Assembly (NCBI GenBank): GCA_029856435.1
Contig: JAHQXB010000063.1
Coordinates: forward strand, 27,053 to 91,052
Source of the DNA: Candidatus Jordarchaeia archaeon
GTDB taxonomy: Archaea; Asgardarchaeota; Jordiarchaeia; Jordiarchaeales; Jordiarchaeaceae
Direction: 5' to 3'
Length of the DNA: 64,000 nt
The position numbers were made by a program, and so were the translations under genes. Every line of letters starts with the position of its first letter. Within the stretch, counting starts at the first letter, position 1. Positions 1-64,000 of the stretch are shown here, piece after piece. The notes below the pieces were generated by a model, which saw nothing but the letters and a program-made list of their open reading frames with translations, ran no database searches and was not told the origin of the DNA.

Positions 1-1
1 C

Positions 2-640
2 ACAGTATATGCAGAAGGAAAATTCGTCGTCGTTTTCTGAGAATAGTGTGGTGCTCCCATAGTTTTGTGGATAGTTTGATTCGTTTTGATTCATTTCTTC
101 AGAGTGGTTAAAAATGTCAGATATGGATTCTGTGGTGTGGCTTCCTTTTTCTTTGGGAGCGGGTGGGATTGAGTTGTGCTCGGTGTTTTCTGCATTTTCG
201 AATAGGTCTGACGCTGTGATTGGTTTATTGCGGTAGGGGTATGGTTTGGCGGATTCTTTGGGTTCGCAGTATCGAGGCCCGAGGTTATTAATGTCCAGAC
301 CTTTTGAGTATTCTATGAATTTATTGTGCAAGTATGTTTTTAATCGAAAATAGTCTTCTTTAGATAAGCCCAGTAGTTCAAGTGCTCTATCTCTGTTTTC
401 GCATGGTTTTTCTAAGCTGCAGCAGTAGGCTAAGCTACCATAACAGGTGGTTGCCATTGCTTGTTCTTGTGGACTTTTAAATATGGGGGGTATGCGGGCA
501 CCACCAATTATTAGGACGCTCCCCTCTTCTACCTTTATGTCTGCGAAGCCTTCTGTTATTAGAGCTTGTAAAACTTGGTTTGCAGGGTAGACTCTGCCAC
601 CAATAACGATGAACCCCTCAGCCTTAGGCGCCCTTTCCAT
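2..640 (-). CDS. Partial ORF running off the window start; Cys-rich protein with a methanogenesis-marker-9-like motif, a low-complexity linker and the start of a CxxC
   Basis: Manual translation from ATG at 640 is open to the window edge: MERAPKAEGF...TCYGSLAYCCSLEKPCENRDRALELLGLSKEDYFRLK...FSFCIYC. Absent from the ORF track because it is truncated. Confidence 0.65.
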   Translation of the reverse strand, partial: MERAPKAEGFIVIGGRVYPANQVLQALITEGFADIKVEEGSVLIIGGARIPPIFKSPQEQAMATTCYGSLAYCCSLEKPCENRDRALELLGLSKEDYFRLKTYLHNKFIEYSKGLDINNLGPRYCEPKESAKPYPYRNKPITASDLFENAENTEHNSIPPAPKEKGSHTTESISDIFNHSEEMNQNESNYPQNYGSTTLFSENDDEFSFCIYC

Positions 641-812
641 GCGTATCCATCCAGAGTTTAAAAGTATATTTGAAAACAGCTGTTTTAAGCAGTATTAACA
701 TTTTTACGCTTCAAATAGCGGTTCTTAAAATATTTTTTAATGTCCATATTAATAATTGTAAATATTTTCCACGTATATTGGTTTAGCTAGTTTTTAATTA
801 AAGGCTAGATGT

Positions 813-1343
813 TCATCCGCAAGGTGCTTCGGAGAGAATTATTTCTTCCCTTTTTTTAGATGTTTTCCTTTTTCTGACCATATTTCTGTTATTAATTTTT
901 TCAGTTTTTCCCGATGGGCAGTTGTGCTTTTCGGGTAGTCTATGTTCGGCGCAGTAGTATCCGCCGCAGCGTTTACATTTGAAGGTTAAGGGAGTTATGG
1001 CCAAGCAGTAGTTGCAAGTTCCGCTGGCATATCCTAAGCGTGTCACCGTTATTTCTTCGAATTTCACCTTTTTGCCTAAGAGGAGGTATAGTCTTATTAA
1101 GATTTTTTTTGCTATTTCTTCGCACTCCTCTTTAGAAATACGCTCTTCTGGAATTATTATGTTTATTTTATCTCCGTCCACGATGAGAGTGAGGTCTACA
1201 ATTCGTCCATTGTGTTCTATGCTTCCCCGGGCAATATTTTGGCCAATAATACTTAAAGCCATTTCTGAGGTTAATCTCCGGAAGATTACTTGATTTAAGC
1301 CATTAATTAGCGCCTGAAAAATTTGATTACTCATACTTTTCAC
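813..1343 (-). CDS. AN1-type zinc-finger protein
   Basis: C-terminal CNYC-x8-CKRC-x4-CAEH-x5-HNC fits the AN1 zinc-finger spacing. Confidence 0.8.
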   Translation of the reverse strand: MKSMSNQIFQALINGLNQVIFRRLTSEMALSIIGQNIARGSIEHNGRIVDLTLIVDGDKINIIIPEERISKEECEEIAKKILIRLYLLLGKKVKFEEITVTRLGYASGTCNYCLAITPLTFKCKRCGGYYCAEHRLPEKHNCPSGKTEKINNRNMVRKRKTSKKREEIILSEAPCG

Positions 1344-1602
1344 CCAAATTTAGCTCTTTGAAATAAAAGAGCCACTTAAAGTTTATTAAGTAATCCCAAA
1401 AAAATATATCCTGACGCTTACGCAAAAATAAATTCTAGCTATTGGATTTTAGTTAAATATTTTATTTACTTGTGTTAACATATGTTTTTTCGGGGTACTA
1501 ATTTACACTAGTTGGGCTTTTTTTATGCCCACATCAAAAGTTTTAATATGTTAGGTTAGTAGATATTCTGTAGAGAAAAAGTGAAAGGGGCTGTTAAAAG
1601 CG

Positions 1603-2397
1603 TTGTCCAGCAGCAATTTTGAACTAACCCTGGCACGGGAAACTCAACTAATGTATCAGAGAACTCGCGGTTTTGAGCCAGTTAAAGGCGATCTTACCCG
1701 TTGGAGAGGCGAAATCGCCGGTAGAGGCGAATTCCGAGGACTTAAATTTGAGGTGGAAATTAGGGTTCCTCCCACATTCCCAATAGATCCTCCTCAAGTG
1801 TACATGATTTCTCCCACTGAGCACCCTAATGTAGATATTGAAACGGGAAGAGTTCAACTGAATATTTTGGAGCACTGGAGACCGGAATACCACCTTTATC
1901 ATGTAGTAAACACCTTGAAGGGTGCTTTTGCGAGGATCCCTCCACGTCCAGCAACAAGTCGAGTTAGATTTGGAAAAGAGGCTCCTAAGGTGACTTTAAC
2001 ACTGGTTGGGAAAGAGGATAAGACCGAGGAGGGAGAAGTAACTAGCTCTGAGGCCGCTTCAGAATTATCTGAGGGTGAGTCGGAAATCCAGAAACTTAGA
2101 CGCTTGCTCCAGGAACGCGAGGAAGAAATAGCCATGCTACGTGGCAGATTGTCCGCTCACAATGTACCAGAAGTGGCTCAGGAGAGCGAGTCTACGTCTC
2201 TTCCTGGGGATCCCGCGTTTCGTGAAGTTCTGGATGTTGAGAGCGAGAAAATAGCTATTGAGGACTTGATCAGGACACTTGAAGAAAAATTTGAAGCGGG
2301 GGAAGTAGGTCCAACCGAGTATGCTAAGCTATATAAGAGGTATAAGAAACAGCTGTACATAGTAAACAAGAGACTGGAGAAGCTTTCGGCTAGGTAA
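1603..2397 (+). CDS. ESCRT-I Vps23/TSG101-like protein (UEV domain, coiled coil, steadiness-box-like C-terminus)
   Basis: UBC fold (PPTFPIDPP...HPNVDIETGRVQLNIL) with Gln at the E2 catalytic Cys position; coiled coil; first gene of the vps28-EAP30 cluster. Confidence 0.8.
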   Translation: MSSSNFELTLARETQLMYQRTRGFEPVKGDLTRWRGEIAGRGEFRGLKFEVEIRVPPTFPIDPPQVYMISPTEHPNVDIETGRVQLNILEHWRPEYHLYHVVNTLKGAFARIPPRPATSRVRFGKEAPKVTLTLVGKEDKTEEGEVTSSEAASELSEGESEIQKLRRLLQEREEEIAMLRGRLSAHNVPEVAQESESTSLPGDPAFREVLDVESEKIAIEDLIRTLEEKFEAGEVGPTEYAKLYKRYKKQLYIVNKRLEKLSAR

Positions 2398-2420
2398 TCC
2401 GCGAGGATGGAGGATAAAAA

Positions 2421-3089
2421 ATGAAGACTGCAGAAAAATCTAGAGGGAAACAATCGAAGAACGATTTGGAAGAACATTTGGAATTAGAGGCGGAACTGTA
2501 CTCTTGCATAGCTACTCTGGATATGCTGGGTAAAAATTATGATAATGGTTTAATTGATGCCTCCACCTACAGCCGCCAAATGAGAGCCTACATCCAAAAA
2601 ATTATCGACGTACGTAAAAAATTGGAAGAAAAAGGTTTTGATCTAACCAAGTTTATAGAGCAAGAAAAAATCATAGAAAATTATCCCAACGCTGCGGTGA
2701 AGCTAAGAATTGTTAAATCCGATGAAACTGTTATGAGACCAGAGGAAGAGATACCCTTAGAAATAGTTAAGTTCTCACCAGCAAAATTAGCCACGGAAAC
2801 AGCTGACCTTGTAACAAACTTCATCACATTAATAGACTGCGTCCAATTAGGAGACTATGCCCGGGTGGATAACATAGTTCCCATAATGGATGACATAATA
2901 CTCCTCATGGAAAACTACACAGGACTGAATGACAAGAACTACTGGGTTTACAAAGAGATAACCGCTTGGCGTGACAAACTCAAAAACGAGCCTCCAGACC
3001 TTGTGATTGACTCCGAAGACGCAAAAAAAATAGAGTACGACGCAGTAAGGTGGTTTAAAGACTTCCGCCAAAGAATAAGACAATTATAG
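2421..3089 (+). CDS. vps28: ESCRT-I Vps28-like protein
   Basis: N-terminal AELYSCIATLDMLGKNYDNGLIDASTYS and C-terminal ETADLVTNFITLIDCVQL resemble Vps28; synteny with the UEV and EAP30 genes. Confidence 0.8.
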   Translation: MKTAEKSRGKQSKNDLEEHLELEAELYSCIATLDMLGKNYDNGLIDASTYSRQMRAYIQKIIDVRKKLEEKGFDLTKFIEQEKIIENYPNAAVKLRIVKSDETVMRPEEEIPLEIVKFSPAKLATETADLVTNFITLIDCVQLGDYARVDNIVPIMDDIILLMENYTGLNDKNYWVYKEITAWRDKLKNEPPDLVIDSEDAKKIEYDAVRWFKDFRQRIRQL

Positions 3090-3107
3090 AAGAGGAGCCA
3101 TAAAAAG

Positions 3108-3842
3108 ATGGGAATACGGGAATTACGCGACCGGATGGAGAAAAAAAAGTACATGCAAAAAAAGGCCACAGAATTCAAATTGGAGGAAATAAAAAGCGAT
3201 TTGGAAACCGCAACAGAAACAAAAGAGAAACTGGAAGAAATCGCTAGAAAATATGGAGTCATCATAGCTACCAGTCCCAAACTACAGGATGAAATTGAAA
3301 GAATCAGAAAACAGTACGGAATACCCAACGAATCCATAATCACCCAAATAATTTCCGAAGAAGAAGTACTTAAAAGGGGAACAATGGGAATAGGAACAAA
3401 AATCGACCACGAAAAACTGGGAATGCTACTCTATCAAAGAGCCCTGCTTAAACGCAAAGAAAACGGAGGAATAATGACCTTCGCAGAAGCCTACCTACTA
3501 ACAAACACGGGGAAACTCGCCCAAAAACTTGAAAACAAAGACATTGAAAAAGCAGTAAAAATACTTGAGAAAAACAAACTCATACCAGGAATACGCCAAC
3601 TGAAAAGCGGAGTAAAAATAATAAGCTTCTTCCCCATAGAACTAACCGACGACCAAAACGAAGTACTAAGCATAGCAAGTAGAAGCGGAAGCGTCACCCT
3701 AGAAGAAATAATGCTAAAAACAGGTTGGACAAAAACCCGCGCACAAAGCGTACTACAAACCCTAGAAGAAGAAGGAATAACCAGAAAAGACAAAAGCTAC
3801 GCCCACGGAGAAAAATACTACTTCCCAGGATTCGTGCACTAA
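3108..3842 (+). CDS. ESCRT-II EAP30-domain protein (Vps22/Vps36-like)
   Basis: N-terminal helix plus tandem winged helices (LTDDQNEVLSIA...VTLEEIMLKTGWTKTRAQSVLQTLEEEG...YYFP). Confidence 0.8.
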   Translation: MGIRELRDRMEKKKYMQKKATEFKLEEIKSDLETATETKEKLEEIARKYGVIIATSPKLQDEIERIRKQYGIPNESIITQIISEEEVLKRGTMGIGTKIDHEKLGMLLYQRALLKRKENGGIMTFAEAYLLTNTGKLAQKLENKDIEKAVKILEKNKLIPGIRQLKSGVKIISFFPIELTDDQNEVLSIASRSGSVTLEEIMLKTGWTKTRAQSVLQTLEEEGITRKDKSYAHGEKYYFPGFVH

Positions 3843-4013
3843 AACTACTACAATCCCAGAAGAGCCCTTCACAAAATCCTCTCTTTTCCCGAACGTCACA
3901 GCTGCCTTCTGGCTGGTTTTACTTTTAACACCTTCCCCCTTTTTGAAACATTTAAGGACACTTGAAGTAGAACAAGAATTTAAAAAAAAGGGAGGAAAAG
4001 GGAATTTTCCGCA

Positions 4014-5744
4014 CTACTCAGGCGGAATTTCGGCGTATATAGTAGCCATATCTATGCCTACTCTCTTGTTGTGGGCATAGTATGCCGCGAAGATTAAACC
4101 GCCCAGGCCGAATACGAACACGTTGAGCAAGAATCCTTGCAGAGCCAGTGCTCTTATAGCTGCAAATATTACGAAAGTTGTGCCGAAGAACGCTATAACA
4201 CCAGCAATGGTAATGACCGGTACGCGGCCCACTTGCCACTTGAATCCTCTCTCATAGATTTCGGGCTTAATGTAGGGGAACAGTATTGCTGCCATGGATC
4301 CAAACCAGAGCATAGTTGTATCCATAACCACAGTATCGAAGGCCGCCATGAAGATGTCAAGTGATGAGAGCAGAACACCTGCAACGGCAACTATGGCTAC
4401 TAGTGTGGTTGCCCAAACTGGGCTGTGCCATCTCTCACTAACCTCAGCGAACTTCACTGGGAATGTTCTGTCGAATGACCATGCGAAGGTGGTTCTGGCA
4501 GCGGTGATGAGGAATGGTGGAATGTCGTTCATCAACCATAGGGCGCCCGCTATGGCAATTAGGAATGCGATGGGCCCTGAAGCATATGGAACTTGCAGTG
4601 TCGCGTAGAATGGCAACTGAGTTCCTATAGGAGCCGGCCAACTGGGAAGGGCCCATGGAGGTATCATCGCCAAGTACATTGAGAGGTTGTCACCCCACAC
4701 AGCTTGCAGGGCAGCGTATAGACCCGCATATTCAGGGTTCATTGTGAGGGCCCATGTGATGTCACTCTGAGCTCCTGCTGCGACAACGTACACGTTTGCG
4801 AAAAGCCCGCTAGTGTTTAGCGCCAGGAAGCTGATTCCAATGTAGTATGCTGCAATTATTAGGGTACCGTAGATTACGGATATTATCATGTTTCTGTTGG
4901 GTTCCTTCATCTCGCCACCCACGAATGTGGATGCGGTGAACCCGATGTAAGCCCAAGTGAGCAGTGCTACTGCGCTAACGGTGTCATCCATTGGTGTGGT
5001 GGCAAGGATACCGTTCCAATAATGCAACATGGCTGCTTCAAAGTAGTTGTTGAATAGTCGGGTAAGGGCGTTGTCCAGCCCTCCACTTGTAATGAAGTCT
5101 ATGGGGTTGGAGTAGGCTAGGGCGTAGTTGACCATGGCGTTGGCTGTGTTTCCAGTTATCAGGTAGAATATTGTGAAGAGGCTTCCTATTGCTGAGATGA
5201 TGAGCATGGCGTTTAGTACTTTTCCAAAGATGTTTAGTCCAGCTACTGTGACTATGTAGAAGACTATCACCATGATTATTCCTACTATGATGCCAGCTTC
5301 TTTTGACTGCATCCAGGTTCCTATTTGGAACAGTCCATCTGTGGGGACTCGTCCAATGACTTGGAGTCCGAAGCCCAAGAAGGCTGTGTCTAGAAACGCG
5401 ATGATGCCGAAGGATAGTGCTACTGATACCCACCAGACCCAGCTGCTTAGGAATCCTATGAAGGGGCTCATGGTCCGGCTGATATATACGTAGCCGCCGC
5501 CGGATCGGGGCATTGCTACTCCGAACAGGGCGAAGACTACTGCAGCAGATATGGCGGGTATTGCGCCTATGGCGAATGCCAGTGGTACGTTGGCTAAGGG
5601 GAGTGTGGCGGGGGTATTTACTGAGTATTTGTTGATTCCTCCGCCGATGACGTTGCAGAGCACTATGGATAGGGCGGTGAACCATCCAATTTCACGTACT
5701 AAACCTGTAGCATCTCTTGCGAAGGTTACCTTTTTTGCTCCCAT
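4014..5744 (-). CDS. APC-family amino acid permease
   Basis: FARDATGLVREIG start, MPRSGGGYVYISR motif, about 12 hydrophobic segments. Confidence 0.9.
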   Translation of the reverse strand: MGAKKVTFARDATGLVREIGWFTALSIVLCNVIGGGINKYSVNTPATLPLANVPLAFAIGAIPAISAAVVFALFGVAMPRSGGGYVYISRTMSPFIGFLSSWVWWVSVALSFGIIAFLDTAFLGFGLQVIGRVPTDGLFQIGTWMQSKEAGIIVGIIMVIVFYIVTVAGLNIFGKVLNAMLIISAIGSLFTIFYLITGNTANAMVNYALAYSNPIDFITSGGLDNALTRLFNNYFEAAMLHYWNGILATTPMDDTVSAVALLTWAYIGFTASTFVGGEMKEPNRNMIISVIYGTLIIAAYYIGISFLALNTSGLFANVYVVAAGAQSDITWALTMNPEYAGLYAALQAVWGDNLSMYLAMIPPWALPSWPAPIGTQLPFYATLQVPYASGPIAFLIAIAGALWLMNDIPPFLITAARTTFAWSFDRTFPVKFAEVSERWHSPVWATTLVAIVAVAGVLLSSLDIFMAAFDTVVMDTTMLWFGSMAAILFPYIKPEIYERGFKWQVGRVPVITIAGVIAFFGTTFVIFAAIRALALQGFLLNVFVFGLGGLIFAAYYAHNKRVGIDMATIYAEIPPE

Positions 5745-6325
5745 TTTTTAAGTCCTCCTTCCTAAGTTGGACTTTCTTCTAAAATTTTTGTTTCACTTAT
5801 ATAAGATTATCTATTTACAATTGTATAGTATTACGACAAACGCCGAAGCGAACCAAGAAAGGGAGAGTATGGCTTTAGCCAAGGGGAATTAAGAATATTC
5901 AAAAAAATTTTTTATTGATATTAGAAATTAAGTCAAAAAAGGTGATTTAACTAATAATATGAGAATAAGCCTTGTTAGCGGGGAAAATATATAAAAAATT
6001 ATTATTTTAAATTATTTTTATATATATTAATAATTGAATAACTATTTTTATTTGAAAAAATATAAATATTAAGTCAAAATTGTCAAAAAAATTCAAAAGA
6101 GGGACAGAAGCGATTTAACCAACGAAAATTGTCGTAAGAATTCTGTTTAATTGACAAAACCGTTAAAAGAAAAAACCAAACATATAATTTAATGGTTTAA
6201 ACAAATAACTTTTAAAGATAAACAAAAGCACGTATATAAAAGCCAACTAAACGCCCCCAAAAAAGCCCTAAAACGCGAAAAAGAAAAGATTCATCCCCAG
6301 AAAAGGGAAAAGCAACGTAGAAACA

Positions 6326-9300
6326 GTGGTTGAAATGAAAAACAGGAAAAAAGCTACAGTAGCACTCATACTTTGCGCAATACTCTTCTTTACCACGGCA
6401 GTCACACTTACCAATATGATACCTTTAGCACTCCCAACTAGCCAGAATAATCCTCCCCCACCGAAGGAAAACGGAGCTTATGCAATAATCCAGATAAATG
6501 GAATATATTACAATGTAACCTGGTTTGAAATAAACAACGAAACCATGAACCAAACAATCGAAGACAGCATCGTAGGCACAAATAACTACAGTCTTAACGT
6601 CAGCTGGAACAATAATGTTAATTGTTCAGTTGCCATGTCTTTCAACACCACGAATGATACAATATATTTCAACGGCGTCCAACTATATATAGGGTATAAT
6701 AATTCTCCACCAGCTCTCAGGGTGGAGCTAAGAAACGGAACCCAAGAGAACTCAAAATGGGTACCAAGCAACGAAACCATAACACACAAAGAATACAGTA
6801 GTAGCAATTTTACTCAAGAGGGAAGTTGGAATACTTTACTAAATGAGACATCCATAAGACTTGTCCCATTACATACCTATTTCATACTGCTCAGGTTGGA
6901 TGACACTACAGGTGAGGATAATAGTAGTTATTACTATTGGCGGTGTACTCCAGATAGCGGTAGTGATAGTGATGGTGTCGATGAGGGAAACGCACTGGCC
7001 CTAGGATTTAAAGATATAAGCGATTTAAATAACTCTGCTCTTTGGGCTGGCTGCAGTGATGATTATGACTGCTGGATGATTGTGAATTTCACGAAGCTTC
7101 AATACACTCTAAGCCTACAGCTTCCTGTGAATTGGACGCTGAGTTACCTTATGGTGGATGTTTTCAACAGTACCGGATCTTTCTTTTATCACATTTCGGA
7201 TAGTGTCTCGGGGAACATTACTGGGGGTACAGGGAGCTTCAATGTTACTCTGCCTGATGGCGATAGACTGTATCTTGCAGTTATTAAATTTACAGACATA
7301 CGTCCAATTTCGTGGTTAACCGTAATTGAAGATACGAGGAATTCTGATGGCTACGCCCACACTGTAGGAAATATGAGTGAAGCTCAAAGATTTAGGTTGC
7401 CACACGACTCAAACAATCTCTCAGTGCAAATATTGATACGCAACACGGGCTTGACAGAGAATCTCATAGCGGAGATATGGAATGCCACGTTCGTTGAGTC
7501 AGTGGGTAGCTATAACCTTACAGGGAAAGTAGTTGAGTTGGATGTGCCATACTGGAACGTTAATTCAGACTATAATTGGTATACCCTCAACTTTGAAGGC
7601 TACTTCTTGGAAGGGGACTATTTTCTAGTGATTCATACGAAGGACTGGGCGGGCGATCCAAGTAGCGGTTTGTTTTACGATTGGGCAAGTCGTACTAGCT
7701 TTTATGAGATTCCCCCATTAGAAGGCTATGAAATATGGACTTCACAGGATAACCGCAACAATTGGAACTGGCAGGATATGCGAGACCCTTACGGTCACAG
7801 GTACTGGCATTGTATGAAGGTGGAGTCGTACAATTCAACGGACACAAGGAACATTAGTATCTGGATTAATGACAAGCTGGTTGGCAACAATTGGGTGTGG
7901 AATGATACAGTTTGGATACCGATACAAAAGACTCAGGGTGATAATGTCACCTTCACCGTAACCAGTAATATAGACTTTGAGTATAGTTTAGACTATGACA
8001 TGTATTACTATAATTATAGCTATGATTTGAATAATGAAACGCAGTTCTACGTTAACAATTATTCCATGAGCAACAGCACCCAAGGCTATTTCGCCCAGTA
8101 CTTTACCAGCAGCCAGCTGGGATACAACAGTAGCAAGGGACTGGTTAACCTGACTTTCAAGGCTTGGAACATAACCAGTAAGGAGTGGATAGTTACAAGC
8201 ATTAACGCCACAATAAGCGCCTCAATGTATTACACAGAAAACATTTCGGTGCCATCTGCGACAGAACTAAACTACACTTATATACATAGCAGTGACGCTA
8301 CCATTTCCCTTTCACAAGAACCCCTACACATCGACTACTCTGACCTAAATGTATGCGCAGTTGACATGGTTCAACTTAATGGCACAATCCTCTATGGCAA
8401 CTGGACAAACAACACCTTAACCAGTAAGGTAACAGTGCTCAAAAACGCTTTTAACGATACATTAATAGGGCAAGAAATCTTGGCAGGGGACAATGTAACA
8501 ATCACCGTGAACTTTTACTCCATGGTAAATATTGAAACCCCAATCCTACCCTACATTGGTGAGCCAGCCACATTAAATATTACGAATGTAATCGATACTC
8601 CTGACTACTTGAACGTAACCATAATAAGACCCAACGGCACAATACAAACGTGTCAAGGAACCAAGGTGAATAATGAGAACTGGAGCATTAGTTTCACACC
8701 TGAAGAAGCCGGAAAATACATTGCGTCAATCACCACGCAATCCACAGGTGAAAATATAATAAGGAGAGAAGTGGCAAATCAAAGTTTAGAACAATATTAC
8801 TATGTATTCAATGTATACCAATTAGGGGTGGGACTTAATAAACCTGACATTGGCGCCAAGGAAACTCTAAGCCTAGGAGTACCATATACGTTACAGATAT
8901 GGGTAAGGTACTTACCATTCAACTCCTCGGAAACCCCGCAGGTTAATGTAAGTAGCATAACAGTTTTCCTGAATGGTAGTAAAACAATAAATGATCCAGA
9001 ATTCAATACTTTAACGGGATTCTGGGAGCTTACAATAATATGGAACAGCCTCTGTAACCTAAACATCACAGTGAACGTTACTGATGATAACAATAGGATT
9101 ATCGTCGAAAGTTTTGTAGTTCAAGTGGTCTTCCCAAAACCACCATCACCTATTCCCATATTATCATTGATGACAGCATATGCGGCCGTGAGTCAGTTCA
9201 ATATGGACACACTGGCAAGAATCGCCACTATCGTATTCTGGCTACTAATAGTAGTTCTCATCTTTATGCGCGTCTTTTATCCAGATACTCTAATCAAAAT

Positions 9301-9328
9301 CCACAAAAAGCTACTGAGAAAAACATGA
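6326..9328 (+). CDS. Large secreted or surface glycoprotein with C-terminal membrane anchor
   Basis: 1000-aa ORF; N-terminal signal-like segment, numerous N-x-S/T sequons, beta-rich composition, C-terminal TM segment followed by basic residues. Confidence 0.8.
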   Translation: MVEMKNRKKATVALILCAILFFTTAVTLTNMIPLALPTSQNNPPPPKENGAYAIIQINGIYYNVTWFEINNETMNQTIEDSIVGTNNYSLNVSWNNNVNCSVAMSFNTTNDTIYFNGVQLYIGYNNSPPALRVELRNGTQENSKWVPSNETITHKEYSSSNFTQEGSWNTLLNETSIRLVPLHTYFILLRLDDTTGEDNSSYYYWRCTPDSGSDSDGVDEGNALALGFKDISDLNNSALWAGCSDDYDCWMIVNFTKLQYTLSLQLPVNWTLSYLMVDVFNSTGSFFYHISDSVSGNITGGTGSFNVTLPDGDRLYLAVIKFTDIRPISWLTVIEDTRNSDGYAHTVGNMSEAQRFRLPHDSNNLSVQILIRNTGLTENLIAEIWNATFVESVGSYNLTGKVVELDVPYWNVNSDYNWYTLNFEGYFLEGDYFLVIHTKDWAGDPSSGLFYDWASRTSFYEIPPLEGYEIWTSQDNRNNWNWQDMRDPYGHRYWHCMKVESYNSTDTRNISIWINDKLVGNNWVWNDTVWIPIQKTQGDNVTFTVTSNIDFEYSLDYDMYYYNYSYDLNNETQFYVNNYSMSNSTQGYFAQYFTSSQLGYNSSKGLVNLTFKAWNITSKEWIVTSINATISASMYYTENISVPSATELNYTYIHSSDATISLSQEPLHIDYSDLNVCAVDMVQLNGTILYGNWTNNTLTSKVTVLKNAFNDTLIGQEILAGDNVTITVNFYSMVNIETPILPYIGEPATLNITNVIDTPDYLNVTIIRPNGTIQTCQGTKVNNENWSISFTPEEAGKYIASITTQSTGENIIRREVANQSLEQYYYVFNVYQLGVGLNKPDIGAKETLSLGVPYTLQIWVRYLPFNSSETPQVNVSSITVFLNGSKTINDPEFNTLTGFWELTIIWNSLCNLNITVNVTDDNNRIIVESFVVQVVFPKPPSPIPILSLMTAYAAVSQFNMDTLARIATIVFWLLIVVLIFMRVFYPDTLIKIHKKLLRKT

Positions 9329-9461
9329 ATTCTCTCATTTTTTTCATTAATTGATAGAAGAGATTTTACACCCTCCTCAACTTTAAGTCGGGACTTTATA
9401 GCCAATGATTCTGTAATTCCGTACCTCTATTTTTGGAGGGTTAAATAGAGAAAAGGAGGGA

Positions 9462-9668
9462 TGGTGCGGAGGACGAGATGTGTTCAGGGGGTAGCAGGTA
9501 CCACCGCCTTTGAACTCGTGTAGGCCTATGTGAACTCCCAGATGACTGGGGGTTTCTACGCCACAGGAGCTCTGATATGCGAGTGATTTGAACTCGAAAA
9601 CCTCAGTCCTGCTCCATGCCAGTCGAGCCCTTGAGGGGCGACATTTGACCTGGCTCGGAAACCTCCGC
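9462..9668 (-). tRNA. tRNA-Leu(GAG) with four introns (9643-9616, 9600-9570, 9555-9526, 9509-9480), CCA encoded
   Basis: Removing the inserts gives GCGGAGG TT TCCGAGCCAGGTCAAAGGA G CAGGA CTGAGGC TCCTG TGGCGTAGGCCT AC ACGAG TTCAAAT CTCGT CCTCCGC ACCA, a complete class II cloverleaf. BHB central helices are GUCA/UGGC, CUGA/UCAG and GUUC/GAAC; the variable-arm one is relaxed. Confidence 0.93.
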
Positions 9669-9736
9669 ACATATACATATATTGGCAAAATAGGATTACA
9701 CTAAACCAGTTTTTATAAGTTTCTATGGTAGGTAAC

Positions 9737-9843
9737 GGTGATGTAGATTAGTCCTATTCTATCCCTCATTTCGAGGCTCTAAATTATAAAAGAAGCCCTA
9801 TGAAAGCTTCCTTCGAAGGTGAAACCGAATGAATCTACACCGC
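9737..9843. mobile_element. MITE family B, diverged copy (107 bp)
   Basis: Starts GGTGATGTAGATT, degenerate right end AATCTACACCGC; 10-bp direct repeat GGTAGGTAAC at 9727-9736 and 9844-9853; interior AAAGAAGCCCTAT shared with the 63393 copy. Confidence 0.8.
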
Positions 9844-10044
9844 GGTAGGTAACAATATAATGCAATATGATTATATTTTTCGTGTTTAAAAAAGGGGATA
9901 GCATACTATTAAAAAATTTTTTGGGACTCTATTTTTAAAGAGTAAGGTTCAAAAGGAAAACGTATAAAAATTATAATGCGTATCCATTTTGTGTGGTAGA
10001 ACTTTGTCTGAGCCCAAAAATTTATTTAGGATATTTGGAATAGT

Positions 10045-10213
10045 GCAGGGATTTCCGAGTGGTCAATACCCAGCAGTGGTTGGCTACAGGAGCTGGGCTT
10101 AGGACCCAGTGGCGTAGTGGTGTCGGCCTGTTTTGGTGGCGCCGCGTAAGCCTTCGCGTGTTCGAAAAGAAGCATCAGATTGATGCAGCTCGATAGTCAC
10201 GCTCCCTGCACCA
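10045..10213 (+). tRNA. tRNA-Leu(UAG) with three introns (10067-10087, 10118-10149, 10167-10196), CCA encoded
   Basis: Spliced sequence GCAGGGA TT TCCGAGTGGTCAAAGGA G CTGGG CTTAGGA CCCAG TGGCGTAGGCCT TC GCGTG TTCGAAT CACGC TCCCTGC ACCA; anticodon TAG at 10100-10102; each insert folds as a BHB-like motif. Confidence 0.93.
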
Positions 10214-10251
10214 ATTTTTAAAAGTAGGTATATGCCCTGTTTATTTGGACT

Positions 10252-11100
10252 GTGAGGTCTTTATTTTTTGGTTTTTGTTTGACGGTGGTTATTTTGGATA
10301 AGCGTATTGATAGGATCGATCGCAAGATTGATAAGGGTAGAATTAAAAGGAAGCGCTCAGAGGATTTGGAGACGACGCAAGCGGTTATTGATAAGAGAAC
10401 CGCTATGGTTTTGTACGATTTGATTAATAGGGGTTTTTTGGATAGTATGAAGGGGGTTGTGGCTTCGGGTAAGGAGTCGAATGTTTATTGGGCGACTGCC
10501 GAGGAAAATGGGTTTACTCGGGATTTGGCGGTCAAGATTTATAGGACTTCGACTATGGATTTTAAGAGGATTTGGGTTTACATTCAGGGGGATCCTCGCT
10601 TTACTAAGGTTAAGAGGGATACGCGTTCCATTGTTTATGCATGGGCTGAGAAGGAGTTCAAGAATCTTAGGTTGGCGGATGAGGCGGGTGTTAGAGTTCC
10701 CAAACCCGTTGTTTGGAGGGGTAACGTTCTCGTTATGGAGTTTATTGGTGAAAATGGAGTTTCTGCCCCTAGGCTGAGAGAGGCAATGGTTGAGGATCCG
10801 GAGCCCATTTTTAAAATTGTTTTTGATTATGTTGCTAAGCTTTATGAGAAGGCGGAATTGGTGCATGCAGATCTTAGCGAGTATAATATTTTATATTGGG
10901 ATGAGCCGGTAATAATTGATGTTTCTCAAGCGGTTCTTCTCAGCCACCCTTTAGCATTAGATTTTTTGGCTCGTGATCTAAGGAATATTTTAAGATATTT
11001 TTCAAGTTTAGGAGTGGAGGTTCCCTCCTTGGAAGAAGCATATAAAAAAGTTACGGGTGAAGAATTGGTTGGAGACAAGAGAATTTATAAAAGTTCCTAA
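10252..11100 (+). CDS. rio1: RIO1 serine/threonine kinase
   Basis: GKESNVY, AVKIYRT, LVHADLSEYNILY, IIDVSQAV motifs; true start probably a few codons downstream. Confidence 0.95.
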   Translation: MRSLFFGFCLTVVILDKRIDRIDRKIDKGRIKRKRSEDLETTQAVIDKRTAMVLYDLINRGFLDSMKGVVASGKESNVYWATAEENGFTRDLAVKIYRTSTMDFKRIWVYIQGDPRFTKVKRDTRSIVYAWAEKEFKNLRLADEAGVRVPKPVVWRGNVLVMEFIGENGVSAPRLREAMVEDPEPIFKIVFDYVAKLYEKAELVHADLSEYNILYWDEPVIIDVSQAVLLSHPLALDFLARDLRNILRYFSSLGVEVPSLEEAYKKVTGEELVGDKRIYKSS

Positions 11101-11650
11101 AGAGCGGGTGGCAGTCATCATAGGTTCAAATGGACAGGTTAAATCTATAATTGAAAGGGAAACCAAAACCAAGCTAGACATCAATAGTGAAGATGGCAGC
11201 ATAGTTATCACTCCAACTGAGGAAACAGATGATCCTTTAGCGGTTTGGAAGGCTAGAGACATTGTGAGGGCTATTGGCAGAGGCTTCAGCCCCACCAGAG
11301 CCCTTAGACTCTTGGATGAGGGGGAACTGTTGGAAATAGTGGATCTCACACTTTTCACCAATAAATCTAAGAATTCTCTGACCAGAATTAAGGGTCGGAT
11401 TATAGGCGCCGGAGGAAAAACGAGAAAAATTATAGAGGAGATCAGTGGCGCCAATATATCAGTTTATGGGCACACGGTGGCCATAATAGGAAATGTTGAA
11501 CAGGGCAGAATGGCTAAGGAAGCAATAATGATGCTGATTAAGGGTGCCCCCCACTCCACAGTTTATAGTGTCCTCCAGAAGAGAAAAAGGTCCCAAAAGA
11601 GAAAATGGACCTCTTGGAAGACCTTGGGAGAAAATCAAATCGGAAGCTAA
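11057..11650 (+). CDS. KH-domain pre-rRNA processing protein (Dim2/Pno1/Krr1-like)
   Basis: VAVIIG and KGRIIGAGGKTR KH motifs; conserved neighbour of rio1. Confidence 0.92.
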   Translation: MKNWLETREFIKVPKERVAVIIGSNGQVKSIIERETKTKLDINSEDGSIVITPTEETDDPLAVWKARDIVRAIGRGFSPTRALRLLDEGELLEIVDLTLFTNKSKNSLTRIKGRIIGAGGKTRKIIEEISGANISVYGHTVAIIGNVEQGRMAKEAIMMLIKGAPHSTVYSVLQKRKRSQKRKWTSWKTLGENQIGS

Positions 11651-11652
11651 AA

Positions 11653-11970
11653 TCAAATTCCCTTCAAATAACCATTATCCTCAAGCCACTTTGCCTGCCC
11701 TTTAGAGTATCTCCAAATTATATCCGCCCTGTCATCCTGAAAGTCCCAAGGGGCAACAATGACGACGTCCCCCTCTTTGATCCAGACACGTTTCTTCATT
11801 TTTCCTCTTATTCTGCTGAGTCTAACTTTCCCATCGGTACACTTTACTTGAAGGCGGTCGTAGCCCATCATTTTAACCACTATTCCAAGAATTTCGCCCT
11901 GTCTTGGAGTGCGAACCTTCCGGAATTCGCCTTCGTCTTCTTCTATGAGGTCTTTTTTCTTCGGTGTCAC
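11653..11970 (-). CDS. eif1a: Translation initiation factor aIF-1A
   Basis: RIRGKMKKRVWIKEGDVVIVAPWDFQ...ADIIWRY. Confidence 0.96.
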   Translation of the reverse strand: MTPKKKDLIEEDEGEFRKVRTPRQGEILGIVVKMMGYDRLQVKCTDGKVRLSRIRGKMKKRVWIKEGDVVIVAPWDFQDDRADIIWRYSKGQAKWLEDNGYLKGI

Positions 11971-12035
11971 AATTTCAACCTTCTTTTAGTCCCTTAAGAA
12001 TACGTTTCCGTTCTTTTAAAATTTCCTAAATGGCT

Positions 12036-12218
12036 GAACTTGTTAAAAAATTGTTGTTCGGTTTTTCTTGGTTTGGTGTTTCCGCAGGGTGCTTGAGTGA
12101 TTCTTGCAGGTTTGCGATGGTGCTCTCCCCGCCGTCATGGGAGGTGGCACCCGCCACAACAGAACCTTGGAAGAGTCGCAGTTCAGACCGAGAAACGAAA
12201 TTATTTTTTAACAAGTTC
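12036..12218. mobile_element. MITE family A (183 bp)
   Basis: 16-bp perfect TIR GAACTTGTTAAAAAAT; 9-bp TSD TAAATGGCT at 12027-12035 and 12219-12227. Confidence 0.88.
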
Positions 12219-12265
12219 TAAATGGCTGTTGGGAATTGTTAGGTTTCCTAGAGGAGTACCGATTA

Positions 12266-13333
12266 TTAAGTTTCTGGTATGAGGATGGTTATTTCTTCGT
12301 CTATTTTTATTGCTTGTATTATTTCTCCTTCTTTAAGGTTTGTGTGGGTTTGCTCTCTTTTTATTTCTGCTATTTCATATGTTTTTAGGTCCATTAGTTG
12401 GATGGTATCTTTAGTTTTGGAGATTATGAGGTATTGTTTTGTTTCTGGTTTCCAGCTTTGTATTTCTGATTCCCAGAAGTCCTTGTACTGTATAATTTGC
12501 TTTTCTCCAGTTTTGGGGTTTTTTCCTATAAGGTTGCCTTTTTCGATTTTTTCGAATATGAGGGTTTTGTCCGTTAATTGTATAATCTCGCCTGGAGTGA
12601 AGGAGGGGAGTCTCACTGATACTGATGTTGTTCCTTTCTTTTTTCCATCCTTCATTCCGGACAATTTGAATGATTCATGGATATTTGCGCCCATTTGTTC
12701 TTTTGCGGATGTGGCAATGCTTTTCGCGAGTCCAGTTGAGCTAACGTAGAGGTCGAAGCCTTCTTTTTTCTCCTTTATTTCGGGTATGTATTCATCTTTG
12801 TATCTTTCAGATTCGAGAGCTTTGTCTATTATTTGGTAGATTTGTTGTCTCTCTTCTTCGCTTATTCTGCCTCTTAGCCCCCTGAACTGGACTATGGCCT
12901 CATAGGCGCCTTGTTTTTTCTTAGTACAAATGCCGCAAGGTGAAGATTCGAGTTTTACGGTGACTTTGACCATTTCACTGATGGCAGTGTCGTTTTTTTT
13001 GGCGGTTATTAAAATGGGAACATCGATTTTTCCGGTTAATTCCACTTCTTCGGCTATCTGTGGTTGTATAATTATCTCAAATTCTGGTGAGTGTTTTATG
13101 AAGCGCTGTAAGTTCTGCTCTATTACTATCTCTAAGAATTCTTTCGGGTTAAAGCTATTGGTTTGCACCCACTTTTTGGAAAGCTTGTAACTGTAACAGT
13201 GTGGACAAATTCTCACTTCAAACTCATGTTTAACACTGAATGGGGGATTCTTCTTGAGGTAACATGATTCACAGAGGTTTTCAATCAGGGGGATATCTGT
13301 TTTTCCACACAGCGCACAGAATCTTTTTGTCAT
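12266..13333 (-). CDS. nmd3: Nmd3 60S/50S ribosomal export-family protein
   Basis: CALCG...LCESC, CPHC, CGICTKK...YEAIVQFR motifs. Confidence 0.92.
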   Translation of the reverse strand: MTKRFCALCGKTDIPLIENLCESCYLKKNPPFSVKHEFEVRICPHCYSYKLSKKWVQTNSFNPKEFLEIVIEQNLQRFIKHSPEFEIIIQPQIAEEVELTGKIDVPILITAKKNDTAISEMVKVTVKLESSPCGICTKKKQGAYEAIVQFRGLRGRISEEERQQIYQIIDKALESERYKDEYIPEIKEKKEGFDLYVSSTGLAKSIATSAKEQMGANIHESFKLSGMKDGKKKGTTSVSVRLPSFTPGEIIQLTDKTLIFEKIEKGNLIGKNPKTGEKQIIQYKDFWESEIQSWKPETKQYLIISKTKDTIQLMDLKTYEIAEIKREQTHTNLKEGEIIQAIKIDEEITILIPET

Positions 13334-13360
13334 TTACATGTTACCTCATAAAGTATGAAT

Positions 13361-13801
13361 CTACATAATTACCTTTTGTGCGTGGGCTACGCCTTCAATT
13401 TTTATGATTCCTTGGGGAGGTATTAGTCCCTCAATTATGGCTTGGGAAACAATGTTGTTGCCAACTATGTTTATTATGGTTCCTTGTTTGATTGCTGCTA
13501 TGCCCTCCTCTATTGAGACCAGCTCACCACAATAAAATTCCTTTTTCACCTCTATTTTGAGCTTGCCTTCTCTGAAGGTTTTTCCTAATATCTCTTCGTC
13601 GCAAACGGCAACCATAATTTCATTATTTACTCTCCTTACATGAAGGTAGACTCGCATCTTAAAGCTCTCCTTACTCATTATGGTAGGTGGCTTTGAAGCA
13701 ACTCTATTGTATGGCTTTGATTGATGCTCTTGCTCCGCAGGCTTCGCACACAAGGAAGTAGAATCTATCCTGTTTTTCAATATGGGTGTCTGGCTTTCCA
13801 C
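13361..13801 (-). CDS. DUF424-family protein (true start probably at MRVYLHVRR)
   Basis: MVAVCDEEILGKTFREG...EFYCGE...IINIVGNNIV. Confidence 0.8.
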   Translation of the reverse strand: MESQTPILKNRIDSTSLCAKPAEQEHQSKPYNRVASKPPTIMSKESFKMRVYLHVRRVNNEIMVAVCDEEILGKTFREGKLKIEVKKEFYCGELVSIEEGIAAIKQGTIINIVGNNIVSQAIIEGLIPPQGIIKIEGVAHAQKVIM

Positions 13802-14114
13802 ACTCGGAACAGAGAACGTAGGTGTGGGTGTATCTTGATATTAGTTCATCAAGAGCCTTGTTTGTAAACTTTCCCTGGAAAATCGCTCTCTGACCTTCTA
13901 TAATACCTGCGGTTGCTAACTCCCGCATAAGATACTTCATTAAGTGTTGAGGGTCTCTGTTCAGAGCCGAAGCTATATCTCTATAGTTTCTAACAATTGT
14001 CCTGTTTCCCTCAACAAAAATTACTGATTTGGGGATCTCGAATCTTTTGCGTTCAAAAACTTCAGGGGGTAACTGTTGACGTGCTCTATCTAATAGACGC
14101 TCATAGTTTTCCAT
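13704..14114 (-). CDS. eif2b: Translation initiation factor aIF-2 beta
   Basis: YERLLDRA...RFEIP...NRDPQHLMKYL...CSECGKPDT...CEACGA. Confidence 0.96.
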   Translation of the reverse strand: MENYERLLDRARQQLPPEVFERKRFEIPKSVIFVEGNRTIVRNYRDIASALNRDPQHLMKYLMRELATAGIIEGQRAIFQGKFTNKALDELISRYTHTYVLCSECGKPDTHIEKQDRFYFLVCEACGARASIKAIQ

Positions 14115-14134
14115 TACACAACCACCTCGAGTGT

Positions 14135-14806
14135 TTAGAGTTTCCTGTAAGTCTGTGGCCTGGGCTCATAGATTGTTCCATCAGACAACAACTCTGTGAG
14201 GCAGGACTCTAATTCCTTAAGTGATAATCCAGTTTCTTTCTTTATGATCTGGAAATCCACTCCTTCACCTTCGTCAAATTTTTCGATAACTTCCATAATG
14301 CGGGTAATCTTACTGGCGAGGTCTTCTTCAGGTACAGTTTTATCTTCTTCGGATACTCCAATATCTTCTTTTAGAGGGCTAGTCTCACCTACAGGTTTTA
14401 ACAACATTAACTCCAATTCTCTAACAATTTCCCAATTGGGGTCGTCAACATTTATAACAAGTTCTGGGACTAAATAAACCTCGCCCCGATACTCTTTAAC
14501 CTTACCGATAATGTCTACTATATCACCAATCTGGACCTTATTAATAGGGGAATTCTGATTCTTCCAGAACTTAGCCCTAATTGTCTCGGAACCATCATCA
14601 ATTGTAATGCTACCAAAGTCTGGCTGGGAGCTGATAAACTTGTCGACCACAGTTCCCATAACCCTAGCTCTCTGAACCTCTAATCCTGAACCAGTAACGA
14701 TAAACCGCCCATTAGGTTTTTCCACCCACTTACCATTAACCAGATCCGAAATATGCACCTTATACGCGGTGGCCCTCTTTTTAATGATTCTACTCAACTC
14801 CATCAC
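14135..14806 (-). CDS. RPA32-like OB-fold protein with C-terminal winged helix
   Basis: GTVVDKF...ITIDDGSETIRAK OB fold; C-terminal GTIYEPRPQTYRKL winged helix. Confidence 0.85.
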   Translation of the reverse strand: MMELSRIIKKRATAYKVHISDLVNGKWVEKPNGRFIVTGSGLEVQRARVMGTVVDKFISSQPDFGSITIDDGSETIRAKFWKNQNSPINKVQIGDIVDIIGKVKEYRGEVYLVPELVINVDDPNWEIVRELELMLLKPVGETSPLKEDIGVSEEDKTVPEEDLASKITRIMEVIEKFDEGEGVDFQIIKKETGLSLKELESCLTELLSDGTIYEPRPQTYRKL

Positions 14807-14906
14807 TCTGAAAATTTCTTAAACAGTTTAACATCTTTATTCGACACATTCCAGAACGATTTCCAATAAGCATTAATTTGGAATCCTAAGGGTGGATTTT
14901 GAACGT

Positions 14907-15767
14907 TCAAAAAAACTGAACGCCATAAATTTTTTCTGGAAGTTCCTTGTTAACTTTCCAAAGTCTATCCTTTAAATCTTCTTGCTTTCTTAATTGATTT
15001 ACCAACTTGGGTACAGATTTTGGTCCCAGTACCGCCCCTGGCCTCTTGGGATCGTCAAGGTAATCAGTTTCGAGGAGGAAGCGGTCTCCCTCCTTAAACG
15101 CAGCTTCGACATTTTTCCTAGATGCAATTAGGGAGGGAAAAATTTTTTCGCGTTCACAAATTTTAATTAGCGGTGGACAAAAATGCTTTATTACCCTACA
15201 GGGGCTCAAGTTAGATTTTCGTATCATGCCAGATAATTCAATTATTTCCTTTTCGCCCACACTTTCTGTATGAAGCTGTACCGCGCACCCACAGTCTCTT
15301 GCCCTTCCAAGAGCGTAAAGTAATATTTCATTTGAGACTTCCCAAATTTCGGGACTTACCTGATAATGGGGCCGCCCCACCTCCCCAATGGCTATCGCTC
15401 TCCCCTCCTCAATCCACTTTACCGCTATGTCCAAACCAGCACACATAAGCTCCTTGGCTTTTTTTATTTCCATTCCTCTGTTTAACATCTGTGTCAGTTC
15501 AGCTGGGTGAACTCCTATAACACCATAGGCATAAATATTGAAAGCCCTAATTTTTTCCACGCAATCAGAAACATAACTGTAACAGGTTTCATAATCGGAA
15601 GGCTTTGAAACAGTTACTCCATAGCTCCATGAAGGGAGACAAACTATAATTAGAGCTGTACCCCCCGCTCTCTTGAATTCTTTTCCAATGTTTACAGGTC
15701 CAAGTCCTTTAAATGGATTAATGTGCATATGGTTATCCGTGGCGGGAAAACTTTGCATATTAATCAC
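14907..15767 (-). CDS. TatD-related metal-dependent hydrolase
   Basis: DNHMH, GVHP, IGEVGRPH, LHTE, LETDYLDDP motifs. Confidence 0.85.
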   Translation of the reverse strand: MINMQSFPATDNHMHINPFKGLGPVNIGKEFKRAGGTALIIVCLPSWSYGVTVSKPSDYETCYSYVSDCVEKIRAFNIYAYGVIGVHPAELTQMLNRGMEIKKAKELMCAGLDIAVKWIEEGRAIAIGEVGRPHYQVSPEIWEVSNEILLYALGRARDCGCAVQLHTESVGEKEIIELSGMIRKSNLSPCRVIKHFCPPLIKICEREKIFPSLIASRKNVEAAFKEGDRFLLETDYLDDPKRPGAVLGPKSVPKLVNQLRKQEDLKDRLWKVNKELPEKIYGVQFF

Positions 15768-15995
15768 ACACAGCTAATTCTCTTGAAAATAGTAGGGTGA
15801 GAAAATTTAATATTTGTTATTTATCAGCATTTTTTACCAAACGTTTAAAACAGCCCTGTCTCATCGTTCTGATAATGAGAACATAATTCTGAAGAAACAT
15901 TTTTACATATGGGAATGTTTGTTCCAAAAGGTTCTTAAGAAAAATTATTGTTGCTACCTAAAATAAGGTGACTTATTTGTTCGAGGTGGTAGAGT

Positions 15996-18005
15996 TTGAG
16001 TAGGATACTGATTACTTCCGCGTTGCCCTATGCTAATGGTGACCTTCACATAGGACATGTTTCCAGCACATATATTCCCGCTGACGCTTATGCAAGATTT
16101 TGCAGATTAAAAAAACACGACGTAGTTTTTGTATGTGGAAGCGACGACCACGGGACTCCAATTTCAGTTGCAGCACGCGAAGCAGGGCGCACACCCCTCG
16201 AACATATCGATTATTATCGCGAGAGACAACTAAATGATCTTAAAGCATTAAACATAAGTTTTGATAACTATTATAAAACTCACAGCGAAGAAAACCGGGA
16301 AATAACAGAATACTTTCTCCTAAAACTAAGAGAAAAGGGCTACATCTACCAGAAAGAAGTTGAAGAATTCTACTGCGAGAGGGACAAAACCTATCTTCCC
16401 GACAGAATGATAAAAGGCACCTGCCCCCACTGCGGAGCAGAAGACCAGTATAGTGACGCCTGTGAAGTTTGTGGAAGAACAATTGAGCCGGGAGAAATAC
16501 TTAAACCCTACTGCATCCTGTGTGGTGAACCTCCAGTAACCAGAAGGGAAAAACATTTCATATTCAAGCTAAGTGTGTTCTCTGACAGATTATACCAATG
16601 GTTAACATCGGACAAAACGGGTAAGAACTTTCCCAAAGATGTTATAAACTATGTTGTTCAATGGATAAAATCGGGGCTCCAAGACTGGGACATCACTCGG
16701 GAGGATTACTGGGGATTCAAATTACCATACCCTGACGCAAAGGAGAACCAGTACGTCTATGTCTGGTTCGATGCACCCATAGGGTATATAGCCTCCACAA
16801 TTAATTGGAGTAGAAAAAACAAAGCAAACTGGGAGGACTACTGGAAGAGGGAGGATAGCTTCATCACACATTTCATTGGTAAGGATATAATATACCACCA
16901 CTTTCTTTTCTGGCCAGCCATGCTTATGGGAACCGAGGAAATAACGCTCCCCAAAAAGTATGTGGTGAACGGATACCTCACCCTCGAAGGTTTAAAGATG
17001 AGCAAAAGCCGAAAATGGCTAATTCCCCTAAACTACATTTTGCAAAGATACCCGGCAGATTATGTGAGATTTTATCTGGCCTTCAAAGCCGCAAACACCA
17101 TAAAGGACAATAACTTCAGCTGGGAAGAATTTCAAGAAAGAATAAACGGAGACCTTGTGGACAACATTGGAAACTTCATCCACCGAATCCTGCACTTCAT
17201 CAACAACCGATACAACAGCAAAATACCAGAACCCTCAGATTTCGACGAACAGGACAGGGAATTTATCCAATTAATTAAAACCGCCCCTGACGAACTCGCC
17301 ACATACTATGAAGAATGCGACCTCTCAAAAGCCATCAAAAGAATAATCGAACTCTTCAAATTCGCCAATAGTTACTTCTCAGCAAAAGAGCCCTGGAAAG
17401 CCATAAAGGAAAAACCCAAACAAGCCAAAAACACGCTCTACCTTTGCGCCAACTTCCTGCTCTCAGCATCTATACTCCTATATCCAATAGTACCCCAATC
17501 AGCAGAAAAACTCCAAGAACTACTAAAAATAAAACCAGAAAATTGGGACACCGCAAAAGAGTTCCTACTAAAACCCGAACACCAAATCCAAAAAGCAGAA
17601 CCGCTATTCGAGAAAATCCCAAAAGAAGAAATAATAAAAGAAATAGAAACATTAAAACAACAAACAGAACAAGCAGGAAAAAAGGTAGAAGTCGACATCA
17701 GCGAATTCGACAAACTGGACATAAGAATAGGGGAAATAATCTCCGCAAAACAACTACAAGGAGACCTAACACACATAATCGTCAAAACAGAGCCCAACAA
17801 ACAATTAAACATAATAGGCAAACTAGGAAAAAACTACAAACCCCAAGAATTAAACGGTAAAAAAGTAACAGTGATAACAAATCTTAAACCCAAAAAGATC
17901 CAAGGAATACTATCAGAAGGCATGCTCCTAGCAGCCATAGACGGAGAAAAAATATCACTACTAGTACCAGACAAGGACGTTGAAACAGGAAGCAAAGTCA
18001 AATAA
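15996..18005 (+). CDS. metG: Methionyl-tRNA synthetase with C-terminal tRNA-binding domain
   Basis: LPYANGDLHIGH, zinc knuckles, KMSKS, C-terminal Trbp111-like domain. Confidence 0.97.
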   Translation: MSRILITSALPYANGDLHIGHVSSTYIPADAYARFCRLKKHDVVFVCGSDDHGTPISVAAREAGRTPLEHIDYYRERQLNDLKALNISFDNYYKTHSEENREITEYFLLKLREKGYIYQKEVEEFYCERDKTYLPDRMIKGTCPHCGAEDQYSDACEVCGRTIEPGEILKPYCILCGEPPVTRREKHFIFKLSVFSDRLYQWLTSDKTGKNFPKDVINYVVQWIKSGLQDWDITREDYWGFKLPYPDAKENQYVYVWFDAPIGYIASTINWSRKNKANWEDYWKREDSFITHFIGKDIIYHHFLFWPAMLMGTEEITLPKKYVVNGYLTLEGLKMSKSRKWLIPLNYILQRYPADYVRFYLAFKAANTIKDNNFSWEEFQERINGDLVDNIGNFIHRILHFINNRYNSKIPEPSDFDEQDREFIQLIKTAPDELATYYEECDLSKAIKRIIELFKFANSYFSAKEPWKAIKEKPKQAKNTLYLCANFLLSASILLYPIVPQSAEKLQELLKIKPENWDTAKEFLLKPEHQIQKAEPLFEKIPKEEIIKEIETLKQQTEQAGKKVEVDISEFDKLDIRIGEIISAKQLQGDLTHIIVKTEPNKQLNIIGKLGKNYKPQELNGKKVTVITNLKPKKIQGILSEGMLLAAIDGEKISLLVPDKDVETGSKVK

Positions 18006-18178
18006 CCAAAAAATTGAACCTACCAACACCTTTGCAACTGTTGTTACATGTTTAAGATTTTACTATCTTACCTTATCTTGAGTATAATGTTGATTAGTGA
18101 AAGCATTAGAATTACTTTCTCTTCTTCTAAGCCACAAATACTCTTCTTTTAGGAAGCGCCTTTTCCCAAAAGTAGTCT

Positions 18179-19285
18179 TTAACACCCAGCCCAAAAGCTT
18201 GGCTTAAAGAACGCTAAATTTAAAGCCACCACTGGAAAAGCAAGCACCCAGAGGTAACAAGTATCCCCAAATTCACCCAACCCCATCGGCTTGGAGACAG
18301 GGAAATCCTCAACGTAATCTTCTCAGAATAGCTGCTTAAATTGAACTCTTCTGCAGCCCACATGGCTACTCCACGAGGCCACTCTAACAATCTCTTAACA
18401 TCTTCCTCACTAGGCTCAACCATTAAAAGCATACTATTATCTAGGTAACTCTTGGAATGGGGGTTCCCAAGGGATTCGAAGGTAGAATAGGAAATCGTAG
18501 CCGTAGATAATACGCCACGGGATTTCTACCCCCGTCCCGTAAGGAAACCATGGAACCTATTACCACCACCCTATGGTTGTCCAGTACGGTAGATTATTAG
18601 CGACGATGTGAAAGTATGGGTCTGCTATCATTGTTCCGTTGGAGCTGCAAATTGATATTTTGGTCACGGTTTGGATGGTTCCGTTTATTTCCAGCTCGTA
18701 CACTCTTGACTGTTGTGGTGCAGTTTTCACCATCGATTGTGACAGTGCCATTCCGCTCATACACCAATTTTCCCTGCTGTACCTTGACGTCTATGTCTTT
18801 GAACGACTCGTACACCTGCTGGGTTATGTTCTCCATTTTCAGTTCTATCTCTCGGCTTAGAAGCTGATCGAATTGTTTGAATTGTTCTAGGTACACTGGG
18901 TTCTGTTTCAGGAAGCTGAAGAAGTTGCGTTTCAAAGTTTCATTATCTGGATTGTTTTGACTCATTAACGAACCATATTCTGGAGTGTTTTTGATATTCT
19001 GCATCTGCCATTCTCAGAATCCCTGATTTATACTGTCCTGGAATGTTTTCTTTAATTCATCGACTTCTCGAGGGTGAGTGAACCATTCTCTATCCTTGCA
19101 ATTGCTTCTGGGTCCAGTAAAGAATCTGCCCCCAAGTTAATCTTCTGGTTTGAAACAAGCAGGGACATCCCAGTGTGAGGCAGTTTGGTTCTGGCAGCCT
19201 GTACACTTACTGTTGTTATGCCAATTCCTATCCCTAGTATAATTGCCGCAAAAAACGACACAAAGAAAACTTTACTCTTGCACAT
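18179..19285 (-). pseudogene. Degraded gene for a secreted protein
   Basis: Signal-peptide ORF (19285-19052) continues into protein-like fragments (19004-18597, 18760-18560, then VPWFPYGTGVEIPWRIIYGYDFLFYLRIPWEPP) separated by frameshifts and many in-frame stops. Confidence 0.5.
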
Positions 19286-19541
19286 CCAAAATCCTCCAAC
19301 AATTTAACTTATTATCTATAAAAAGTAGTATATACATCGGAAGTTTGGAGACACTACACTCCTTACCAGTGAAGAGATATTGTGTTTTGAGAGATGCTCA
19401 TCTTTTAAGTTTGTGAAAAAAAGAGCTATCTCAACCCCCAAAAAATAATCCTCCAGACAATAATAGAGTGCAACCAATCTCACATAAAAAACACCAAAAA
19501 AACAACCCACACACAAACCTACAAACACACAACAACAATCA

Positions 19542-20492
19542 TCACACCCATTCCTGAAAAACAACACTGGAATAGGTATCAATAACATCTTCCATCTCAA
19601 AAATTTTCAGTAAAAATCTATTATAATGTTTAATATCCTTGACACGTACCACAGCCATTAACCCATACTCCTCGCCTGTCCGATAAAGACTCCAAACCTC
19701 ATCAAACCCACACAGATTCCTAGCCACCGAAAGATAGGCTGCGGGATCAACTCTAATTTCTAAATAAAACTTCGCATCCAAACCAATTGCAGAAAAATCT
19801 ACTTTTGCAGTATAACCGATAATTACGTCCTCACTGCGAAGTTTAGAAATTCGCCGAGAAACCACAGGTTGCGAAACACCTAACTTCTTAGCCAAATCAG
19901 TTTGGGAATAAGGCATAGAATTGGTTTGCTGCCTAAGGATACTAAGCAACTTCCAATCAAAATCAGAAACAGGGTAATAATCGGTTTTTGAATCAGGAAC
20001 AACAAAACCCGACTCCTTGAAGGTAGCCAGTATCTCCACCAAACGATACTTCTTAAACCTAGAAACCACCATCAAACAATCAAGACCAGAAAGAAAAGAA
20101 GAAAACTCAGAAGGAGAACGAAAACGATACACCCCCAAAAGAGAATACTCACCCGAAATCCCATCCATAGACTGAATCTGGGGAATACTTAACAGACCTC
20201 TAACAATATCATACTCGTGAGGATTCGTCTTAACAAAAAGAAAAATACTACGATCAAAAAGTATCTTCAAAGGATTCAAAACTACAGTATATCCTCTCAA
20301 AACCTTCCTCTCAAATAACCGACTAATCACCTTAGCAATATGATTACGGCTCTTACCCAGCCTCTCCGCCAAACCCTTCACACCAGCAGAAGAATCCTTC
20401 AACAAAAGATTCAAAACCGCCTCTTCTAGAGCATCTAACCGCATAAAAACCACACAAAACAAGCCAGTACAAAAGCAAATTATAACAAACAA
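19542..20492 (-). CDS. Lrp/AsnC-family regulator with duplicated HTH-AsnC units
   Basis: Two HTH plus RAM-domain repeats (LAERLGKSRNHIAKVISRL...; LAKKLGVSQPVVSRRISKL...). Confidence 0.88.
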   Translation of the reverse strand: MFVIICFCTGLFCVVFMRLDALEEAVLNLLLKDSSAGVKGLAERLGKSRNHIAKVISRLFERKVLRGYTVVLNPLKILFDRSIFLFVKTNPHEYDIVRGLLSIPQIQSMDGISGEYSLLGVYRFRSPSEFSSFLSGLDCLMVVSRFKKYRLVEILATFKESGFVVPDSKTDYYPVSDFDWKLLSILRQQTNSMPYSQTDLAKKLGVSQPVVSRRISKLRSEDVIIGYTAKVDFSAIGLDAKFYLEIRVDPAAYLSVARNLCGFDEVWSLYRTGEEYGLMAVVRVKDIKHYNRFLLKIFEMEDVIDTYSSVVFQEWV

Positions 20493-20559
20493 AATATATA
20501 AACTTTATAAGATTACACCCACAAAAAGGAAAACAAAAACACCACAAGGGAGAAAAAGT

Positions 20560-21930
20560 ATGACACAAACGCAAAAAGGAGAAAAATTTGAAGTCAAAGA
20601 CCTAAAACTAGCACCAAGCGGACGAGCAACAATTGAGTGGGCAGAATCAAGAATGCCCGTGCTCATGCAAATAAGAGAGAGGTTCCGAAAAGAAAAACCG
20701 CTTAAAAACACCATAGTAGGAGCATGCCTCCATGTAACAAAAGAAACAGCAGTTCTTGCAAAAACCCTGAAAGCTGGAGGTGCAGAAGTCTACCTCTGTG
20801 CCTCAAACCCCCTATCAACACAGGACCATGTAGCCGCCGCACTGGTAGAAGAAGGAATAAACACATTCGCCTGGAAAGGCATGGACTACGAAGGCTACTA
20901 CCGAGCAATAGCCAACGTTATTAAGGGAGAACCGAACATCACACTAGACGACGGCGCCGACCTAGTATCAACCTTAATCAAACTCAAAAGAGGAGAAACC
21001 GGCGAGGAAATCAAGGTAGTTAAGAAAATTCTTGGAAGCCGAACAGACTGGGCGGACAAAGTATGGGCCGGAGCCGAGGAGACCACAACGGGCGTAATCC
21101 GCCTTAGAGCCATGGCAAAAGATAACGTGCTACTATACCCAATTATAGCTACAAATGATACCCCCACAAAATGGGAAACATAAACACCCCCCGTGTTTAA
21201 GCCCAAATTTGACAACCTGTGGGGAACTGGGCAAAGCACCATAGACGGCATACTGAGAGCAACAGCAGACCTTATCGCGGGCAAAATTTTTGTAGTCGCA
21301 GGGTATGGCCATTGCGGTAGAGGCGTAGCGCTAAGAGCTAAGGGGCTAGGAGCGAGAAGAGTCATCATATGCGAGATAAATCCACATCGAGCCTTAACAG
21401 CCGCCTTAGAGGGTATGGAAGTAATGCCCATGAGGGAAGCCGCAGAGGTGGGAGACATTTTCGTAACCGCCACAGGATGCAAGAACGTCATAAATGCAGA
21501 ACATATGAAAAAGATGAAAAACGGAGCAGTGATGTGTAACACAGGTCACTTTAATGTGGAAATAAATATACCTGACTTGGAGAAAATCAGCGTTAGCAAG
21601 AGAGAGATAAGACCACTAGTCGATGAGTACACACTGGAGGATGGAAGAAAAATCTACCTACTAGCCCAAGGCAGGCTTGTGAATCTAGCATGTGCTGAGG
21701 GACACCCAAGCGAAGTTATGGACATGAGCTTTTCTGATCAGGCTTTAGCTGTGGAGTGGATTGTTAAGAATAGGGATAAGCTGTCTGGGATGGGTAGTGT
21801 GGTTTTGGATATTCCTGAAGAGATTGATAGGACTGTTGCAGAATTGAAGTGTAAGGCTATGGGTCTTAGATTAGATGTTTTGACCCCTGAGCAGGAAGCT
21901 TATTTGTCGGGCTGGGCTGAAGGAACCTAG
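20560..21930 (+). CDS. ahcY: S-adenosylhomocysteine hydrolase, spliced join(20560..21177,21208..21930), 446 aa
   Basis: [27 protein letters not shown] in part 1; [37 protein letters not shown] in part 2. Removing 30 nt restores [11 protein letters not shown]. Confidence 0.95.
21178..21207 (+). other. BHB-type intron in ahcY mRNA (30 nt, in-frame TAA)
   Basis: Central helix UGGG/CCCA; bulges AA|A and AA|U; inner stem C(A)UAAACAC/GUGUUU(A)G; outer AA/UU; spliced TGG GAA TTT GAC. Confidence 0.9.
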
Positions 21931-22081
21931 TTTCCCTCTTCCTTTTTATTTTGCGAGGTTTTGTTGTTTTTTTGGTCTACTTACTTTATAGGTTTATGGT
22001 TTTTTTGTTGTTGCAGGGTTAAGTCTATCTTTATTGGGGATTTTGCCTCTCCAAAAATAAAAAGTTCTAGTTAATTTGCTT

Positions 22082-22408
22082 TTAAATTAGGGATAATAGC
22101 GCTATTGGAGCGAGGTTCTGGGTTAACAATTGGTTAATTAGTTGATATAAGTAGATTCCGAGGTATTGGGTTACTCCGCCTGAAATTTCGATGATTATAG
22201 GGATAAGGAGATGCCACTTAGAGGAAACCCCTATTAGCAGTAGGCTTATTACTATTCCTATTATGTAGGAGAGGCGGCGGTGGAAGACGGCTAGTAGTGC
22301 TAGGTTCATGATGAACATACCCACCCCAATCATTAGTAGTATACCAAAAATTGTGTTGAGCAGATTATAAGTTAAGGGGTTGGTAAGAAGCCAGTACACA
22401 TTTATCAT
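22082..22408 (-). CDS. Small hypothetical membrane protein
   Basis: 108-aa ORF with about 3 hydrophobic segments; preceded by GAGG. Confidence 0.55.
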   Translation of the reverse strand: MINVYWLLTNPLTYNLLNTIFGILLMIGVGMFIMNLALLAVFHRRLSYIIGIVISLLLIGVSSKWHLLIPIIIEISGGVTQYLGIYLYQLINQLLTQNLAPIALLSLI

Positions 22409-22611
22409 AGGAATCCTCTCTATTGTATTTTTGTGTAGGAAAGGATATGAACCCCTCGAAATTTAATAGGCTGATTTCATTATTGGGGGAGGTAAGATGT
22501 ATAGGAAAGTTTTAATTACGTTTTTAGGATTAAATTTTGCAGATATTTGGCGTTGATTGTTGATTTTTGTGGTTTGGATGTTGATGTTAATGTTGATTGG
22601 AGGAGAATCTG

Positions 22612-23730
22612 ATGGATACTGAGGAAAAGGTTCAGCGTGTCTTGCGTGGCTTGAGTGAGGTTATTACTGTTGAGGATTTGCGCAATTTGTTTGAGGTAGA
22701 TAACCACCCTAAGGCTTACATAGGTGTTGAGCCTTCTGGATAAACCTTTTAGGCTTTCTAGGGTTCCAGAATATTTCATTTGGGCTGGGTGGTTTGGGCC
22801 TGGAAGGTTCAGGATTTGGTTCTTTGTGATGTGGATATGCATGTTCTCGAAGCGACTTGGCATGCTAAGATTAATGACAAGTTTGGTGGAAACATGGATA
22901 CCATACACACCTGTGCAAAGTATATTGAGCACTGTTTACAAGCGTTGGGTGTAGATATTGGTAGGGTTCGTTTTCCAAAGGCTGAGGATCTTATGGATAG
23001 TTTGGATTATTGGGCCACAGTGATAAACATTGCTAAAAACACTACGCTGGCACGTATTAAGAGAGCTATGAGTATTATGGGCCGCAAAGTAGACGATGCT
23101 GAATCGGATTATTCAAAAACGCTTTATCCTTGCATACAAGTGGCTGACATCTTATATGCTGGTTTTAAGCTGTGTCTGGGTGGGACTGACCAGAGAAGAG
23201 CTCACATATTGGCGAGGGAGTTGGCTCCTAAGTTCGGCTTGGATTGGAAGCCGGTAGCGATTCACACTCCTCTCCTCATAGGCTTGGAGGGATTATCGAG
23301 GATGGAGGTTGAAGGTGTGAATGAGGATGTTTTAATGGAGGCCAAGATGTCGAAATCCAAACCTCAAACAGCAATTTTTATACATGATAAGCCAGAGGAA
23401 ATCAGGAGTAAAATCTCTGCTGCCTTTTGCCCACCTAAACAGGTAGAATTCAATCCAATAATTGAAATAAATAGGCTTCTTCTTTTTTCCAGAGAAGGTT
23501 TCATTCTTCATGTGGAACGTGAGGAAAAATTTGGAGGGGATGTAGATTTTGAGAGCTTTGATGAATTGAAATCTGCCTACAGCGCCGGTAATCTCCATCC
23601 TCTGGACTTGAAACGGGCTACTGCAGAGGCACTCATTGCACTGCTGAAAAATGTTAGACAACATTTTGAAAAGAATAGTGAAGCCCGTAACCTTTTAGAA
23701 ACATTAAAAAAGGCTACAGTGACCCGGTAA
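22612..23730 (+). CDS. tyrS: Tyrosyl-tRNA synthetase, spliced join(22612..22741,22772..23730), 362 aa
   Basis: GGAGG then ATG at 22612 gives MDTEEKVQRVLRGLSEVIT...AYIGVEPSG; spliced HIGH motif PSGLFHLGW; downstream YPCIQVADI, GGTDQRRAH, KMSKS. Confidence 0.95.
22742..22771 (+). other. BHB-type intron in tyrS mRNA (30 nt; unspliced frame has TAA and two TAG)
   Basis: Central helix CUGG/CCAG; bulges AU|A and AA|U; inner stem AACCUU/AGGGUU; spliced GGA T|TA TTT CAT. Confidence 0.9.
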
Positions 23731-23979
23731 TAAACCTATGACTTTCTCATTAATTTTTTCCTAAACCTCTTCTTAACCGGGGTTATTTAAGGCTTCTTTC
23801 CCCAAAAAAAGGTGGAAAAAACCATATTTTCTGGAAGCGAAAAGGAAAAAATTTAGTTGGAAAATTTATAGTAGGGATACTTCCACGCAGGATCATAAGA
23901 AAACTTTATTTTGTTCGGGTTTAACATTGTGTTCAAGAGAATGTCGTTTGTTTCTCTTTGCTAGTTTGGATGGCTGATT

Positions 23980-24405
23980 ATGTCTTGTAATAATTTATAT
24001 GAAGAATTGGAACGGTTGATATCAAAGCTCAGAACGATTTCTGAAAACGGTACCCCCATTGTTGTGGAGGGCTATAAAGACGAGAGAAGCCTAAGAGAAC
24101 TGGGAGTTCAAGGAATAATTCTCAAGTTATCTGGAAGAAAACTCATAGAAATCGCTGAGGAACTTGCCAATTATGAGAACTTTCTGATTCTAACCGACTT
24201 TGACCGCAAAGGACAAAATATGGCGCTGCGCCTCTTGGAGTATTTAGATTACCACAAGGCGGAGTTGACGCTGAGTTTCAGGAGAAGATTTAAAAATTTA
24301 ACCTCAAAAGTCACCTGCGACATAGAAGGATTAGCATCCTCATATTTCACTCTTCAAAACAAAAACAATGAAAACATGGAATTCGAAGTTGAAAAATTCT
24401 TTTAA
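23980..24405 (+). CDS. Small TOPRIM-domain protein
   Basis: IVVEGYKDERSL...ILTDFDRKG. Confidence 0.88.
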   Translation: MSCNNLYEELERLISKLRTISENGTPIVVEGYKDERSLRELGVQGIILKLSGRKLIEIAEELANYENFLILTDFDRKGQNMALRLLEYLDYHKAELTLSFRRRFKNLTSKVTCDIEGLASSYFTLQNKNNENMEFEVEKFF

Positions 24406-24565
24406 GAATAAGTGGGAGAAAGACATAATTATATCCGAAAATACGTTAATGTTAAAAATGGCATATTATCATGCTAAAGCTTAATTAAATAAACAGTCAC
24501 TCTTACCAAAACTTCAATCATTATACACCCTTATTATCTTATTTCATTATGGAGGTGACGCTTAC

Positions 24566-25798
24566 ATGGTTAATCGAAACGAGTTTAGCACAACAAAGTA
24601 CATTATAAAAGCTAAAATAGAAGTAGACGGAGTTGTTGAAAAACCAGACGTTGTAGGAGCAATATTTGGACAAACCGAGGGACTGCTGGGTTCTGAACTT
24701 GACCTGCGGGAGCTACAGAGAACTGGGCGAATAGGTAGAATAAAAGTTACAATAGAATCGCATGGAGGCAAATCAACGGGAACAGTAATAATCCCCTCAA
24801 GCCTTGACAAAGTGGAAACTGCAATGCTAGCAGCCGCTGTGGAATCCGTTGACAGAGTAGGGCCATGTACCGCTCATGCAACCTTAGAGATAATTGAAGA
24901 TGTACGAGAGGTTAAAAGAAGAAAGATTGTTCAGAGAGCAGCAGATATTATAAGAAAATGGTCCGAAGAGGTGTCGCCTGAAAGTCAACAGCTCACAGAC
25001 GAGGTTTTGGATGCAGTTCGAGTAGCTGAAATCACTAAGTACGGTCCTGAAGAATTACCAGCGGGACCAGCCATAGACAGCTCTGACGATATAATAATAG
25101 TTGAAGGGCGGGCGGATGTTCTTAATCTTTTGAGATGTGGTTATAAGAACGTTATAGCGATGGAAGGAACAAGTATACCAAAGACTATAATCGATCTTAG
25201 CAAGAAAAAAACGATCACAGCCTTTCTAGATGGGGATAGGGGAGGGGACTTGATTCTGAAGGAATTACAACAAGTAGCAGATATAGATTATGTGGCGCGA
25301 GCTCCTCAGGGAAGGGAGGTTGAAGAACTCACCCAAAAGGAAGTGGTTAAGGCCCTGAGAAACAGATTACCTGTAGAGCAATTAGAAGCAGAAGAACCCA
25401 AAAAGAAGGAGAAGGAGAAAAGAAGAGAGCAGGAAAAAGAAGAAAAAAAGGAAAGAGAGTTGGAAGAAAAAAAACCCAAAAGGATGGAAATTCCTCCCAA
25501 AATTAAGCTTCCAGAACAGATTCTGAGCTACCTGCACAACATCAAGGCTTCAAATAAGGCTGTACTTTTGGGGAAAAATTTTGAATTAATGGAAGAAATG
25601 GAGGTATCTTCGTTAGCAGAGCGTCTGAAAGAAGTGGACTCGGTTAGAGCCATCATTTTTGACGGAATTATTACTCAGAGGTTGGTGGACCTAGCTCAGG
25701 ATAAAGGGGTGGAGTATATTTTAGGGGTAAGACAAGAGAATGTTACAAAGAAACCCTTAAATTTAAAGATTGTAGAGTTCAACGAGGTAATAACTTAA
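24566..25798 (+). CDS. dnaG: Archaeal DnaG primase / exosome-associated protein
   Basis: VEKPDVVGAIFGQTEGLLG, IIVEGRADV, FLDGDRGG. Confidence 0.96.
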   Translation: MVNRNEFSTTKYIIKAKIEVDGVVEKPDVVGAIFGQTEGLLGSELDLRELQRTGRIGRIKVTIESHGGKSTGTVIIPSSLDKVETAMLAAAVESVDRVGPCTAHATLEIIEDVREVKRRKIVQRAADIIRKWSEEVSPESQQLTDEVLDAVRVAEITKYGPEELPAGPAIDSSDDIIIVEGRADVLNLLRCGYKNVIAMEGTSIPKTIIDLSKKKTITAFLDGDRGGDLILKELQQVADIDYVARAPQGREVEELTQKEVVKALRNRLPVEQLEAEEPKKKEKEKRREQEKEEKKERELEEKKPKRMEIPPKIKLPEQILSYLHNIKASNKAVLLGKNFELMEEMEVSSLAERLKEVDSVRAIIFDGIITQRLVDLAQDKGVEYILGVRQENVTKKPLNLKIVEFNEVIT

Positions 25799-25837
25799 AA
25801 ATTTACACCCCGTTAGAAACTGTAGGGTGAGAAATTT

Positions 25838-26959
25838 TTGAAGGAAAAAAGTGAAAAGATTCGACATATTTCTACTTCCGTCCGTGAAGAGCCTTTAAAA
25901 AAGAAGGAACGAATGCAATATCTATCTGTGGTGGAGCTACAGCCATCAGGTTTTCCTTTCCGGCTTGTGGGAGAGGAGCCCCCTATAGCCTTATTGACCG
26001 ACGACACTGAACTGTTCCAAGCATACGCTAGGGAACAGTGGGCGGGTATTTGTGTTAAGAAGGGGGATTACCTATTTGACCAACTGGTTTTCCCAGATTT
26101 CGCCTTTAAGGTTTCCGACGCTCAGCCAGCTCGGGGAAGGATAGGTTTTTCCACACGTTTCATTCTTAAGAGGAAACCCTTCAGTGAGGAGAAGAGACCG
26201 TCAATTCGTTTCTCAGATGTTATAGGGCAAAACGAAGCTAAAAGCAAGTGTCTGATAATTAAAAAATATTTGGAAAATCCGAAAGCCTTTGGGGACTGGG
26301 CGCCGAGAAACATTCTGTTCTATGGGCCTCCAGGAACGGGGAAAACAATGCTGGCTCAAGCACTGGCCAACGAAACAAATGCGCCCTTCTATTTAATTAA
26401 ATCCACAGATTTGATAGGAGTTAATGTCGGTGATGCTTCAAGAAGGATACACTCTGTCTTCAAAATAGCGTCGGACAATGCGCCTAGCGTTATATACCTT
26501 GACGAAATTGACGCCATAGGGTTAGATCGCAGCTTCCAAAACATAAGAGGGGACGTATCAGAGGTAGTTAATGCTTTGTTGGGGGAGCTGGACGGATTAA
26601 CCGCGAATTTTGGCGTTGTATGCATAGGAGCCACAAATAATCCTATCATGCTAGATAAGGGAATCAGAAGCAGATTCGAAGAGGAAATAGAGTTCAAACT
26701 TCCCAACGCTGAAGAACGGGAACAAATTCTCAGACTCTACATATCAAAAATGCCCTTGCCGGTAAAAGTGGACATTAAAAAGATAGTTAGAAACACTGAA
26801 GGCTTCTCTGGAAGAGACCTTAAAGACAAAATCCTTAAAGCAGCGCTACACAAAGCTATACTACAAGAGGAAAAATGTGTAACCCAAGACATAATAGACG
26901 CCGTACTTAAACAACTCAATGACAAATCACCAAAAGAAAAACCCAAAATGTTCACTTGA
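25838..26959 (+). CDS. AAA+ ATPase (archaeal type with N-terminal YAREQW domain)
   Basis: Walker A GPPGTGKT, Walker B IYLDEID, SRH ATNN...SRFEEEIEF. Confidence 0.9.
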   Translation: MKEKSEKIRHISTSVREEPLKKKERMQYLSVVELQPSGFPFRLVGEEPPIALLTDDTELFQAYAREQWAGICVKKGDYLFDQLVFPDFAFKVSDAQPARGRIGFSTRFILKRKPFSEEKRPSIRFSDVIGQNEAKSKCLIIKKYLENPKAFGDWAPRNILFYGPPGTGKTMLAQALANETNAPFYLIKSTDLIGVNVGDASRRIHSVFKIASDNAPSVIYLDEIDAIGLDRSFQNIRGDVSEVVNALLGELDGLTANFGVVCIGATNNPIMLDKGIRSRFEEEIEFKLPNAEEREQILRLYISKMPLPVKVDIKKIVRNTEGFSGRDLKDKILKAALHKAILQEEKCVTQDIIDAVLKQLNDKSPKEKPKMFT

Positions 26960-27017
26960 AATAATTTAAATTGTTAAACCCAAAAATTTCTATAAACAGT
27001 TTTCTACAGATTAACAG

Positions 27018-27569
27018 GTGCCAGTCTTGAAAATCATCGGCCTTGTAGGAATGCCGGGCAGCGGAAAGACATTAGCGGTAAATGTAGCAAAAAACTTGGG
27101 TATACCAGTAATATCAATGGGAGACGTGGTTCGTGAAGAGGTAAAATTAAGAGGCTTGGAGGAAACGCCCCAAAACGTAGGCTATGTGTCAAAGGATTTG
27201 AGGGAAAAAGAAGGCCCCCAAGCTGTGGCCCAAAGGATACTCGCCAAAATTAAGAAGGAAAAGGCTCCCGTTATTCTTGTTGAGGGAATTAGAAGCCTCC
27301 AAGAGATAGAATTATTCAAGACACTCACATCTGACTTCACACTAGTCGCTATCCATTCGTCGCCCAAAACCCGCTACCGACGTTTAAGTGGAAGGGGACG
27401 GTCGGACGACGCTAAGGACATCAGAATTTTTCAGGAAAGAGACCTCAGAGAAATAAATTATGGGATAGGGGCGGCAATCGCTATGGCAGATTACATGATA
27501 GTAAATGAGGGCAGCGAATCAGAGCTGATGAGAAAAGTTCAAACAATTCTAGAGGGGATAATACAATGA
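27018..27569 (+). CDS. UPF0200-family P-loop nucleotide kinase-like protein
   Basis: GMPGSGKT, SMGDVVREE, RGRSDD, GIGAAIAMADYMIVNEG. Confidence 0.85.
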   Translation: MPVLKIIGLVGMPGSGKTLAVNVAKNLGIPVISMGDVVREEVKLRGLEETPQNVGYVSKDLREKEGPQAVAQRILAKIKKEKAPVILVEGIRSLQEIELFKTLTSDFTLVAIHSSPKTRYRRLSGRGRSDDAKDIRIFQERDLREINYGIGAAIAMADYMIVNEGSESELMRKVQTILEGIIQ

Positions 27570-27997
27570 TAGAAATGGAAATCGAAGCCCCAGTATACCA
27601 CACTGAGAGTAGAGACAAAGTGGAAAAAGCTCTAAAGTCTGTCGTGGACACAACCTACACTTTATTAGAGGGGGTAGGATTAAAGGTTCTTCGTGGCAAA
27701 GCTCAAGGTCTGGAGGGACTTGTGAAACTTCATCAACAGTTGAGGGAACAACTCATAGTTGAATCGGCAAGAAAAATTTTGGTAAGAAACATAATGGGAA
27801 ACACAGTAACATTCTACCTACATAAGCAAGCAGCCTTTATGGGAAAAATACACTTCTGCCAACCAGAATCAGAATCCCCAATGGGTTCCATAAAAGTAAC
27901 AATAAAAAGCACCAACATTGAGAAGCTGGTGGACTGGCTTACGCCAAAAACTATTGAGGGCAAGCCCTTAGAGAGGCCCCCACCAACAGACTGTTAA
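27566..27997 (+). CDS. UPF0201-family putative RNA-binding protein
   Basis: EAPVYHTESRDKVEKAL...LHKQAAFMG; conserved neighbour of UPF0200. Confidence 0.82.
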   Translation: MIEMEIEAPVYHTESRDKVEKALKSVVDTTYTLLEGVGLKVLRGKAQGLEGLVKLHQQLREQLIVESARKILVRNIMGNTVTFYLHKQAAFMGKIHFCQPESESPMGSIKVTIKSTNIEKLVDWLTPKTIEGKPLERPPPTDC

Positions 27998-28015
27998 AAA
28001 AGGGAAGAAATAAAA

Positions 28016-28822
28016 TTGGCAGGTATGAAACTAGGCATCTCAACTATGCCCTTCATAAAAAGTCACTTCAACGAAATTGTGAAAACAATTGAGAATACTC
28101 CAGAAAATTTAGAATTGGACTGTTGGGAAATCATTGAAGAAGGATTCCACTTTTTAAACCCGGAAAGAATAAAAATGTTAAAGAATGCCGCTTCAACATG
28201 CAAAATAAGTTATACAGTTCACGCTCCCTTCGCAGGAATCAACTTAGCCTCACCAGAGCCTCTCCAATCGGTTCTGCTAGATTTCATGGACAAGTCACTT
28301 GAAAGAAGCCACACCCTAGAGGCTGAAATATTTATAGTACACCCAGGGGTACTTTCACCCTTCACGATTCACTTCCCCGAATTAGCTTGGGAGAGCCTAA
28401 AAAACGCAATAAGACATCTGTGTAAGCTTTCAGAGGCTTTGGGCTCTCCTAAAATTGCAGTTGAAAATATGGCGCCACCTTATCCTTTTCTGGTTTCCCA
28501 AAGTCAAGATATAGAGAGGCTGTTTCAAGAACTTGAAGATTGTGAATTTGGTTTGTGTCTGGACATTGGACACGCCCAAAAATCGGGCGGAGTGAAAACC
28601 TTCATTAAACATGTGGAACAGTACGTAACACATGTGCATGCCCATGATAATATTGGGGATGATGACGCTCACCTACAGGTTGGAAAGGGAATCGTTGATT
28701 GGAAATATGTTGTCGGCACACTTAAAAAACTAAATTTTGGAGGATATATTGTTGTTGAGAATACTACCTTAGATGATGCTTATAATAGTGTGCGCTTTTT
28801 AAAATCAGTTATTAACCATTAG
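28016..28822 (+). CDS. Sugar phosphate isomerase / AP-endonuclease-2 TIM-barrel family protein
   Basis: VHAP, VHPG, VENM, LDIGHA, HVHAHDN motifs. Confidence 0.85.
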   Translation: MAGMKLGISTMPFIKSHFNEIVKTIENTPENLELDCWEIIEEGFHFLNPERIKMLKNAASTCKISYTVHAPFAGINLASPEPLQSVLLDFMDKSLERSHTLEAEIFIVHPGVLSPFTIHFPELAWESLKNAIRHLCKLSEALGSPKIAVENMAPPYPFLVSQSQDIERLFQELEDCEFGLCLDIGHAQKSGGVKTFIKHVEQYVTHVHAHDNIGDDDAHLQVGKGIVDWKYVVGTLKKLNFGGYIVVENTTLDDAYNSVRFLKSVINH

Positions 28823-28834
28823 GTTTTCTCAGTA

Positions 28835-29737
28835 CTATTCCAGAACTATCTCCATAAGATCCTCTCCTAGGATGCTGTTTTTAAAAATTTTTTTAGCTTG
28901 TTCCAAAAGTTCGTTGGAGTTCTTGTACCTTGAACTTATATGAGTAAGAATCAATTTTTGCACCCCCGCTTCTTTAGCCACTTTTGCAGCTTGGGTGGTT
29001 GTGGAGTGCTTTGTCTCCATTGCCTTTTCTTCCAAGTCTTCTCCATATGTGCTATCATGTATTAGGATAGTGGCGCCTCTACTTATTCTTTTAACAGAGT
29101 CGCAGGGAGGAGTATCTCCTGAATAAACAATTCTTCTTCCAGGCCTTGGAGGATCCACCACTAGGTTTGGCTCTATTCTTCTCCCATCTGGAAGTGTAAC
29201 GTTTTCGCCGTATTGTAATTTTTTCCATAGAGGTCCCATAGGTATTCCTAAAGCTCTAGCCTTTTCAGGATGGAATTTACCCGGCCTATCCTTTTCAATA
29301 AAGGCAAAGGCAAAAGAATTGTTGTGCTCCGTCCTTGTACATTCAATGGTATAGAGGTTCGTCTCACATACTAACCCTTCAGTAACCTCTTCGATATACA
29401 CGTGGAATGTGAGAGTAAATTCTACCGTTGTCTCTATGGCTTTGACGAAGTCGGCAATGCCCTTTGGACCAAATATGTAGAGGGGTTTCTCACGGTTCAT
29501 TAGAGAAAGTGTTTGCAATATTCCGGGAATGCCCATTATGTGGTCACCGTGAAGGTGAGTGATAAAAATTCTATTAATTCTGTTTACACTTAAATTTGCC
29601 TTCTCCATCTGTCTTTGTGTTCCCTCAGCACAGTCGAACAAAATAATCTCTCTATCTATCTTTATGGCTATTGCCGGAAGGTTCCTATCGGCAGTAGGCA
29701 TTCCGCCAGAGGTTCCCAGCAGTACTATTTTCAGCAA
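28835..29737 (-). CDS. rnz: Ribonuclease Z
   Basis: LGTSGGMPT, FDCAEGTQRQ, THLHGDH, YSGDT, HISSRY. Confidence 0.96.
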   Translation of the reverse strand: MLKIVLLGTSGGMPTADRNLPAIAIKIDREIILFDCAEGTQRQMEKANLSVNRINRIFITHLHGDHIMGIPGILQTLSLMNREKPLYIFGPKGIADFVKAIETTVEFTLTFHVYIEEVTEGLVCETNLYTIECTRTEHNNSFAFAFIEKDRPGKFHPEKARALGIPMGPLWKKLQYGENVTLPDGRRIEPNLVVDPPRPGRRIVYSGDTPPCDSVKRISRGATILIHDSTYGEDLEEKAMETKHSTTTQAAKVAKEAGVQKLILTHISSRYKNSNELLEQAKKIFKNSILGEDLMEIVLE

Positions 29738-29740
29738 CTT

Positions 29741-30772
29741 TCACTTCCTCAGCACTATAATTTGACGTGTTAAACTCTTGTGTACCGGTATCAAATGTTT
29801 TTCTACTATTCGAAAACTTGTCCCCGAAATAAATTCATTTACATTGATTGTTAAGGGAGTGCCCAGACAGACATATCCCTTTGGACTAGATAGTTCATCC
29901 AATTCCTGTAAGAAGAACTCAATAAGTTCCTCGGGGCGGGCGCCCTTAGTGGAGGCCGATCCTCCGTATGGAGGATCCGTTGCTATGCTGTCAAAACGGT
30001 TGAAGGGAAGATGCTTTGCGTCTGAAAGTATAATGTTCCAGTTGACTACGTTGAAGTGTAGGAGGTTCCTTTTCGCGCCTCGAACCATTTTTTTGTCTAC
30101 GTCGGAACCTATAGTTTTACAACCCATAAGGCCCGCCTCAATTAGAAGACCTCCCGCTCCACAGAATGGATCCAAGAAGAATTCTTTGGGTCTAGCCCGG
30201 GAGAGATTAACCATGGCTCTGGCAAGATGGGGATTCATAGAGCTGGGAATAAAGAAAGGCCTGAACTTTGCCTTTCTGAGACCTAAGGCCTTCCTTTCAG
30301 ATTCCCTGACACTTATCCCAAATAGGAATACGCCGTCCGTTAAAACGCCATAAAACAATTTATCAGGGTTTTCAAGATTGGCCCTTGCCCCCACACTTCT
30401 ATGAATGAAGGCGCCGATTTCTTTTTCCAAAAGGAGTGAACTCACCTCCGGTGAATAATTTTTTATGCGTTTCACTCTAACGGCAAAAGTTTCTCTGGCT
30501 GAGATGTGTTTCTGAAAATCTGTGTCTCGAAGCGAAGTCATTATCTGGTTGAAATCCGCTTCACATTTAAATAGTGAAATGCAGCATCTGTGAACCATTG
30601 CGGCGCGTTCAGCTATTCTTTGGCAGCTCTCTTCCTCCGCGTTTAAGAGTAGTATTTGGTCATATTTTTCTGCTTTATAATCCATGTTCAGGCTTTCAAG
30701 TATTGCTAAGCACTCTGCAATGGCTATTGTTGTGGTTTCTCCAGATAGAAGGTAAAAATGGTTTTTAATCAC
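29741..30772 (-). CDS. trm11: tRNA m2G10 methyltransferase Trm11/Trm-G10 (THUMP plus MTase)
   Basis: THUMP domain, RPFF...ARAMVNL, DPFCGAGG, ATDPPYG. Confidence 0.9.
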   Translation of the reverse strand: MIKNHFYLLSGETTTIAIAECLAILESLNMDYKAEKYDQILLLNAEEESCQRIAERAAMVHRCCISLFKCEADFNQIMTSLRDTDFQKHISARETFAVRVKRIKNYSPEVSSLLLEKEIGAFIHRSVGARANLENPDKLFYGVLTDGVFLFGISVRESERKALGLRKAKFRPFFIPSSMNPHLARAMVNLSRARPKEFFLDPFCGAGGLLIEAGLMGCKTIGSDVDKKMVRGAKRNLLHFNVVNWNIILSDAKHLPFNRFDSIATDPPYGGSASTKGARPEELIEFFLQELDELSSPKGYVCLGTPLTINVNEFISGTSFRIVEKHLIPVHKSLTRQIIVLRK

Positions 30773-31662
30773 TCTTTCAACGCCTCAGCGATAATAGGAG
30801 CTACAGACACTAAACTAACATCGCTGGGGACTGTGTCGGTTGCAATTATTTCAGTTACTCCTGCGTTAAGAATCCTCAACCGGGAGTCCCCCACTAGGAT
30901 GGCGTGAGTGCATGCGGCGTAAATTTTTGAGGCGCCTTGATTTTTAGCGATTTCAACTGCTTTAACCATAGTTCCGCCAGTACTGATAATGTCATCCACT
31001 ACAACCACATCGTGATTGATGACATCGATCTCTTTACTCTTGGTTTCGATTTCACCCGTGTACTTATCCCTAGACTTGCTGAGAACCACATATTCGGCGC
31101 CTAAAAATTCCGCGAGTTTTTTGGCCCTATTCGTAGCTCCTTCATCTGGGGAGATAATAACAGGCTTCATCAGTTCATACTTGTTTAAATATTCACCCAG
31201 AAGGGGAACAGCGCTCAAGTCCTTCACAGGAATTCTGAGATTCTCAAAAAGTCTTTTGTTATGAATATCAACTGTTATTATTTCGTCGGCACCCGCATTC
31301 TGGATTATGTTACAAACTATTTTTCCACTCACCGCTTCGCCGGGCAGAAATCTTTTGTCTTGTCGGGCGTAAGCAAAATAGGGAACAACCGCTGAAACCT
31401 TCGCTACGCCCAATTCTTTTAGAGTTTCAATTATGAAACAGAGCTCAACTATACCTTGATCAGGGTTTGGAGGTATCGTGGACTGAACCACAATAGCGTG
31501 ACGATTTTTTGGCGCCTCTTTAATTCTGATGTATTTCTCCCCATCTGGGAAGGTCTTGAACTCAACTGGAATAACTTCACATTTTAAACATCTAGAGATA
31601 CGCAGACCCAAGAGTTGTGAACTGGGACCAGGTACTACTACTTTTTCCGACAAATTCATCAA
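30769..31662 (-). CDS. prs: Ribose-phosphate pyrophosphokinase (paralog 1)
   Basis: FPDGEKYIR, PYFAYARQDK, VDDIISTGGT. Confidence 0.95.
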   Translation of the reverse strand: MMNLSEKVVVPGPSSQLLGLRISRCLKCEVIPVEFKTFPDGEKYIRIKEAPKNRHAIVVQSTIPPNPDQGIVELCFIIETLKELGVAKVSAVVPYFAYARQDKRFLPGEAVSGKIVCNIIQNAGADEIITVDIHNKRLFENLRIPVKDLSAVPLLGEYLNKYELMKPVIISPDEGATNRAKKLAEFLGAEYVVLSKSRDKYTGEIETKSKEIDVINHDVVVVDDIISTGGTMVKAVEIAKNQGASKIYAACTHAILVGDSRLRILNAGVTEIIATDTVPSDVSLVSVAPIIAEALKE

Positions 31663-31866
31663 CTCTTCTCTAAAACATTAATCTACCAAATTTTCTAAAA
31701 ATCTGCTCTTAACACGAGATAACTTACAGATATTTAAAGGCTGTTCATCTTTATTCCTGATATATTAAAAATATTTTAGGTCAAATAAGCTCGCAAAAAC
31801 ATCCACAGAACATTATTTTGGGTTGCAGCATCTGACTACAATGTTTTAAAAGTTGGAAGGGTACAT

Positions 31867-32919
31867 ATGTATCTAGAAAACTCTTTAATTTTGGTGAAGC
31901 TTTTGCTAAAGGAAACAATGATTTACGAGAAGCTTGAAAATGACATGGTAAAATGCGGGATCTGTCCTCATCGCTGTTTAATTAAACCCGGAAAGAGAGG
32001 AAAATGTAAAACAAGAGAAAACAGAGAGGGGGTTCTCTACTCCCTTGTTTATTCTTCAATATCTGCGATGGCTAATGATCCCATTGAGAAAAAACCTCTG
32101 TTCCACTTTTATCCGGGTAGCACTGCCTTTTCTATATCAACAGTGGGTTGTACTTTTCATTGTCTCCACTGCCAAAACTGGAGCATCTCTCAAGCAGAGC
32201 CCGAATCTGGCTTAACTAGGGAGTTCCCACCAGAAGAGATTGTTTCAGCAGCTAAGAGAAGTGGTAGCCGTTCCATTGCATATACCTATAATGAGCCCTT
32301 CGTTTTCTACGAATTCGTCTATGATACTGCAAAGATTGCAAAGGAAAACAACATAAAAAATATTCTGGTTACAAATGGATATGCTACACCTGAGGCCATA
32401 GAAAAAATAGCCCCTTTAATAGATGCAGCAAACATTGATGTGAAAGCAATGAGCGAAGAATTTTACAAAGAAGTATGTGGGGCGCGGCTTCAACCAGTCT
32501 TAGACGCCGTGCTCCTCATGAAGGAGAAGGGCATTCATGTAGAAATTACGTATCTGATAATCCCCCAGAAAAATGATAGTGCAGAGGAAATAAAGAGATT
32601 TGTAGAATGGGTTAAGGGTAATTTGGGACTGGATATACCCATCCATTTCTCAAGGTTTTATCCCCATTACAAAATGACAAATCTTAATCCCACCCCAGTT
32701 CAAACAGTCATTAAAGCCAGAGAAATCGGGCAAAAAGCAGGGCTGCACTACGTCTATTGCGGGAATATACCGGGGCAGGGAGAGAACACGTATTGCTACA
32801 ATTGTAACCAATTAATAGTGGGACGATGGGGATACTCAATAGAAGAGTACAAACTTGCCAAAGGCAACACGTGCCCAAACTGCGGAACGAAGATAAACAT
32901 GATTGGAGGAGGGGGATAG
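31867..32919 (+). CDS. amrS: AmmeMemoRadiSam-system radical SAM enzyme
   Basis: CGICPHRC, DPIEKKPLFHFYPG, GCTFHCLHCQNWSISQ, YTYNEP. Confidence 0.92.
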   Translation: MYLENSLILVKLLLKETMIYEKLENDMVKCGICPHRCLIKPGKRGKCKTRENREGVLYSLVYSSISAMANDPIEKKPLFHFYPGSTAFSISTVGCTFHCLHCQNWSISQAEPESGLTREFPPEEIVSAAKRSGSRSIAYTYNEPFVFYEFVYDTAKIAKENNIKNILVTNGYATPEAIEKIAPLIDAANIDVKAMSEEFYKEVCGARLQPVLDAVLLMKEKGIHVEITYLIIPQKNDSAEEIKRFVEWVKGNLGLDIPIHFSRFYPHYKMTNLNPTPVQTVIKAREIGQKAGLHYVYCGNIPGQGENTYCYNCNQLIVGRWGYSIEEYKLAKGNTCPNCGTKINMIGGGG

Positions 32920-32936
32920 CTCCCATCTAAAATGTT

Positions 32937-34086
32937 TTAGGATACTGGACGCCAGATAATTCCTAGTTCATCCGCTGTTTTGTATGCTTCCTCCATTTCG
33001 TGGCTAGTAACCCTTCTACATATGTCTGCATATTCCTTCCTTCTTGGCACCTCGTGTGTTGGGTGATACTGTTCCATTATGTTAACTAAAGCCTTGGGGC
33101 AATTTTTAGCCACCCATTCAAGAACCGGTTTGGTGCAACACTCAATGTGTCCCGGTAAAACTAGGTGCCTTATTATCATGCCAGATGTTCCTGGTTCCAC
33201 AGTTTCATCATAGGCCATTTTATGATTTCTTGAAACAATTTCCCAGTAATTAGAAACTTTACTCAACCTTTCTGCGCATTGATCATTCCCATATTTAAAG
33301 TCGGGGAGCCAGAAATCCATAACGTCTAATAAAAGCTTCATACATTCTTTGGAACAGTACATATTAGAATTCCATAGTTGTACAATGTTTGTTTTAGTTT
33401 CCCTTACGCCCTTTAAAATGTTGTAGGTGTTTGGAGTTGGTTCTCCACCCACATAATTTATGTTTCTTGCACCTTCCCTCTTTAGATCTCTTGAGATTCG
33501 TGCAAGGCTCTCACCCGAAGTTTCTATACCGTTTTTTGGATTTGTGGAAATGTCATAGTTCTGACAAAACACGCATTTAAAAGTGCAACTGGAGAAGAAG
33601 AATGCACCGTAAGAGCCTTAACTCTTAAGCGTTTGTGCCTGAAGGAACTAAAGGGGCCTCTTCTCCAGTATGTATGAATGCTGAGGATACATAAGACTCT
33701 CTGCCAAGTTTACAAAATCCTTTTTCACCCTCCAGTCTATTAGCCCCACACCGTCTTTCACAGAAATGACACTGCGATAGAATCCTTCTTGCTAGTTCCA
33801 CCTTAGCATCTAAATAAGAAATCTTCGGCGAATCAATGTTTCCCAGATCCAGTTCACCTGCATCAATCCGCCTCAAGACACTCCTAAAAACACCACTTAT
33901 TCTATCATGCTCATCCCAAAGCTTGCCCAGCTCCGCATCTAGCTCAACATCTACACCTACTTTTAAAGCTATCATAAACTTAGCATAAAGCCTATCATTG
34001 AATACCTCATAGTACCTCCAAAGCCTCTCACGAACTGTACCGTCATCCCAAACACGGTAAGCATCTGGGCGAATTAGCTTCCACAT
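32937..34086 (-). CDS. pflX: PflX-like radical SAM protein, spliced join(complement 33633..34086, 32937..33601), 372 aa
   Basis: CHFCERRC...HTGEEAPLVPSGT in exon 1; spliced SGTIFFSSCTFKCVFCQNYDIS; DFWLPDFKYG, IRHLVLPGH. Confidence 0.9.
33602..33632 (-). other. BHB-type intron in PflX-like mRNA (31 nt, frameshifting, contains TAA)
   Basis: Central helix GCAC/GUGC; bulges AA|A and AU|U; inner CG/CG plus UAAGAG/CUCUUA; outer AG/CU; spliced ACA A|TC TTC TTC. Confidence 0.9.
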
Positions 34087-34417
34087 TTTTTAAACCCTCC
34101 AACTCTTTAAGTTCTTAATAAAACAGACACAACAAGTAAATATAATTTTTACACAAAATCCCAAAAATATTTGTGATTGTAATGAGGGAAATGCAGACTT
34201 ATTTGGCTCCTTTTCCCCTCAAACAGGCTCTATAGTTTACTAGAAGCCAATTTTTGAAGCGCGGATGAACTGTTCTACATCACTATTAGAATGTGGGAAA
34301 ATACTTAAATGTATATTAAAGCCTCAGAAATGAGGATTATAATTTAAAAAGTTATGGATGAGAAATGTTCATGCTGTTCAATTCGAGAACCAAATATAGT
34401 CATTTCTAAAAAGAGTA

Positions 34418-35440
34418 TTGGAGGCTAATTTTTTGACCTGTCACGTCTTGGTGGGCGGTTTCTTCGGAGATGAAGGAAAAGGGAAAATTATTTCCTACCT
34501 AGCTATAAAGGATAATGCGTCAATATGTGTAAGGGCAGGTGTTGGCACAAACGCGGGACACACAGTTGAATACAAAGGTAAAACCTACAAGTTGAGGCAG
34601 ATATCAAGCGGATTTGTCCAAGAAAAGGCCAAAATACTAATCGGGCCCGGCGTACTGGTTAATCCTGACATTCTAAAAAAGGAGATAGAGGAAACAGGAG
34701 TGGGGAACAGAATAAAAATTGATGGACAGTGCGCAATAATCGAAGCAAAGCACATAGAAGAAGATAGAGGCTCCTCGTTTCTCAAAGAGAAGATTGGGAG
34801 TACTGGCAGCGGATGTGGACCTTGCAACGTGGAGAGGGTAATGAGACGGGCTAAACTGGCAAAGGACATTGCAAATCTTTCCCAGTATATCACAGATGTC
34901 CCATTGGAGGTTAACACAGCCATCGATGAGGGTAAGCATGTTTTAGTGGAGGGAACTCAAGGCACGTTCCTGTCACTATACCACGGTACTTACCCTTTTG
35001 TAACCAGTAAAGACACCACCGCATCTCAAGCTTGTGCAGATGTGGGCGTGGGGCCAACCAAGGTGGACGAAGTTTTCGTTGTTTTCAAGTCGTATACTAC
35101 TAGAGTTGGAGCAGGACCTCTCACTGAAGAATTGTCTGAGGAGGAAGCTAAAAAGAGGGGGTGGTTTGAAACTGCAACAGTGACTGGAAGGAAAAGAAGA
35201 GCAGCGCCCTTTAACTTTGAATTGGCAAAAAGAGCCGTCATGCTCAATGGCGCCACACAGGCTGCCTTGACGAAACTTGACGTAATCTATCCAGAATGCG
35301 CTGGAGCTAGGTCTATAGAAGACCTGTCCAGAGAGGCCCTCTCCTTCGTAAGAAAAATTGAGGAAACAATAAAAATTCCCGTAAGTCTTATAGGAACAGG
35401 GCCTAACACCATGGATATAATAGACCTCAGAGAAGCATAA
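34418..35440 (+). CDS. purA: Adenylosuccinate synthetase (short archaeal type)
   Basis: GDEGKGK, GTNAGHT, EGTQG, YPFVTSKD, TVTGRKRR. Confidence 0.96.
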   Translation: MEANFLTCHVLVGGFFGDEGKGKIISYLAIKDNASICVRAGVGTNAGHTVEYKGKTYKLRQISSGFVQEKAKILIGPGVLVNPDILKKEIEETGVGNRIKIDGQCAIIEAKHIEEDRGSSFLKEKIGSTGSGCGPCNVERVMRRAKLAKDIANLSQYITDVPLEVNTAIDEGKHVLVEGTQGTFLSLYHGTYPFVTSKDTTASQACADVGVGPTKVDEVFVVFKSYTTRVGAGPLTEELSEEEAKKRGWFETATVTGRKRRAAPFNFELAKRAVMLNGATQAALTKLDVIYPECAGARSIEDLSREALSFVRKIEETIKIPVSLIGTGPNTMDIIDLREA

Positions 35441-35470
35441 TTCTTGATAAAAACATAAAGTATTGTGAAA

Positions 35471-36250
35471 TTAGAGCTTTTCTTTAGAAGTGGTGAGCTG
35501 GGGGACTTCTTTTGACATGAAGTTTCTTAAGGCTCTTATTAGTGCATCGACCCCCTCTATCATGGATATTGCGACAGGGATGCGTTCCACTTCTGCTATT
35601 TTTACAGCAAGGGGGTCCAGTTTCTTTGGTCCATGAATTATAAGTAGGGACGGTTTCAATGAGCGGGTGGTTCCTATCTGGCTAGTTTTAATAGCCACCA
35701 TAGAAGCTCTTCCACTAATCACATTTGTGAATATGGCAGCACGCTGGGGCGTAGCTCCATAGAGTTTGAGAAGCTGTTCGGAGGAAAGATTAACTATAGC
35801 GTTGATGACGTCAATAGCAGTATATCCATATATCGGCTGGCTTAGCAGATCCTTGTTTACAAGTACTTCGCATTCTAGGTATTCACATAAAACCTCAGAT
35901 TTGATAGCATATGGAAACTCTCTAATATCTAGAATGATGTCTGAAGGAATTTCCTTGGTTATAATTCTAGTCAAACCATTAACTACTTGGCCGCCCTTCA
36001 GGTCGTCTAGGTAGACTAAAGCCTCAACAAATTTTTTAATGGTGTCTATTCGGGGAGAAACCCTTCTACCACTCTCATAGTCACTAATCACTGAGGGAGA
36101 GAGTCCAAGAATGTCCGCTAGGTCCTTTTGAGGAATCTGAAACCTTTCTCTCCACTTCCGCATCACTTTGCCTGGATCATCAGATAATGCTATTTCTCCG
36201 GCAATGCTCTGACATAAACTTTTTTTACTTTCATCGATGGAGCTACGCAT
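35471..36250 (-). CDS. XRE-type HTH transcriptional regulator (archaeal COG1709-like)
   Basis: IAGEIALSDDPGKVMRKWRERF...SVISDYESGRR. Confidence 0.88.
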   Translation of the reverse strand: MRSSIDESKKSLCQSIAGEIALSDDPGKVMRKWRERFQIPQKDLADILGLSPSVISDYESGRRVSPRIDTIKKFVEALVYLDDLKGGQVVNGLTRIITKEIPSDIILDIREFPYAIKSEVLCEYLECEVLVNKDLLSQPIYGYTAIDVINAIVNLSSEQLLKLYGATPQRAAIFTNVISGRASMVAIKTSQIGTTRSLKPSLLIIHGPKKLDPLAVKIAEVERIPVAISMIEGVDALIRALRNFMSKEVPQLTTSKEKL

Positions 36251-36522
36251 AGACTATGAACACTCCTTTGAAAAATAGTTTAATGATTTAAAGCATTTAA
36301 GGGATAGAATATAAGTCTTTCGACAAATGTTGAAAAAAGTTCTAATTTTGTCGAATATACCCTTTATGAAACGGCAATTTTATTTTGGGAAATTTATAGG
36401 TCGAACTTCTTTATAAATAAAATTTGTTTTAAATTATTTAAAATTTTTGTGTAGATTTTTCCAAAATTTTTAAATAGTATGAGGAATTTTTATCCGTTTT
36501 GTGTCATTCTTTTTTGTATCTA

Positions 36523-37065
36523 TTAGAGCTTTTTTAATATGTTATCTAGGCTATCTACATCTGATTTGAGCACGTTTTGAAGATGCTTCAGAGCGAAATT
36601 GTGATCTTCATCTGTTAGTGCCGCTACACAGTCCCTTGGAACTATTACTTTATATCCGAGCAGGGTGGCGCTGCTACCCGTGTGTAGAATGCAGATATCG
36701 GTACACACTCCCGTTAACACAAGCGTGTCTATTTTCTTACTTTTTAGAATTTTTTCTAGGTTCGTTCTAAAGAAGCCGTCATATGTTTTTTTCTTAACTA
36801 CTATGTCATCCTTCTGGGGCTTCAGCTCATCTATAACCTCAGATCCCTTAGTTTTTTCTACAGCGTGTGGCGGCCATATTTTGAATTCTCGGTCATCAGG
36901 GTCATGGCTATCCGCTATGAATATTACGGGGATTTTTTTGTTCCTTGCGTGTTCTATGAGTCTCTTTATGGGAGCTATTATTTTTCTTCCAGCAGAACAT
37001 TCTAGGGGTGCTCCTTCCAGAATAAAATCATTTAGCATATCTATAACCAAGATTGCAGGTTTCAT
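36523..37065 (-). CDS. Isochorismatase-family cysteine hydrolase (nicotinamidase-like)
   Basis: LVIDMLNDF, WPPHA, KKTYDGF, GVCTDICILHT. Confidence 0.9.
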   Translation of the reverse strand: MKPAILVIDMLNDFILEGAPLECSAGRKIIAPIKRLIEHARNKKIPVIFIADSHDPDDREFKIWPPHAVEKTKGSEVIDELKPQKDDIVVKKKTYDGFFRTNLEKILKSKKIDTLVLTGVCTDICILHTGSSATLLGYKVIVPRDCVAALTDEDHNFALKHLQNVLKSDVDSLDNILKKL

Positions 37066-37068
37066 TTC

Positions 37069-38745
37069 TCAGCATCCTCCAAATTTTTTAATTTTTTCTA
37101 CGAATGACTCGAGACTGCATTCAAAAGCGCCCACAGGATACTCTAAATCGAAATTATTTAACACTTCTGGGTGAATTTCACCGACATGCCCTATAATTTT
37201 TCGATCGGTCTCAATTGAAGCCACCCGTCCTTCCATAAAACTTGGGTGGGAGATTGGGCGGAATTTCCACTGTTTACATCCTAACTCCCTTAGGAGAGCC
37301 TCTACGATAGCCTTTATGTCAGTGAACCCTACCTTAGTGTCGGTAATGGCTGCTGCGACGTTTAGTTGGCGTCGGGCACTAGTTTCAGCTTCAGGATCAT
37401 AAAATACGATATCTCCCACTTCAAATATTTTTTGAGGAAGAGCTTCGTGCTTATTAATTTTTAGAATCTTAATTAGCCCTGGAAGTAGGGCATCTCTAAC
37501 CATGTTGAATTCGACACTCACAGGATTAAGTAGCTCCACTGGTTTACCTTTCGTTCGCATGTAATCATAGTGTTCTTTGAAGTTTGTCAATGTGAAGCTG
37601 ATAACTTCATTAAGCCCCAGCCCTACTAACACACTTTTTACAATGTTTGATAATTTCTGGTAGGGGTGGGCTTCAGCAATAGTCAAGGTTTTGGGAAAAG
37701 TTGGCTTCAGGTTGTAAAGACCATAACCTATGGCTACCTCTTCTACAAAGTCTACTTCGTGCATAATATCGTGGCGATATGCTGGAACCCGCACATTTAT
37801 CTTGTCACCATTATATTCTGCTTCCATGCGAACTTTTTCTAGGGATTTAATGATTTCCTGTACGGGGAGCTCTAGTCCCAGTAAGCGGTTTACATAATCC
37901 GGGTGTATCGACCAAGTTTTGGGTGTAAGGTCAGGGGTTGTGATAACTTTGTCGGAGTATTCCACTTTCACACTCTCTATTTTAGCGCCCCCCTCAGCTA
38001 GAGAGGTTACGAGAATGTTTAGTGTACTAGTAACATCCTTCATTGTGGTCCCGGTTACATCTATGAAAAGATTTCTAGTTTCCTCCGTGAGCTGGGTCAA
38101 AATGCCATTAATTATGGGGGGGAAGGATAAAACGTTGTTGTTAACATCAGTGATGAGGGGATATTTAGGTTTTCCTTCCATTATGTGGGCGTAATCCCTA
38201 CCCTTTGGATGTTTCATCAAAATTTCTTTGGGAGTAAGCTCCACTGCCCAGTTAAGAGGAATAAATTTTATTCCCTCAGGATCTACAGCTCGATACTCGA
38301 AGGGGGGTTTAACCTTGTCAAAATCATGAATCCCTATAGACGATTTTACCCTGTCTCTACCTATAGCCCAATGTAGGTCTTCTTGCATCCCTATAAGTTC
38401 AACTATGTTTTCATCGTTAAGTGAAACATTTCTAACTACTGCACAGACAATGTATGGTCTAATCTCTGCCAGTGCGGGATCTACTCTCACTACCACGCCG
38501 CTTTCGGCAACCTTGTATTTTGGAAGCCCAGTCTCTATTTCCATAAATCCTCGGAGAGCCCGAGCAATTCCTTCCTGGCTTGAAAAGTCTGGACGATTAG
38601 GATTATATTCGACTTTAAGGTAATTTTCTGCCTTCTCTTCTATGTCCACTCCCAGCCAGGGAACCATTTTTTCAAGTTCGTCGGAATCGATTTTTCTTCC
38701 CAACAATTCACTCATCCTATTGCAAGTCAGGGTTATTACTGGAAT
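37069..38745 (-). CDS. pheT: Phenylalanyl-tRNA synthetase beta subunit (probable ATT start at 38745)
   Basis: NRPDFSS, RPYIVCA, LELP...VPAYRHDI; the in-frame upstream extension ATT-CCA-GTA-ATA-ACC-CTG reads (M)PVITL after GGAGG. Confidence 0.93.
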   Translation of the reverse strand: MPVITLTCNRMSELLGRKIDSDELEKMVPWLGVDIEEKAENYLKVEYNPNRPDFSSQEGIARALRGFMEIETGLPKYKVAESGVVVRVDPALAEIRPYIVCAVVRNVSLNDENIVELIGMQEDLHWAIGRDRVKSSIGIHDFDKVKPPFEYRAVDPEGIKFIPLNWAVELTPKEILMKHPKGRDYAHIMEGKPKYPLITDVNNNVLSFPPIINGILTQLTEETRNLFIDVTGTTMKDVTSTLNILVTSLAEGGAKIESVKVEYSDKVITTPDLTPKTWSIHPDYVNRLLGLELPVQEIIKSLEKVRMEAEYNGDKINVRVPAYRHDIMHEVDFVEEVAIGYGLYNLKPTFPKTLTIAEAHPYQKLSNIVKSVLVGLGLNEVISFTLTNFKEHYDYMRTKGKPVELLNPVSVEFNMVRDALLPGLIKILKINKHEALPQKIFEVGDIVFYDPEAETSARRQLNVAAAITDTKVGFTDIKAIVEALLRELGCKQWKFRPISHPSFMEGRVASIETDRKIIGHVGEIHPEVLNNFDLEYPVGAFECSLESFVEKIKKFGGC

Positions 38746-38766
38746 TTTAATTCCCTCCGATAATTT

Positions 38767-40290
38767 CTATAATAGTATGGGAGTTCTTCTAATCCACCCT
38801 AAATCGTTTTTATAGAGGTCTCTTATGTCCTCTAAACCTAGGCGAAGCATAGCAAGCCTTTCAAAACCCCCGCCCCAAGCTAGAACAGGAACTTTTACGC
38901 CGAGGGGAATCGTTACTTCGGGGCGAAAGATGCCCATACCGCAGAGTTCTATCCAACCAAACTCTTCCACGTAAACAGTGGATTGTAGCGAAGGCTCCGT
39001 GTATGGGAAATAGCTAGGCCAGAACTGCACCTTCTCGAAACCTAAACGTTTATAAAACTCAGTTAAGGTTCCCATCAGGTCTCTAAGTGTCACATTCTCG
39101 TCTACAATAATACCCTCTATTTGAAAGAATTCTGCTAAATGTTTGTAGTCCAGTTTTTCATTCCTATAGACTCTGTCAACGGAAAAAACCTTTACGGGGG
39201 GTTCGGGGTGCTCCGCCAGGTAGCGAATCGTTGTTGCGGTAGTATGTGTTCTCAGAATAGTTTGGCGAGCAATACGGGCATCCCATTTGTAGCCCCATCC
39301 AGTTGAACCAGTTTTCCATCCGTCTTCGTGTGTTTTTGACACCCTTTGAACAGTCTGTTTATCCGGAAGCTTGGCGGTTTTGGGAAACTTTAGATAAAAG
39401 GTATCATGCATTTCTCGTGCCGGATGGTCCTGAGGTTGGAACAAGGCGTCAAAATTCCAAAAAGCAGACTCCACAAACGGTCCTCTTATTTCGGTGAATC
39501 CTAAATTCAAAAAGATTTCCCTAATTTCGTTAATCAATTCCGCTACGGGGTGAATTTTCCCCGGATGAATCGTGACTACTGGAGCTTCAACATCATACTT
39601 CCTAAATTTGGTACTGCGCCATTTCCCTGACTTTATGAGATCTGAAGTAAGGATGCTGACTTCCTCTACAACACTAACTCCTGATTGAACGAGTCTTCTT
39701 CCCTCCTCAGTTATAATTAGAGAACGAACCTTTTCCTGGCGTACGTTAATTACATTTCTTTTTTGTAAAAGGTCAAGCATTTCTTTCATTTCGTTTGGTA
39801 GCTGGGATTCCTCTACTACACCTCTGTCCTTTAATAAGTTTAATAAGTTCTCGTCATCCCCTAGAGGGGGCTGCTCCTTAACACAGATAAGAGTTTCGTT
39901 ATCTTGTTTCCTAAATTCAGCCCAATTTTTTCTTCGAAGCCACCCGAGAGCTATTTTTAGTTCCTCCTCGGAGAAACTAGCTTCTTTAGAAAGTTGGGAT
40001 AAAGTGGCGCTGCCCCCCAACTTTAATATAATATTCAAGAGCCGCCTCTCCGGAAGTCCTTCTTCCACGTATCTAGAGCCCTCTTTGAGTATTTCCACGT
40101 AAAGTTTTTGTGTTTCTCTCAGCTCAACCAAACCCTTTTCGCCCAGCCATGCTGAGGCTCTAACCACCGCAACATGGTCTAACCCCGTTTCTTTCCCTAA
40201 ATCGCTGATTGTGGTTTCCGCTTTGCTATTGCTTAATGCTTTTAGAATTTTAAGCTCTATTTCCCGTAAATTTACTTGTTCTTTCTCCAT
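38767..40290 (-). CDS. pheS: Phenylalanyl-tRNA synthetase alpha subunit
   Basis: FWNFDALFQPQDHPAREMHDTF, LRTHTT, YFPYTEPS, AWGGGFERLAM. Confidence 0.97.
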   Translation of the reverse strand: MEKEQVNLREIELKILKALSNSKAETTISDLGKETGLDHVAVVRASAWLGEKGLVELRETQKLYVEILKEGSRYVEEGLPERRLLNIILKLGGSATLSQLSKEASFSEEELKIALGWLRRKNWAEFRKQDNETLICVKEQPPLGDDENLLNLLKDRGVVEESQLPNEMKEMLDLLQKRNVINVRQEKVRSLIITEEGRRLVQSGVSVVEEVSILTSDLIKSGKWRSTKFRKYDVEAPVVTIHPGKIHPVAELINEIREIFLNLGFTEIRGPFVESAFWNFDALFQPQDHPAREMHDTFYLKFPKTAKLPDKQTVQRVSKTHEDGWKTGSTGWGYKWDARIARQTILRTHTTATTIRYLAEHPEPPVKVFSVDRVYRNEKLDYKHLAEFFQIEGIIVDENVTLRDLMGTLTEFYKRLGFEKVQFWPSYFPYTEPSLQSTVYVEEFGWIELCGMGIFRPEVTIPLGVKVPVLAWGGGFERLAMLRLGLEDIRDLYKNDLGWIRRTPILL

Positions 40291-40576
40291 GTCTTTTTCC
40301 TCCAGAGCCTAAACAATAGAGGCTGGCAACTAATTACTGGCTCAGCGTTAACCAAACGTTTAAAACTCTTAAAAAAATTTGGGTTACCCTTACTTAAGAG
40401 CCCTCATAATTATTTTTAGTAAAATTATAAAAAAGTTACGAAGTGCATTTTTGACATTTCCCGCAACTTAGTCGGGAGCCTTCTTGTCAACGGTTCTGCA
40501 AGAGGCATAATCGAAAAGGGTAATATTAATAAGATTTGTTTCGCAATGATATTCGGGTGTTTGTTAGAATAGAAAT

Positions 40577-41050
40577 TTATTTCAATAGTTTTCCCTGTTC
40601 ATTTATTTTTCCTTCTCGAATTCTCGTACTCGAAATGCGTTGCCCATCTTGAGCTAGAACAAGGGGTGCTAGAACGATTTCTAGAGGAGGTAACCCTTTT
40701 TCCTCACGTATCATGTTAATTTTTTTAACTCCGGGCAGTGTTTCTTCGGTTGCAACTAAAGCTTCTAAACCCGCATCCATTATAGCTGGACCGTAGGGAT
40801 CATCCAAGCTTATTATTTCAGCCCTATTCAAGTAACCTTCTTCTTTGAGAAACTCCTCCAATTTTTTCTTTCTCACCGCGTAAGGTTCTATCTTGTTTGC
40901 CAGAGTCTTGTGTTGTGCCATTCTGCTTGTGGTCAGCCCAATCATTACTCGTTCACTGACCTCGAAGGCTTTACGTATCAGAGCTTTGTGCCCAATGTGA
41001 AGTCTATCAAAAGTTCCCGAAACACCAACTAACCTAAAACGGTAGGACAT
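40577..41050 (-). CDS. coaD: Phosphopantetheine adenylyltransferase (archaeal/eukaryotic type)
   Basis: SGTFDRLHIGH, DPYGP, ISSTRIR. Confidence 0.9.
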   Translation of the reverse strand: MSYRFRLVGVSGTFDRLHIGHKALIRKAFEVSERVMIGLTTSRMAQHKTLANKIEPYAVRKKKLEEFLKEEGYLNRAEIISLDDPYGPAIMDAGLEALVATEETLPGVKKINMIREEKGLPPLEIVLAPLVLAQDGQRISSTRIREGKINEQGKLLK

Positions 41051-41151
41051 ATTAATTTCTCCAAAATCACTATTATACTGGTAACAATTATATATGCATC
41101 TTCACAGAAAACTTAACGAGTTAAAACTATTGTATGGTGGGGACATAAATA

Positions 41152-42033
41152 ATGCTTGATGCTAATGTTTTGGAGTCTTATAGGACGGCCGGCGGTATAG
41201 CGGCTAAGGTTAGAGAAGAAGCAGGAAAAATCGTGAAGGAGGGGATACCACTAATAAAAGTCTGTGAGGTACTTGAGAGGAAAATAGTAAAGGAGGGTGG
41301 GAAGCCTGCTTTTCCACTAAACATTTCATTAGACGATGTGGCTGCCCATTATACCTCGCCTCCCGATGATAAAACAACTATTCCCCCCAAGGCCCTAGTT
41401 AAGGTGGATATAGGAGTTCACGTTGAAGGCTACATTGCCGATACAGCCGTTACAATCAGTGTGGGTAAGGTGGGGATGGAACTAATCAAGGCATCAGAAC
41501 TAGCCCTCGAAAACGCCTTGAAAACAATAAAACATGGAGCAAAATCTAGCAGTATAGGAGAAATTATTGAAAAAACCATAAAAGAATTTGGCTTTAAACC
41601 CATTTCCAACCTCACCGGCCACTTACTAGAAAGGTATAATCTACATGCGGGAAAAGCCATCCCAAATGTGAAGACGAGGATAGGATTTGTTCTAAAGGAG
41701 GGAGAAGTTTACGCCATGGAGCCCTTCGCCACCATAGGGGAGGGAATAGTGGAAGACTCCAAGTACGCCTACATTTACCGCCTACCCAGCCCCAAAGCAT
41801 CACCACAATTTTTATCCTATATTGCTCGAGAATTTAAAACATTGCCCTTCGCAGCTCGATGGCTAATCTACAAGTTTCCAAGAAACAAAATAGAGGAACT
41901 CATCAGAAAGTTTATATTGTCACAAACAATTCAAGCCTACCCGGTTTTAATGGAAAGGGGAAAGGGAGCGGTATCCCAAGCGGAACACACATTTATCGTT
42001 AAAAGGAATGGCTGCGAAGTAATCTCTGCTTAG
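41152..42033 (+). CDS. map: Methionine aminopeptidase type II
   Basis: AAHYT, KVDIGVHVEGYIADTA, LTGH, EPFAT, QAEHT. Confidence 0.96.
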   Translation: MLDANVLESYRTAGGIAAKVREEAGKIVKEGIPLIKVCEVLERKIVKEGGKPAFPLNISLDDVAAHYTSPPDDKTTIPPKALVKVDIGVHVEGYIADTAVTISVGKVGMELIKASELALENALKTIKHGAKSSSIGEIIEKTIKEFGFKPISNLTGHLLERYNLHAGKAIPNVKTRIGFVLKEGEVYAMEPFATIGEGIVEDSKYAYIYRLPSPKASPQFLSYIAREFKTLPFAARWLIYKFPRNKIEELIRKFILSQTIQAYPVLMERGKGAVSQAEHTFIVKRNGCEVISA

Positions 42034-42449
42034 TACTCCTCCTTCTCCTCTATCTTAGACATGGGCACAGAGTATATGGCACTTATGTATCTCTCAGAAT
42101 TACAAGCGTTGCAAGTCCCAATTTTTTTGAAAACGTAGTCACCCCTTTGGAAATCTCTAACCTCCCTATAATCACAACCATAACATTTCAAAACTGTCAC
42201 AGTCTTATACTCTACAGCTGGCTTGGAGCGGGAAAACAGTATCAAAGGATAAATTGCAATAAGAAACGCGAAAAACGCATATAACAATCTCTGATTCCTA
42301 ACACCAGTAAACAAATCCCAAAAAAGATCACTCAACGAAGGATTAAAGTAGAGATATAGTATGAACACTCCAACGGCTGCGACTCCCGCCGAGAACACGA
42401 ATAAAAACAAATTGAATATTCTTCTTCTACTCTGCGACACAATGATCAC
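42030..42449 (-). CDS. Membrane protein with C-terminal zinc ribbon
   Basis: Two TM segments, then CYGC...RDFQRGDYVFK...CNAC; typical neighbour of DUF1512. Confidence 0.75.
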   Translation of the reverse strand: MIIVSQSRRRIFNLFLFVFSAGVAAVGVFILYLYFNPSLSDLFWDLFTGVRNQRLLYAFFAFLIAIYPLILFSRSKPAVEYKTVTVLKCYGCDYREVRDFQRGDYVFKKIGTCNACNSERYISAIYSVPMSKIEEKEEY

Positions 42450-42455
42450 CCAATT

Positions 42456-43607
42456 TTAACCTATACCTATACAATTACCTATTCCAGCAACAATAACCGT
42501 GTCGCCGGGCTTGGTGCGTTCAAGAATCATGTTTTTTACCCGCTCAGCGGCTTTATAGGCACCATCATAAATTTCCTTCTTCATAGGGGTCAAAGCTTCT
42601 TCAACAGACATTTTAATTATAACTGCATCCACAGGAACTTTATGACTCGTTACCTCCTGCTCTATCTTAAACTTGTCAACACCCGGACCGCCAATAGCAG
42701 CCCCAACACCCTCCACTACTTTACCAGTCTTCTCTCCTTCAAATTTCAACCCAGCGTCAATCATAATAACTCTAGCAATTTTCCCATTAGCCTCCTTGAT
42801 AAGATTAACAATAGCATCACCCGGCTTTCCAACACGACCCCCCGGACCGATAGCCCTCACAATTAACACATTTCTATCCTCAAAAGTTATGGGAGTTAGG
42901 GAAATGTCCTCAGCAATCTCACTAGACTCGGCATTCCCATCCTTCGAAAATTCGTTTTTAAAAATAGAAGCAACGAGAGCACCAGCACCGTCCCCTATAG
43001 GCTGACCCTCATTAAAGGCCTTCAAAGCGTTATAATAAGCCTTAGCATACTTCATAATAAATGAAAGCGCAACCTGAACACTCACAATCATAGCATAATT
43101 ATTAGTCTCCTTACCCATGTAGTAGAAGTGCCTAATAACCAAAAACATCTGACGCAAAGCCATAGCAGCCTCAAAGGTCATATCAATGTTAGCCCTCTGA
43201 TCACGATCCGCAGCCGGCGCCAACCTAGCAATAAGATCATCAAACCTAGACTTCCTCACATCAAGCAAATGTTCAAGCCTCTTAAAAACACCCGAAGGAT
43301 CACGCTCCACAGGCTCAATTAAAACAAACTCCATATAGTCCTCCACTATGGGCGCAGGATCCTTCTCCGGCTTACCCAACTCCCTAATCATCCTAATAGT
43401 AGTCTTTTTAGCCTCCTCAGACCACTTCTCAAGCTGAGTTATAACCTCCCGAATCTGCGCCAAATACTGCATACTCTGAACCTTCAAAATTAAACCACTA
43501 AAAATCATAAAGATAAAGAAAAGGAATATCAGAATATTCATGATAAGAATGTATGGGTCAGAATAGCCAAGCGGCAACTGCAACGAGGGAAACAACATAA
43601 CCATCAC
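42456..43607 (-). CDS. DUF1512-family protein
   Basis: LIEPVERDPSG, GQPIGDGAG, IDAGLKFEGE, GIGNCIGIG. Confidence 0.88.
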   Translation of the reverse strand: MMVMLFPSLQLPLGYSDPYILIMNILIFLFFIFMIFSGLILKVQSMQYLAQIREVITQLEKWSEEAKKTTIRMIRELGKPEKDPAPIVEDYMEFVLIEPVERDPSGVFKRLEHLLDVRKSRFDDLIARLAPAADRDQRANIDMTFEAAMALRQMFLVIRHFYYMGKETNNYAMIVSVQVALSFIMKYAKAYYNALKAFNEGQPIGDGAGALVASIFKNEFSKDGNAESSEIAEDISLTPITFEDRNVLIVRAIGPGGRVGKPGDAIVNLIKEANGKIARVIMIDAGLKFEGEKTGKVVEGVGAAIGGPGVDKFKIEQEVTSHKVPVDAVIIKMSVEEALTPMKKEIYDGAYKAAERVKNMILERTKPGDTVIVAGIGNCIGIG

Positions 43608-43751
43608 ACAACACTAAACCTTCACATTTGCAAAACTATTAAAACACACACATAAAAGATTTATAAGCATTGCCAGAAAACACAATCCAAAATACTCCTG
43701 AGAAAATAAAAGGCATAGAAAAGTAAAAGGCAAAGTTAAGAAAAAGTGGAT

Positions 43752-43935
43752 TGGTCCCGCAGGCCGGACTTTCAAATATAGTGTATAGTGCACTATAAAC
43801 TTTGAACCAGCGACGTTGGGGCTGAGTACTATGCGCACCCAGTTATCCCGGTGTCTGAGTGCCTACTGGGGTAAGCCACACTTAACGAGTGCAGCTCTAC
43901 AGCCGGGCACTCTAGCCAGTCTGAGTTACTGCGGG
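43752..43935 (-). tRNA. tRNA-Tyr(GUA) with three introns (43896-43853, 43844-43815, 43800-43769), CCA encoded
   Basis: Spliced CCCGCAG TA ACTCAGACTGGCTAGAGT G CCCGG CTGTAGA CCGGG ATGTC GCTGG TTCAAAT CCGGC CTGCGGG ACCA; C1-G72 Tyr identity pair; T-loop BHB UUCA/UGAA. The variable-loop boundary could shift by 1 nt. Confidence 0.92.
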
Positions 43936-44054
43936 ACCTTCAGGGTATCCTTTTCAGTTATGATTTCTAGATGTTTATTGTCAGATAAATTTTTCGTATT
44001 TGCGGATGCGGATTTAACTTGTATATTTTTTAAGGGTTGGTTGGGAGATGTGTT

Positions 44055-44939
44055 TTAGGTTAGAGCTTTGGCTAGGGTTCCCGCTATTTCTACGACGGAT
44101 ATTGGCGAGGGGATAGTGGTTGTTCCAATGACGGTGTAGGCTCCGGCGGTGTATATTTTTTTGAGGGCGTTGTCTACAAGGACGGGGTGGGTGCATGCGG
44201 CGACTATTTTTTTTGCGCCTTTCTTTTTGAGGGTTTCGATGGTTTTTGCTATGGTTCCTCCTGTGGAGATGATGTCGTCTATTATTACTATGTCTCTGTT
44301 TTTCACTTCTATTTCTCTGGTTGTTATTTCAACTTCTGTGGAGCTGAGTCTCTTTTTTTCGAGTACATCGTATTCTGTTCCTAGTTGTTCTGCGGCTAGT
44401 TTGGCCCATTGTTCGGCTTCTTCGTCTGGTCCTATGATTAGTGGTTTTTGTAGTGATAGGTTTGCTCCTATGTAGCTTGCTATGTCTGGAATTGCTGTGA
44501 GGTTTTTTGCGGGGATTTTGAATATTTTTCTCATGTCGTCTACTCTGTGGAGGTGCATGTCGACTGTGAATATTTGGTCTGTTCCCACTGTTTCTATAAG
44601 TTTTGAGACGGTTTTGAGGCTTAATGCTTCTCCGGGGTTGAATCTTTTGTCTTGTCGTGCATAGGCGAAGTATGGGATTATGCCTGTCACCTTTTTTGCT
44701 CCTGAATCTTTGAGTGCTTCAACCATTAGGAAGTATTCCATTAGGTATTCGTCGGGATTTAGATACATTGATTGTACTACTACGGCGTCGACGCCGTTTA
44801 GGTCTCCTTCTATGCGGATGTATTTTTCTCCGTCTGGAAACTTTTTGATTTCTGTTGTGAGGAGGGGAGCGTTAAGTTCTCTGGCTATTTTTACCGCTAA
44901 AACATATGAGGAAGATCCTCCTATTATTACTTTACTCAT
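44055..44939 (-). CDS. prs: Ribose-phosphate pyrophosphokinase (paralog 2)
   Basis: FPDGEKYIR, PYFAYARQDK, IDDIISTGGT. Confidence 0.95.
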   Translation of the reverse strand: MSKVIIGGSSSYVLAVKIARELNAPLLTTEIKKFPDGEKYIRIEGDLNGVDAVVVQSMYLNPDEYLMEYFLMVEALKDSGAKKVTGIIPYFAYARQDKRFNPGEALSLKTVSKLIETVGTDQIFTVDMHLHRVDDMRKIFKIPAKNLTAIPDIASYIGANLSLQKPLIIGPDEEAEQWAKLAAEQLGTEYDVLEKKRLSSTEVEITTREIEVKNRDIVIIDDIISTGGTIAKTIETLKKKGAKKIVAACTHPVLVDNALKKIYTAGAYTVIGTTTIPSPISVVEIAGTLAKALT

Positions 44940-45068
44940 TATTGTTCCCTCAAAGTTTGTTAATGGTTTGGATAAAATTTTTGTGGTTTAATGGTGACTG
45001 TTTCCCATGATAACTCAACGATGGGAAAATAATTTTTCGGTTAATAAAGCTTTTGAAGAATTATGGAG

Positions 45069-45175
45069 GGTGATGTAGAATTGTTCGGTTTCGCCTCAAA
45101 AAGGGGTGTTTATAGGGCTTCTTTCACGATTTGGAGCATTATTAGGGAGATGAAGCCGAATAAATTTGCATCACC
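45069..45175. mobile_element. MITE family B (107 bp)
   Basis: TIR GGTGATGTAGA...TTTGCATCACC; 10-bp TSD AATTATGGAG (45059-45068, 45176-45185); close reverse-complement match to 63393-63500. Confidence 0.9.
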
Positions 45176-45232
45176 AATTATGGAGTAACCTAGAGAAATT
45201 GGGATAAATGTTTTGACTGGGAGGTTTACCTA

Positions 45233-45784
45233 TTGGCTTGGACGGTGTGGATTTGTGGGCGTCCGGGTTCGGGCAAATCCACCATAGCTCGGGCGCTTGA
45301 ATCCCTTTTGAAAGAGAAAGGTATTCATGCCCAAATATTGAGTACCGATGCCCTCAGGAAGGTGGTTACGCCTGAGCCGACCTATAGTGAGAAGGAACGC
45401 AGAATAGTTTATGCAACCCTAGTTTTCATTGCGAAAATTCTCAATCAAAATGGTGTGAATGTGATAATGGACGCGACGGCAAATCTTAAGGCTTACCGAG
45501 AGGTTGGAAGGAGGGAAATTGAAAACCTTATAATAGCCTATGTGGATTGCCCCTTAGAGGTTTGTATGAGGAGGGAGGCAGAGAGGAAAGAAACTTATGG
45601 AGCTCCACGAGACATATACAAAAGGGGGTTGGCAGGAGAGAGTGCCACTGTTCCCGGCATAGGTGTGCCCTACGAGGTGCCTGAGAACCCGGACATTGTA
45701 CTGGACTCGGTGAAGTTTACAGCCCAGGAAAACGCTGAAAAAATTCTAAAGGTTATTCTTCAGAGATACTCTCAGAATATTTAA
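45233..45784 (+). CDS. Adenylyl-sulfate-kinase-like P-loop kinase
   Basis: WICGRPGSGKST, YVDCPLEVC, VPYEVPENPD. Confidence 0.82.
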   Translation: MAWTVWICGRPGSGKSTIARALESLLKEKGIHAQILSTDALRKVVTPEPTYSEKERRIVYATLVFIAKILNQNGVNVIMDATANLKAYREVGRREIENLIIAYVDCPLEVCMRREAERKETYGAPRDIYKRGLAGESATVPGIGVPYEVPENPDIVLDSVKFTAQENAEKILKVILQRYSQNI

Positions 45785-45886
45785 CTCACACCCGCTTGTT
45801 AAAAATTATTAATTTCTGGGAGGACACCTACGACTGCTTTTTTGGAGTGTAACGGAGGTAGGGAGTGTTTTTATTGTATTTTAGGT

Positions 45887-46915
45887 TTATTCTAGAATTT
45901 GTTCGTCTAGTTTTCCATAATTTTTCTGGTATCTTGCCTTGAATTCTTCAATTGTGAATTTGTGGTTTTGAGTTCCCTCATGTTCTACAGCGTATCCTCC
46001 ACATACGGCTCCCATTTGGCATGCGATTTTTAGTTCGTCTAGAGATAAATCTTCTAGCCTTGGGTTAATTTTTGAAAGTCCAGAGAGTAGCCCGCCTCTG
46101 AAGGCGTCGCCGGCGCCTGTGGGGTCGACTAGTTTGGAAATTTTTACTGCGGGTATGTTGATTTGTTCATTTTTTAAGTGAATTGAGCAGCCACGTTCAC
46201 CACGGGTAATGATTGTGACGTCTATAATATCATTTAACCTTTTTTGTAGTTTATTTTCAACCAGTCCTGCTTCGTAGTCGTTAACTATGAGTATTGATGC
46301 CCCACTAATCAATTTGTACAGGTTTTCTGGCTGGAAATTGTAAATCATTTGACCTGGGTCTGCAATGAATGGGACGCCTAGTTCTTTGAATTCTTTGGCG
46401 TGGCGGCACATTGTTTCTATAGGGTTGGGTGAGACTATGCCAAGTTCAACGTTTTTGTTTTTCACCATTTCTTTTATTTTTATGTTGCAAGTGTCTTGGA
46501 GGGCTCCTGTGTGAAAAATGGACATTTGGTCTCCTATTTTGCTTGTCACAATGTAGGCTTCAGCGGTGTCTTCATCTTCACACACCACTAATCCACTTAA
46601 ATCTATTCCACATTTTTCCAAGTGTTTTTTGTAATCCCGACTAACGAAGTCTTTTCCAACGCAAGATATTGGGAGAGGATTACCGTTGGTTAGTTTCATA
46701 CTGTATGCTATGTTTAGAGCGGTTCCGCCAAATGATACCTTCTTATTTACTAAGAAGGAAAAGCTGATTCGGGTGTCCCCGCCCCTTTTTTCAATGGCGT
46801 TTCTAAAAATTTCATCAAGAGTTTCTTCAGTAAACGCTATCACATCAAACGCCGCAGATCCCGAAATAGCAACCTTCTCCTTTTTCGGCAATGTGGTCAG
46901 GCCTTCACTTCGCAT
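45887..46915 (-). CDS. PfkB-family carbohydrate or nucleoside kinase
   Basis: SGSAAFD, FGGTALNIAY, DPGQ, VDPTGAGDAFRGG. Confidence 0.9.
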   Translation of the reverse strand: MRSEGLTTLPKKEKVAISGSAAFDVIAFTEETLDEIFRNAIEKRGGDTRISFSFLVNKKVSFGGTALNIAYSMKLTNGNPLPISCVGKDFVSRDYKKHLEKCGIDLSGLVVCEDEDTAEAYIVTSKIGDQMSIFHTGALQDTCNIKIKEMVKNKNVELGIVSPNPIETMCRHAKEFKELGVPFIADPGQMIYNFQPENLYKLISGASILIVNDYEAGLVENKLQKRLNDIIDVTIITRGERGCSIHLKNEQINIPAVKISKLVDPTGAGDAFRGGLLSGLSKINPRLEDLSLDELKIACQMGAVCGGYAVEHEGTQNHKFTIEEFKARYQKNYGKLDEQILE

Positions 46916-47334
46916 TCCTTGAAAACAATAAATTCGCTACGCAAATTAATTAAATGTTATGACGTTTAGAATAAAAATATTTTCACACATTCATTGAAAA
47001 AAGTTATGGAAACCCTTGAATTTTTTAAGGGTTAATCATGCAAAACAATTCCGACAAGATAAGGACATAATTATTTACTTTCCATCATCCTCCACGAATA
47101 TTTTCGTGTTTTGGTTTTTACATACACGAAAAACTTCTCGTGTTTGGAGGGGAAGGGGACACCGGAAACTATAAAATCGTTGACGGGAAAAAAGTTTCAA
47201 GGGGATTGTCAGTAATTACTGTATACTTCTTTTGTATAGTTTCGGGATACCCCAAACAAATATTCTGAAAATGGAAAGTTTCTTCGGCTTGCTGAAATTG
47301 AATAGGAGAAATGAACTAGGGGGTGAAGTGGGGT

Positions 47335-48420
47335 TTAGGTTTTAAGGTACGAGTTTACTTCCTTGGGATCGAATATTTCGGTGTTTAAAACGTTATTTAT
47401 GAAGTTGAATAGTTTAAGGCGTGTATCTTTACTTAAATCAGGATACCAGATGGGATTTGCTATTACGAGACACCTCCAGGCGTAAAAAGGTTGGAGTACT
47501 TTGAGAATTTCTTCGTCTTCTGTTTTTTCTAAGTAGTTGTTGAAGAACAGATGGTAGAGCTTTTCAAACGGCCCTTCAAGTTTTCCATATTTTAGTAAGC
47601 TGAAGAAGATGTAGTTTATGGTTAGAGCGGTAACATCGTCTGCTGCTTCTCCCCATTCTCCTCGGCTTCTGTCAAATACTGTTAAATCTGTTCCTTCCCT
47701 GAAAAAGATGTTCCAAGGATGATAATCTCCGTGCTCCTGACACAATCTGTGAGTGTAGTTCTTAAGCTTCCACCGCCAATCTATGCATTTCTTCTCTATG
47801 TCGCTAAGCTTCACTTGGTGGACGAGCTCAAAATCTGGAGGGTAAGAATCGGTTAATCCGAAAATGCATTCACCATGACCTATCAATTCTCTAATCCTTT
47901 TAACGTAGAGGTGTGGTTCATTTCTCTTTACAGAATGAATTTCCACTAGGTAATCGGATAACTTCTCTGCACGCTTCTCATCCAAGTTTGTTAAGCTGCC
48001 TCTTTCAGAAATTTTTTCTAAATCAACCTTGTAAAGGGTTCCCTCAACGAACTCCACATTCATGAAAAACTCTTCAGCGTCACCAACCGAAACAATACGG
48101 CCATCGCTCATAAAAGCCCCACAGTCAAGGGAGCGGACATGGAGAGGCAAACGATTATAAGTGGTGTGCGCTGTGAGAACCACATGTGCCCTGTCGGGCA
48201 TATATTCGTGTCCGAACTGGGAAGGCGCCACGGTTTCAATCAAGTACTTTTTTCTTGTGCCATTATACTCTACTTCTATCACACGGTGAATGCCATATCC
48301 TGCCTTTTTTAACTTAGCCTTTTCTTCGCCGCCTAAACCACTAACACTCACAATCTTTACCTTGGTGCCAAGTATTTGGCTGTAATACCTCTGGAGCTCG
48401 TCTTCCCTATAATAACTCAT
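47335..48420 (-). CDS. Aminoglycoside-phosphotransferase-like kinase
   Basis: HGDYHPWNI, FDRSRGEWGEAADD. Confidence 0.82.
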   Translation of the reverse strand: MSYYREDELQRYYSQILGTKVKIVSVSGLGGEEKAKLKKAGYGIHRVIEVEYNGTRKKYLIETVAPSQFGHEYMPDRAHVVLTAHTTYNRLPLHVRSLDCGAFMSDGRIVSVGDAEEFFMNVEFVEGTLYKVDLEKISERGSLTNLDEKRAEKLSDYLVEIHSVKRNEPHLYVKRIRELIGHGECIFGLTDSYPPDFELVHQVKLSDIEKKCIDWRWKLKNYTHRLCQEHGDYHPWNIFFREGTDLTVFDRSRGEWGEAADDVTALTINYIFFSLLKYGKLEGPFEKLYHLFFNNYLEKTEDEEILKVLQPFYAWRCLVIANPIWYPDLSKDTRLKLFNFINNVLNTEIFDPKEVNSYLKT

Positions 48421-48630
48421 TGAAGTTTAACCCCTCTTAGTGATTTATGAAGTTCTTTCAATTAAATTGACAAAATTTATAGTTAAAAAAACTTACTACT
48501 TTAATTGTCTTCGTAAAAAGGTTCCTTCGAAAAATAAGGAAACACCCTGCATATTCAAGCACAAATTTCCAAGAAAAACATCGCACGCTTTAATTGCTGA
48601 AACAGTTATTGTTGTTGGAGAGGTTGTAAG

Positions 48631-50226
48631 TTGGATATTGTTATCAAGAACGCAAGAATTATTGATGGAACTGGAAACCCCTGGTTTAAAGGAGAAGTTG
48701 GCATTACAGGAGAAAAAATAGTGGAGATCGACAAAGGCGTATCTACCGGAGGGGAGAGAGTCATCGATGCTGATGGGCTTATTGTTACTCCTGGCTTTAT
48801 TGATGTGCATACGCACTCAGATGCGACTTTATTAAGGGATAGGAGTGCACTGAATTATATTACTCAGGGTGTGACCACAAATGTTATTGGAAACTGTGGC
48901 TTATCTGCAGCCCCCTTAAATAAGAGAACTGTAAAAGACCTGCTTACACTTGTAGCGCCAGATTTTAAAGGGGATCCCACAGAGATGTGGACCAGTTTTG
49001 GGGAATATCTTGACTTTTTGAAATTTGTGGGTACAGCCATTAATGTTGTTCCACTTGTGGGGCATAACACTATCCGAATTGCTGTAATGGGCGTAGAGGA
49101 GAGAGACCCATCCGAAGAGGAACTTGAAGAGATGAGGGAATTGACAGAACAGAGTATGAGGGAGGGGGCGTTTGGCCTGTCAGCAGGTTTAATCTATGTA
49201 CCCGGTATTTTCACAAAAACCGGGGAGTTAGTAGAGCTCTGTAAAGTAGTTTCCAAGTATGGAAGAATATTCACTATTCATATAAGAGGGGAGGGTGATA
49301 CAGGAGTACAAGCCATAAAGGAAGCCATAGAAATAGCAAGAAGGGCGCAAGTGCCCTTAGAGATTTCTCACTTTAAATCAGAAGGGAAAAGAAACTGGGG
49401 GAAGGCTCAAGAAAGATTGGAGCTGATTGAGTGCGCCCGCAGCGAAGGTGTTGATGTGACTGCTGATTTTTATCCTTACACTTTCGCTTTAACATTTTTG
49501 CATTCCCTTTTTCCGACTTGGATTTTCAGAGATGGTTTGGAAGCTATACCTGAAAAATTGAAGAATCCAACTATTCGTGAACAGTTGAGAGAGTATTTTA
49601 GGCTTGCTGGTGATGTTATGGGAATCTCTGGTGTGGAGGATTGGCGCAACGTTGTTCTATCTAATCCCAGTAACCCAAAGTACAGAGGTAAATCAGTATT
49701 GGAAATTGCAGGAAAACAGGAGAAGGATATAGTTGATACCATTTGTGAACTAGTGCAGTCAGAAGGCTTATCGCTGGGAATTCTTCTACTCTGGATGAGT
49801 GAGGAGGATGTTGATATAATAGCAAAGCACCCGCTAACTATGGTAGGCTCCGACGGGGCTGTTGTTACTTCACCAAAAGAAATGATTCACCCCCGATACT
49901 ACGGCACGTTCACAAGAGTTTTAGGGTACTATGTTCGGGAGAAAAAGCTTATGTGTCTCGAGGAAGCTATACGAAAGATGACATCGTTACCAGCTCAGAG
50001 ATTTGGACTAAAAGATAGAGGTGTCTTGAGGGAGGGAAACTATGCGGATTGTGTTATCTTTGATCCGGGAAGAGTGAGAGACTGTGCCACTATAGAGGAG
50101 CCGAACAGGTGGTCTGAGGGAATAGAGTATGTTATAATTAATGGAGCTGTGGTATTTGAACATGGAAAATTTATGGGGAAATATCCCGGCAAGATCCTGA
50201 GAAAAATGGTAAAGAAGAATTATTAA
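48631..50226 (+). CDS. N-acyl-D-amino-acid deacylase (D-aminoacylase)
   Basis: PGFIDVHTHSD, GNCG, IHIRGE, ISHFK, GSDG, HPRYYGTF. Confidence 0.9.
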   Translation: MDIVIKNARIIDGTGNPWFKGEVGITGEKIVEIDKGVSTGGERVIDADGLIVTPGFIDVHTHSDATLLRDRSALNYITQGVTTNVIGNCGLSAAPLNKRTVKDLLTLVAPDFKGDPTEMWTSFGEYLDFLKFVGTAINVVPLVGHNTIRIAVMGVEERDPSEEELEEMRELTEQSMREGAFGLSAGLIYVPGIFTKTGELVELCKVVSKYGRIFTIHIRGEGDTGVQAIKEAIEIARRAQVPLEISHFKSEGKRNWGKAQERLELIECARSEGVDVTADFYPYTFALTFLHSLFPTWIFRDGLEAIPEKLKNPTIREQLREYFRLAGDVMGISGVEDWRNVVLSNPSNPKYRGKSVLEIAGKQEKDIVDTICELVQSEGLSLGILLLWMSEEDVDIIAKHPLTMVGSDGAVVTSPKEMIHPRYYGTFTRVLGYYVREKKLMCLEEAIRKMTSLPAQRFGLKDRGVLREGNYADCVIFDPGRVRDCATIEEPNRWSEGIEYVIINGAVVFEHGKFMGKYPGKILRKMVKKNY

Positions 50227-50270
50227 GGGACAAATAGTGTAGAAGCAGCACTTAGTTTTAGGGTGTTAAC

Positions 50271-51347
50271 ATGAAGGTCAAGATAAATGGAAAAGTTATG
50301 GAGTACCGCAATGTCTGGATGGAAAACGGCATTGTTAACATGATTGACCAAACTAGATTACCTTTCGAGTTTAGAATACAAAAAACGAAAAGTTACAGGG
50401 AAACTGCCGAAGCAATAAGAAAAATGCAAATCAGGGGAGCCCCAGCAATCGGTGTAGCAGCATCATATGGATTAGTACAAGCGGCCCTAGAATTCATTAA
50501 TTTAAAGCCAGAAGAATTCTGGAGGAAAATGGAAGAGGTTGCTCAAGAGTTTCTCAACACCCGCCCAACAGCTGTAGACCTACATAATATGGTGAAAAGG
50601 ATGATGACGAAAATAAAAAAGGCAGAGAGCCCCCAACAATGTTTGCAGATTGCACTTAGTGAATCCCAGCTGATAGCGGAAGAAAACGCTGAAGCGTGCA
50701 AGAAGATTGGGCTCTTGGGTAGAGACTTGATTAAGAGTGGGGACGGGGTACTAACGCACTGTAATACTGGTGCCTTAGGCACGGTTGATTATGGTACAGC
50801 CATAAGCATAATAAAGTTCGCTCACTATCAGGGTAAGAAATTCATTGTACTGGCAACTGAAACCAGGCCCTGGCTGCAGGGACGCCTAACTGATTGGGAG
50901 TTAACACAGGAAGACATTGAGCACTACATTATAGCGGACGCTGCCGCAGGGTACTACATGGACAGGGGAGAAGTCCAAATCGTGTTAGTTGGCGCTGACA
51001 GAATACTGCCAAACGGCGACGTTATAAACAAAATCGGCACACGCATACTGGCAGTACTGGCACATGAAAACAATATTCCCTTCGTAGTGGCAGCACCAAC
51101 AACCTCAATAGACCTTTTTCCAAAGGCTGAAAACATTAAGATAGAAGAGAGAGATACCAAGGAAATAACCCATATAAAGGGATATAATGAGGAAACAAAG
51201 GAATTACAAACATTAAGACTCTACTTAACAGACCGGGTAAAAAACCCCGTATTCGACATAACACCCGCAAAATATATTTCCAAAATAGTCACCGAAAAAC
51301 ACATTATTGAGCCACCCTACAATCTTAAAAAGCAGCTTCAAAATTAA
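50271..51347 (+). CDS. mtnA: S-methyl-5-thioribose-1-phosphate isomerase
   Basis: IDQTRLP, IRGAPAIG, RPTAVDL, LTHCNTG, ETRP, NKIGT, FDITP. Confidence 0.88.
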   Translation: MKVKINGKVMEYRNVWMENGIVNMIDQTRLPFEFRIQKTKSYRETAEAIRKMQIRGAPAIGVAASYGLVQAALEFINLKPEEFWRKMEEVAQEFLNTRPTAVDLHNMVKRMMTKIKKAESPQQCLQIALSESQLIAEENAEACKKIGLLGRDLIKSGDGVLTHCNTGALGTVDYGTAISIIKFAHYQGKKFIVLATETRPWLQGRLTDWELTQEDIEHYIIADAAAGYYMDRGEVQIVLVGADRILPNGDVINKIGTRILAVLAHENNIPFVVAAPTTSIDLFPKAENIKIEERDTKEITHIKGYNEETKELQTLRLYLTDRVKNPVFDITPAKYISKIVTEKHIIEPPYNLKKQLQN

Positions 51348-51905
51348 TAATCACTAACCAGAATTGGTTCAAATTAAAATTAGTAGGATAAAAAAAGCGA
51401 GAGTAAAATTACTCAGAAGATGCCTCCTGATATTTTTTCTGTTATTTTTAGGAAATATAGCAAGTTTCAACTTGCTACATATACTCTCTAAGGCAGTAGC
51501 TGGAAAATGGAAATCGTAGGCGGTACCTCTGTGAAGAAAAAGGAATAGTGAGTTAATAAGGGCAAGCAAAAGATAGCTTTTTCCATAATGGAAATGTGGC
51601 AATTATTTTGAGAATATGAAGGTTAAGATAAAACTTTTGAAACACAGGGAATTAAATGAAGCTAGAATTTGCAGAAGAAAAAATAAAACCAAAGGGAGGC
51701 AGAGTAATTAAGCTACAGCCAAATTTTCACAGGAGTTAAGTAAACCATTTTTAATATAAAAAGGATTGTAAAACTAATCTTACAATTCGGAGAAGTCTTG
51801 TTTGAGTGCTAAAATAATTAATGTTATAAATGTGTAAATCCCAAAGAATTAAAACAAAAAAGAACGTTGCCTAAAAACAAGCAATAATAGTAGGAGGATA
51901 TCCAG

Positions 51906-52760
51906 ATGACAAGGAAAGAAGCCGTGTTTGTACCAATAGGCGTTTCCAAAGAAGAAGTTGAGGAGTTCTTACCGGTAGAAATAGGTATCCTTGGGGGAAC
52001 AGGAAACTATGACCCCGCAATATTTGAGAAAACCAAAGAAATTAAGGTGTACACGCCCTACGGAGCTCCATCAGATAACGTTATAATTGGATTAGTGAAA
52101 GGGCGTAAAGTGGCTTTCCTAGCAAGACATGGGAGGCACCACTCAATACCCCCCCACCAGATTAACTATAGGGCCAACATCTGGGCATTCAAAAGCCTTG
52201 GAGTTACAAGAATCTTTTCCCCTGCTGCCTGTGGAAGCTTGCAACCAGAAACAATTAAGCCGGGAGAGTTCGTGATTGCCACACAGATTTTCGACAGAAC
52301 TTTTGGACAGAGGAAGGACACCTTCTTTGAGGGAGGTGTTGTGGGTCATGTAGAGTTTGCAGACCCCTTCTGCCCCGAGCTAAGGAAAATAGTCATTGAT
52401 ACTGCCCACGAATTAGGTCTTAAGATACATGAGGAGGGCACCTATGTTTGCATAAATGGCCCAAGGTTCAGCACCAGAGCGGAAAGCCTCTTCTACAAGA
52501 GCCAGGGATTCTCAGTAGTGGGGATGACCTGTTACCCAGAATGTGCTCTGGCAAAAGAGGCGGAAATTTGTATGGTTAACATTTCGATGCCCACCGATGT
52601 AGACGTTTATGGCATAGTGCCTGTCAACGCAGCAGCGGTAGCGAAGAGTATGAGAGAAAACATAGCTAATGTAAGAAAATTACTATATACTGCTATAGAG
52701 CGAGTCCCGAAGGAACGAAAGTGTAAATGTAGCAGAGTTCTAGATCTCGCATTGTACTAA
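51906..52760 (+). CDS. mtnP: 5'-methylthioadenosine / purine nucleoside phosphorylase
   Basis: GGTG, TPYG, ARHG, INYRANIWA, GPRFSTRAES, VGMT. Confidence 0.9.
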   Translation: MTRKEAVFVPIGVSKEEVEEFLPVEIGILGGTGNYDPAIFEKTKEIKVYTPYGAPSDNVIIGLVKGRKVAFLARHGRHHSIPPHQINYRANIWAFKSLGVTRIFSPAACGSLQPETIKPGEFVIATQIFDRTFGQRKDTFFEGGVVGHVEFADPFCPELRKIVIDTAHELGLKIHEEGTYVCINGPRFSTRAESLFYKSQGFSVVGMTCYPECALAKEAEICMVNISMPTDVDVYGIVPVNAAAVAKSMRENIANVRKLLYTAIERVPKERKCKCSRVLDLALY

Positions 52761-53238
52761 ATAAGATGAATATTGTATAGGAGCTCCTTTTTCCCAATTA
52801 CCTCGATTTATTTTTGAAACATACATCTTTTTAGAAACGGCTGTTTTAAAAGATAGTTCAACAATTAAGCCAATGGTTTACAGAATCGTTGGCAAGACAA
52901 GTCTCCAACTTTTTGGGGAAGACGTCAAAATTTGATGATTCTCTAGTTTTCCAGTTAATGACTAATTCTTGACCTTACAAGAATGTCGAATAGAAAAGTC
53001 CTCGACTTTTTGTTGCAGTAGGTGTCGACTTTTTCGGGAGATAATTTTTGGCGCTTATTCGCTTACAATGCTTAATCATTTTAATATTATTTTTGTATAT
53101 TTGTTATAAGTTCATTACATTTATTTTTTATAATACATATTGTTATTGTCTTTTTTCTTTTGTAATGTTTTTGACAAAGTTTTAAAGCTAAAGATGGTTA
53201 ATAGGTAACTACACATAATATTTGAGAGGTGTACCTTT

Positions 53239-54294
53239 TTGTCGATAAAAAGCCCTACCGCAGATGATGTTTTTAAAAGATGGCTAGAACACGCGGACTT
53301 GAGTAAACTTGAGAAGGCATTTTCAGTCAAGCATGTCAAGTTTGAAAGATCAAATGTTTCTGCCTCGGAGTCTGTTAAAAACGTGGAGAAACATGCGGTG
53401 TTTTTCTTCTACTCTAAAATAGAACCCTCCATTGGTAAGGAAGCTGAAAAAAAATTAGTGGACATTGATGAGCTGAGAAAAGTGACTTTTTATGACTTTG
53501 GAAACAAGCAAGTAGACTTGACAGAGTGGAAGGACAAGAATCTCGTTCCCTTATACTCCTCCATCAAGGAGATTAGTTGCAGTGAGTGTGATGGTAAGGG
53601 ATTCATCGCCTGTGACAAGTGTAAAGGTTCAGGGACATTGGAATGCAAGAAGTGTAAAGGAACGGGAAGCCTCATCTGCAACGCTTGTAAAGGAGAAAAG
53701 AAACTTCATCTAAAGTTAAAAGTTATAACAGCAGAGGGTAAGAAGATGGATATAGAAATGCCTTATAACTGCGATTTATGCGGGGGAGTTGGGACGATAT
53801 ACTGTGACAATTGCGCTGGCACTGGGAAAATCGACTGCGACAAGTGTCGTGGAGGAACCAAAACCCCCTGCAAGAAGTGCAAAGCTACCGGAACACTATT
53901 TGAGTACACTATTGGTCCTGTGCCATTTAAGCCAGCGGTTATTCCTAAACTGTTCTTCAGACCTGAATTTGAAAAGTACTTGGGAAAGGTGATAGATAAA
54001 GAATTTGCCAACATTGAGGGGATAGTCATTAAGAACTATGAAAATCTATCAGAAAGGGAGCTCACGCCACAATTGGGATTCTTCAACAAAGAGGTCAATG
54101 ATAAAATGAAAAAGGCTAGGGACACCTTTAGAGAGTTGGAGAAAAAGGCGGCTAAAGGCGGAGAGAAACCACAATACCCCATATACGTTTATCCTCTGCT
54201 TAAACTCGACGTGGAATCGCCTAAAGGTAAAAAATTCAACATTTTTAGCATTGGAACGGAAAGAAGCTACATTGTGGTGGATTATGGATTTTAA
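53239..54294 (+). CDS. J-domain-less DnaJ-type zinc-finger repeat protein (SSUH2-like)
   Basis: Eight CxxCxGxG-like repeats; no HPD J-domain. Confidence 0.75.
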   Translation: MSIKSPTADDVFKRWLEHADLSKLEKAFSVKHVKFERSNVSASESVKNVEKHAVFFFYSKIEPSIGKEAEKKLVDIDELRKVTFYDFGNKQVDLTEWKDKNLVPLYSSIKEISCSECDGKGFIACDKCKGSGTLECKKCKGTGSLICNACKGEKKLHLKLKVITAEGKKMDIEMPYNCDLCGGVGTIYCDNCAGTGKIDCDKCRGGTKTPCKKCKATGTLFEYTIGPVPFKPAVIPKLFFRPEFEKYLGKVIDKEFANIEGIVIKNYENLSERELTPQLGFFNKEVNDKMKKARDTFRELEKKAAKGGEKPQYPIYVYPLLKLDVESPKGKKFNIFSIGTERSYIVVDYGF

Positions 54295-54324
54295 AAAAGG
54301 CAATTTCACCTCTCACAGGGGTTC

Positions 54325-56025
54325 TTACTTTTTGGAGTACACAATCTCTCCACCTACTATAGTCATTTCTACCTCTATTTCACTTATCTTGTCAGCTGGT
54401 ACCTCTAAGGGGTCGTCTGAGAGTACCACTAGATCTGCAAGCTTGCCTGTCTCAATTGAGCCCTTTATTTTCTCCTCAAAGGAAGCGTAGGCCGCATCCA
54501 AAGTATACATTCTAATTGCTTGCTCCACTGATACTCTCTGCTCAGGAATGAAAGTGTAATCAGAAGTTACTTGTCTTAAAACTGCAGCCTGTATTCCCAG
54601 CAATGGATCCATAAGTTCCACTGGACAATCGGACCCGGCAGCTAGTATTATTCCCTCCTCTAGCAACCTCCTGAAGGGATAGACGTATTTAGCCCTATCT
54701 TTTCCTACGCGGTCAAGCATCCATCGCCCATCTGAGACAATAAATGGAGGCTGAACAGAAGCGACCACTCCTAATCTTTTCATTCGCTGTATCAAATCTT
54801 CATTTAAAACTGATGCATGCTCGATGCGGTGGCGATGGTCCTTTTTTGGTTTCTCCCTTAAGACTTCCTCTAAAGCCTCTAAAGCTACAGTAACTGCCCT
54901 ATCGCCTATGCAGTGTATTGCCAACTGGAAACCCACTGAGTGAGCTGTCTTAACTATGTTTCGGAGCACTTTTTCATTGTAAATTACGATTCCCCGATTT
55001 TCAGGGTCGTCGCTAAAAGGTTCAAGCATTGCCGCAGTGCGTCCCCCAAGACTACCATCTAGGATAATCTTTATCGCTCCAATTTTTAATTTATGGTTTC
55101 CGAATCCCGTGTAAAAGCCAAGGTTCAATACACTAGATAAACAAGATTCGGGAATTTGAAGATACACTCTTAGCGGGAGTTCGCCTCGCATCAGCAATGT
55201 TTGGAAGGCTTTTCCCTGGAAATATTGATCTTGATCTAGCAGGGGCATACAGTGTACTGAGGTTATTCCTTTGGCTACAGCCTTTTCGCAGGCGAGTTTT
55301 AAAGCAGATACATAATCTTCGTCTTCCAAGGTTACAGAGTTGAGTATCATAAAGCTTTCAGCTTCACGCATTATACCGGTAGGCTCATTGGTTCTCGGAT
55401 CTTTATCGATTTTTCCCCCAAGATGGGATTCTGTTTCCGCAGTTATTTTTGCCAGTTCTAGAGCCTTACTATTGGCACAACTAATGTGGCCGCAAATACG
55501 CACAAGAATAACTGGATTATCGGGAGCTGCTTGATCCAGATCCCATCTTGTGGGGAGCCGTTTCTCGGCAAGGATTGAGTCATCCCAACCATGCCCCATT
55601 ATCCAAGCACCCTTTGATTTTCTTTGAGATTCTTTTCTTAACTTCTCCTTAATCTCTTCGATTGATTTCACTCCCGTTAAATCCAACATATTCAGCTTAG
55701 CTCCGAAACCCAAAAGGTGTATGTGGCAGTCCGTGAATCCGGGGAGAACCGTTTTACCTTCAAGATAAACAATTTTAACCTTGCCCCCAAGAAGGGATTT
55801 CATCTCTTCACTAGTGCCAACACTAATAATCTTTCCATCGCGGATAGCAACCGCCTCAGCCCTAGGTTTATCCGGATCCAAAGTTATAATATTACCATTC
55901 ACCAAACAGAGATCTGCCTGCTCAAAATTTTCAAGGTTCATATAACCAAATCTCCTTTCACATAACGCCAACGATTTTTCGATGAAAAAGGATATTCCAT
56001 TTAAAATACAGTTAAGTTTCTGCAT
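54325..56025 (-). CDS. Amidohydrolase 3 family (YtcJ-like); true start probably MNLENF
   Basis: PGFTDCHIH, DGSLGGRTA, HCIGD, RIEHAS, GSDCP. Confidence 0.9.
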   Translation of the reverse strand: MQKLNCILNGISFFIEKSLALCERRFGYMNLENFEQADLCLVNGNIITLDPDKPRAEAVAIRDGKIISVGTSEEMKSLLGGKVKIVYLEGKTVLPGFTDCHIHLLGFGAKLNMLDLTGVKSIEEIKEKLRKESQRKSKGAWIMGHGWDDSILAEKRLPTRWDLDQAAPDNPVILVRICGHISCANSKALELAKITAETESHLGGKIDKDPRTNEPTGIMREAESFMILNSVTLEDEDYVSALKLACEKAVAKGITSVHCMPLLDQDQYFQGKAFQTLLMRGELPLRVYLQIPESCLSSVLNLGFYTGFGNHKLKIGAIKIILDGSLGGRTAAMLEPFSDDPENRGIVIYNEKVLRNIVKTAHSVGFQLAIHCIGDRAVTVALEALEEVLREKPKKDHRHRIEHASVLNEDLIQRMKRLGVVASVQPPFIVSDGRWMLDRVGKDRAKYVYPFRRLLEEGIILAAGSDCPVELMDPLLGIQAAVLRQVTSDYTFIPEQRVSVEQAIRMYTLDAAYASFEEKIKGSIETGKLADLVVLSDDPLEVPADKISEIEVEMTIVGGEIVYSKK

Positions 56026-57391
56026 AGTTATAGAGAAAGGACACTATGTATTTTTCGAAGTCTTTTATTCCATCAACCATGAGATACTCGTTAGGCGCAT
56101 GTGCTTTACCGCCGTGTCCTGGACCGCTCATTATGAATTTCATATTAAACGGCGGTTTCGTGAAGAGATAGAAGGGGGCGCTTCCAGGTAACATTGGCAT
56201 CACAACCGGTTCATAGTTGAGATCCTTGAATGTTTTTATTGCTGCTTGGCTAATTTTGTCTTTGACTGAAACTTTCACCCATTCGTAAGCACCTAGAACT
56301 CTCACCTCAATGTCCTCGAAGCCCCGTTTCTTCAAGTGAGTCTTAACTCTATCAATGACCTCGCTGGTGGTCATGTTTGGAACCAGTCTAATATCAATCT
56401 TAACTGTTGCCTTAGCAGGAGTAATGGTCTTTGTTCCAGGCCCCGTCCACCCACTAATTATTCCGTCAATGTTGATGGGGGACGGCTTAAAGATCAGGTT
56501 TCTAGCCATCGCCTTAGAATTCTCACCGCGATAATTCTCAACCTGGTAGCTTGCGGTCATAGCCTTAACCAGCAGTTCAGAATACTTGTCTACCAGCTCC
56601 AAATCCTCAGGGGAAGGGGGCTCAACATTATCATAGAATCCCTCAATCAAAACCTCATCTTGCCCACGCATACTGTTTAAGGCCCAGATCAGGCGCCAAA
56701 CAGGGTTTGGGAGAATATTAGCCTGGCTTGAATGAACATCTAAAGGATTTGTTTTACACTCCAGTTCCATGTATACGATGCCCTTAAGGCCAAGAAGCAG
56801 AGCCGGTGGGGCTCCCGGAAACGCTTGACTTGGAATCCACATACCCATAGCTTCACATTGCTTCAACTCGCTCTCCCTCTTTTTAGCCCATTCTGGCAGG
56901 TGAATACTGGCTTGCTCTTCCTCGCCCTCCACTCCAAAAATTAAATTGAAGGGTAAGTCTCCAGCGACTTCCAGAATTGATTGCAGAGCGTTAAGAGTAG
57001 CCATAAATGGGCCCTTACTGTTTATGGCGCCTCTCGCTACTATGCGGTTATCAATAATTTTGGCTTCAAATGGTGGTGACGTCCATTCATTCAGAGGTTC
57101 CACGGGCTGAGTATCATACATTCCGTATATGAACATCCAGCGATTGCTGGTTTTGGATTTGAGTTCCCCAAAGACTACAGGATAGCCTGAGGTGCTGTCA
57201 ATTGTGGATTCTGCGCCCAACATCTCTTTTAGGTACTCACGTGTCATTTCTGCGGTTTCCCGCATGCCTTCCCCTGTCTGGGAAATGCTTGGTTGCCTCA
57301 AGTATTCTCGTATTCTTTCAATGTGGTCATCAAAGTGTTCGTCAATGTGCTTGTAAATCTTTTCAATTTCAGGCATTCGATTCTCCTCCAC
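56012..57391 (-). CDS. M20-family peptidase
   Basis: MYDTQP, ARGAINSKG, EGEEE, HAPNE. Confidence 0.9.
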   Translation of the reverse strand: MEENRMPEIEKIYKHIDEHFDDHIERIREYLRQPSISQTGEGMRETAEMTREYLKEMLGAESTIDSTSGYPVVFGELKSKTSNRWMFIYGMYDTQPVEPLNEWTSPPFEAKIIDNRIVARGAINSKGPFMATLNALQSILEVAGDLPFNLIFGVEGEEEQASIHLPEWAKKRESELKQCEAMGMWIPSQAFPGAPPALLLGLKGIVYMELECKTNPLDVHSSQANILPNPVWRLIWALNSMRGQDEVLIEGFYDNVEPPSPEDLELVDKYSELLVKAMTASYQVENYRGENSKAMARNLIFKPSPINIDGIISGWTGPGTKTITPAKATVKIDIRLVPNMTTSEVIDRVKTHLKKRGFEDIEVRVLGAYEWVKVSVKDKISQAAIKTFKDLNYEPVVMPMLPGSAPFYLFTKPPFNMKFIMSGPGHGGKAHAPNEYLMVDGIKDFEKYIVSFLYNYAET

Positions 57392-57437
57392 ACAAATAAA
57401 AACTTAAACCAGTTATGATTTATCGTTTTTCAAATTT

Positions 57438-57773
57438 TTATTTTACATTTCTTATGTATGCTACGCCCAGAGGGGGCAGGTCCGCTACCTTTCCTTTTAC
57501 AGTGATGAAGAAGATGTCTTTGAAGAATTATGTATGGAAACCTAATGTTTTTTCATCCATTTTAGGAGGGCTGCTATTTCTTGTATGGTTATCGCTTTTT
57601 CCTTTGAGTATTGTTAGAATCTCTATTCTGATTGGATTTTGCACGACTCGGAGGACTCTTCTATGTGCCTCAGTTAGATCTTTTACCGAGCTGCTATCAT
57701 CTAATTTTCGTTTCCAAGCTTTAAGTTCTTCGTCACTCATTTCTCTACAATTTTTCCTTTCCAAACTGTTCAT
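57438..57773 (-). pseudogene. ArsR-type wHTH paralog, disrupted
   Basis: Aligns with the 57845-58186 paralog; short compensated frameshift (the alternative frame reads AITIQEIAALL), TAA at 57528-57530, then FFKDIFFITVKGKVADLPPLGVAYIRNVK-stop. Confidence 0.7.
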
Positions 57774-57844
57774 CCTGCTTCGTCATATTTATTTCAAAAA
57801 GGATCAAGTGGTCTTGGTCTCCTCTTTTATTTGTTTGGCGCTTC

Positions 57845-58186
57845 TCATTTTATCACATTTTTTAGGTATACAACTCCGAAAGGTGTCAGATCCACCATAT
57901 TTCCTTCTATGGTTATGTAATATGTTAGCTTAAGATATTGAAGGTGGAACTGCACAATTTTTTCATCCAGTTTCAAACTCTCAGATATCTCCTGTATGGA
58001 CAAAGCCTTATCTTTAAGAAGCATCAAGATTTCCCTCCTAGCGGGGTTTTGCATAGCTAGAAGAGCTCTCCTATGCCACTCTGTCGAATTTCCCTCCATA
58101 TTTCTCTCCAACACATTTATTCTCCAATCTTCGATTTCCTCATCGCTCATTTCTCTACAATCCTTTTTCTGCAAAACCAGCACCAT
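57845..58186 (-). CDS. ArsR-type winged-helix protein
   Basis: QNPARREILMLL...LSIQEISESLKLDEKIVQFHLQYL. Confidence 0.8.
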   Translation of the reverse strand: MVLVLQKKDCREMSDEEIEDWRINVLERNMEGNSTEWHRRALLAMQNPARREILMLLKDKALSIQEISESLKLDEKIVQFHLQYLKLTYYITIEGNMVDLTPFGVVYLKNVIK

Positions 58187-58272
58187 TTACGGAGTTTAGA
58201 TAAAGTTTACTAGTACGATAATGAACGTACATTAAAATGTTTCGCGCCCAAATTATGTTTTCCTCATCAACC

Positions 58273-58453
58273 GAACTTGTTAAAAAAGTCTTTTTCATGG
58301 TTTGGTTGCGATGTCTTCAAGGGTTGGTGGGGTGTGTGGTGCAAAGCCTTCCTTTATGGCATATTTCTGCTGTGGGATTCCCAGAGTCACCCATTTACAC
58401 CCATTGGAAAAGCCAACCAGAACCCCTGAAACAACAATTTTTTTAACAAGTTC
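58273..58453. mobile_element. MITE family A (181 bp)
   Basis: TIR GAACTTGTTAAAAAA / TTTTTTAACAAGTTC; 9-bp TSD TCATCAACC (58264-58272, 58454-58462). Confidence 0.88.
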
Positions 58454-58612
58454 TCATCAACCAGAATACTCAAAATCCAATGTAAGAATTTCCTCCCCGT
58501 TAAAAGAGGTTTAAAGATTGAAAAAAGATTTATAGCCCCTAGGAACATTGGGAATTCTGATATTCCACTTGCGATTCAATTTACCGATACAATAAATAGT
58601 TGGTGTTTTTTA

Positions 58613-59920
58613 ATGGAGCTGGATTTGTCCAGAGAGGAATTGTTAAACCTGCAAGAAAAGAGATTCAAACGCACAATGGAACTAGCTTTTAAAACACCAC
58701 TATACAGCGAAAAATTCAAAGAAGCGGGTCTAAGTCTGGCAGACATCACAAGTGTAAAAGATTTAGGAAGACTACCATTCTCCAGCAAACAAGACATCGT
58801 CAAGGACTATAGAGCGGCAATCGCAGACCACAGTGACCTGGCAGTGTTTCACACCACCTCAGGAACCTCAGGAACCCCCACAGTTGTGGGCTACACTAAC
58901 AATGATGTCGAGACACAAACCATCAACGAGGCACGAAACCTGCTAACAGCAGGATTCAAAAAGGGAGACATAATAATTAATACCACGCCTTATGGCATGT
59001 TTTTTGCAGGTGTCTGTATTCATGACGCTATAAGGAGAATTGGAGCTGTTGTGGTTCCTGCTGGTAAATTGGCGAGCAGTAGGCAGCAGGTAGATATGAT
59101 TCATTTTTATCGTCCCACTGGAGTTATTGGCATTGCCCAGTTTATTTTGAAGTGGGCTTCTCTCTATGAGGATATGTTTGGTGAGGATCCTAGGGAAAGC
59201 TCTCTTAACAGGGGGTACGCGCTTGGGGAGCCAGTTCCAGAGGGTAAAAGAAAGCGTATAGAGGATGTTTGGGGTATTGACCTTAGAGTTGGATATGGTT
59301 TGACGGAGGTTGGCAGTGGAGGGGAGTGTGAGGAGAAACACGGTGTGCATTGGCAGGAGGATCTCTCCTTAGTGGAGGTTGTCGACCCGGATACTAGTGA
59401 GGGGGTGGCGGATGGAGAGAGAGGGGAGCTCGTTTATACTACTATTTCTAGGACTGGCACTTTGGCCATTAGGTTTCGTTCAAGGGATAGTTCCTTTATA
59501 GTAGGTGGTGACTGCTCCTGTGGCCGTATCACGCGGAGAGTTATGCCTCCTGAGTTTCGTTTAGATAGTTTGATCAAGATTAAGGGAACTCTTACCAGTC
59601 CTTTTGCTATTGATTCAGCGATTTTCAGTTATGACGGTGTTAGAGACTACTTGGTGGTGGTGAGCGAGGATTCATCGGGTCTTGATCGTGTGGATGTTTA
59701 CATTGATTCAGATGTCTTTACGCCCAGACAGATTGAGAGTTTATATGATCGATTTGGCGGTAAGATTTGGTTCAACCCCTCATCAGTGAAAATAGTGGAG
59801 AAGGATAGTATTCCAGTAATTGGTAGGAAGGGGAAAAAAATTATTGACCTTAGAGCCGAAGCGGATTATGGGGATGAACTTAAAACCTTCCTAGAAAAAT
59901 ATGGGGAGCATCCACAATAA
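58613..59920 (+). CDS. Phenylacetate-CoA ligase (PaaK)-like adenylate-forming enzyme
   Basis: LPFSSK, HTTSGTSGTP, LGEP, YGLTEV, GELVYTT. Confidence 0.88.
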   Translation: MELDLSREELLNLQEKRFKRTMELAFKTPLYSEKFKEAGLSLADITSVKDLGRLPFSSKQDIVKDYRAAIADHSDLAVFHTTSGTSGTPTVVGYTNNDVETQTINEARNLLTAGFKKGDIIINTTPYGMFFAGVCIHDAIRRIGAVVVPAGKLASSRQQVDMIHFYRPTGVIGIAQFILKWASLYEDMFGEDPRESSLNRGYALGEPVPEGKRKRIEDVWGIDLRVGYGLTEVGSGGECEEKHGVHWQEDLSLVEVVDPDTSEGVADGERGELVYTTISRTGTLAIRFRSRDSSFIVGGDCSCGRITRRVMPPEFRLDSLIKIKGTLTSPFAIDSAIFSYDGVRDYLVVVSEDSSGLDRVDVYIDSDVFTPRQIESLYDRFGGKIWFNPSSVKIVEKDSIPVIGRKGKKIIDLRAEADYGDELKTFLEKYGEHPQ

Positions 59921-59964
59921 TTATTCGGCGTTTTTGTGCAGCCTTTTGGTTGCTTCTGTTTGTT

Positions 59965-61251
59965 TCACGCCCTTATGGTTTCTGGGATTTTGATTCCCTG
60001 TTTTTCCAGTCTATCGTTTACAATCTGGTTCATTTTCTCGTTAGTCAGGGTTTTAATTTGGTGGGGGGCATAGACGCCAATATCGGTTATTATTAAGTCG
60101 ATTAGCTTAGGTGGAGTGACGTCGAAGGCGGGATTGTATATTACTATTTCTCCTTTTCCCGGAATTCTTTTGTTAGTGATAATGTTTCTTGGGGGCCACT
60201 CTTTTAGGCTTTTTTCGCTGATTATTTTGTTTTTCCGCTTGTCTTCTGCTTCCAGTTTGTACAGGTATGTGACTTCGTCAACACTGCGTTCCTCTATGGG
60301 TATTTCACTTCCCTTCTTGGTTTCCAAGTCAATGGTGCTGTACGACGTGGCGTAGTAAAAGTCCACATTTCCGTAAAGGGCTGCTATTCTCGCGATGTCG
60401 GCGGATCCAATTTTGTTTGCTACTGATCCATCTCTGGCTACCCTATCCACTCCAAGGAGAACCTTGTTCACCCCGAAGCGTTCAAAAGAGGATGATATCA
60501 TATTGTCCGTCACAATTATTATGGGCACCTGGGCTCTATTTAGCTCCCATACAGTGAGTTTGTACCCTTGGCTGCGGGGGCGTGTTTCTTTTGAAACCAT
60601 AACTATGTCTTTTCCCTCAACGTAGGCCTCTTCAATCATACCCAAAGCATGGCCGCCGTAACTTGAGGACATGCTTCCACCATTGCAGTGAGTCATAATC
60701 ACATCTCCGTCCTCTATGTACTGCTTTCCGTCCTGCCTCAGATACCAGCTCAGTATAAGGTCCGCGGCCAAAAAATAGTCTGCGGCTTCTCTTACTCCCT
60801 CAACGGCCTCTTCAACCTTTCCACTTTTGTTGAGAGATTTCTCCGCAGTCTTAAGACATAAATCCGTTGCCCACTTTAAGGGAGAAGCGGTTGGTCTCGT
60901 ACTATTTAAGAAATCGGCAGCTTCCTTCAACTTTTTCATAAAAACGTCTTTTTTCTCTTTTTTAAACTCTAAAGCCGCCAGCAACATCCCATAGCCTGCA
61001 GCGCATCCTATTGCCTGACTGCCCCTAACAATCATTCCCTTTATGCCCGGAGTGCCCGCCTCACGGTAATCCCTTGTTTTCCACACCGTAAACTCATAGG
61101 GAAGCTTTGTTTGGTCTAGCAGAACCAACGTTTCCTCCTCTGGCTCATAGTGCACTGTGAGAGGGATATTTGTTTTATTATGAACATAAGCTCCACTCTC
61201 AGGGTCAAATTCTAGTCCTAATTTTTTGAAGACATTTTGAATATCAACCAT
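59965..61251 (-). CDS. MtnA / eIF2B-family sugar-1-phosphate isomerase (second paralog)
   Basis: LDQTKLP, IVRGSQAIG, TRPTAS, MTHCNGG, ETRPRSQG, ANKIGS, NPAFDVTP. Confidence 0.85.
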   Translation of the reverse strand: MVDIQNVFKKLGLEFDPESGAYVHNKTNIPLTVHYEPEEETLVLLDQTKLPYEFTVWKTRDYREAGTPGIKGMIVRGSQAIGCAAGYGMLLAALEFKKEKKDVFMKKLKEAADFLNSTRPTASPLKWATDLCLKTAEKSLNKSGKVEEAVEGVREAADYFLAADLILSWYLRQDGKQYIEDGDVIMTHCNGGSMSSSYGGHALGMIEEAYVEGKDIVMVSKETRPRSQGYKLTVWELNRAQVPIIIVTDNMISSSFERFGVNKVLLGVDRVARDGSVANKIGSADIARIAALYGNVDFYYATSYSTIDLETKKGSEIPIEERSVDEVTYLYKLEAEDKRKNKIISEKSLKEWPPRNIITNKRIPGKGEIVIYNPAFDVTPPKLIDLIITDIGVYAPHQIKTLTNEKMNQIVNDRLEKQGIKIPETIRA

Positions 61252-61411
61252 ACACCTGCAACTCCGTAGAATTTGATAACATTCAATAATTTAGGTGAAT
61301 ATTTGAATTTGTCCGTCCAGATACAGAAAAACCCAAATATTAAATAAATTTTTAGTGTAATACAATTGAGAAAACAAACCAAATCAGAAAATAAGAATAT
61401 ATGGAGAGTTT

Positions 61412-62371
61412 CTAGCCCTTCACTTTTTTATGGAATTCTTCGAATTCTTTTTTGGTTGGGCTTCCTCTTGTTTCACTTCTAGTGGCTTTGAATGCTCCCG
61501 CCAAGTTTGCTCTCTGCAAGGCTTCAATGAGCGAGTATCCTTGAGCCAGAGACGCCGCTAGAACTCCATGGAACGCGTCTCCACATCCCACTGTGTTAAC
61601 CACCTTGAAGCCATACTTCTGAAGAGGAATACCCCTAATTATTATGCTTTGCTCCTCTTCTGGGTCAATTAACTGAGAACCCTCAGCTCCCATTTTTTTA
61701 ATCACCCTTAAATTTTTGTTAATTGGGGAGAGACGCTTCTTCACCTCTTCTGGTTCGCTGGCACCAGTTAGATTTTCCACCTCCACAGCGTTCATCAAAA
61801 GAATATCCACAAATTTTAAAATGTCTTTTAGTGACTCGTATCCCTTCACACAGTGTATCCCCGGATCCCAAATGGTGATAGCTCCAAATTTTTTCCCAAT
61901 CTCCACAACCTTCAAAACCACGGGAAGCGGTGGATCAACTACCGCCAACACATTGGCTTGACGTATCAACGCTAATCTTTTCTCTTCCTCCACGTCCTCT
62001 GGCTTAATTTCATGATTCGCCCCAAAAAGAGTGTTAATAAAGTTCTCACCCTTAGAATCTATCACAATATAGGCTTGACCAGACTCCACACCCCTAACTG
62101 TAATAATTCCACTGATATCGACCCCCTCGCCCTCCAAAACCTTTTTCTGCATCTCAGCTATCTGGTCATCACCCAAACCGCCAATGAACGCCACCTCACC
62201 CGGAGCCATCAATCTTGCAGCCGCCACAGCAACGTTGGCACCCTTACCCCCAGGAATGCGTGTTATCCTTTTTACTGGCACCTCCTCACCTATCTTGGGA
62301 AATCTTTCCACAAAGAGATTAATATCATAGTTTATAGCTCCCAAACTCACCACTTTGGCCATAGGAACCAC
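61412..62371 (-). CDS. rbsK: Ribokinase-like PfkB kinase
   Basis: GGKGANVAVAAARL, SGQAYI, NTVGCGDAFHG. Confidence 0.82.
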   Translation of the reverse strand: MVPMAKVVSLGAINYDINLFVERFPKIGEEVPVKRITRIPGGKGANVAVAAARLMAPGEVAFIGGLGDDQIAEMQKKVLEGEGVDISGIITVRGVESGQAYIVIDSKGENFINTLFGANHEIKPEDVEEEKRLALIRQANVLAVVDPPLPVVLKVVEIGKKFGAITIWDPGIHCVKGYESLKDILKFVDILLMNAVEVENLTGASEPEEVKKRLSPINKNLRVIKKMGAEGSQLIDPEEEQSIIIRGIPLQKYGFKVVNTVGCGDAFHGVLAASLAQGYSLIEALQRANLAGAFKATRSETRGSPTKKEFEEFHKKVKG

Positions 62372-62501
62372 TTCACACCCTTTATATGTTTTACCAAAAA
62401 AATTTCAAGGTTTTTATTGGTAATTTCACATTTCTTCATAAAAGCATTACCCTAAAATCAAATGAAAAACAAAATAATCCCAAAAAAAGGCTACAAATTT
62501 T

Positions 62502-63305
62502 TTAAATTATATCCAAAATTTCTGAAATATTATTCACCGTATAGTCCGGCTTCTCATCCTCACAAGTTGGCTCCCTCTCAGCGTGTAAATCCTTCCTCAC
62601 ACGTATAGTAATTGCTCCAATGGACTTCGCCCAAGCAAAATCATTCCTAGGATCATCACCAACAACAAAAATTCTCTTACCAGTAATGGGTTGACCCAAA
62701 TCCTCCTCCAAACACTGAATAAGCCTCTCAAGAAACTCGGGAGCCGGCTTACATATACCTAAACGCTCTGAAGAAAATAAGAATCGATAGTGCTTCCCGG
62801 GCTTCAGCCCGAAGAGTTTCATCTTCAACTCAGTCTCCTCGTCCTCATTATTGGTGGCAATCACCACAATTGACTTCCTATTCAGCATTTCAAGCGTTTT
62901 ATGAGTATCCGGATATGGCTTTGCACGAGCAACAAAATGCTTCCAATAGAAATCATGAATCTTGTCAAGAAACTCTGAAGCGAACCTAATCCCATTATTC
63001 TGCTGCACCTTCTCAAGAAACAACCTCAACCTAATCCTCTTATTATGCCTCCTCGGCTTAAGGGGATATAATTCATAATGCTCCTTCTTAGCCTGCCTGT
63101 AAAACTGCTCCATTTTTTCTAAGCTAACCCTCGAACCACAACTCCTACTAGCCTCCTGACAAGTCAACTCAAAAACCTTCCTAAACGCCTCCTCCTCAGG
63201 AATAAGCGACAAACCCAAAGTACCATCCATATCAAAAATAACCACAGTATCCCCGTCCGACTGAAAAAAGCCAGTTCCCTTCTTCGAGAAAACCACCGTA
63301 AACAC
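62502..63305 (-). CDS. HAD-superfamily hydrolase
   Basis: FDMDGTL, IATN, KPAP, VGDDPRND. Confidence 0.88.
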   Translation of the reverse strand: MFTVVFSKKGTGFFQSDGDTVVIFDMDGTLGLSLIPEEEAFRKVFELTCQEASRSCGSRVSLEKMEQFYRQAKKEHYELYPLKPRRHNKRIRLRLFLEKVQQNNGIRFASEFLDKIHDFYWKHFVARAKPYPDTHKTLEMLNRKSIVVIATNNEDEETELKMKLFGLKPGKHYRFLFSSERLGICKPAPEFLERLIQCLEEDLGQPITGKRIFVVGDDPRNDFAWAKSIGAITIRVRKDLHAEREPTCEDEKPDYTVNNISEILDII

Positions 63306-63392
63306 CCTAAAGAATTTTACAAGACACTAAACACAAAAAGACACAAAAAAATTAGTAAAATATCCTTATAAGCATTTGTATGCCAAGAACCA

Positions 63393-63500
63393 GGTGATGC
63401 AGATTTATTCGGCTCCATCTCCCTATTAAGGCTCCAAATCGTGAAAGAAGCCCTATAAACATCTCCTTTTTGAGGCGAAATCGAACGATTCTACATCACC
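63393..63500. mobile_element. MITE family B (108 bp)
   Basis: TIR GGTGATGCAGA...TTCTACATCACC; 10-bp TSD CCAAGAACCA (63383-63392, 63501-63510). Confidence 0.9.
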
Positions 63501-64000
63501 CCAAGAACCAAACCCATTTCACATACCCCCAAAAACGCAAACACACAACTACACTACAAGACCAGAAAACAACCAAAAACACAAAAACATGACAAGTCCA
63601 CATAACCAAGCAACACAAGAAAAATGAACCACAACACGCCACCCAGCAACCTGAACCACACAAAATTAGAACTCAAGACACCCAATTTTCAACCCCGAAG
63701 GAAACAATACAAAAACCACCACCAAACCAATATTCTACCTTCAATACCAAAAAACGTGAAACACAACACGCCACCAAAAACAAGCTGCCAACAAATACCA
63801 ACCACCAAAAACAGTATTAATAACCGATATTTCGCAGATTCCGCGAAGCTATTTTGACGATTGTGCTTTTCTCAAAGTGGTTTGGAGATGTTTCGGCGTT
63901 TATACCGATTCGGCATCCACATTCTCCCAAAAGGGGGAAGCGTCGTGATGAGAAACTCCACAACCCCACCAAAGGATTCCCAAATCAGCGAAAAACGGAT

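Follow-up and report, generated by a model that had tools for sequence, protein, structure and literature searches.

The locus described here is most probably the one tRNA-Leu(GAG) gene, and a functional one, in a genome from the Freyarchaeia (Asgard), with a transcript that would be spliced at four introns, a reading to which sequence comparison leads us to give a probability of a little over nine in ten. The gene is 207 nt long, lies on the minus strand of the window, by which we mean the whole 64-kb stretch of DNA that was analysed, running from 9668 down to 9462, and is divided into five exons and four introns (Table 1).

Gene architecture and tRNA detection

Read on the minus strand, the gene starts with GCGGAGG-UU-UCCG-AGCCAGGUCAAA, its G1 lying at 9668, and finishes with CUCGU-CCUCCGC-A-CCA, the last A of the encoded CCA (9462-9464) lying at 9462. 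Both ends fit a class II tRNA and pair into an acceptor stem of 7 bp without a mismatch, although they are set 207 nt apart. ARAGORN and Rfam at gathering thresholds reported no tRNA anywhere in the raw window; tried on unspliced sequence with and without the intron options of ARAGORN, they gave no hit or else nonsense models. The inserts were then cut out in silico at gene positions 26-53, 69-99, 111-141 (or 114-143) and 160-189, removal of 111-140 giving a product identical to that of the 114-143 cut. From the spliced product, which is 87 nt long with a 31-nt variable-arm intron and 88 nt long with a 30-nt one, ARAGORN called a tRNA-Leu(GAG) whose acceptor stem has 7 bp and which shows A73, a TTCAAAT T-loop, a long variable arm and the anticodon GAG. 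Its variable region of 13 or 14 nt holds a 3-bp stem, as in a class II tRNA-Leu, and the product's D-loop, AGCCAGGUCAAA, recurs unchanged in the intron-less Leu genes of G015 and G025. Retaining the D-loop, variable-arm or T-loop insert left ARAGORN with no tRNA detected.

An earlier, sequence-only reading of this DNA had placed a tRNA-Leu(GAG) at 9462-9668 with introns in the D-loop at 22/23, at the anticodon position 37/38, in the variable arm and in the T-loop at 58/59. Its coordinates were exact, for a gene on the minus strand, and the number and all of the sites of the introns were right. The intron total that it gave, 119 of 207 nt, holds if the variable-arm intron is 30 nt long, whilst a 31-nt intron raises it to 120 of 207; both totals arise because this intron has two registers. 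We also considered a different D-loop intron, at gene positions 18-47 (H CGAG/CUCG), which ARAGORN accepts, but this was rejected as it destroys the D-loop common to the intron-less homologues and has no counterpart in G005.

Across the whole host genome, a 97.8% complete assembly, RF00005 found only 7 tRNAs. This low count fits the high share of intron-bearing tRNA genes published for these genomes, in which 92-95% of tRNA genes have introns and more than half have several. Since ARAGORN and Rfam miss such genes entirely, the tRNA complements of Asgard MAGs are under-called.

Table 1. Features of the tRNA-Leu(GAG) locus and associated genes (window coordinates unless a locus is named; H, h and h' are helices of the BHB motif)
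Feature	Coordinates	Strand	Basis or remarks
tRNA-Leu(GAG) gene	9462..9668	-	ends, in-silico splicing and ARAGORN
Exon 1: acceptor 5' strand, positions 8-9, D-stem 5' strand, D-loop to 22	9644..9668	-	D-arm matches intron-less Leu of G015/G025
Intron 1, 28 nt, D-loop 22/23	9616..9643	-	H GUCA/UGGC, h' 4 bp, without outer h (relaxed HBh')
Exon 2: D-stem 3' strand, position 26, anticodon stem 5' strand, loop to 37 (GAG)	9601..9615	-	
Intron 2, 31 nt, canonical 37/38	9570..9600	-	hBHBh', H CUGA/UCAG, h 6 bp
Exon 3: position 38, anticodon stem 3' strand, variable-arm start	9556..9569	-	end 9559 (31-nt register) or 9556 (30-nt register)
Intron 3, variable arm	9526..9558	-	register a 9528-9558 (31 nt); register b 9526-9555 (30 nt)
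Exon 4: variable-arm 3' strand, T-stem 5' strand, T-loop 54-58	9510..9525	-	start 9527 in register a
Intron 4, 30 nt, T-loop 58/59	9480..9509	-	hBHBh', H GUUC/GAAC, h 2 bp, h' 2 bp plus inner hairpin
Exon 5: T-loop 59-60, T-stem 3' strand, acceptor 3' strand, A73, CCA	9462..9479	-	
Putative BRE/TATA promoter AGAAACTTATAAAAA	9710..9724	-	conserved in five species
T-rich trailer CCTTTTCTCTATTT after CCA	9443..9461	-	sequence
Spurious 101-aa ORF over the tRNA gene	9383..9688	-	frame broken in two congeners
tRNA-Leu(TAG), divergent neighbour	10045..10213	+	published complete genome has the same Leu(TAG)/Leu(GAG) pair
EndA paralogues	L013:1178-1756 and L014:1195-1788 (G000 C104 and C64)		

BHB motifs at the intron junctions

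Junctions were scored for a BHB motif made up of a 4-bp helix between exon positions -6 to -3 and intron positions -6 to -3 with two 3-nt bulges, the cuts falling after the second bulge nucleotide, and this geometry was checked on the gene's own canonical 37/38 intron. The site pairs that restore the cloverleaf are, in gene numbering, 25/53, 68/99, 110/141 (H GUGG/UCAC) and 159/189. At introns 1, 2 and 4 the central helix is fully paired (4/4) with a 3-nt bulge on each side, at the sites defined by the cloverleaf, and the motif of intron 3 is 4/4 in one register (a) and a relaxed 3/4 in the other (b). Only about 0.3% of the approximately 20,000 site pairs within the gene pass comparable BHB criteria, and with so few qualifying the motifs at the cloverleaf-restoring sites are not a product of chance. 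The earlier suggestion that the BHBs use exon bases needed later in the cloverleaf is borne out: within the intron 4 motif the T-stem base G53 is paired to the intron, and anticodon-stem positions 41-43, used by the intron 3 motif in register a, also lie within the outer helix of the intron 2 motif.

The two registers of the variable-arm intron differ in where they find their support. In register a (the 111-141 cut) the intron is cut after UGGCG and before AGGCC, with H GUGG/UCAC; this central helix is 4/4 in G000 (the host genome), G001, G004, G002, G005a and the neighbouring Leu(TAG) gene, and h' is only 1 bp in the present gene. In register b (the 114-143 cut) it is cut after UGGCGUAG and before GCC, with H GCGU/ACAU containing a C.A mismatch and with the loop GUAG; the helix is 4/4 in G002 and in Leu(TAG), the latter having an h' of 7 bp. 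Splicing in register b yields a GYAG variable loop, as in the intron-less region of the G036 homologue, and this register matches the tRNAscan-SE call for the published G005b gene. Register a is the better strict BHB in this gene; overall, we lean slightly towards register b, and under either register there would be one variable-arm intron. The sequence-only reading thus had the position of this intron and its singleness right, and its length of 30 nt is that of register b, with the 31-nt register a fitting as well.

Folding of the precursor and possible order of splicing

Constrained folding of the primary transcript gave a cost above the MFE of 1.4 kcal/mol for the motif of intron 2, 1.8 for that of intron 4, 6.4 for that of intron 1 and 10.2 for that of intron 3, the last computed for register a (31 nt) only, and forming all four motifs together cost 19.7 kcal/mol. 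After removal of intron 1 or intron 2 the cost of the intron 3 motif falls to 5-6 kcal/mol. The MFE fold of the precursor does not show the BHBs as such, the variable-arm region taking the form of a long hairpin, and the precursor folds better than all 200 of its shuffles (z = -4.0). These modelled energies suggest that introns 2 and 4 may leave early and intron 3 later, as a preference and not as an obligatory order. It had been proposed that the overlap between motifs and cloverleaf implies ordered refolding and splicing; refolding between cuts is reasonable, whilst a strict order is not required by the energy calculations.

From the architecture, the motifs, their conservation and the enzyme genes present, we infer the following course for transcription, cleavage and ligation. 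The conserved BRE/TATA promoter would give a precursor of about 230 nt, from which RNase P would remove the 5' leader; the archaeal splicing endonuclease would excise the four introns at their BHB motifs, and RtcB would join the five exons into an 84- or 85-nt class II tRNA plus the encoded CCA. The motifs of introns 2 and 4 could form directly in the primary transcript, and those of intron 1 and the variable arm would need local refolding, which for the variable arm should come more cheaply once intron 1 or intron 2 has gone. Counting against this scheme are the lack of an outer helix in the intron 1 motif, the variable-arm motif, which is ambiguous in register as well as the costliest to form, and the MFE fold of the precursor, in which the BHBs are not seen as such.

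Enzymes that could cut out the introns and join the exons are encoded in the host genome, which has two EndA paralogues (PF01974 matches of 108 and 80 bits) and one RtcB match (PF01139, 579 bits). The alignment of EndA paralogue 1 (192 aa) to 3P1Z_B, the catalytic chain of the Aeropyrum pernix alpha2beta2 splicing endonuclease (E = 3e-45), spans the whole protein and takes in the GIDHAP histidine. This paralogue also has an extra loop segment that aligns to the EKPRGADFEGP loop of A. pernix. We take this segment to be the Crenarchaea-specific loop that is implicated in cleaving non-canonical BHBs. In EndA paralogue 2 (197 aa), Thr replaces the catalytic His and there is a 9-residue gap at the loop. 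The endonuclease of this Asgard archaeon is therefore probably a crenarchaeal-type alpha2beta2 heterotetramer, which would be expected to have broad specificity. A separate observation is that the sole RtcB match in the genome (G000 C93:302-1636, minus strand) has one in-frame TGA.

Flanking sequences and the neighbouring Leu(TAG) gene

Together with about 25 nt downstream of it, AGAAACTTATAAAAA is conserved in all five species compared, and the sequence further upstream diverges; we read this block as a putative BRE/TATA promoter. At the other end of the gene, the T-rich stretch CCTTTTCTCTATTT is likely to act as an oligo-T terminator. In G000, about 8 extra nt, forming a ATATGTAT-like repeat at 9669-9676 on the minus strand, lie between the promoter block and the 5' end of the tRNA, so that the leader would be about 8 nt longer than in G004, G001 and G002.

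The divergent Leu(TAG) gene, which has no intron at 37/38, carries introns of its own in the D-loop (21 nt), the variable arm (32 or 33 nt) and the T-loop (about 30 nt). As in Leu(GAG), UGGCGUAG precedes the variable-arm intron, whose interior is unrelated. A quick anchor search found no clean BHB for the T-loop intron of this gene.

Comparison with congeneric genomes

The gene was compared with its orthologues from four congeners (G001, G002, G004 and G005). The exons are identical to those of G000 at 87 of 87 positions in both G004 and G001, whereas the introns, of about 120 nt in all, carry 9 substitutions in G004 and 11 in G001, plus 2 indel positions in each (Fisher p for exon versus intron divergence = 0.003 and 0.0008, respectively). 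Between G000 and G005b five stem pairs have changed in a compensatory manner: 3:70 and 7:66 (both G-C to A-U), 27:43 (C-G to U-A), 49:65 (A-U to G-C) and 50:64 (C-G to G-C). Each of these pairs spans exons that introns separate, which indicates that the exons are constrained as one cloverleaf. A 101-aa ORF also covers the locus, and the sequence-only reading was right to dismiss it as a misreading: 1-nt intron indels in G004 and G001 put stops in its frame, and the ORF is spurious.

The introns themselves turn over fast within this one genus, their interiors being replaced whilst their cut sites stay fixed. The G002 orthologue lacks exactly the 31-nt intron 2 and keeps the other three, so that one species has lost the canonical intron and retained three non-canonical ones; its joined sequence reads ...CTGAGG/C..., and this junction, CUGAGG/C UUCUG, fixes the 37/38 splice site. 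In G002 and G005 intron 4 has an unrelated interior, yet it preserves H (GUUC/GAAU) along with its bulges and cut sites and forms an h' of 9 bp. The D-loop intron measures 28-29 nt in G000, G001, G004 and G002; that of G005 is down to 13-14 nt and that of the adjacent Leu(TAG) gene is 21 nt long, with an identical junction and a 4-bp H in all of these genes.

The mature sequence matches the assembly at this locus only, exon by exon, and we conclude that the assembly, a draft that is 97.8% complete with 5.7% estimated contamination, holds no intron-less copy of Leu(GAG), such a copy having been named beforehand, together with silence of this locus, as something that would overturn the reading. 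A second copy might still lie in unassembled DNA. The gene is probably essential. BLAST of the four introns against the host genome found no related copies, and there is accordingly no sign of recent intron transposition. A metagenome scan with a 15-mer of exon 2 added no orthologue among the matches listed, these being unrelated Leu genes.

In G005 a second Leu(GAG)-like copy (G005a, L004:1460-1657; G005 C1:1888895-1889092) lies about 630 nt downstream of the published gene, and the published tRNA table does not list it. All four intron sites recur in this copy, whose 3' acceptor strand, CCTCCGC, is of the G000 type, but it lacks the promoter block and has no 5' acceptor strand in its place. 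We considered whether a 269-nt fifth intron might link it to a GCGGAGG heptamer upstream (H CGGA/UUUG), but this BHB is weak, with no flanking helices, and the heptamer falls inside a plausible 91-aa ORF, which makes a fifth intron the less likely reading. G005a is probably a 5'-truncated duplicate.

A T-arm copy within the anticodon intron

Within intron 2, the 12 nt of CGAGTTCAAATC repeat exactly the T-arm in its spliced form, with the T-loop intron removed; a copy of this length was reached by 1 of 5000 shuffles. G005a and G005b retain a comparable hairpin loop, UUCNAAYCA, in their intron 2, and in G001 and G004 it is decaying. One might imagine that intron 2 descends wholly or partly from a mature spliced tRNA, or that the copy serves as a surrogate T-arm which aids folding of the precursor, although we consider this proposal unlikely. 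Were descent true, the copy would be a footprint of RNA-mediated intron birth; were it a surrogate, it would help the precursor to fold while the real T-loop is still split. In either case the copy is not essential, given that G002 has lost the whole of intron 2. Intron 3 also contains GAGTTCA.

Alternative readings of the locus

One alternative is that only three introns are removed and the variable-arm insert is retained as a variable arm of about 44 nt. Its appeal comes from the variable-arm BHB, the weakest of the four, with two competing registers, a cost of 10.2 kcal/mol and a 1-bp h' in register a, a 3/4 H in register b, and a region that folds as a long hairpin in the MFE structure. 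Against it, seven genes with unrelated insert interiors share one cut geometry, Leu(TAG) having a 7-bp h' in register b, and the BHB model of tRNAscan-SE calls the variable-arm intron in the published paralogue. The interior of the insert has also diverged as much as the other introns have, between flanks that do not vary, and removal of the insert restores the GYAG variable loop of the intron-less homologues. To our knowledge, no tRNA-Leu with a 44-nt variable arm has been described, and we regard retention of the insert as very unlikely. Splicing at all four introns remains the preferred reading.

That the locus could instead be a decaying pseudogene, a tRNA-Leu relic full of insertions from which no functional tRNA is made, might be suspected since standard finders miss it and since the related G005a looks 5'-truncated. 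Such a relic would not be expected to show exons that stay perfectly conserved while the introns diverge, compensatory changes in its stems or a conserved promoter, nor to be the sole Leu(GAG) gene in a 97.8%-complete genome. A G34 tRNA-Leu is the normal reader of CUU and CUC in archaeal decoding. We therefore consider decay highly improbable. Chance resemblance, whereby a GC-rich stretch would allow a cloverleaf after arbitrary deletions, draws on the permissiveness of ARAGORN and on several other BHB-like deletion combinations that also give a 'tRNA'. Yet a single combination is common to all orthologues, it alone reproduces the D-loop, variable loop and T-loop found in intron-less homologues, and the precursor is more stable than 200 of 200 shuffles. 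Chance is scarcely credible as an explanation, the comparative data having effectively refuted it, and a functional gene spliced at four introns is the reading that we carry forward.

Relation to known multi-intron tRNA genes

The sequence-only reading had claimed that four introns exceed the maximum reported for an archaeal tRNA and had looked to Thermoproteales for comparison. 'Up to three' introns per archaeal tRNA gene is indeed the figure stated with tRNAscan-SE 2.0 (PMC8450103), but the claim fails on a check of the literature, as four-intron tRNAs, Leu-GAG among them, had already been tabulated by Valentin-Alvarado et al. (2024, Nat Commun; PMC11291895), whose Supplementary Data 4 has columns for a fourth intron. 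In the complete SRVP Freyarchaeia genome of that study (PMC11291895), Arg-TCT, Ile2-CAT and Leu-GAG have 4 introns each, and an Atabeyarchaeia Trp-CCA also has 4. The published Leu-GAG (1888074-1888267) was given 3 introns by tRNAscan-SE and its fourth by R2DT curation (PMC11291895), and the first and last bases of the Leu(GAG) gene in G005, which is of the same genus as our host, are those of this entry, 1888074 and 1888267. The nearest comparison is accordingly not Thermoproteales, since the window belongs to the Freyarchaeia/Jordiarchaeia lineage of the Asgard archaea.

A recent preprint (Goswami et al. [quoted passage not shown] The preprint also reports that D-arm inserts are systematically missed by annotators and that inserts prefer BHB boundaries; loss of a canonical intron in one congener with three non-canonical introns kept was not found stated in the literature consulted.

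The gene resembles the multi-intron tRNAs of Thermoproteales in having non-canonical BHB introns, several to a gene, alongside what is probably a heterotetramer-type endonuclease of broad specificity. Those multi-intron tRNA genes were reportedly described by Sugahara in 2008 and by Fujishima in 2010. Families of introns that have undergone 'transposition' have been described in Thermoproteales, whereas in the present genome no sequence-similar intron copies were found elsewhere. The two also differ in phylum and in number, with a maximum of three introns per gene there (PMC8450103) and four here.

The present gene is the orthologue, in another species, of the published four-intron Leu-GAG, and so adds an example without setting a record. 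Its value is that of a well-documented case, which by itself opens no new question: four separate endonuclease/ligase events may be needed to make one tRNA that is single-copy and apparently essential. What is added here, namely loss of the canonical intron in one congener, the register ambiguity of the variable arm and the 12-nt T-arm copy, is a small addition. The two genes are alike in genus, anticodon, promoter block, divergent Leu(TAG) neighbour and all four intron sites. They differ in that the D-loop intron is 28 nt long here and 13 nt in the published gene, the interiors of intron 4 are unrelated, the acceptor strand reads GCGGAGG here and GCAGAGA there, and five stem pairs have changed in a compensatory manner between them.

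Follow-up and report, generated by a model that had tools for sequence, protein, structure and literature searches.

An intron in the pre-mRNA of cbf5 of Crenarchaeota was reportedly described by Watanabe in 2002 and by Yoshinari in 2006. Introns in this gene, which encodes an RNA-modification enzyme, occur in Desulfurococcales and Sulfolobales (Yokobori 2009; PMC2738675). They are short inserts of the bulge-helix-bulge (BHB) type in protein-coding sequence, they have to be removed to restore the open reading frame (ORF), and, as a result of gain and loss, they occur patchily among relatives. The motif is often relaxed, the endonuclease is heteromeric, and cleavage takes place between the second and third residues of the bulge (PMC2738675). 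Apart from general reviews, full-text searches of the literature yielded no gene other than cbf5 with a BHB intron in its coding sequence (PMC2738675); introns in protein genes are mentioned neither in the paper on Freyarchaeia genomes (PMC11291895) nor in a 2026 preprint on Asgard tRNA introns (bioRxiv 10.64898/2026.10.13.758758).

Small introns that are placed only by a local BHB-like fold are known from the non-canonical tRNA introns of Freyarchaeia/Atabeyarchaeia and of Thermoproteales (PMC11291895; bioRxiv 10.64898/2026.10.13.758758), and in relatives of the lineage studied here 92–95% of the tRNA genes contain introns, often at non-canonical sites (PMC11291895). In eukaryotes, HAC1/XBP1 splicing removes a small intron from the mRNA at structured sites with protein enzymes only, after which the tRNA-splicing ligase (tRNA ligase/RtcB) joins the ends and a functional frame results; the excision there is performed by IRE1 at paired stem-loops and is regulated by stress (PMC13149111).

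Here, we describe an insert at 21178–21207 in the coding sequence of ahcY, the gene for S-adenosylhomocysteine hydrolase (SAHH), of a Candidatus Jordarchaeia archaeon; positions refer to the window, that is, the whole stretch of 64,000 nucleotides that was analysed. Judged by its sequence and that of its relatives, the insert is very likely a real archaeal BHB pre-mRNA intron. It resembles the crenarchaeal cbf5 intron as a short BHB-type insert in protein-coding sequence whose removal is needed to restore the ORF, and in its patchy distribution. A relaxed motif, a cut just past the second residue of the bulge and a heteromeric endonuclease, all three predicted from sequence for ahcY, would also be common to both. 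Unlike cbf5 of Crenarchaeota, the host gene encodes a metabolic enzyme and belongs to the phylum Asgard; also unlike cbf5, ahcY is interrupted at several positions, up to three times in a congener and more often in another family. The ahcY intron is an analogue of the cbf5 intron, not the same intron. With the tRNA introns of Freyarchaeia it shares the small size, the placement by a local fold, the lineage and, presumably, the enzymes; its substrate, however, is an mRNA, and splicing would decide whether the protein can be made. The likeness to HAC1/XBP1 lies in the type of reaction, whereas a BHB motif and EndA would take the place of the stem-loops and IRE1.

The interrupted ahcY gene

The ahcY gene is located on the plus strand (20560–21930) and is broken in frame by 30 nt (21178–21207), as seen from the ORF list and the translation. 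ORF A starts with ATG at 20560 and has 207 codons, ending with ...TPTKWET and the stop at 21183; the stop is an in-frame TAA (21181–21183) within the insert. ORF B is in the same frame as ORF A and runs on to the stop at 21930. The first piece matches AdoHcyase in Pfam (PF05221, E 2e-47), and the second piece matches the AdoHcyase NAD-binding domain (PF00670, E 4e-56) and the C-terminal part of PF05221. Exon 1 (20560–21177, plus strand) comprises 206 codons for the substrate-binding domain up to ...NDTPTKWE, and exon 2 (21208–21930, plus strand) has 240 codons and a stop for the NAD domain and the C-terminal part. The joined product of 446 residues has both Pfam domains and aligns end to end with solved structures of SAHH, the best match being the enzyme of Sulfolobus acidocaldarius (7r39, E 7e-139). 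With the insert left in place, 10 residues have no counterpart in the homologue, and the gap falls exactly between T-K-x-x and F-D-N. A protein search found one copy of ahcY in the genome, which is a metagenome-assembled draft of 3.54 Mb in 181 contigs with 5.7% contamination. About 50 nt 5' of the ATG, the sequence TTTATAA (20504–20510) could plausibly serve as an archaeal TATA box, and GGGAG directly precedes the start codon.

Structure of the 30-nt insert

The BHB motif is built from the insert and the six exon bases upstream of it. The 5' strand of the central helix (UGGG, 21172–21175) is part of exon 1 and pairs with CCCA at 21202–21205, inside the predicted intron; this pairing is formed in every minimum free energy (MFE) fold. 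The 5' bulge is AAA (21176–21178) and the 3' bulge AAU (21206–21208), so that the 4-bp helix has a 3-nt bulge at either end, one in each strand. Between the two bulges lies an inner hairpin (21179–21201), the stem of which (21179–21187 with 21193–21201) has 8 of 9 pairs, with A21180.A21200 as the sole mismatch, and closes a loop of five C residues (21188–21192). The first-pass annotation had claimed a 30-nt insert with a stop codon in ahcY, on which sequence and ORF translations agree, and had given the BHB with its UGGG/CCCA helix, its AAA and AAU bulges and its inner stem of 8 out of 9 pairs as they are found here.

The cleavage rule of the cbf5 intron (PMC2738675) places the predicted cuts after 21177 and after 21207, yielding a junction GAA-TTT in phase 0, between TKWE and FDN. 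Excision at codon boundaries, as also proposed in the first-pass annotation, is in line with this rule, and the predicted junction is the TKWEFDN of the intronless orthologues, from which the 30 nt are missing. Because of a run of A residues at both borders, excision shifted by 1 or 2 nt upstream would give an identical product. A different placement of the 10 residues (removing KWET-stop-TPPVF to leave TKPKFDN) was rejected, since TKWEFDN is what the orthologues without the insert encode and the other register is the one set by the BHB. The hinge motif K-x-x-F-D-N is intact only after excision of the insert; the active-site hinge residues in this motif of SAHH are Lys186 and Asp190, the Lys being catalytic and the Asp ribose-binding (PMC4647836), in agreement with the active-site role that had been ascribed to the Lys and the Asp.

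The helices flanking the motif differ in length: the inner one has 8 of 9 bp here (9 of 9 in two congeners, G002 and G005), and the outer exon-exon helix beside the 3' bulge consists of 2 A-U pairs only. The MFE fold favours a helix of 4 bp (CAAA/UUUG) and, in place of a clean 3-nt bulge on the 3' side, an internal loop of 1x2. We call the motif relaxed on account of this 1x2 loop and of the two-pair outer helix; it fits the HBh' form and not the strict canonical hBHBh' form. The fold of 91 nt around the insert was no more stable than those of shuffled sequences (z = −0.97). The MFE fold also contains a distal exon-exon pairing of 7 bp (21162–21225 on the plus strand, with 21162–21168 pairing with 21219–21225), 10 nt beyond the outer helix. 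This helix was discarded as evidence, as similar complementarity is present in an intronless orthologue; it is not independent evidence because both arms encode conserved residues.

A self-splicing group I or group II intron was rejected as well, given that the insert has only 30 nt, versus hundreds of nucleotides for a ribozyme core, and that there was no Rfam match (20900–21500, E ≤ 1). Further copies of the insert sequence were not found in the genome, and there is therefore no sign of a mobile family.

Inserts at the same site in related genomes

The site was compared within the order, which is represented by 11 species genomes in the collection (Candidatus Freyarchaeota, Jordarchaeia, Jordarchaeum). 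Seven species have an insert at precisely the same site of ahcY: every one of the six members of the genus, and G009, which belongs to the sister family. Its length is 30 nt in the window genome (G000), G003 and G004, 27 nt in G002, 29 nt in G001 and G005, and 23 nt in G009. Three of the seven lengths (29, 29 and 23 nt) are not multiples of 3, and reading through can therefore not rescue ahcY in these species. The four genomes of genus g2 (G006, G007, G008 and G010) and G033 have no insert and all read TKWEFDN. A JGI metagenome contig carries the G004 version of the insert, and a pattern scan of the genome contigs returned only the six known relatives. After excision, an ORF of 446–447 residues is obtained in every species. 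Compared with the congeners, dN/dS is 0.02–0.07 for the whole of ahcY and similar in both exons (0.03–0.10 for exon 1 and 0.01–0.05 for exon 2); to judge by these ratios, both exons are under strong purifying selection.

Across the seven species, no change is seen in either strand of the central helix or in either bulge. The A.A mismatch of the inner stem is replaced by A-U in G002 and by G-C in G005, and two other pairs have changed to G-U. The loops (CCCCC, CACCC, CAACU, UACCC, CA or UGAA) vary in sequence and length. In the three closest species (G004, G003 and G001), the exons of which have a dS of 0.27–0.39, 1–3 of the 5 loop nucleotides have changed, compared with 0–1 of the 25 in stems and bulges. 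The insert of G009 has an unrelated inner stem, yet it is situated between the same UGGG-AAA and CCCA-AAU. Formal covariation is weak, with one pair changed on both sides in the alignable set and the same score reached by 81 of 500 shuffles, because seven related sequences give little power. The interpretation of the insert as an intron, put forward in the first-pass annotation, gains from this comparison: seven species are occupied with 23–30 nt, three of them out of frame, and the helix and bulges are kept while the loops are free to vary.

Further inserts in ahcY of other Asgard genomes

In the closed Freyarchaeia genome G005 (CP147778.1), ahcY contains three BHB-type inserts (G005:C1:1875600-1878000, minus strand; L034): one of 56 nt at TTTG-IVRL, one of 29 nt at TKWE-FDN and one of 191 nt at GHPS-EVMD. 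Removal of all three gives an ORF of 446 residues; the middle exon is annotated by NCBI as 'NAD(P)-dependent oxidoreductase' (P0185). BHB-type inserts at GHPS-EVMD are also present in G021, G035 and G052, which belong to three other Asgard families (L035 about 1215–1265, L036 about 1160–1200, and L062 about 1300–1340 on the reverse strand); these have the same phase-1 junction and unrelated inner sequences. In G027, a BHB-type insert at GHFDIE-I (L037 about 1050–1085) has a central helix AUUG/CAAU and AAA bulges. Two genomes of family f20 (G052 and G059; L062 and L063) carry a 32-nt insert at FD-N, 6 nt downstream of the site in the window, and further inserts at CEE-TTTG, AAA-EGHPS and GHPS-EVMD, making at least four per gene.

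A second gene in the window may be interrupted in the same way, as excision of 22741–22770 (plus strand) joins 48 and 319 codons of tyrS (tyrosyl-tRNA synthetase) at ...EPSG-IFHLG. This segment was missed by the strict motif scan described below, and its helices must therefore include G-U pairs or mismatches. It seems likely that EndA-type mini-introns are a regular feature of essential protein genes in intron-rich Asgard lineages (Freyarchaeia/Jordarchaeia and three or more further families), with ahcY occupied at six positions or more and by up to 3–5 introns per gene, and that mRNA splicing by the tRNA machinery is obligatory genome-wide.

Chance rate of the motif and search for spliced products

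The rate at which the motif arises by chance was estimated with a strict scan of both strands, using a 4-bp Watson-Crick central helix, 3-nt bulges, at least 8 of 9 inner pairs and a length of 28–60 nt. The window gave 8 matches, compared with a mean of 1.66 in locally shuffled sequence (128 kb). The shuffle rate corresponds to about 1e-5 per position, and the match in ahcY lies exactly on the insert. Three of the 8 matches represent one AT-rich palindrome; an intergenic, AT-rich perfect palindrome that is BHB-like on both strands is located at 5988–6025. The match at 30245–30298 (minus strand, 54 nt) was rejected and is probably due to chance, being in frame within an unbroken ORF of 343 residues; this ORF (29741–30772, minus strand) is methyltransferase-like, and the match illustrates the false-positive rate. 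The strict version was used instead of a looser BHB scan, which was uninformative (2422 matches versus about 1900 in shuffled sequence).

Spliced products were sought in two collections. In the JGI metagenome contigs, a pattern allowing 0–30 nt between the exon ends retrieved one contig, which bears the intron; neither spliced cDNA nor intronless DNA was found there. Among 5.8 billion predicted proteins, no full-length (250–798 residues) or junction-spanning product with more than 73% identity was present. Shorter proteins nearly identical (97–100%) to that of the window genome all start only at exon 2, and P0134 and P0136 (86% identical) are frame-shifted gene calls that read through an intron.

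Splicing machinery and proposed pathway

The genome contains two genes with PF01974 (EndA; L001 1178–1756 and L002 1195–1788) and one with PF01139 (RtcB). In its best match, one EndA pairs with the catalytic subunit of the heterotetrameric enzyme from Aeropyrum pernix (3p1z_B, E 3e-45); this EndA retains the catalytic His, the residue that is replaced in the 3ajv mutant. The second EndA aligns to that of M. jannaschii and has no His at the catalytic position. Because one EndA has the catalytic His and the paralogue does not, the gene content suggests that the splicing endonuclease is a heteromeric (alpha-beta)2 enzyme, composed of the catalytic subunit and the His-less paralogue. The RtcB gene (G000:C93:302-1636, minus strand; L060), the only one in the genome, has one in-frame TGA inside the Pfam match.

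In the proposed pathway, UGGG of exon 1 would pair with CCCA, close to the 3' border of the intron, forming the 4-bp helix and the two 3-nt bulges with the 9-bp inner hairpin behind them. The presumed (alpha-beta)2 endonuclease would cut after A21177 and after A21207, RtcB would ligate the exons (GAA-UUU), and the intron would be released. Only the spliced mRNA would yield the SAHH of 446 residues with the hinge T-K-W-E-F-D-N intact, and in the unspliced mRNA the TAA would end translation after 207 residues. Cleavage and ligation of the ahcY mRNA themselves are steps that we infer.

Alternative explanations

The two ORFs could in principle form a split gene, in which ORF A (207 residues) and ORF B (245 residues, from GTG at 21193) give two independent polypeptides that together make up an active hydrolase. 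In every species a separate ORF B could start in frame, at GTG within the stem or at ATG within AAATGGG; the gene models made by gene callers (P0151 and P0185) are precisely these fragments, and the break falls in the hinge between the two domains (PMC4647836). We nevertheless regard this as improbable, as the inserts conserve their RNA helices and not the peptides that they encode, the Lys and Asp of one active-site motif would be separated by the break, and the predicted excision matches the orthologue sequence to the base. Two separate subunits are also unlikely because the same reading would divide the enzyme of G005 into four polypeptides, one with about 29 residues, and that of G052 into still more. 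The in-frame TAA, or the frameshift in three species, would fit a pseudogene that was inactivated by a small stop-bearing insertion, but the low dN/dS (0.02–0.07) holds in both halves at a dS of up to 1.5, ahcY is a single-copy gene with no other lesion in the seven species, and the insert has been retained with a conserved structure across two families; inactivation is thus very improbable.

About as little can be said for translational recoding, that is, read-through of the TAA or ribosome bypassing, by which a longer or joined protein would be made without RNA splicing. With 27 or 30 nt, the insert keeps the frame in four of the seven species, and like bypassing elements it has a hairpin. 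Read-through fails, however, where 29, 29 or 23 nt shift the frame, and it would place 10 residues within K-x-x-F-D-N that have no counterpart in any homologue; for bypassing, matched take-off and landing codons that give the orthologous spacing are not seen in the sequence. The draft state of the metagenome-assembled genome, with its 181 contigs and 5.7% contamination, raises the matter of an assembly or sequencing artefact, or of a functionless chance hairpin. Given that the insert is found in seven independent assemblies, including a closed chromosome of 3.58 Mb, and in the JGI contig, and that the motif occurs at a rate of about 1e-5 per position, we consider this hardly credible.

Implications

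In this Asgard archaeon, the production of a core enzyme of the methyl cycle almost certainly depends on splicing of its mRNA by the tRNA-splicing enzymes; the only other archaeal protein gene of this kind in earlier papers is cbf5. If RNA data confirm the ahcY intron, interrupted protein genes and obligatory non-spliceosomal splicing of mRNA would exist in the archaeal group nearest to the eukaryotes. Gene callers would then systematically mis-annotate such genomes, and metabolic reconstructions would score the genes as broken or absent. Gain and loss of introns in protein genes would, in the same event, become directly testable in a small and well-defined system. Should the wider reading, of mini-introns in essential protein genes throughout these lineages, be true, obligatory mRNA splicing by the tRNA machinery would be a genome-wide trait in some of the prokaryotes most closely related to eukaryotes.

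What the first reader, a model, noticed from the sequence alone, without database searches (positions are those of the whole stretch)
22742..22771. tyrS intron inside the class I HIGH motif
The real N-terminus (ATG at 22612 with GGAGG) is cut off by TAA and two TAG codons. The BHB has CUGG/CCAG, bulges AUA and AAU, and a 6-bp inner stem. Endonuclease-type cutting splits a codon (T|TA) to give PSG-L-F-H-L-G-W, matching the archaeal PSGxxHxG pattern. The 316-aa ORF-track product lacks this site. Both TyrRS and tRNA-Tyr (43.8 kb) would then depend on the same splicing machinery, a possible regulatory coupling (inference).
Basis: partly seen in the sequence, partly recalled or inferred. Interest (0 to 1): 0.88.

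Follow-up and report, generated by a model that had tools for sequence, protein, structure and literature searches.

The report
tRNA-type mini-intron splitting Asgard tyrS
The only tyrosyl-tRNA synthetase gene of this Asgard archaeon (Jordarchaeia/Freyarchaeia) is interrupted inside its catalytic HIGH motif by a 30-base intron of the kind normally cut out of archaeal tRNAs, so an essential mRNA almost certainly has to be cut and rejoined by the tRNA-splicing enzymes; the papers I could search confirm that for only one archaeal protein gene (cbf5).

Summary
tyrS (window 22612-23730, + strand) carries a 30-nt insert at 22742-22771 with three in-frame stops. Its shape is a 4-bp helix CUGG/CCAG, 3-nt bulges AUA and AAU, and a 6-bp inner stem. 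Cutting after the second nucleotide of each bulge gives a 362-aa TyrRS with junction EPSG-L-F-HLGW. Uninterrupted Asgard orthologues have the same residues there, and the A. pernix TyrRS structure aligns with a 10-residue gap exactly at the insert.

All six species of the genus and three metagenome contigs carry the insert, in five versions of 30 or 31 nt. The 31-nt versions shift the frame unless they are excised exactly. The one variable bulge base (U/C) makes TTA or CTA, both Leu. Both exons are under strong purifying selection (dN/dS 0.04-0.08). No second tyrS exists in this genome or in a closed genome of the genus. An (alpha-beta)2-type EndA and RtcB are present.

No RNA data were available, so splicing is inferred. 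The proposed tyrS/tRNA-Tyr regulatory coupling has no specific support. This scan had already flagged similar introns in other genes of this genome. Here I confirmed ahcY and found rtcB, cbf5 and pcm. It is a new member of the cbf5-type kind.

The parts
22599..22605 (+). Shine-Dalgarno-like GGAGGAG, ending 6 nt before the start codon
   Evidence: Read directly from the sequence.
22612..22741 (+). tyrS exon 1: 43 codons plus the first base (T) of the junction Leu codon. It encodes M1..EPSG, including the conserved AYIG...EPSG segment.
   Evidence: Matches positions 1-43 of NF006330, archaeal tyrosine--tRNA ligase, E 4.9e-10. Among the four closest species it has 6-10 synonymous and 0-1 non-synonymous differences.
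22736..22739 (+). 5' strand of the 4-bp central helix H (CUGG), made of exon codons TCT-GG
   Evidence: Pairs with 22766-22769. Invariant in all 6 distinct sequences.
22740..22742 (+). 5' bulge AUA. The predicted cut lies between 22741 and 22742, after the second bulge nucleotide.
   Evidence: The cut rule is stated for cbf5 in PMC2738675. The bulge is AUA or ACA in relatives, making the junction codon TTA or CTA, both Leu.
22742..22771 (+). 30-nt BHB-type intron with in-frame TAA, TAG and TAG
   Evidence: A. pernix TyrRS (PDB 2cya) aligns with a 10-residue gap exactly here. Present in 6 of 6 genus genomes and 3 metagenome contigs as 30- or 31-nt versions.
22743..22765 (+). Intron hairpin h': stem AACCUU (22743-22748) with AGGGUU (22760-22765), and a variable apical part at 22749-22759
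   Evidence: The six pairs are 100% kept, two of them with one-sided changes (A-U to G-U, U-G to C-G). The apical part differs in 4 of 5 versions.
22766..22769 (+). 3' strand of central helix H (CCAG), inside the intron
   Evidence: Invariant; pairs with 22736-22739.
22770..22772 (+). 3' bulge AAU. The predicted cut lies between 22771 and 22772. Downstream pairing is weak, so the motif is of the relaxed type.
   Evidence: Invariant in all versions.
22772..23730 (+). tyrS exon 2: the last two bases (TA) of the junction Leu codon, then F-H-L-G-W through to the stop TAA at 23728-23730. It contains KMSKS.
   Evidence: Matches NF006330 positions 47-339, E 5.4e-106. dN/dS is 0.04-0.08. The spliced product is 362 aa.

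Best explanation
tyrS is a functional, essential gene whose primary transcript contains a 30-nt archaeal bulge-helix-bulge (BHB) intron in the codons of the class I HIGH motif.

Proposed mechanism:
1. In the pre-mRNA, exon bases CUGG pair with intron bases CCAG to form the 4-bp central helix. This helix is flanked by the 3-nt bulges AUA and AAU and by an intron hairpin.
2. The tRNA-splicing endonuclease EndA cuts after the second nucleotide of each bulge. Here EndA is a heterotetramer-type enzyme with one catalytic alpha paralogue and one paralogue lacking the catalytic His.
3. The RNA ligase RtcB joins the exons, and probably circularises the intron.
4. The join creates the Leu codon U|UA and the reading frame ...EPSG-L-F-HLGW... 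of a 362-aa TyrRS.
5. Unspliced mRNA can give only a 43-residue peptide, because a stop follows the 5' splice site at once or within four codons.

What is shown: the anatomy, the conservation, the exact restoration of frame and motif, selection on both exons, the absence of a second tyrS, and the presence of the enzymes.

What is inferred: that cutting and joining actually happen, and that EndA and RtcB do it.
For: 1. Homology fixes the insert length. PDB 2cya (A. pernix TyrRS, E 1.9e-110) aligns over residues 2-365 with one 10-residue gap at the insert. Exon 1 matches NF006330 positions 1-43 and exon 2 matches positions 47-339.
2. The BHB cut rule independently gives the same 30 nt. The resulting junction EPSGLFH(L/I)GW is identical to uninterrupted Asgard orthologues L015 and L027.
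3. Five distinct versions exist in 6 genus genomes and 3 metagenome contigs, with lengths 30, 30, 31, 31 and 31 nt. The 31-nt versions put the exons in different DNA frames, yet the same cuts give full-length 362-366-aa products.
4. The only variable bulge base makes TTA or CTA, both Leu.
5. dN/dS is 0.04-0.08 in exon 2. Exon 1 has 6-10 synonymous and 0-1 non-synonymous changes. The intron has 0 of 30 changes where dS is 0.15-0.47. Helix H, the bulges and the stem are conserved, while the apical loop varies.
6. It is the only TyrRS. The two PF00579 matches in this 97.8%-complete genome are this gene and TrpRS, and the same holds in the closed 100%-complete genus genome G005.
7. The machinery is present. 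The EndA alpha paralogue is closest to the A. pernix alpha subunit (3p1z_B, E 3e-45). A second paralogue lacks the catalytic His. RtcB is present.
8. Context. The same kind of insert restores hallmark motifs in ahcY, rtcB, cbf5 and pcm of this genome. Freyarchaeia tRNA genes are reported to be 92-95% intron-bearing (PMC11291895).
Against: - No RNA or protein data: neither the spliced junction nor a circular intron has been seen.
- The BHB conformer is 2.4-3.9 kcal/mol less stable than the minimum-energy fold, which extends the helix with UU/AA pairs and removes the 3' bulge.
- The local fold is no better than shuffled sequence.
- No compensatory double substitutions support the helices. They are simply conserved, among close relatives.
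- The 3' bulge lacks a proper outer helix, so this is not a strict hBHBh' motif.
- The 5' strand of H lies in translated exon codons, so ribosomes could compete with folding.
Confidence: 0.88

Rival explanations
1. Pseudogene: tyrS was inactivated by a 30-nt insertion with stop codons and is decaying. Tyrosyl-tRNA would be made by another enzyme or by a gene missing from the assembly.
For: There are three in-frame stops, and gene callers give only a truncated 316-aa ORF. The genome is a 181-contig assembly with 5.7% contamination.
Against: - No other TyrRS is found in this genome or in the closed genome of the genus.
- Both exons are under strong purifying selection, with dN/dS 0.04-0.08.
- The insert is kept in 8 diverged lineages, with its helix and bulges conserved and the frame restorable in all.
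Confidence: 0.03
2. Translational bypassing or recoding: ribosomes take off at GGA before the stop and land downstream, as in phage T4 gene 60, or read through the stops. No RNA splicing would be needed.
For: A GGA codon followed directly by a stop and then a hairpin resembles the gene 60 take-off site. Bypassing would also tolerate gap lengths of 30 or 31 nt.
Against: - No matching GGA landing codon exists in the gap.
- In-frame landing on GGU would leave four residues (SRIF) between PSG and HLGW, where every homologue has two.
- In the ACA-bulge versions the take-off codon is followed by CAA and not by a stop.
- Readthrough cannot rescue the 31-nt versions, and it would need three stops of two kinds to be read.
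Confidence: 0.03
3. Split gene: a 43-aa N-terminal peptide and the 316-aa C-terminal ORF are made separately and assemble into an active enzyme.
For: Two ORFs exist, and split genes are known in some archaea. Exon 1 has its own Shine-Dalgarno-like site and start.
Against: - The downstream ORF could start only at the Leu of HLGW, so the catalytic His and the L-F residues would be lost.
- No ribosome-binding site precedes it.
- This model does not explain the conserved helix and bulges, or the synonymous behaviour of the bulge base.
Confidence: 0.02
4. A real intron that is removed by another route, such as self-splicing or an unknown nuclease/ligase pair, and not by EndA and RtcB.
For: Enzyme involvement was not tested. 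The motif is relaxed and is not the minimum-energy fold.
Against: - Thirty nucleotides is far too short for group I or group II ribozymes, and no Rfam family matches.
- The boundaries fall exactly at the second/third bulge positions used by EndA (PMC2738675).
- The genome has the broad-specificity EndA type.
Confidence: 0.03

Closest known systems
BHB intron in the cbf5 pre-mRNA of Crenarchaeota (Aeropyrum, Sulfolobales, Desulfurococcales; Watanabe 2002, Yoshinari 2006, Yokobori 2009 = PMC2738675)
   Same: - A short intron inside a protein-coding sequence, within a catalytic motif.
- A relaxed bulge-helix-bulge motif.
- Predicted cuts between the second and third bulge nucleotides, which split a codon.
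- The host has a heterotetramer-type EndA with broad substrate range.
- Gene callers mis-annotate the gene as truncated or frameshifted.
   Different: - A different gene: an aminoacyl-tRNA synthetase, not a pseudouridine synthase.
- A different phylum: Asgard (Jordarchaeia/Freyarchaeia), not Crenarchaeota.
- Restricted to one genus.
- No cDNA or in vitro cleavage evidence here.
- In this genome it is one of several interrupted protein genes, including cbf5 itself.
Non-canonical BHB introns of archaeal tRNA genes, reported as very abundant in Freyarchaeia and Atabeyarchaeia (PMC11291895; bioRxiv 10.64898/2026.10.13.758758)
   Same: Same motif architecture (H, two 3-nt bulges, intron hairpin), similar size, presumably the same enzymes, and the same lineage.
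   Different: The host RNA is an mRNA. [quoted passage not shown] The intron also carries in-frame stop codons.
BHB-dependent processing of an mRNA 5' UTR in Haloferax volcanii (PMC7714728)
   Same: The splicing endonuclease acts on an mRNA.
   Different: I know that case only from the paper's abstract and from an earlier scan note, and I did not read its details. As I understand it, it lies outside the coding sequence, whereas here the reading frame itself is interrupted.

Membership tests
Archaeal EndA-dependent BHB intron (cbf5-type pre-mRNA intron) | A 4-bp central helix flanked by two 3-nt bulges on opposite strands | tested here: met
   CUGG/CCAG with bulges AUA and AAU. All 4 pairs are invariant in 6 distinct sequences.
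Archaeal EndA-dependent BHB intron (cbf5-type pre-mRNA intron) | Flanking helices h (exon-exon) and h' (intron), as in the strict hBHBh' form | tested here: inconclusive
   h' is a solid 6-bp stem. The outer helix h next to the 3' bulge is at most one pair, so the motif is the relaxed HBh' type. It lies 2.4-3.9 kcal/mol above the minimum-energy fold.
Archaeal EndA-dependent BHB intron (cbf5-type pre-mRNA intron) | Cuts after the second nucleotide of each bulge yield a functional joined RNA | tested here: met
   Gives a 362-aa ORF with junction EPSGLFHLGW, equal to uninterrupted orthologues. The rule works for all 30- and 31-nt versions. The rule itself is taken from PMC2738675.
Archaeal EndA-dependent BHB intron (cbf5-type pre-mRNA intron) | Host encodes a splicing endonuclease able to cut relaxed motifs, and an RtcB ligase | tested here: met
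   Two EndA paralogues are present: an alpha closest to the A. pernix alpha subunit, and a second lacking the catalytic His. One rtcB is present, itself interrupted.
Archaeal EndA-dependent BHB intron (cbf5-type pre-mRNA intron) | Spliced RNA, excised or circular intron, or in vitro cleavage observed | not testable with these tools
   No transcriptome reads or biochemistry were available.
Archaeal-type tyrosine--tRNA ligase (NCBIfam NF006330) | Full-length match including the HIGH and KMSKS motifs | tested here: met
   Exon 1 matches profile positions 1-43 and exon 2 matches 47-339 (354.5 bits against a cut-off of 220). HLGW is restored at the junction and KMSKS is present.
Programmed translational bypass (T4 gene 60 type) | Matched take-off and landing codons, with a stop directly after take-off | tested here: not met
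   No GGA landing codon exists in the gap. In the ACA-bulge versions a CAA follows the take-off codon.
Self-splicing group I/II intron or intein | Ribozyme core of hundreds of nucleotides, or an in-frame protein-splicing domain | tested here: not met
   The insert is 30-31 nt. There is no Rfam match. It contains stop codons and, in some versions, shifts the frame.

The most novel reading that the evidence does not exclude
tyrS is one visible case of a lineage-wide state in which tRNA-type (protein-enzyme-spliced) introns have colonised many protein-coding genes of Freyarchaeia. These include core translation and RNA-processing genes: tyrS, cbf5, and rtcB, the ligase needed for the splicing itself. 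Gene expression in this Asgard group would then routinely depend on mRNA splicing, and making the splicing ligase would require ligase that is already present. A narrower and less likely extra is that the tyrS intron acts as a control point tying TyrRS synthesis to splicing capacity or to tRNA-Tyr maturation.
Probability: 0.55. Interest if true: 0.85.

Novelty: new member of a known kind. Interest (0 to 1): 0.68.

Why it matters
In the papers I could search, splicing of an archaeal protein-coding sequence by the tRNA-splicing enzymes is confirmed for one gene only, cbf5, in Crenarchaeota.

[quoted passage not shown] Its only gene copy cannot make an active enzyme unless the mRNA is spliced.
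- It shows that the intron burden reported for tRNA genes of this lineage extends to mRNAs.
- It explains a systematic annotation error: a truncated 316-aa 'TyrRS'.
- It gives a short, precisely predicted junction that existing wetland metatranscriptomes, RT-PCR or proteomics could test directly.
- It raises the question of how splicing is coordinated with translation in a cell without a nucleus.

Tried and rejected
- **tRNA detection.** ARAGORN and Rfam at gathering thresholds found no tRNA or any RNA family in the 64-kb window. A lenient Rfam scan around 43.8 kb also missed tRNA-Tyr. The tRNA had to be read by eye. Its three inserts were not resolved to the nucleotide.
- **Thermodynamics.** This gave no support. 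The local fold is no better than shuffles (z = -0.12), and the BHB conformer is not the minimum-energy fold.
- **Covariation.** This gave no support. There are no double compensatory changes and only two one-sided changes, and shuffles equal the observed value.
- **Genome-wide census.** I scanned my own genome copy for BHB-shaped inserts that join two coding frames. BHB-like shapes are so common (137,903 candidates) that true-cut hits were no more frequent than frame-shifted decoys (1438 against 1524 and 1494). With strict filters the count was 9 against 4-6. No total number of mRNA introns can be given. The strict list did recover tyrS and rtcB, and it led to cbf5 and pcm.
- **dN/dS involving G005.** These exon 2 values are unreliable, because a 4-codon indel was not aligned.
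- **Stops in other Asgard tyrS genes.** The stops reported inside the tyrS matches of six other Asgard genomes, five of family f5 and one of f24, sit in matches with no extra length. They are probably the natural gene end. I did not follow them up.
- **Anticodon-loop mimicry.** I considered that the tyrS 5' splice region (CUGGAU|A) mimics the tRNA-Tyr anticodon loop (CUGUAG|A). I judged this a chance resemblance of A-rich bulges and did not pursue it.

Full report
**What is in the sequence**

On the + strand an ATG at 22612 is preceded by GGAGGAG at 22599-22605. It opens a frame that reads MDTEEK...AYIGVEPSG and then meets TAA (22741-22743), TAG (22750-22752) and TAG (22759-22761). Thirty-nine bases after the Gly codon the same frame continues with F-H-L-G-W and runs to a TAA at 23728-23730. 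The mechanical ORF list shows only a 48-aa ORF and a 316-aa ORF. The 316-aa ORF starts at the TTG that is really the Leu of HLGW.

NCBIfam's archaeal tyrosine--tRNA ligase model NF006330 matches the first piece at profile positions 1-43 (E 4.9e-10). It matches the second piece at positions 47-339 (354.5 bits against a cut-off of 220). When the stops are read as X, the Aeropyrum pernix TyrRS structure 2cya aligns over residues 2-365 (E 1.9e-110). The alignment has a single 10-residue gap placed exactly over the insert: EPSG[10 residues]HLGW against EPSGV-AHIGW. Homology alone therefore says that 30 nt are extra.

**The fold and the cut sites**

- CUGG (22736-22739) pairs with CCAG (22766-22769).
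- AUA (22740-22742) follows the 5' strand and AAU (22770-22772) follows the 3' strand.
- Between them AACCUU pairs with AGGGUU to form a 6-bp stem under a variable loop.

This is the arrangement of an archaeal pre-tRNA intron: exon strand of the central helix, bulge, intron hairpin, intron strand of the central helix, bulge. For the cbf5 pre-mRNA introns the cleavage sites lie between the second and third residues of each bulge (PMC2738675). Applying that rule removes 22742-22771, exactly 30 nt. It joins GGA U to UA UUU CAU, giving G-L-F-H. The spliced product is 362 aa. Two independent criteria, homologue spacing and the BHB cut rule, thus give the same answer.

The weak points:
- The outer helix next to the 3' bulge is almost absent, so the motif is of the relaxed type.
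- The BHB conformer is 2.4-3.9 kcal/mol above the minimum-energy fold.
- The local fold is no more stable than shuffled sequence.

**Who it is**

Record titles of near-identical loci name the organism group as Candidatus Jordarchaeia / Freyarchaeota. They include Ca. Jordarchaeum madagascariense and the closed chromosome CP147778.1. These are Asgard archaea.

**Comparative evidence**

- All six species of the genus carry an interruption at this site. The four sister-family genomes with a tyrS do not.
- In a sample of 151 Asgard genomes, no genome outside the genus showed an insert at this site.
- With three metagenome contigs added there are five distinct intron versions, of 30, 30, 31, 31 and 31 nt.
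- In the 31-nt versions the two exons lie in different DNA frames. The same cut rule still gives full-length 362-366-aa proteins, all with EPSGLFH(L/I)GW.
- The uninterrupted orthologues from other Asgard families that are nearest in the tree read GVEPSGLFH(V/I)GW at this point. The predicted junction residues L-F are therefore the ancestral ones.
- The one variable bulge nucleotide (U or C) becomes the first base of the junction codon, giving UUA or CUA, both Leu.

Selection and conservation:
- Among the four closest species exon 1 has 6-10 synonymous and 0-1 non-synonymous differences.
- Exon 2 has dN/dS 0.04-0.08.
- The 30-nt intron has no change at all where dS is 0.15-0.47.
- Across all versions the central helix, the bulges and the six stem pairs stay paired (100% of cells). 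The apical loop differs.
- There are no compensatory double changes, so the helices are supported by conservation only.

The TyrRS tree puts the eight intron-bearing sequences in one clade (100/100), beside intron-less Asgard sequences. This fits a single gain at the base of the genus. The sister family's TyrRS belongs to a different clade, so loss in that family cannot be formally tested.

**Is there another tyrS?**

No. PF00579 matches two places in this 97.8%-complete genome: this gene, and a 389-aa protein that scores as tryptophan--tRNA ligase. The closed, 100%-complete genome of the genus likewise has only the interrupted tyrS and a weak second match of the kind TrpRS gives.

**Machinery**

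The genome has two uninterrupted EndA paralogues.
- One (192 aa) is closest to the catalytic alpha subunit of the A. pernix heterotetramer (3p1z_B, E 3.2e-45).
- The other (197 aa) aligns to M. jannaschii EndA but has Thr where the catalytic His stands.

This fits an (alpha-beta)2 enzyme. That is the type described as able to cut non-canonical introns (abstract of PMC5829648; PMC2738675). One rtcB is present.

**Context in the same genome**

Earlier notes of this scan list similar introns in moaE, ppsA, ahcY, endoQ, alba, a radical SAM gene and rpl44e. I treated these as leads.
- ahcY, the gene just upstream (window 20560-21930), shows a 10-residue gap with a stop at its TK..FDN motif against solved S-adenosylhomocysteine hydrolases. 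The local sequence is UGGG-AAA-hairpin-CCCA-AAU.
- rtcB has a 30-nt insert with TGA in LPD|AHQGYG, shaped CCCG-ACA-hairpin-CGGG-AAG. I found this before looking it up.
- My crude census led to cbf5. Its exon ORFs match Cbf5 profile positions 2-67 and 73-322. The 31-nt insert splits the catalytic Asp codon as G|AU. That is the split position described for crenarchaeal cbf5 introns.
- The census also led to pcm, with profile positions 5-65 and 64-214 on either side of a 32-nt insert.

The inserts share architecture but not sequence. They are not copies of one element.

**Literature**

- The 2009 cbf5 paper states that pre-mRNA splicing had been confirmed for no archaeal gene other than cbf5, although introns in other genes had been predicted.
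- The paper describing the complete Freyarchaeia genome reports introns in 92-95% of tRNA genes. My term search of it ('intron', 'splicing', 'tyrosyl', 'TyrRS') turned up tRNA introns only and no mention of TyrRS.
- In a 2026 preprint on Asgard tRNA introns, 'mRNA' did not occur and the single 'protein-coding' hit concerned neighbouring genes.
- Searches combining bulge-helix-bulge with tyrosyl-tRNA synthetase, Asgard, Freyarchaeia or Jordarchaeia found no report of this intron.
- The library lacks most subscription journals, so absence in print is not proven.

**Rivals**

- A pseudogene is contradicted by selection on both exons, by the lack of a second gene, and by conservation of the motif.
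- Translational bypass is contradicted by the lack of a landing codon, by the non-conserved stop after the take-off codon, and by the two extra residues it would leave.
- A two-polypeptide enzyme would lose the catalytic His.
- Ribozyme introns and inteins are excluded by size, stops and frame shifts.

**Verdict**

This is a real feature. It is very probably a spliced BHB intron in an essential aminoacyl-tRNA synthetase mRNA. It is a new member of the cbf5-type kind, in a new phylum and a new gene, and part of a wider invasion of protein genes in this lineage. Splicing itself remains to be shown. The suggested tyrosine-specific regulatory coupling is unsupported.

Noticed in passing
G000 contig C93 1547-1576, minus strand (locus L044): The only rtcB gene (the RNA-splicing ligase) carries its own 30-nt BHB-type insert with a TGA inside the LPD|AHQGYG metal-binding motif. 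Its shape is helix CCCG/CGGG, bulges ACA and AAG, inner stem CAUG/CAUG. Making new ligase would need ligase that already exists. This scan has noted rtcB introns in other archaeal genomes.
   Followed up: partly
G000 contig C73 22783-22813, minus strand (locus L054; exon ORFs 1295-1543 and 493-1266, minus): cbf5 is split by a 31-nt BHB-shaped insert that divides the catalytic Asp codon as G|AT (GHAGTL-D-PKVTG). That is the split position described for the crenarchaeal cbf5 intron in PMC2738675. The exons match Cbf5 profile positions 2-67 and 73-322.
   Followed up: partly
G000 contig C109 12093-12124, minus strand (locus L055): The protein-L-isoaspartate O-methyltransferase gene (pcm) is split by a 32-nt BHB-shaped insert in GQTISAPH|MVV. 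The exon ORFs match profile positions 5-65 and 64-214.
   Followed up: partly
window 21178-21207 (+), ahcY at 20560-21930: The gene directly upstream of tyrS, S-adenosylhomocysteine hydrolase, has a 30-nt insert with an in-frame stop in its TK..FDN motif. Its shape is UGGG-AAA-hairpin-CCCA-AAU. Solved homologues align with a 10-residue gap there.
   Followed up: partly
window about 43757-43937, minus strand: This tRNA-Tyr(GUA) gene has an encoded CCA and what look like three intervening sequences: about 43 nt at 37/38, about 30 nt in the variable region, and about 32 nt in the T-loop. ARAGORN and Rfam both miss it. Exact boundaries were not resolved.
   Followed up: partly
loci L028, L030, L032, L045 compared with the genus clade (tree): The TyrRS of the sister family is only about 42% identical to this one and sits in a different clade of Asgard TyrRS sequences. 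One of the two families therefore seems to have replaced its tyrS, by transfer or by differential loss of paralogues.
   Followed up: no
G034:C1:2075962-2076936, G076, G086, G126, G132 (family f5) and G091 (family f24): The tyrS matches in these other Asgard genomes are reported with one or two internal stops but with no extra length. This is probably the natural stop near the end of the match. I did not examine it.
   Followed up: no
G036:C9:509747-510301 (-), next to its full tyrS at 510772-511803: A second, partial TyrRS-like ORF (profile positions 164-337, 196 aa) lies beside the full-length tyrS in another Asgard genome.
   Followed up: no

What the first reader, a model, noticed from the sequence alone, without database searches (positions are those of the whole stretch)
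33602..33632. Frameshifting 31-nt BHB intron just before the CxxxCxxC of a radical SAM gene
The two ORFs are in different frames, so stop-codon readthrough cannot join them. Removing ACGCTTAAGAGTTAAGGCTCTTACGGTGCAT (helix GCAC/GUGC, bulges AAA and AUU) creates ATC across the junction and gives SGT-I-FFSSCTFKCVFCQN, the PflX-family consensus. This is the strongest single argument for splicing over recoding.
Basis: partly seen in the sequence, partly recalled or inferred. Interest (0 to 1): 0.85.

Follow-up and report, generated by a model that had tools for sequence, protein, structure and literature searches.

The report
tRNA-type mini-intron in Asgard radical-SAM gene
A conserved iron-sulfur (radical SAM) enzyme gene of this Asgard archaeon is split by a 31-base intron of the kind normally cut out of archaeal tRNAs, so its messenger RNA almost certainly has to be spliced by the tRNA-splicing enzymes, something the papers I could search document for only one archaeal protein gene (cbf5).

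Summary
On the minus strand a radical SAM gene is broken at 33602-33632. The upstream frame stops inside the insert (33627-33625). The downstream frame opens only at 33617, so no single frameshift can join them.

- **Fold:** the 31 nt form a 4-bp helix (GCAC/GUGC), a 3-nt bulge (AAA), an inner hairpin and a second bulge (AUU).
- **Repair:** cutting after the second nucleotide of each bulge gives ...PSGT-I-FFSSCTFKCVFCQN, collinear with 17 uninterrupted Asgard orthologues.
- **Conservation:** all 10 genomes of the class that have the gene, plus 8 metagenome contigs, carry an insert at the same site. It is 27, 28, 31, 32 or 34 nt long.
- **Covariation:** helix and bulges are conserved and the inner stem varies by compensatory changes (88% paired against 29-55% in slid controls).
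- **Selection:** both halves are under purifying selection (dN/dS 0.04-0.16).
- **Enzymes:** the genome encodes two EndA subunits and RtcB.

No RNA data could be obtained, so splicing itself is inferred. This scan had already noted the same intron in relatives, and similar ones in tyrS, ahcY, selD, ppsA and rtcB of this genome. A crude scan here added cbf5, gatE, kae1 and hypD. It is a new member of the cbf5-type kind of intron, in a new lineage.

The parts
33633..34086 (-). Exon 1 of the radical SAM gene: ATG at 34086, ends ...CCT TCA GGC ACA A. It encodes the Cys-rich N-terminal domain up to ...GEEAPLVPSGT plus the first base of the Ile codon.
   Evidence: ORF list and translations. 46-96% identical to the N halves of orthologues. 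dN/dS 0.04-0.16.
33602..33632 (-). 31-nt BHB-type intron ACGCUUAAGAGUUAAGGCUCUUACGGUGCAU. It holds the stop of the upstream frame (UAA, 33627-33625) and a stop in the downstream frame (UAA, 33620-33618).
   Evidence: Orthologous inserts of 27-34 nt at the identical site. Single copy in the genome.
33635..33638 (-). 5' strand of the central 4-bp helix H (GCAC). It lies in exon 1, in the codons GGC ACA.
   Evidence: Folds. Invariant except one C-to-U that keeps a G.U pair. The synonymous third positions are fixed in intron-bearing genes and free in intronless ones.
33632..33634 (-). 5' bulge AAA. The predicted 5' cut is after its second nucleotide, between 33633 and 33632.
   Evidence: 3-nt bulge in all 12 variants, AAA or AAU. 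The cut position follows the canonical BHB rule, which I state from my own knowledge. Only this register yields the conserved Ile.
33608..33631 (-). Inner hairpin h' (CG/CG, then UAAGAGU/GCUCUUA around a UAAG loop).
   Evidence: 6 of 8 h' pairs show changes on both sides across 12 variants.
33604..33607 (-). 3' strand of helix H (GUGC), inside the intron.
33601..33603 (-). 3' bulge AUU. The predicted 3' cut is after its second nucleotide, between 33602 and 33601. It is closed outside only by G33639-C33600, plus A-U in most variants.
   Evidence: The weak outer helix was read from the sequences.
32937..33601 (-). Exon 2: (A)TC TTC TTC ... encodes IFFSSCTFKCVFCQN... and the rest of the radical SAM core, including the stop at 32937-32939.
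   Evidence: Pfam Radical_SAM 2.1e-13 and Fer4_12 1.3e-09. Orthologues 47-98% identical. dN/dS 0.04-0.06.
33564..33587 (-). CxxxCxxC [4Fe-4S]/SAM motif (C-TFK-C-VF-C), starting 5 codons after the junction. No ATG, GTG or TTG lies between the in-frame stop at 33620-33618 and the first Cys.
   Evidence: The first possible start in this frame is the GTG at 33572, after two of the three Cys.

Best explanation
The 31 nt at 33602-33632 (minus strand) are an archaeal bulge-helix-bulge intron inside the coding sequence of a radical SAM enzyme gene.

In the pre-mRNA, exon bases GCAC pair with intron bases GUGC to form the 4-bp central helix. AAA and AUU form the two 3-nt bulges, and the rest of the intron forms the inner hairpin. 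The tRNA-splicing endonuclease would cut after the second nucleotide of each bulge; here it appears to be a two-subunit, crenarchaeal-like (alpha-beta)2 EndA that tolerates relaxed motifs. RtcB would then join the exons.

The product is one 372-codon mRNA that encodes ...PSGT-I-FFSSCTFKCVFCQN....

What is shown: the anatomy, its conservation and covariation, exact frame and residue repair at the canonical cut sites, purifying selection on both halves, and presence of the enzymes. What is inferred: the cleavage and ligation themselves.
For: 1. **No shared open stretch.** The upstream frame stops at 33627-33625. The downstream frame has a stop at 33620-33618 and no start codon before the first cluster Cys. 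Neither a single frameshift nor two separate proteins can give an intact CxxxCxxC enzyme.
2. **Exact repair.** Removing exactly these 31 nt gives SGT-I-FF. This is collinear with 17 uninterrupted Asgard orthologues that read GT[I]FF. Sliding the cut by one base gives F or N in place of the conserved Ile.
3. **Class-wide presence.** All 10 genomes of the class that have the gene carry an insert at this codon, as do 8 metagenome contigs.
4. **Varying lengths.** Inserts are 27, 28, 31, 32 and 34 nt. They shift the frame differently, yet each is repaired by the same BHB rule.
5. **Same fold throughout.** All 12 distinct variants fold as ((((...(stem)))))....
6. **Covariation.** 88% of cells are paired against 29-55% when slid. 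6 of 8 inner-stem pairs have changes on both sides. 0 of 500 shuffles reach the covariation score.
7. **Purifying selection.** dN/dS is 0.04-0.16 in both halves among intron-bearing genomes.
8. **Constrained synonymous sites.** GGC/GGT ACA A|TC is fixed in 12 of 12 intron-bearing variants and free in the 17 intronless ones.
9. **Enzymes present.** There are two EndA-family genes. One is most similar to the Aeropyrum, Sulfolobus and Pyrobaculum catalytic subunits. RtcB is also present. PMC5829648 assigns Asgard archaea the broad-specificity (alpha-beta)2 type.
10. **Same architecture elsewhere.** It interrupts ahcY and tyrS in this window. It also interrupts cbf5, gatE, kae1 and hypD elsewhere in the genome, where the Pfam profiles run on across the junction. 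A different 29-nt BHB insert splits the same gene 10 codons downstream in another Asgard family.
Against: The outer exon-exon helix is only 1-2 bp (G-C, usually plus A-U). The 3' bulge is therefore poorly closed, and the motif is relaxed (HBh'-like) rather than strict.

In a longer 111-nt fold, the minimum-energy structure prefers a GGAGAAGAGG/CUUCUUCUCC pairing and a shifted inner stem over GCAC/GUGC.

My genome-wide structural scan gave no overall enrichment at the canonical offset (25 hits against 29 and 31). A loose BHB-like shape alone is therefore not evidence.
Confidence: 0.88

Rival explanations
1. Translational recoding: the ribosome bypasses (hops over) the insert, as in phage T4 gene 60, or shifts frame, and the mRNA is never spliced.
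For: The two halves are in different frames and both are conserved. The insert contains a hairpin right after the break, a feature also present at the gene 60 gap (own knowledge).
Against: - A single +1 or -1 shift is impossible: the upstream frame stops (33627-33625) before the downstream frame opens (33617).
- There is no matching take-off and landing codon pair. ACA comes before the gap and GCA/UUC after it.
- Landing anywhere other than the BHB cut would lose the conserved Ile.
- Insert lengths of 27, 28, 31, 32 and 34 nt need different hops. The conserved parts are instead the 4-bp helix and the 3-nt bulges.
- In family f2 no stop follows the break for 18 codons.
Confidence: 0.03
2. A decaying pseudogene or assembly artefact: a small insertion destroyed the gene and nothing restores it.
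For: The gene reads as two ORFs, and annotation pipelines would call it broken.
Against: - The insert is present in 10 independent genome assemblies, one of them a single-contig genome, and in 8 metagenome contigs.
- dN/dS is 0.04-0.16 in both halves, with synonymous sites saturated between the deeper pairs.
- There are no further lesions.
- No similar intact paralogue exists in the genome; the next best match is 34% identical.
- The insert itself evolves under structural constraint.
Confidence: 0.03
3. A split gene: the two halves are made as separate polypeptides that assemble, or only the 153-aa N-terminal domain is functional.
For: Exon 1 ends in a stop soon after the junction, and the N-terminal Cys-rich domain could fold alone.
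Against: No start codon lies between the in-frame stop and the first Cys. The first candidate, GTG at 33572, would remove two of the three cluster cysteines. The break falls within the conserved GTIFF segment just before the cluster loop, which is continuous in all intronless orthologues.
Confidence: 0.03
4. The BHB intron is real, but its removal is conditional. Retention yields the truncated N-terminal protein, and splicing gates production of the enzyme.
For: This would allow common control through EndA and RtcB activity.
Against: No data address regulation. The constitutive splicing usual for tRNA introns explains everything observed.
Confidence: 0.15

Closest known systems
BHB intron in the cbf5 pre-mRNA of Crenarchaeota (Desulfurococcales, Sulfolobales; Watanabe 2002, Yoshinari 2006, Yokobori 2009 = PMC2738675)
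   Same: - A short intron (16-44 bp in cbf5) inside a protein-coding sequence, next to active-site residues.
- It folds as a relaxed bulge-helix-bulge.
- It often shifts the frame.
- It occurs in lineages with a heteromeric splicing endonuclease.
- Gene predictions are confused with frameshifts.
   Different: - The host gene is different: a radical SAM enzyme rather than an RNA pseudouridine synthase.
- The lineage is different: an Asgard class called Jordarchaeia/Freyarchaeia in earlier notes.
- It is one of many such introns in the same genome rather than a lone case.
- Splicing is not yet shown experimentally here.
Non-canonical tRNA introns of Freyarchaeia and Atabeyarchaeia (PMC11291895; bioRxiv 10.64898/2026.10.13.758758)
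   Same: Same lineage, same presumed enzymes (EndA, RtcB), same size range and same BHB logic. 92-95% of tRNA genes there carry introns.
   Different: Those papers describe tRNA genes only. A term search in the 2026 preprint for 'mRNA', 'cbf5', 'coding sequence' and 'open reading' found none of them, and its single use of 'protein-coding' refers to neighbouring genes. I searched the 2024 paper only for 'intron', and the passages found concern tRNA introns. Here the substrate is an mRNA and reading-frame repair is the functional read-out.
29-nt BHB insert in the orthologous radical SAM gene of another Asgard family (f3; loci L025-L027; called Odinarchaeia in earlier scan notes)
   Same: Same gene family and same architecture (GCGU/ACGC helix, AUA and ACU/AAU bulges, 7-bp inner stem). 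Canonical cuts restore C-TFR-C-AY-C-QN.
   Different: It lies 10 codons downstream, between Cys2 and Cys3 of the motif. The sequence is unrelated, so it is an independent insertion.
Unconventional cytoplasmic splicing of HAC1/XBP1 mRNA (Ire1 plus tRNA ligase or RtcB) in eukaryotes (own knowledge)
   Same: A protein-enzyme cut at paired stem-loop sites in an mRNA, followed by ligation by a tRNA ligase (Trl1 in yeast, RtcB in metazoa), changes the reading frame.
   Different: The nuclease (Ire1) and the recognition motif are different, and that system is a regulated stress response. No homology is implied.

Membership tests
Archaeal BHB intron (substrate of splicing endonuclease EndA) | Central 4-bp helix flanked by two 3-nt bulges on opposite strands | tested here: met
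   GCAC/GUGC with AAA and AUU. The same holds in 12 of 12 variants. The helix is 100% paired.
Archaeal BHB intron (substrate of splicing endonuclease EndA) | Inner helix h' closing the 5' bulge | tested here: met
   The stem is 2+7 bp here and 7-9 bp in relatives. 6 of 8 pairs show compensatory changes.
Archaeal BHB intron (substrate of splicing endonuclease EndA) | Outer exon-exon helix h closing the 3' bulge (strict hBHBh' form) | tested here: inconclusive
   Only G-C, usually plus A-U, lies directly outside. A distant 12-13-bp GGAGAAGAGG/CUUCUUCUCC pairing exists 18 nt away. It is dictated by the EE and FF codons, so covariation cannot test it. The motif is best called relaxed (HBh'-like).
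Archaeal BHB intron (substrate of splicing endonuclease EndA) | Cuts at symmetric bulge positions give a functional ligated product | tested here: met
   Cutting after bulge nucleotide 2 on both sides restores the frame and the conserved Ile, for inserts of 27, 28, 31, 32 and 34 nt.
Archaeal BHB intron (substrate of splicing endonuclease EndA) | EndA and RNA ligase RtcB encoded by the organism | tested here: met
   Two PF01974 genes (108 and 80 bits) and one PF01139 gene (579 bits). PDB hits are to crenarchaeal catalytic subunits.
Archaeal BHB intron (substrate of splicing endonuclease EndA) | Intron actually absent from mature RNA | not testable with these tools
Radical SAM superfamily (PF04055) | Pfam match above the gathering score, and a CxxxCxxC motif | tested here: met
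   51.2 bits against a cut-off of 29.5. C-TFK-C-VF-C lies at 33564-33587.
Glycyl-radical enzyme activases (PflA, NrdG and similar; NCBIfam equivalogs).
   The best hit is TIGR02493 at 31-33 bits against a cut-off of 231.75, for both exon 2 and a full-length intronless orthologue. A COG1313/PflX model was not available to test.
Programmed ribosomal frameshift site | The two frames overlap, so that one slip joins them | tested here: not met
   The upstream frame ends at 33625. The downstream frame is closed until 33617.
Translational bypass (T4 gene 60 type) | Matching take-off and landing codons flanking the gap | tested here: not met
   ACA precedes the gap and no ACN codon sits at its end. 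Gap length varies from 27 to 34 nt among relatives.

The most novel reading that the evidence does not exclude
Enzymatic (EndA/RtcB) mRNA splicing may be a routine, genome-wide layer of gene expression in several Asgard lineages. At least a dozen housekeeping genes appear interrupted:
- this radical SAM gene;
- tyrS, ahcY, cbf5, kae1, gatE and hypD, checked here;
- selD, ppsA and rtcB, from earlier scan notes.

The same gene has been hit independently at two sites in different classes. cbf5 is interrupted at its catalytic Asp codon, which is what PMC2738675 reports for Crenarchaeota. The introns could act as a common gate that ties production of these enzymes to the activity of the RNA-splicing machinery, whose own ligase gene carries such an intron.
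Probability: 0.3. Interest if true: 0.92.

Novelty: new member of a known kind. Interest (0 to 1): 0.78.

Why it matters
- **Annotation.** In these genomes, genes that look like pseudogenes or frameshifts are probably intact. Gene callers need a BHB-aware step, otherwise metabolic reconstructions of Asgard archaea will miss enzymes.
- **Biology.** The papers I could search confirm archaeal pre-mRNA splicing only for cbf5 (PMC2738675). Finding it in many unrelated genes of Asgard archaea would make protein-enzyme mRNA splicing a regular feature of these relatives of eukaryotes.
- **A clean test case.** This gene is well suited to experiment. The frame is shifted, no recoding route exists, and a 31-nt size difference is easy to see by RT-PCR.

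Tried and rejected
- **tRNA and Rfam scans of the window.** ARAGORN reported no tRNA gene and Rfam no family above gathering score in the 64 kb, so neither helped with the insert. Earlier scan notes list multi-intron tRNA genes in this window, which ARAGORN evidently missed.
- **Genome-wide scan, first version.** I combined a 6-bp BHB pre-filter with 'splicing opens 70 or more codons on both sides'. It gave 5074 real hits against 5398 decoys, so it was useless. The background is presumably dominated by neighbouring co-directional genes, which I did not check.
- **Genome-wide scan, second version.** I added a strict RNAfold shape and compared canonical with plus or minus 1 cut offsets. It gave 25 against 29 and 31 hits, again with no overall enrichment. 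It also missed ahcY and tyrS. Only the subset of 28-31 nt with A-initial bulges was clean (5 against 0 and 0), and I chose that filter after the fact. The scan therefore serves as a source of candidates, four of which I confirmed by Pfam continuity. It is not a statistic.
- **Alignment register.** Naive outside-in pairing of the inner stem failed for family f1 because of a 2-nt asymmetry. I replaced it with per-sequence folds and a covariance-model alignment, which leans towards the model structure.
- **Gene family.** NCBIfam could not place the protein in a named activase family.
- **Tree.** The careful tree search did not finish, so only the quick tree is used. The placement of L092 outside the class clade (SH-aLRT 93, long branch) is therefore tentative.
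- **Rejected readings.** A mobile repeat is unlikely because the intron is single copy. A group I or II intron is ruled out by the 31-nt size. An intein is ruled out by the stops and the frame shift.

Full report
**What is there**

On the minus strand, ORF 33625..34086 (153 aa, ending ...GEEAPLVPSGTNA*) is followed in another frame by ...GAFFFSSCTFKCVFCQNYD... down to 32937. The second part is a radical SAM core: Pfam Radical_SAM 2.1e-13 and Fer4_12 1.3e-09.

Removing it joins ACA A|TC TTC and gives SGT-I-FFSSC.

The upstream frame stops at 33627-33625. The downstream frame carries a stop at 33620-33618 and opens only at 33617. No single ribosomal slip can therefore join the two frames.

No ATG, GTG or TTG lies between that stop and the first cluster cysteine. 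The first candidate start, GTG at 33572, would delete two of the three cysteines. A separately translated C-terminal half is therefore not viable either.

**Shape**

Folded locally, the RNA gives GCAC paired with GUGC, a 3-nt bulge AAA, and then an inner hairpin stacked on the 3' strand of the 4-bp helix. AUU follows unpaired. That is the bulge-helix-bulge arrangement, with the 5' strand of the helix in exon 1 and the 3' strand in the intron.

Archaeal splicing endonucleases cut after the second nucleotide of each bulge (own knowledge of the BHB rule).

The outer exon-exon helix is weak. It consists of G33639-C33600, plus A-U in most variants. The motif is therefore of the relaxed, HBh'-like kind.

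A 12-13-bp pairing between GGAGAAGAGG (codons for G-E-E) and CUUCUUCUCC (codons for F-F-S) appears in a longer fold. Any E-E/F-F codon choice would pair, and intronless orthologues have it too, so it cannot be tested.

**Comparison with relatives**

I searched 41 related genomes with the C-terminal half, then ran tblastn with both halves and inspected the junctions.

- Four same-genus genomes carry a 31-nt insert at the same codon.
- The five genomes of the second family of the class carry 27- or 28-nt inserts at the same codon.
- 17 genomes of other Asgard families are uninterrupted and read ...GEE.P.VPS-GT-I-FF..C...C..CQN.

The class holds 11 genomes in the collection. All 10 that have the gene have the insert.

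A metagenome scan added 8 more carriers, including inserts of 32 and 34 nt. One 28-nt insert (L092) has an unrelated inner stem, GAAUUGAAA/UUUCAAUUC. In a quick tree its host protein falls outside the class clade, next to a family-f9 genome (SH-aLRT 93, long branch). This may be an independent gain at the same site, but the placement is tentative.

Insert lengths of 27, 28, 31, 32 and 34 nt shift the frame by 0 (with a stop), 1 or 2. The same cut rule repairs all of them. This is hard to reconcile with any recoding mechanism.

**Structure conservation**

All 12 distinct variants fold to the same ((((...(stem)))))... shape. I aligned them with a covariance model; such an alignment leans towards the model structure.

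| Measure | Result |
|---|---|
| Cells forming a standard pair | 88.2% |
| Same, with partners slid by 1-3 columns | 29-55% |
| Inner-stem pairs with changes on both sides | 6 of 8 |
| Central helix | invariant except one C-to-U that keeps G.U |
| Shuffles reaching the covariation score | 0 of 500 |

The synonymous positions next to the junction (GGC/GGT ACA A|TC) are fixed in all 12 intron-bearing variants. They vary freely in the 17 intronless orthologues, as expected if these exon bases are part of the recognition structure. The variants are related to one another, so this is only suggestive.

**Not a pseudogene, artefact or repeat**

- dN/dS between intron-bearing genomes is 0.04-0.16 in both halves, and synonymous sites are saturated for the deeper pairs.
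- No similar intact paralogue exists in the genome.
- The insert is present in many independent assemblies.
- The intron sequence is single copy in the genome.

**Machinery**

The genome has two EndA-family genes. One has its best PDB matches in the catalytic subunits of the heterotetrameric enzymes of Aeropyrum, Sulfolobus and Pyrobaculum. In the second I could not see, by eye, the histidine of the catalytic triad; this was not checked by alignment.

This fits the (alpha-beta)2 type with the crenarchaeal loop. PMC5829648 assigns that type to Asgard archaea and links it to broad specificity for relaxed BHB motifs.

RtcB is present. Its match has one TGA inside, which an earlier scan note attributes to an intron of the same kind.

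**Context in this genome**

The ahcY and tyrS inserts in the same window have the same architecture: UGGG/CCCA with AAA and AAU, and UGGA/UCCA with UAA and GAA.

My own genome-wide scan was too noisy to serve as a statistic. Its short, A-bulged hits nevertheless proved real when checked. In each case one Pfam profile runs across the junction or starts part-way through in exon 2:

| Gene | Insert | Pfam evidence |
|---|---|---|
| cbf5 | 31 nt | DKCLD in exon 1, TruB_N from profile position 17 in exon 2; junction GHAGTL\|DPKVTG splits the catalytic Asp codon |
| gatE | 30 nt | GatB_N 2-41 and 47-276 |
| kae1 | 29 nt | TsaD 8-61 and 64-264 |
| hypD | 28 nt | HypD from position 29 in exon 2 |

In three genomes of another Asgard family (f3, 1.3-1.4 Mb) the orthologous radical SAM gene is intact at this site. 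It carries a different 29-nt insert between Cys2 and Cys3. That insert folds as GCGU/ACGC with 3-nt bulges and a 7-bp stem, and canonical cuts restore C-TFR-C-AY-C-QN.

**Literature**

In the library I could search, archaeal pre-mRNA splicing is confirmed only for cbf5 of Crenarchaeota, whose introns are 16-44 bp. The authors state there was 'no confirmation ... for genes other than cbf5' (PMC2738675).

The two Asgard papers I found describe very abundant tRNA introns in Freyarchaeia and Atabeyarchaeia. The searches I ran in them turned up nothing on introns in protein-coding sequences. This is absence from a partial library, not proof that the finding is unpublished.

**Earlier notes of this scan**

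The scan has met this intron before on other DNA. Notes e1-5513988, e1-5394911 and e1-5423872 describe it in relatives. Notes e1-5424792 and e1-5449557 describe the second-site intron and name that lineage Odinarchaeia. Similar introns in this genome are noted for tyrS, ahcY, selD, ppsA and rtcB. I used these notes as leads and re-derived the points I rely on.

**Verdict**

This is best described as a new member of the cbf5-type kind, a BHB intron in an archaeal protein-coding gene, in a new lineage and a new gene. It is part of what looks like a genome-wide habit.

The missing piece is RNA evidence, which I could not obtain. Confidence that the mRNA is spliced at these sites is about 0.88.

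Noticed in passing
G000:C73:22783-22813 (minus strand; outside the window): The cbf5 gene of this Asgard genome carries a 31-nt BHB-shaped insert (CACU/AGUG helix, bulges AGA and AAA). The junction GHAGTL|DPKVTG splits the codon of the catalytic Asp. Exon 1 has DKCLD, and exon 2 has TruB_N from profile position 17, plus TruB_C_2 and PUA. PMC2738675 reports that the crenarchaeal cbf5 intron also disrupts the catalytic-residue codon. Whether the two sites are homologous was not tested.
   Followed up: partly
G000:C73:11339-11368 (-), G000:C44:20990-21018 (+), G000:C136:1384-1411 (-), G000:C24:15011-15038 (-): Further 28-30-nt BHB-shaped inserts in gatE (GatB_N profile 2-41 and 47-276), kae1 (TsaD 8-61 and 64-264) and hypD (profile from position 29 in exon 2). 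A fourth is in a protein with no Pfam match (junction ...DPAYG|KYHFDGHR).
   Followed up: partly
L025:2122-2150 (-), L026:2122-2150 (-), L027:2122-2150 (-): In another Asgard family (f3, 1.3-1.4 Mb genomes) the orthologous radical SAM gene has a different 29-nt BHB insert between the second and third cysteine of CxxxCxxC. The three variants keep the pairing through G.U and compensatory changes.
   Followed up: yes
L092:1464-1516 (+) (metagenome contig Ga0180301_10005961): A 28-nt insert at exactly the same codon as in the window, but with an unrelated inner stem. In a quick tree its host protein groups outside the class, with a family-f9 genome. This may be an independent gain at the same site or an old intron lost many times.
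   Followed up: partly
window 21178-21207 (+) and 22741-22770 (+): The ahcY and tyrS inserts reported by earlier notes fold with the same 4-bp helix, 3-nt bulge and inner stem architecture. My strict genome scan missed both, so that scan undercounts.
   Followed up: partly
window 31867-32919 (+): The gene next to the interrupted one, on the opposite strand, is a second radical SAM gene. It resembles the AmmeMemoRadiSam type (weak TIGR04337 similarity seen for the neighbour family) and lies in the same position in several relatives (second tblastn hits in L001-L004, L007 and L008).
   Followed up: no
G000:C93:302-1636 (-) (L113): The only RtcB match has one TGA inside its 500-codon open frame.
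   Followed up: no
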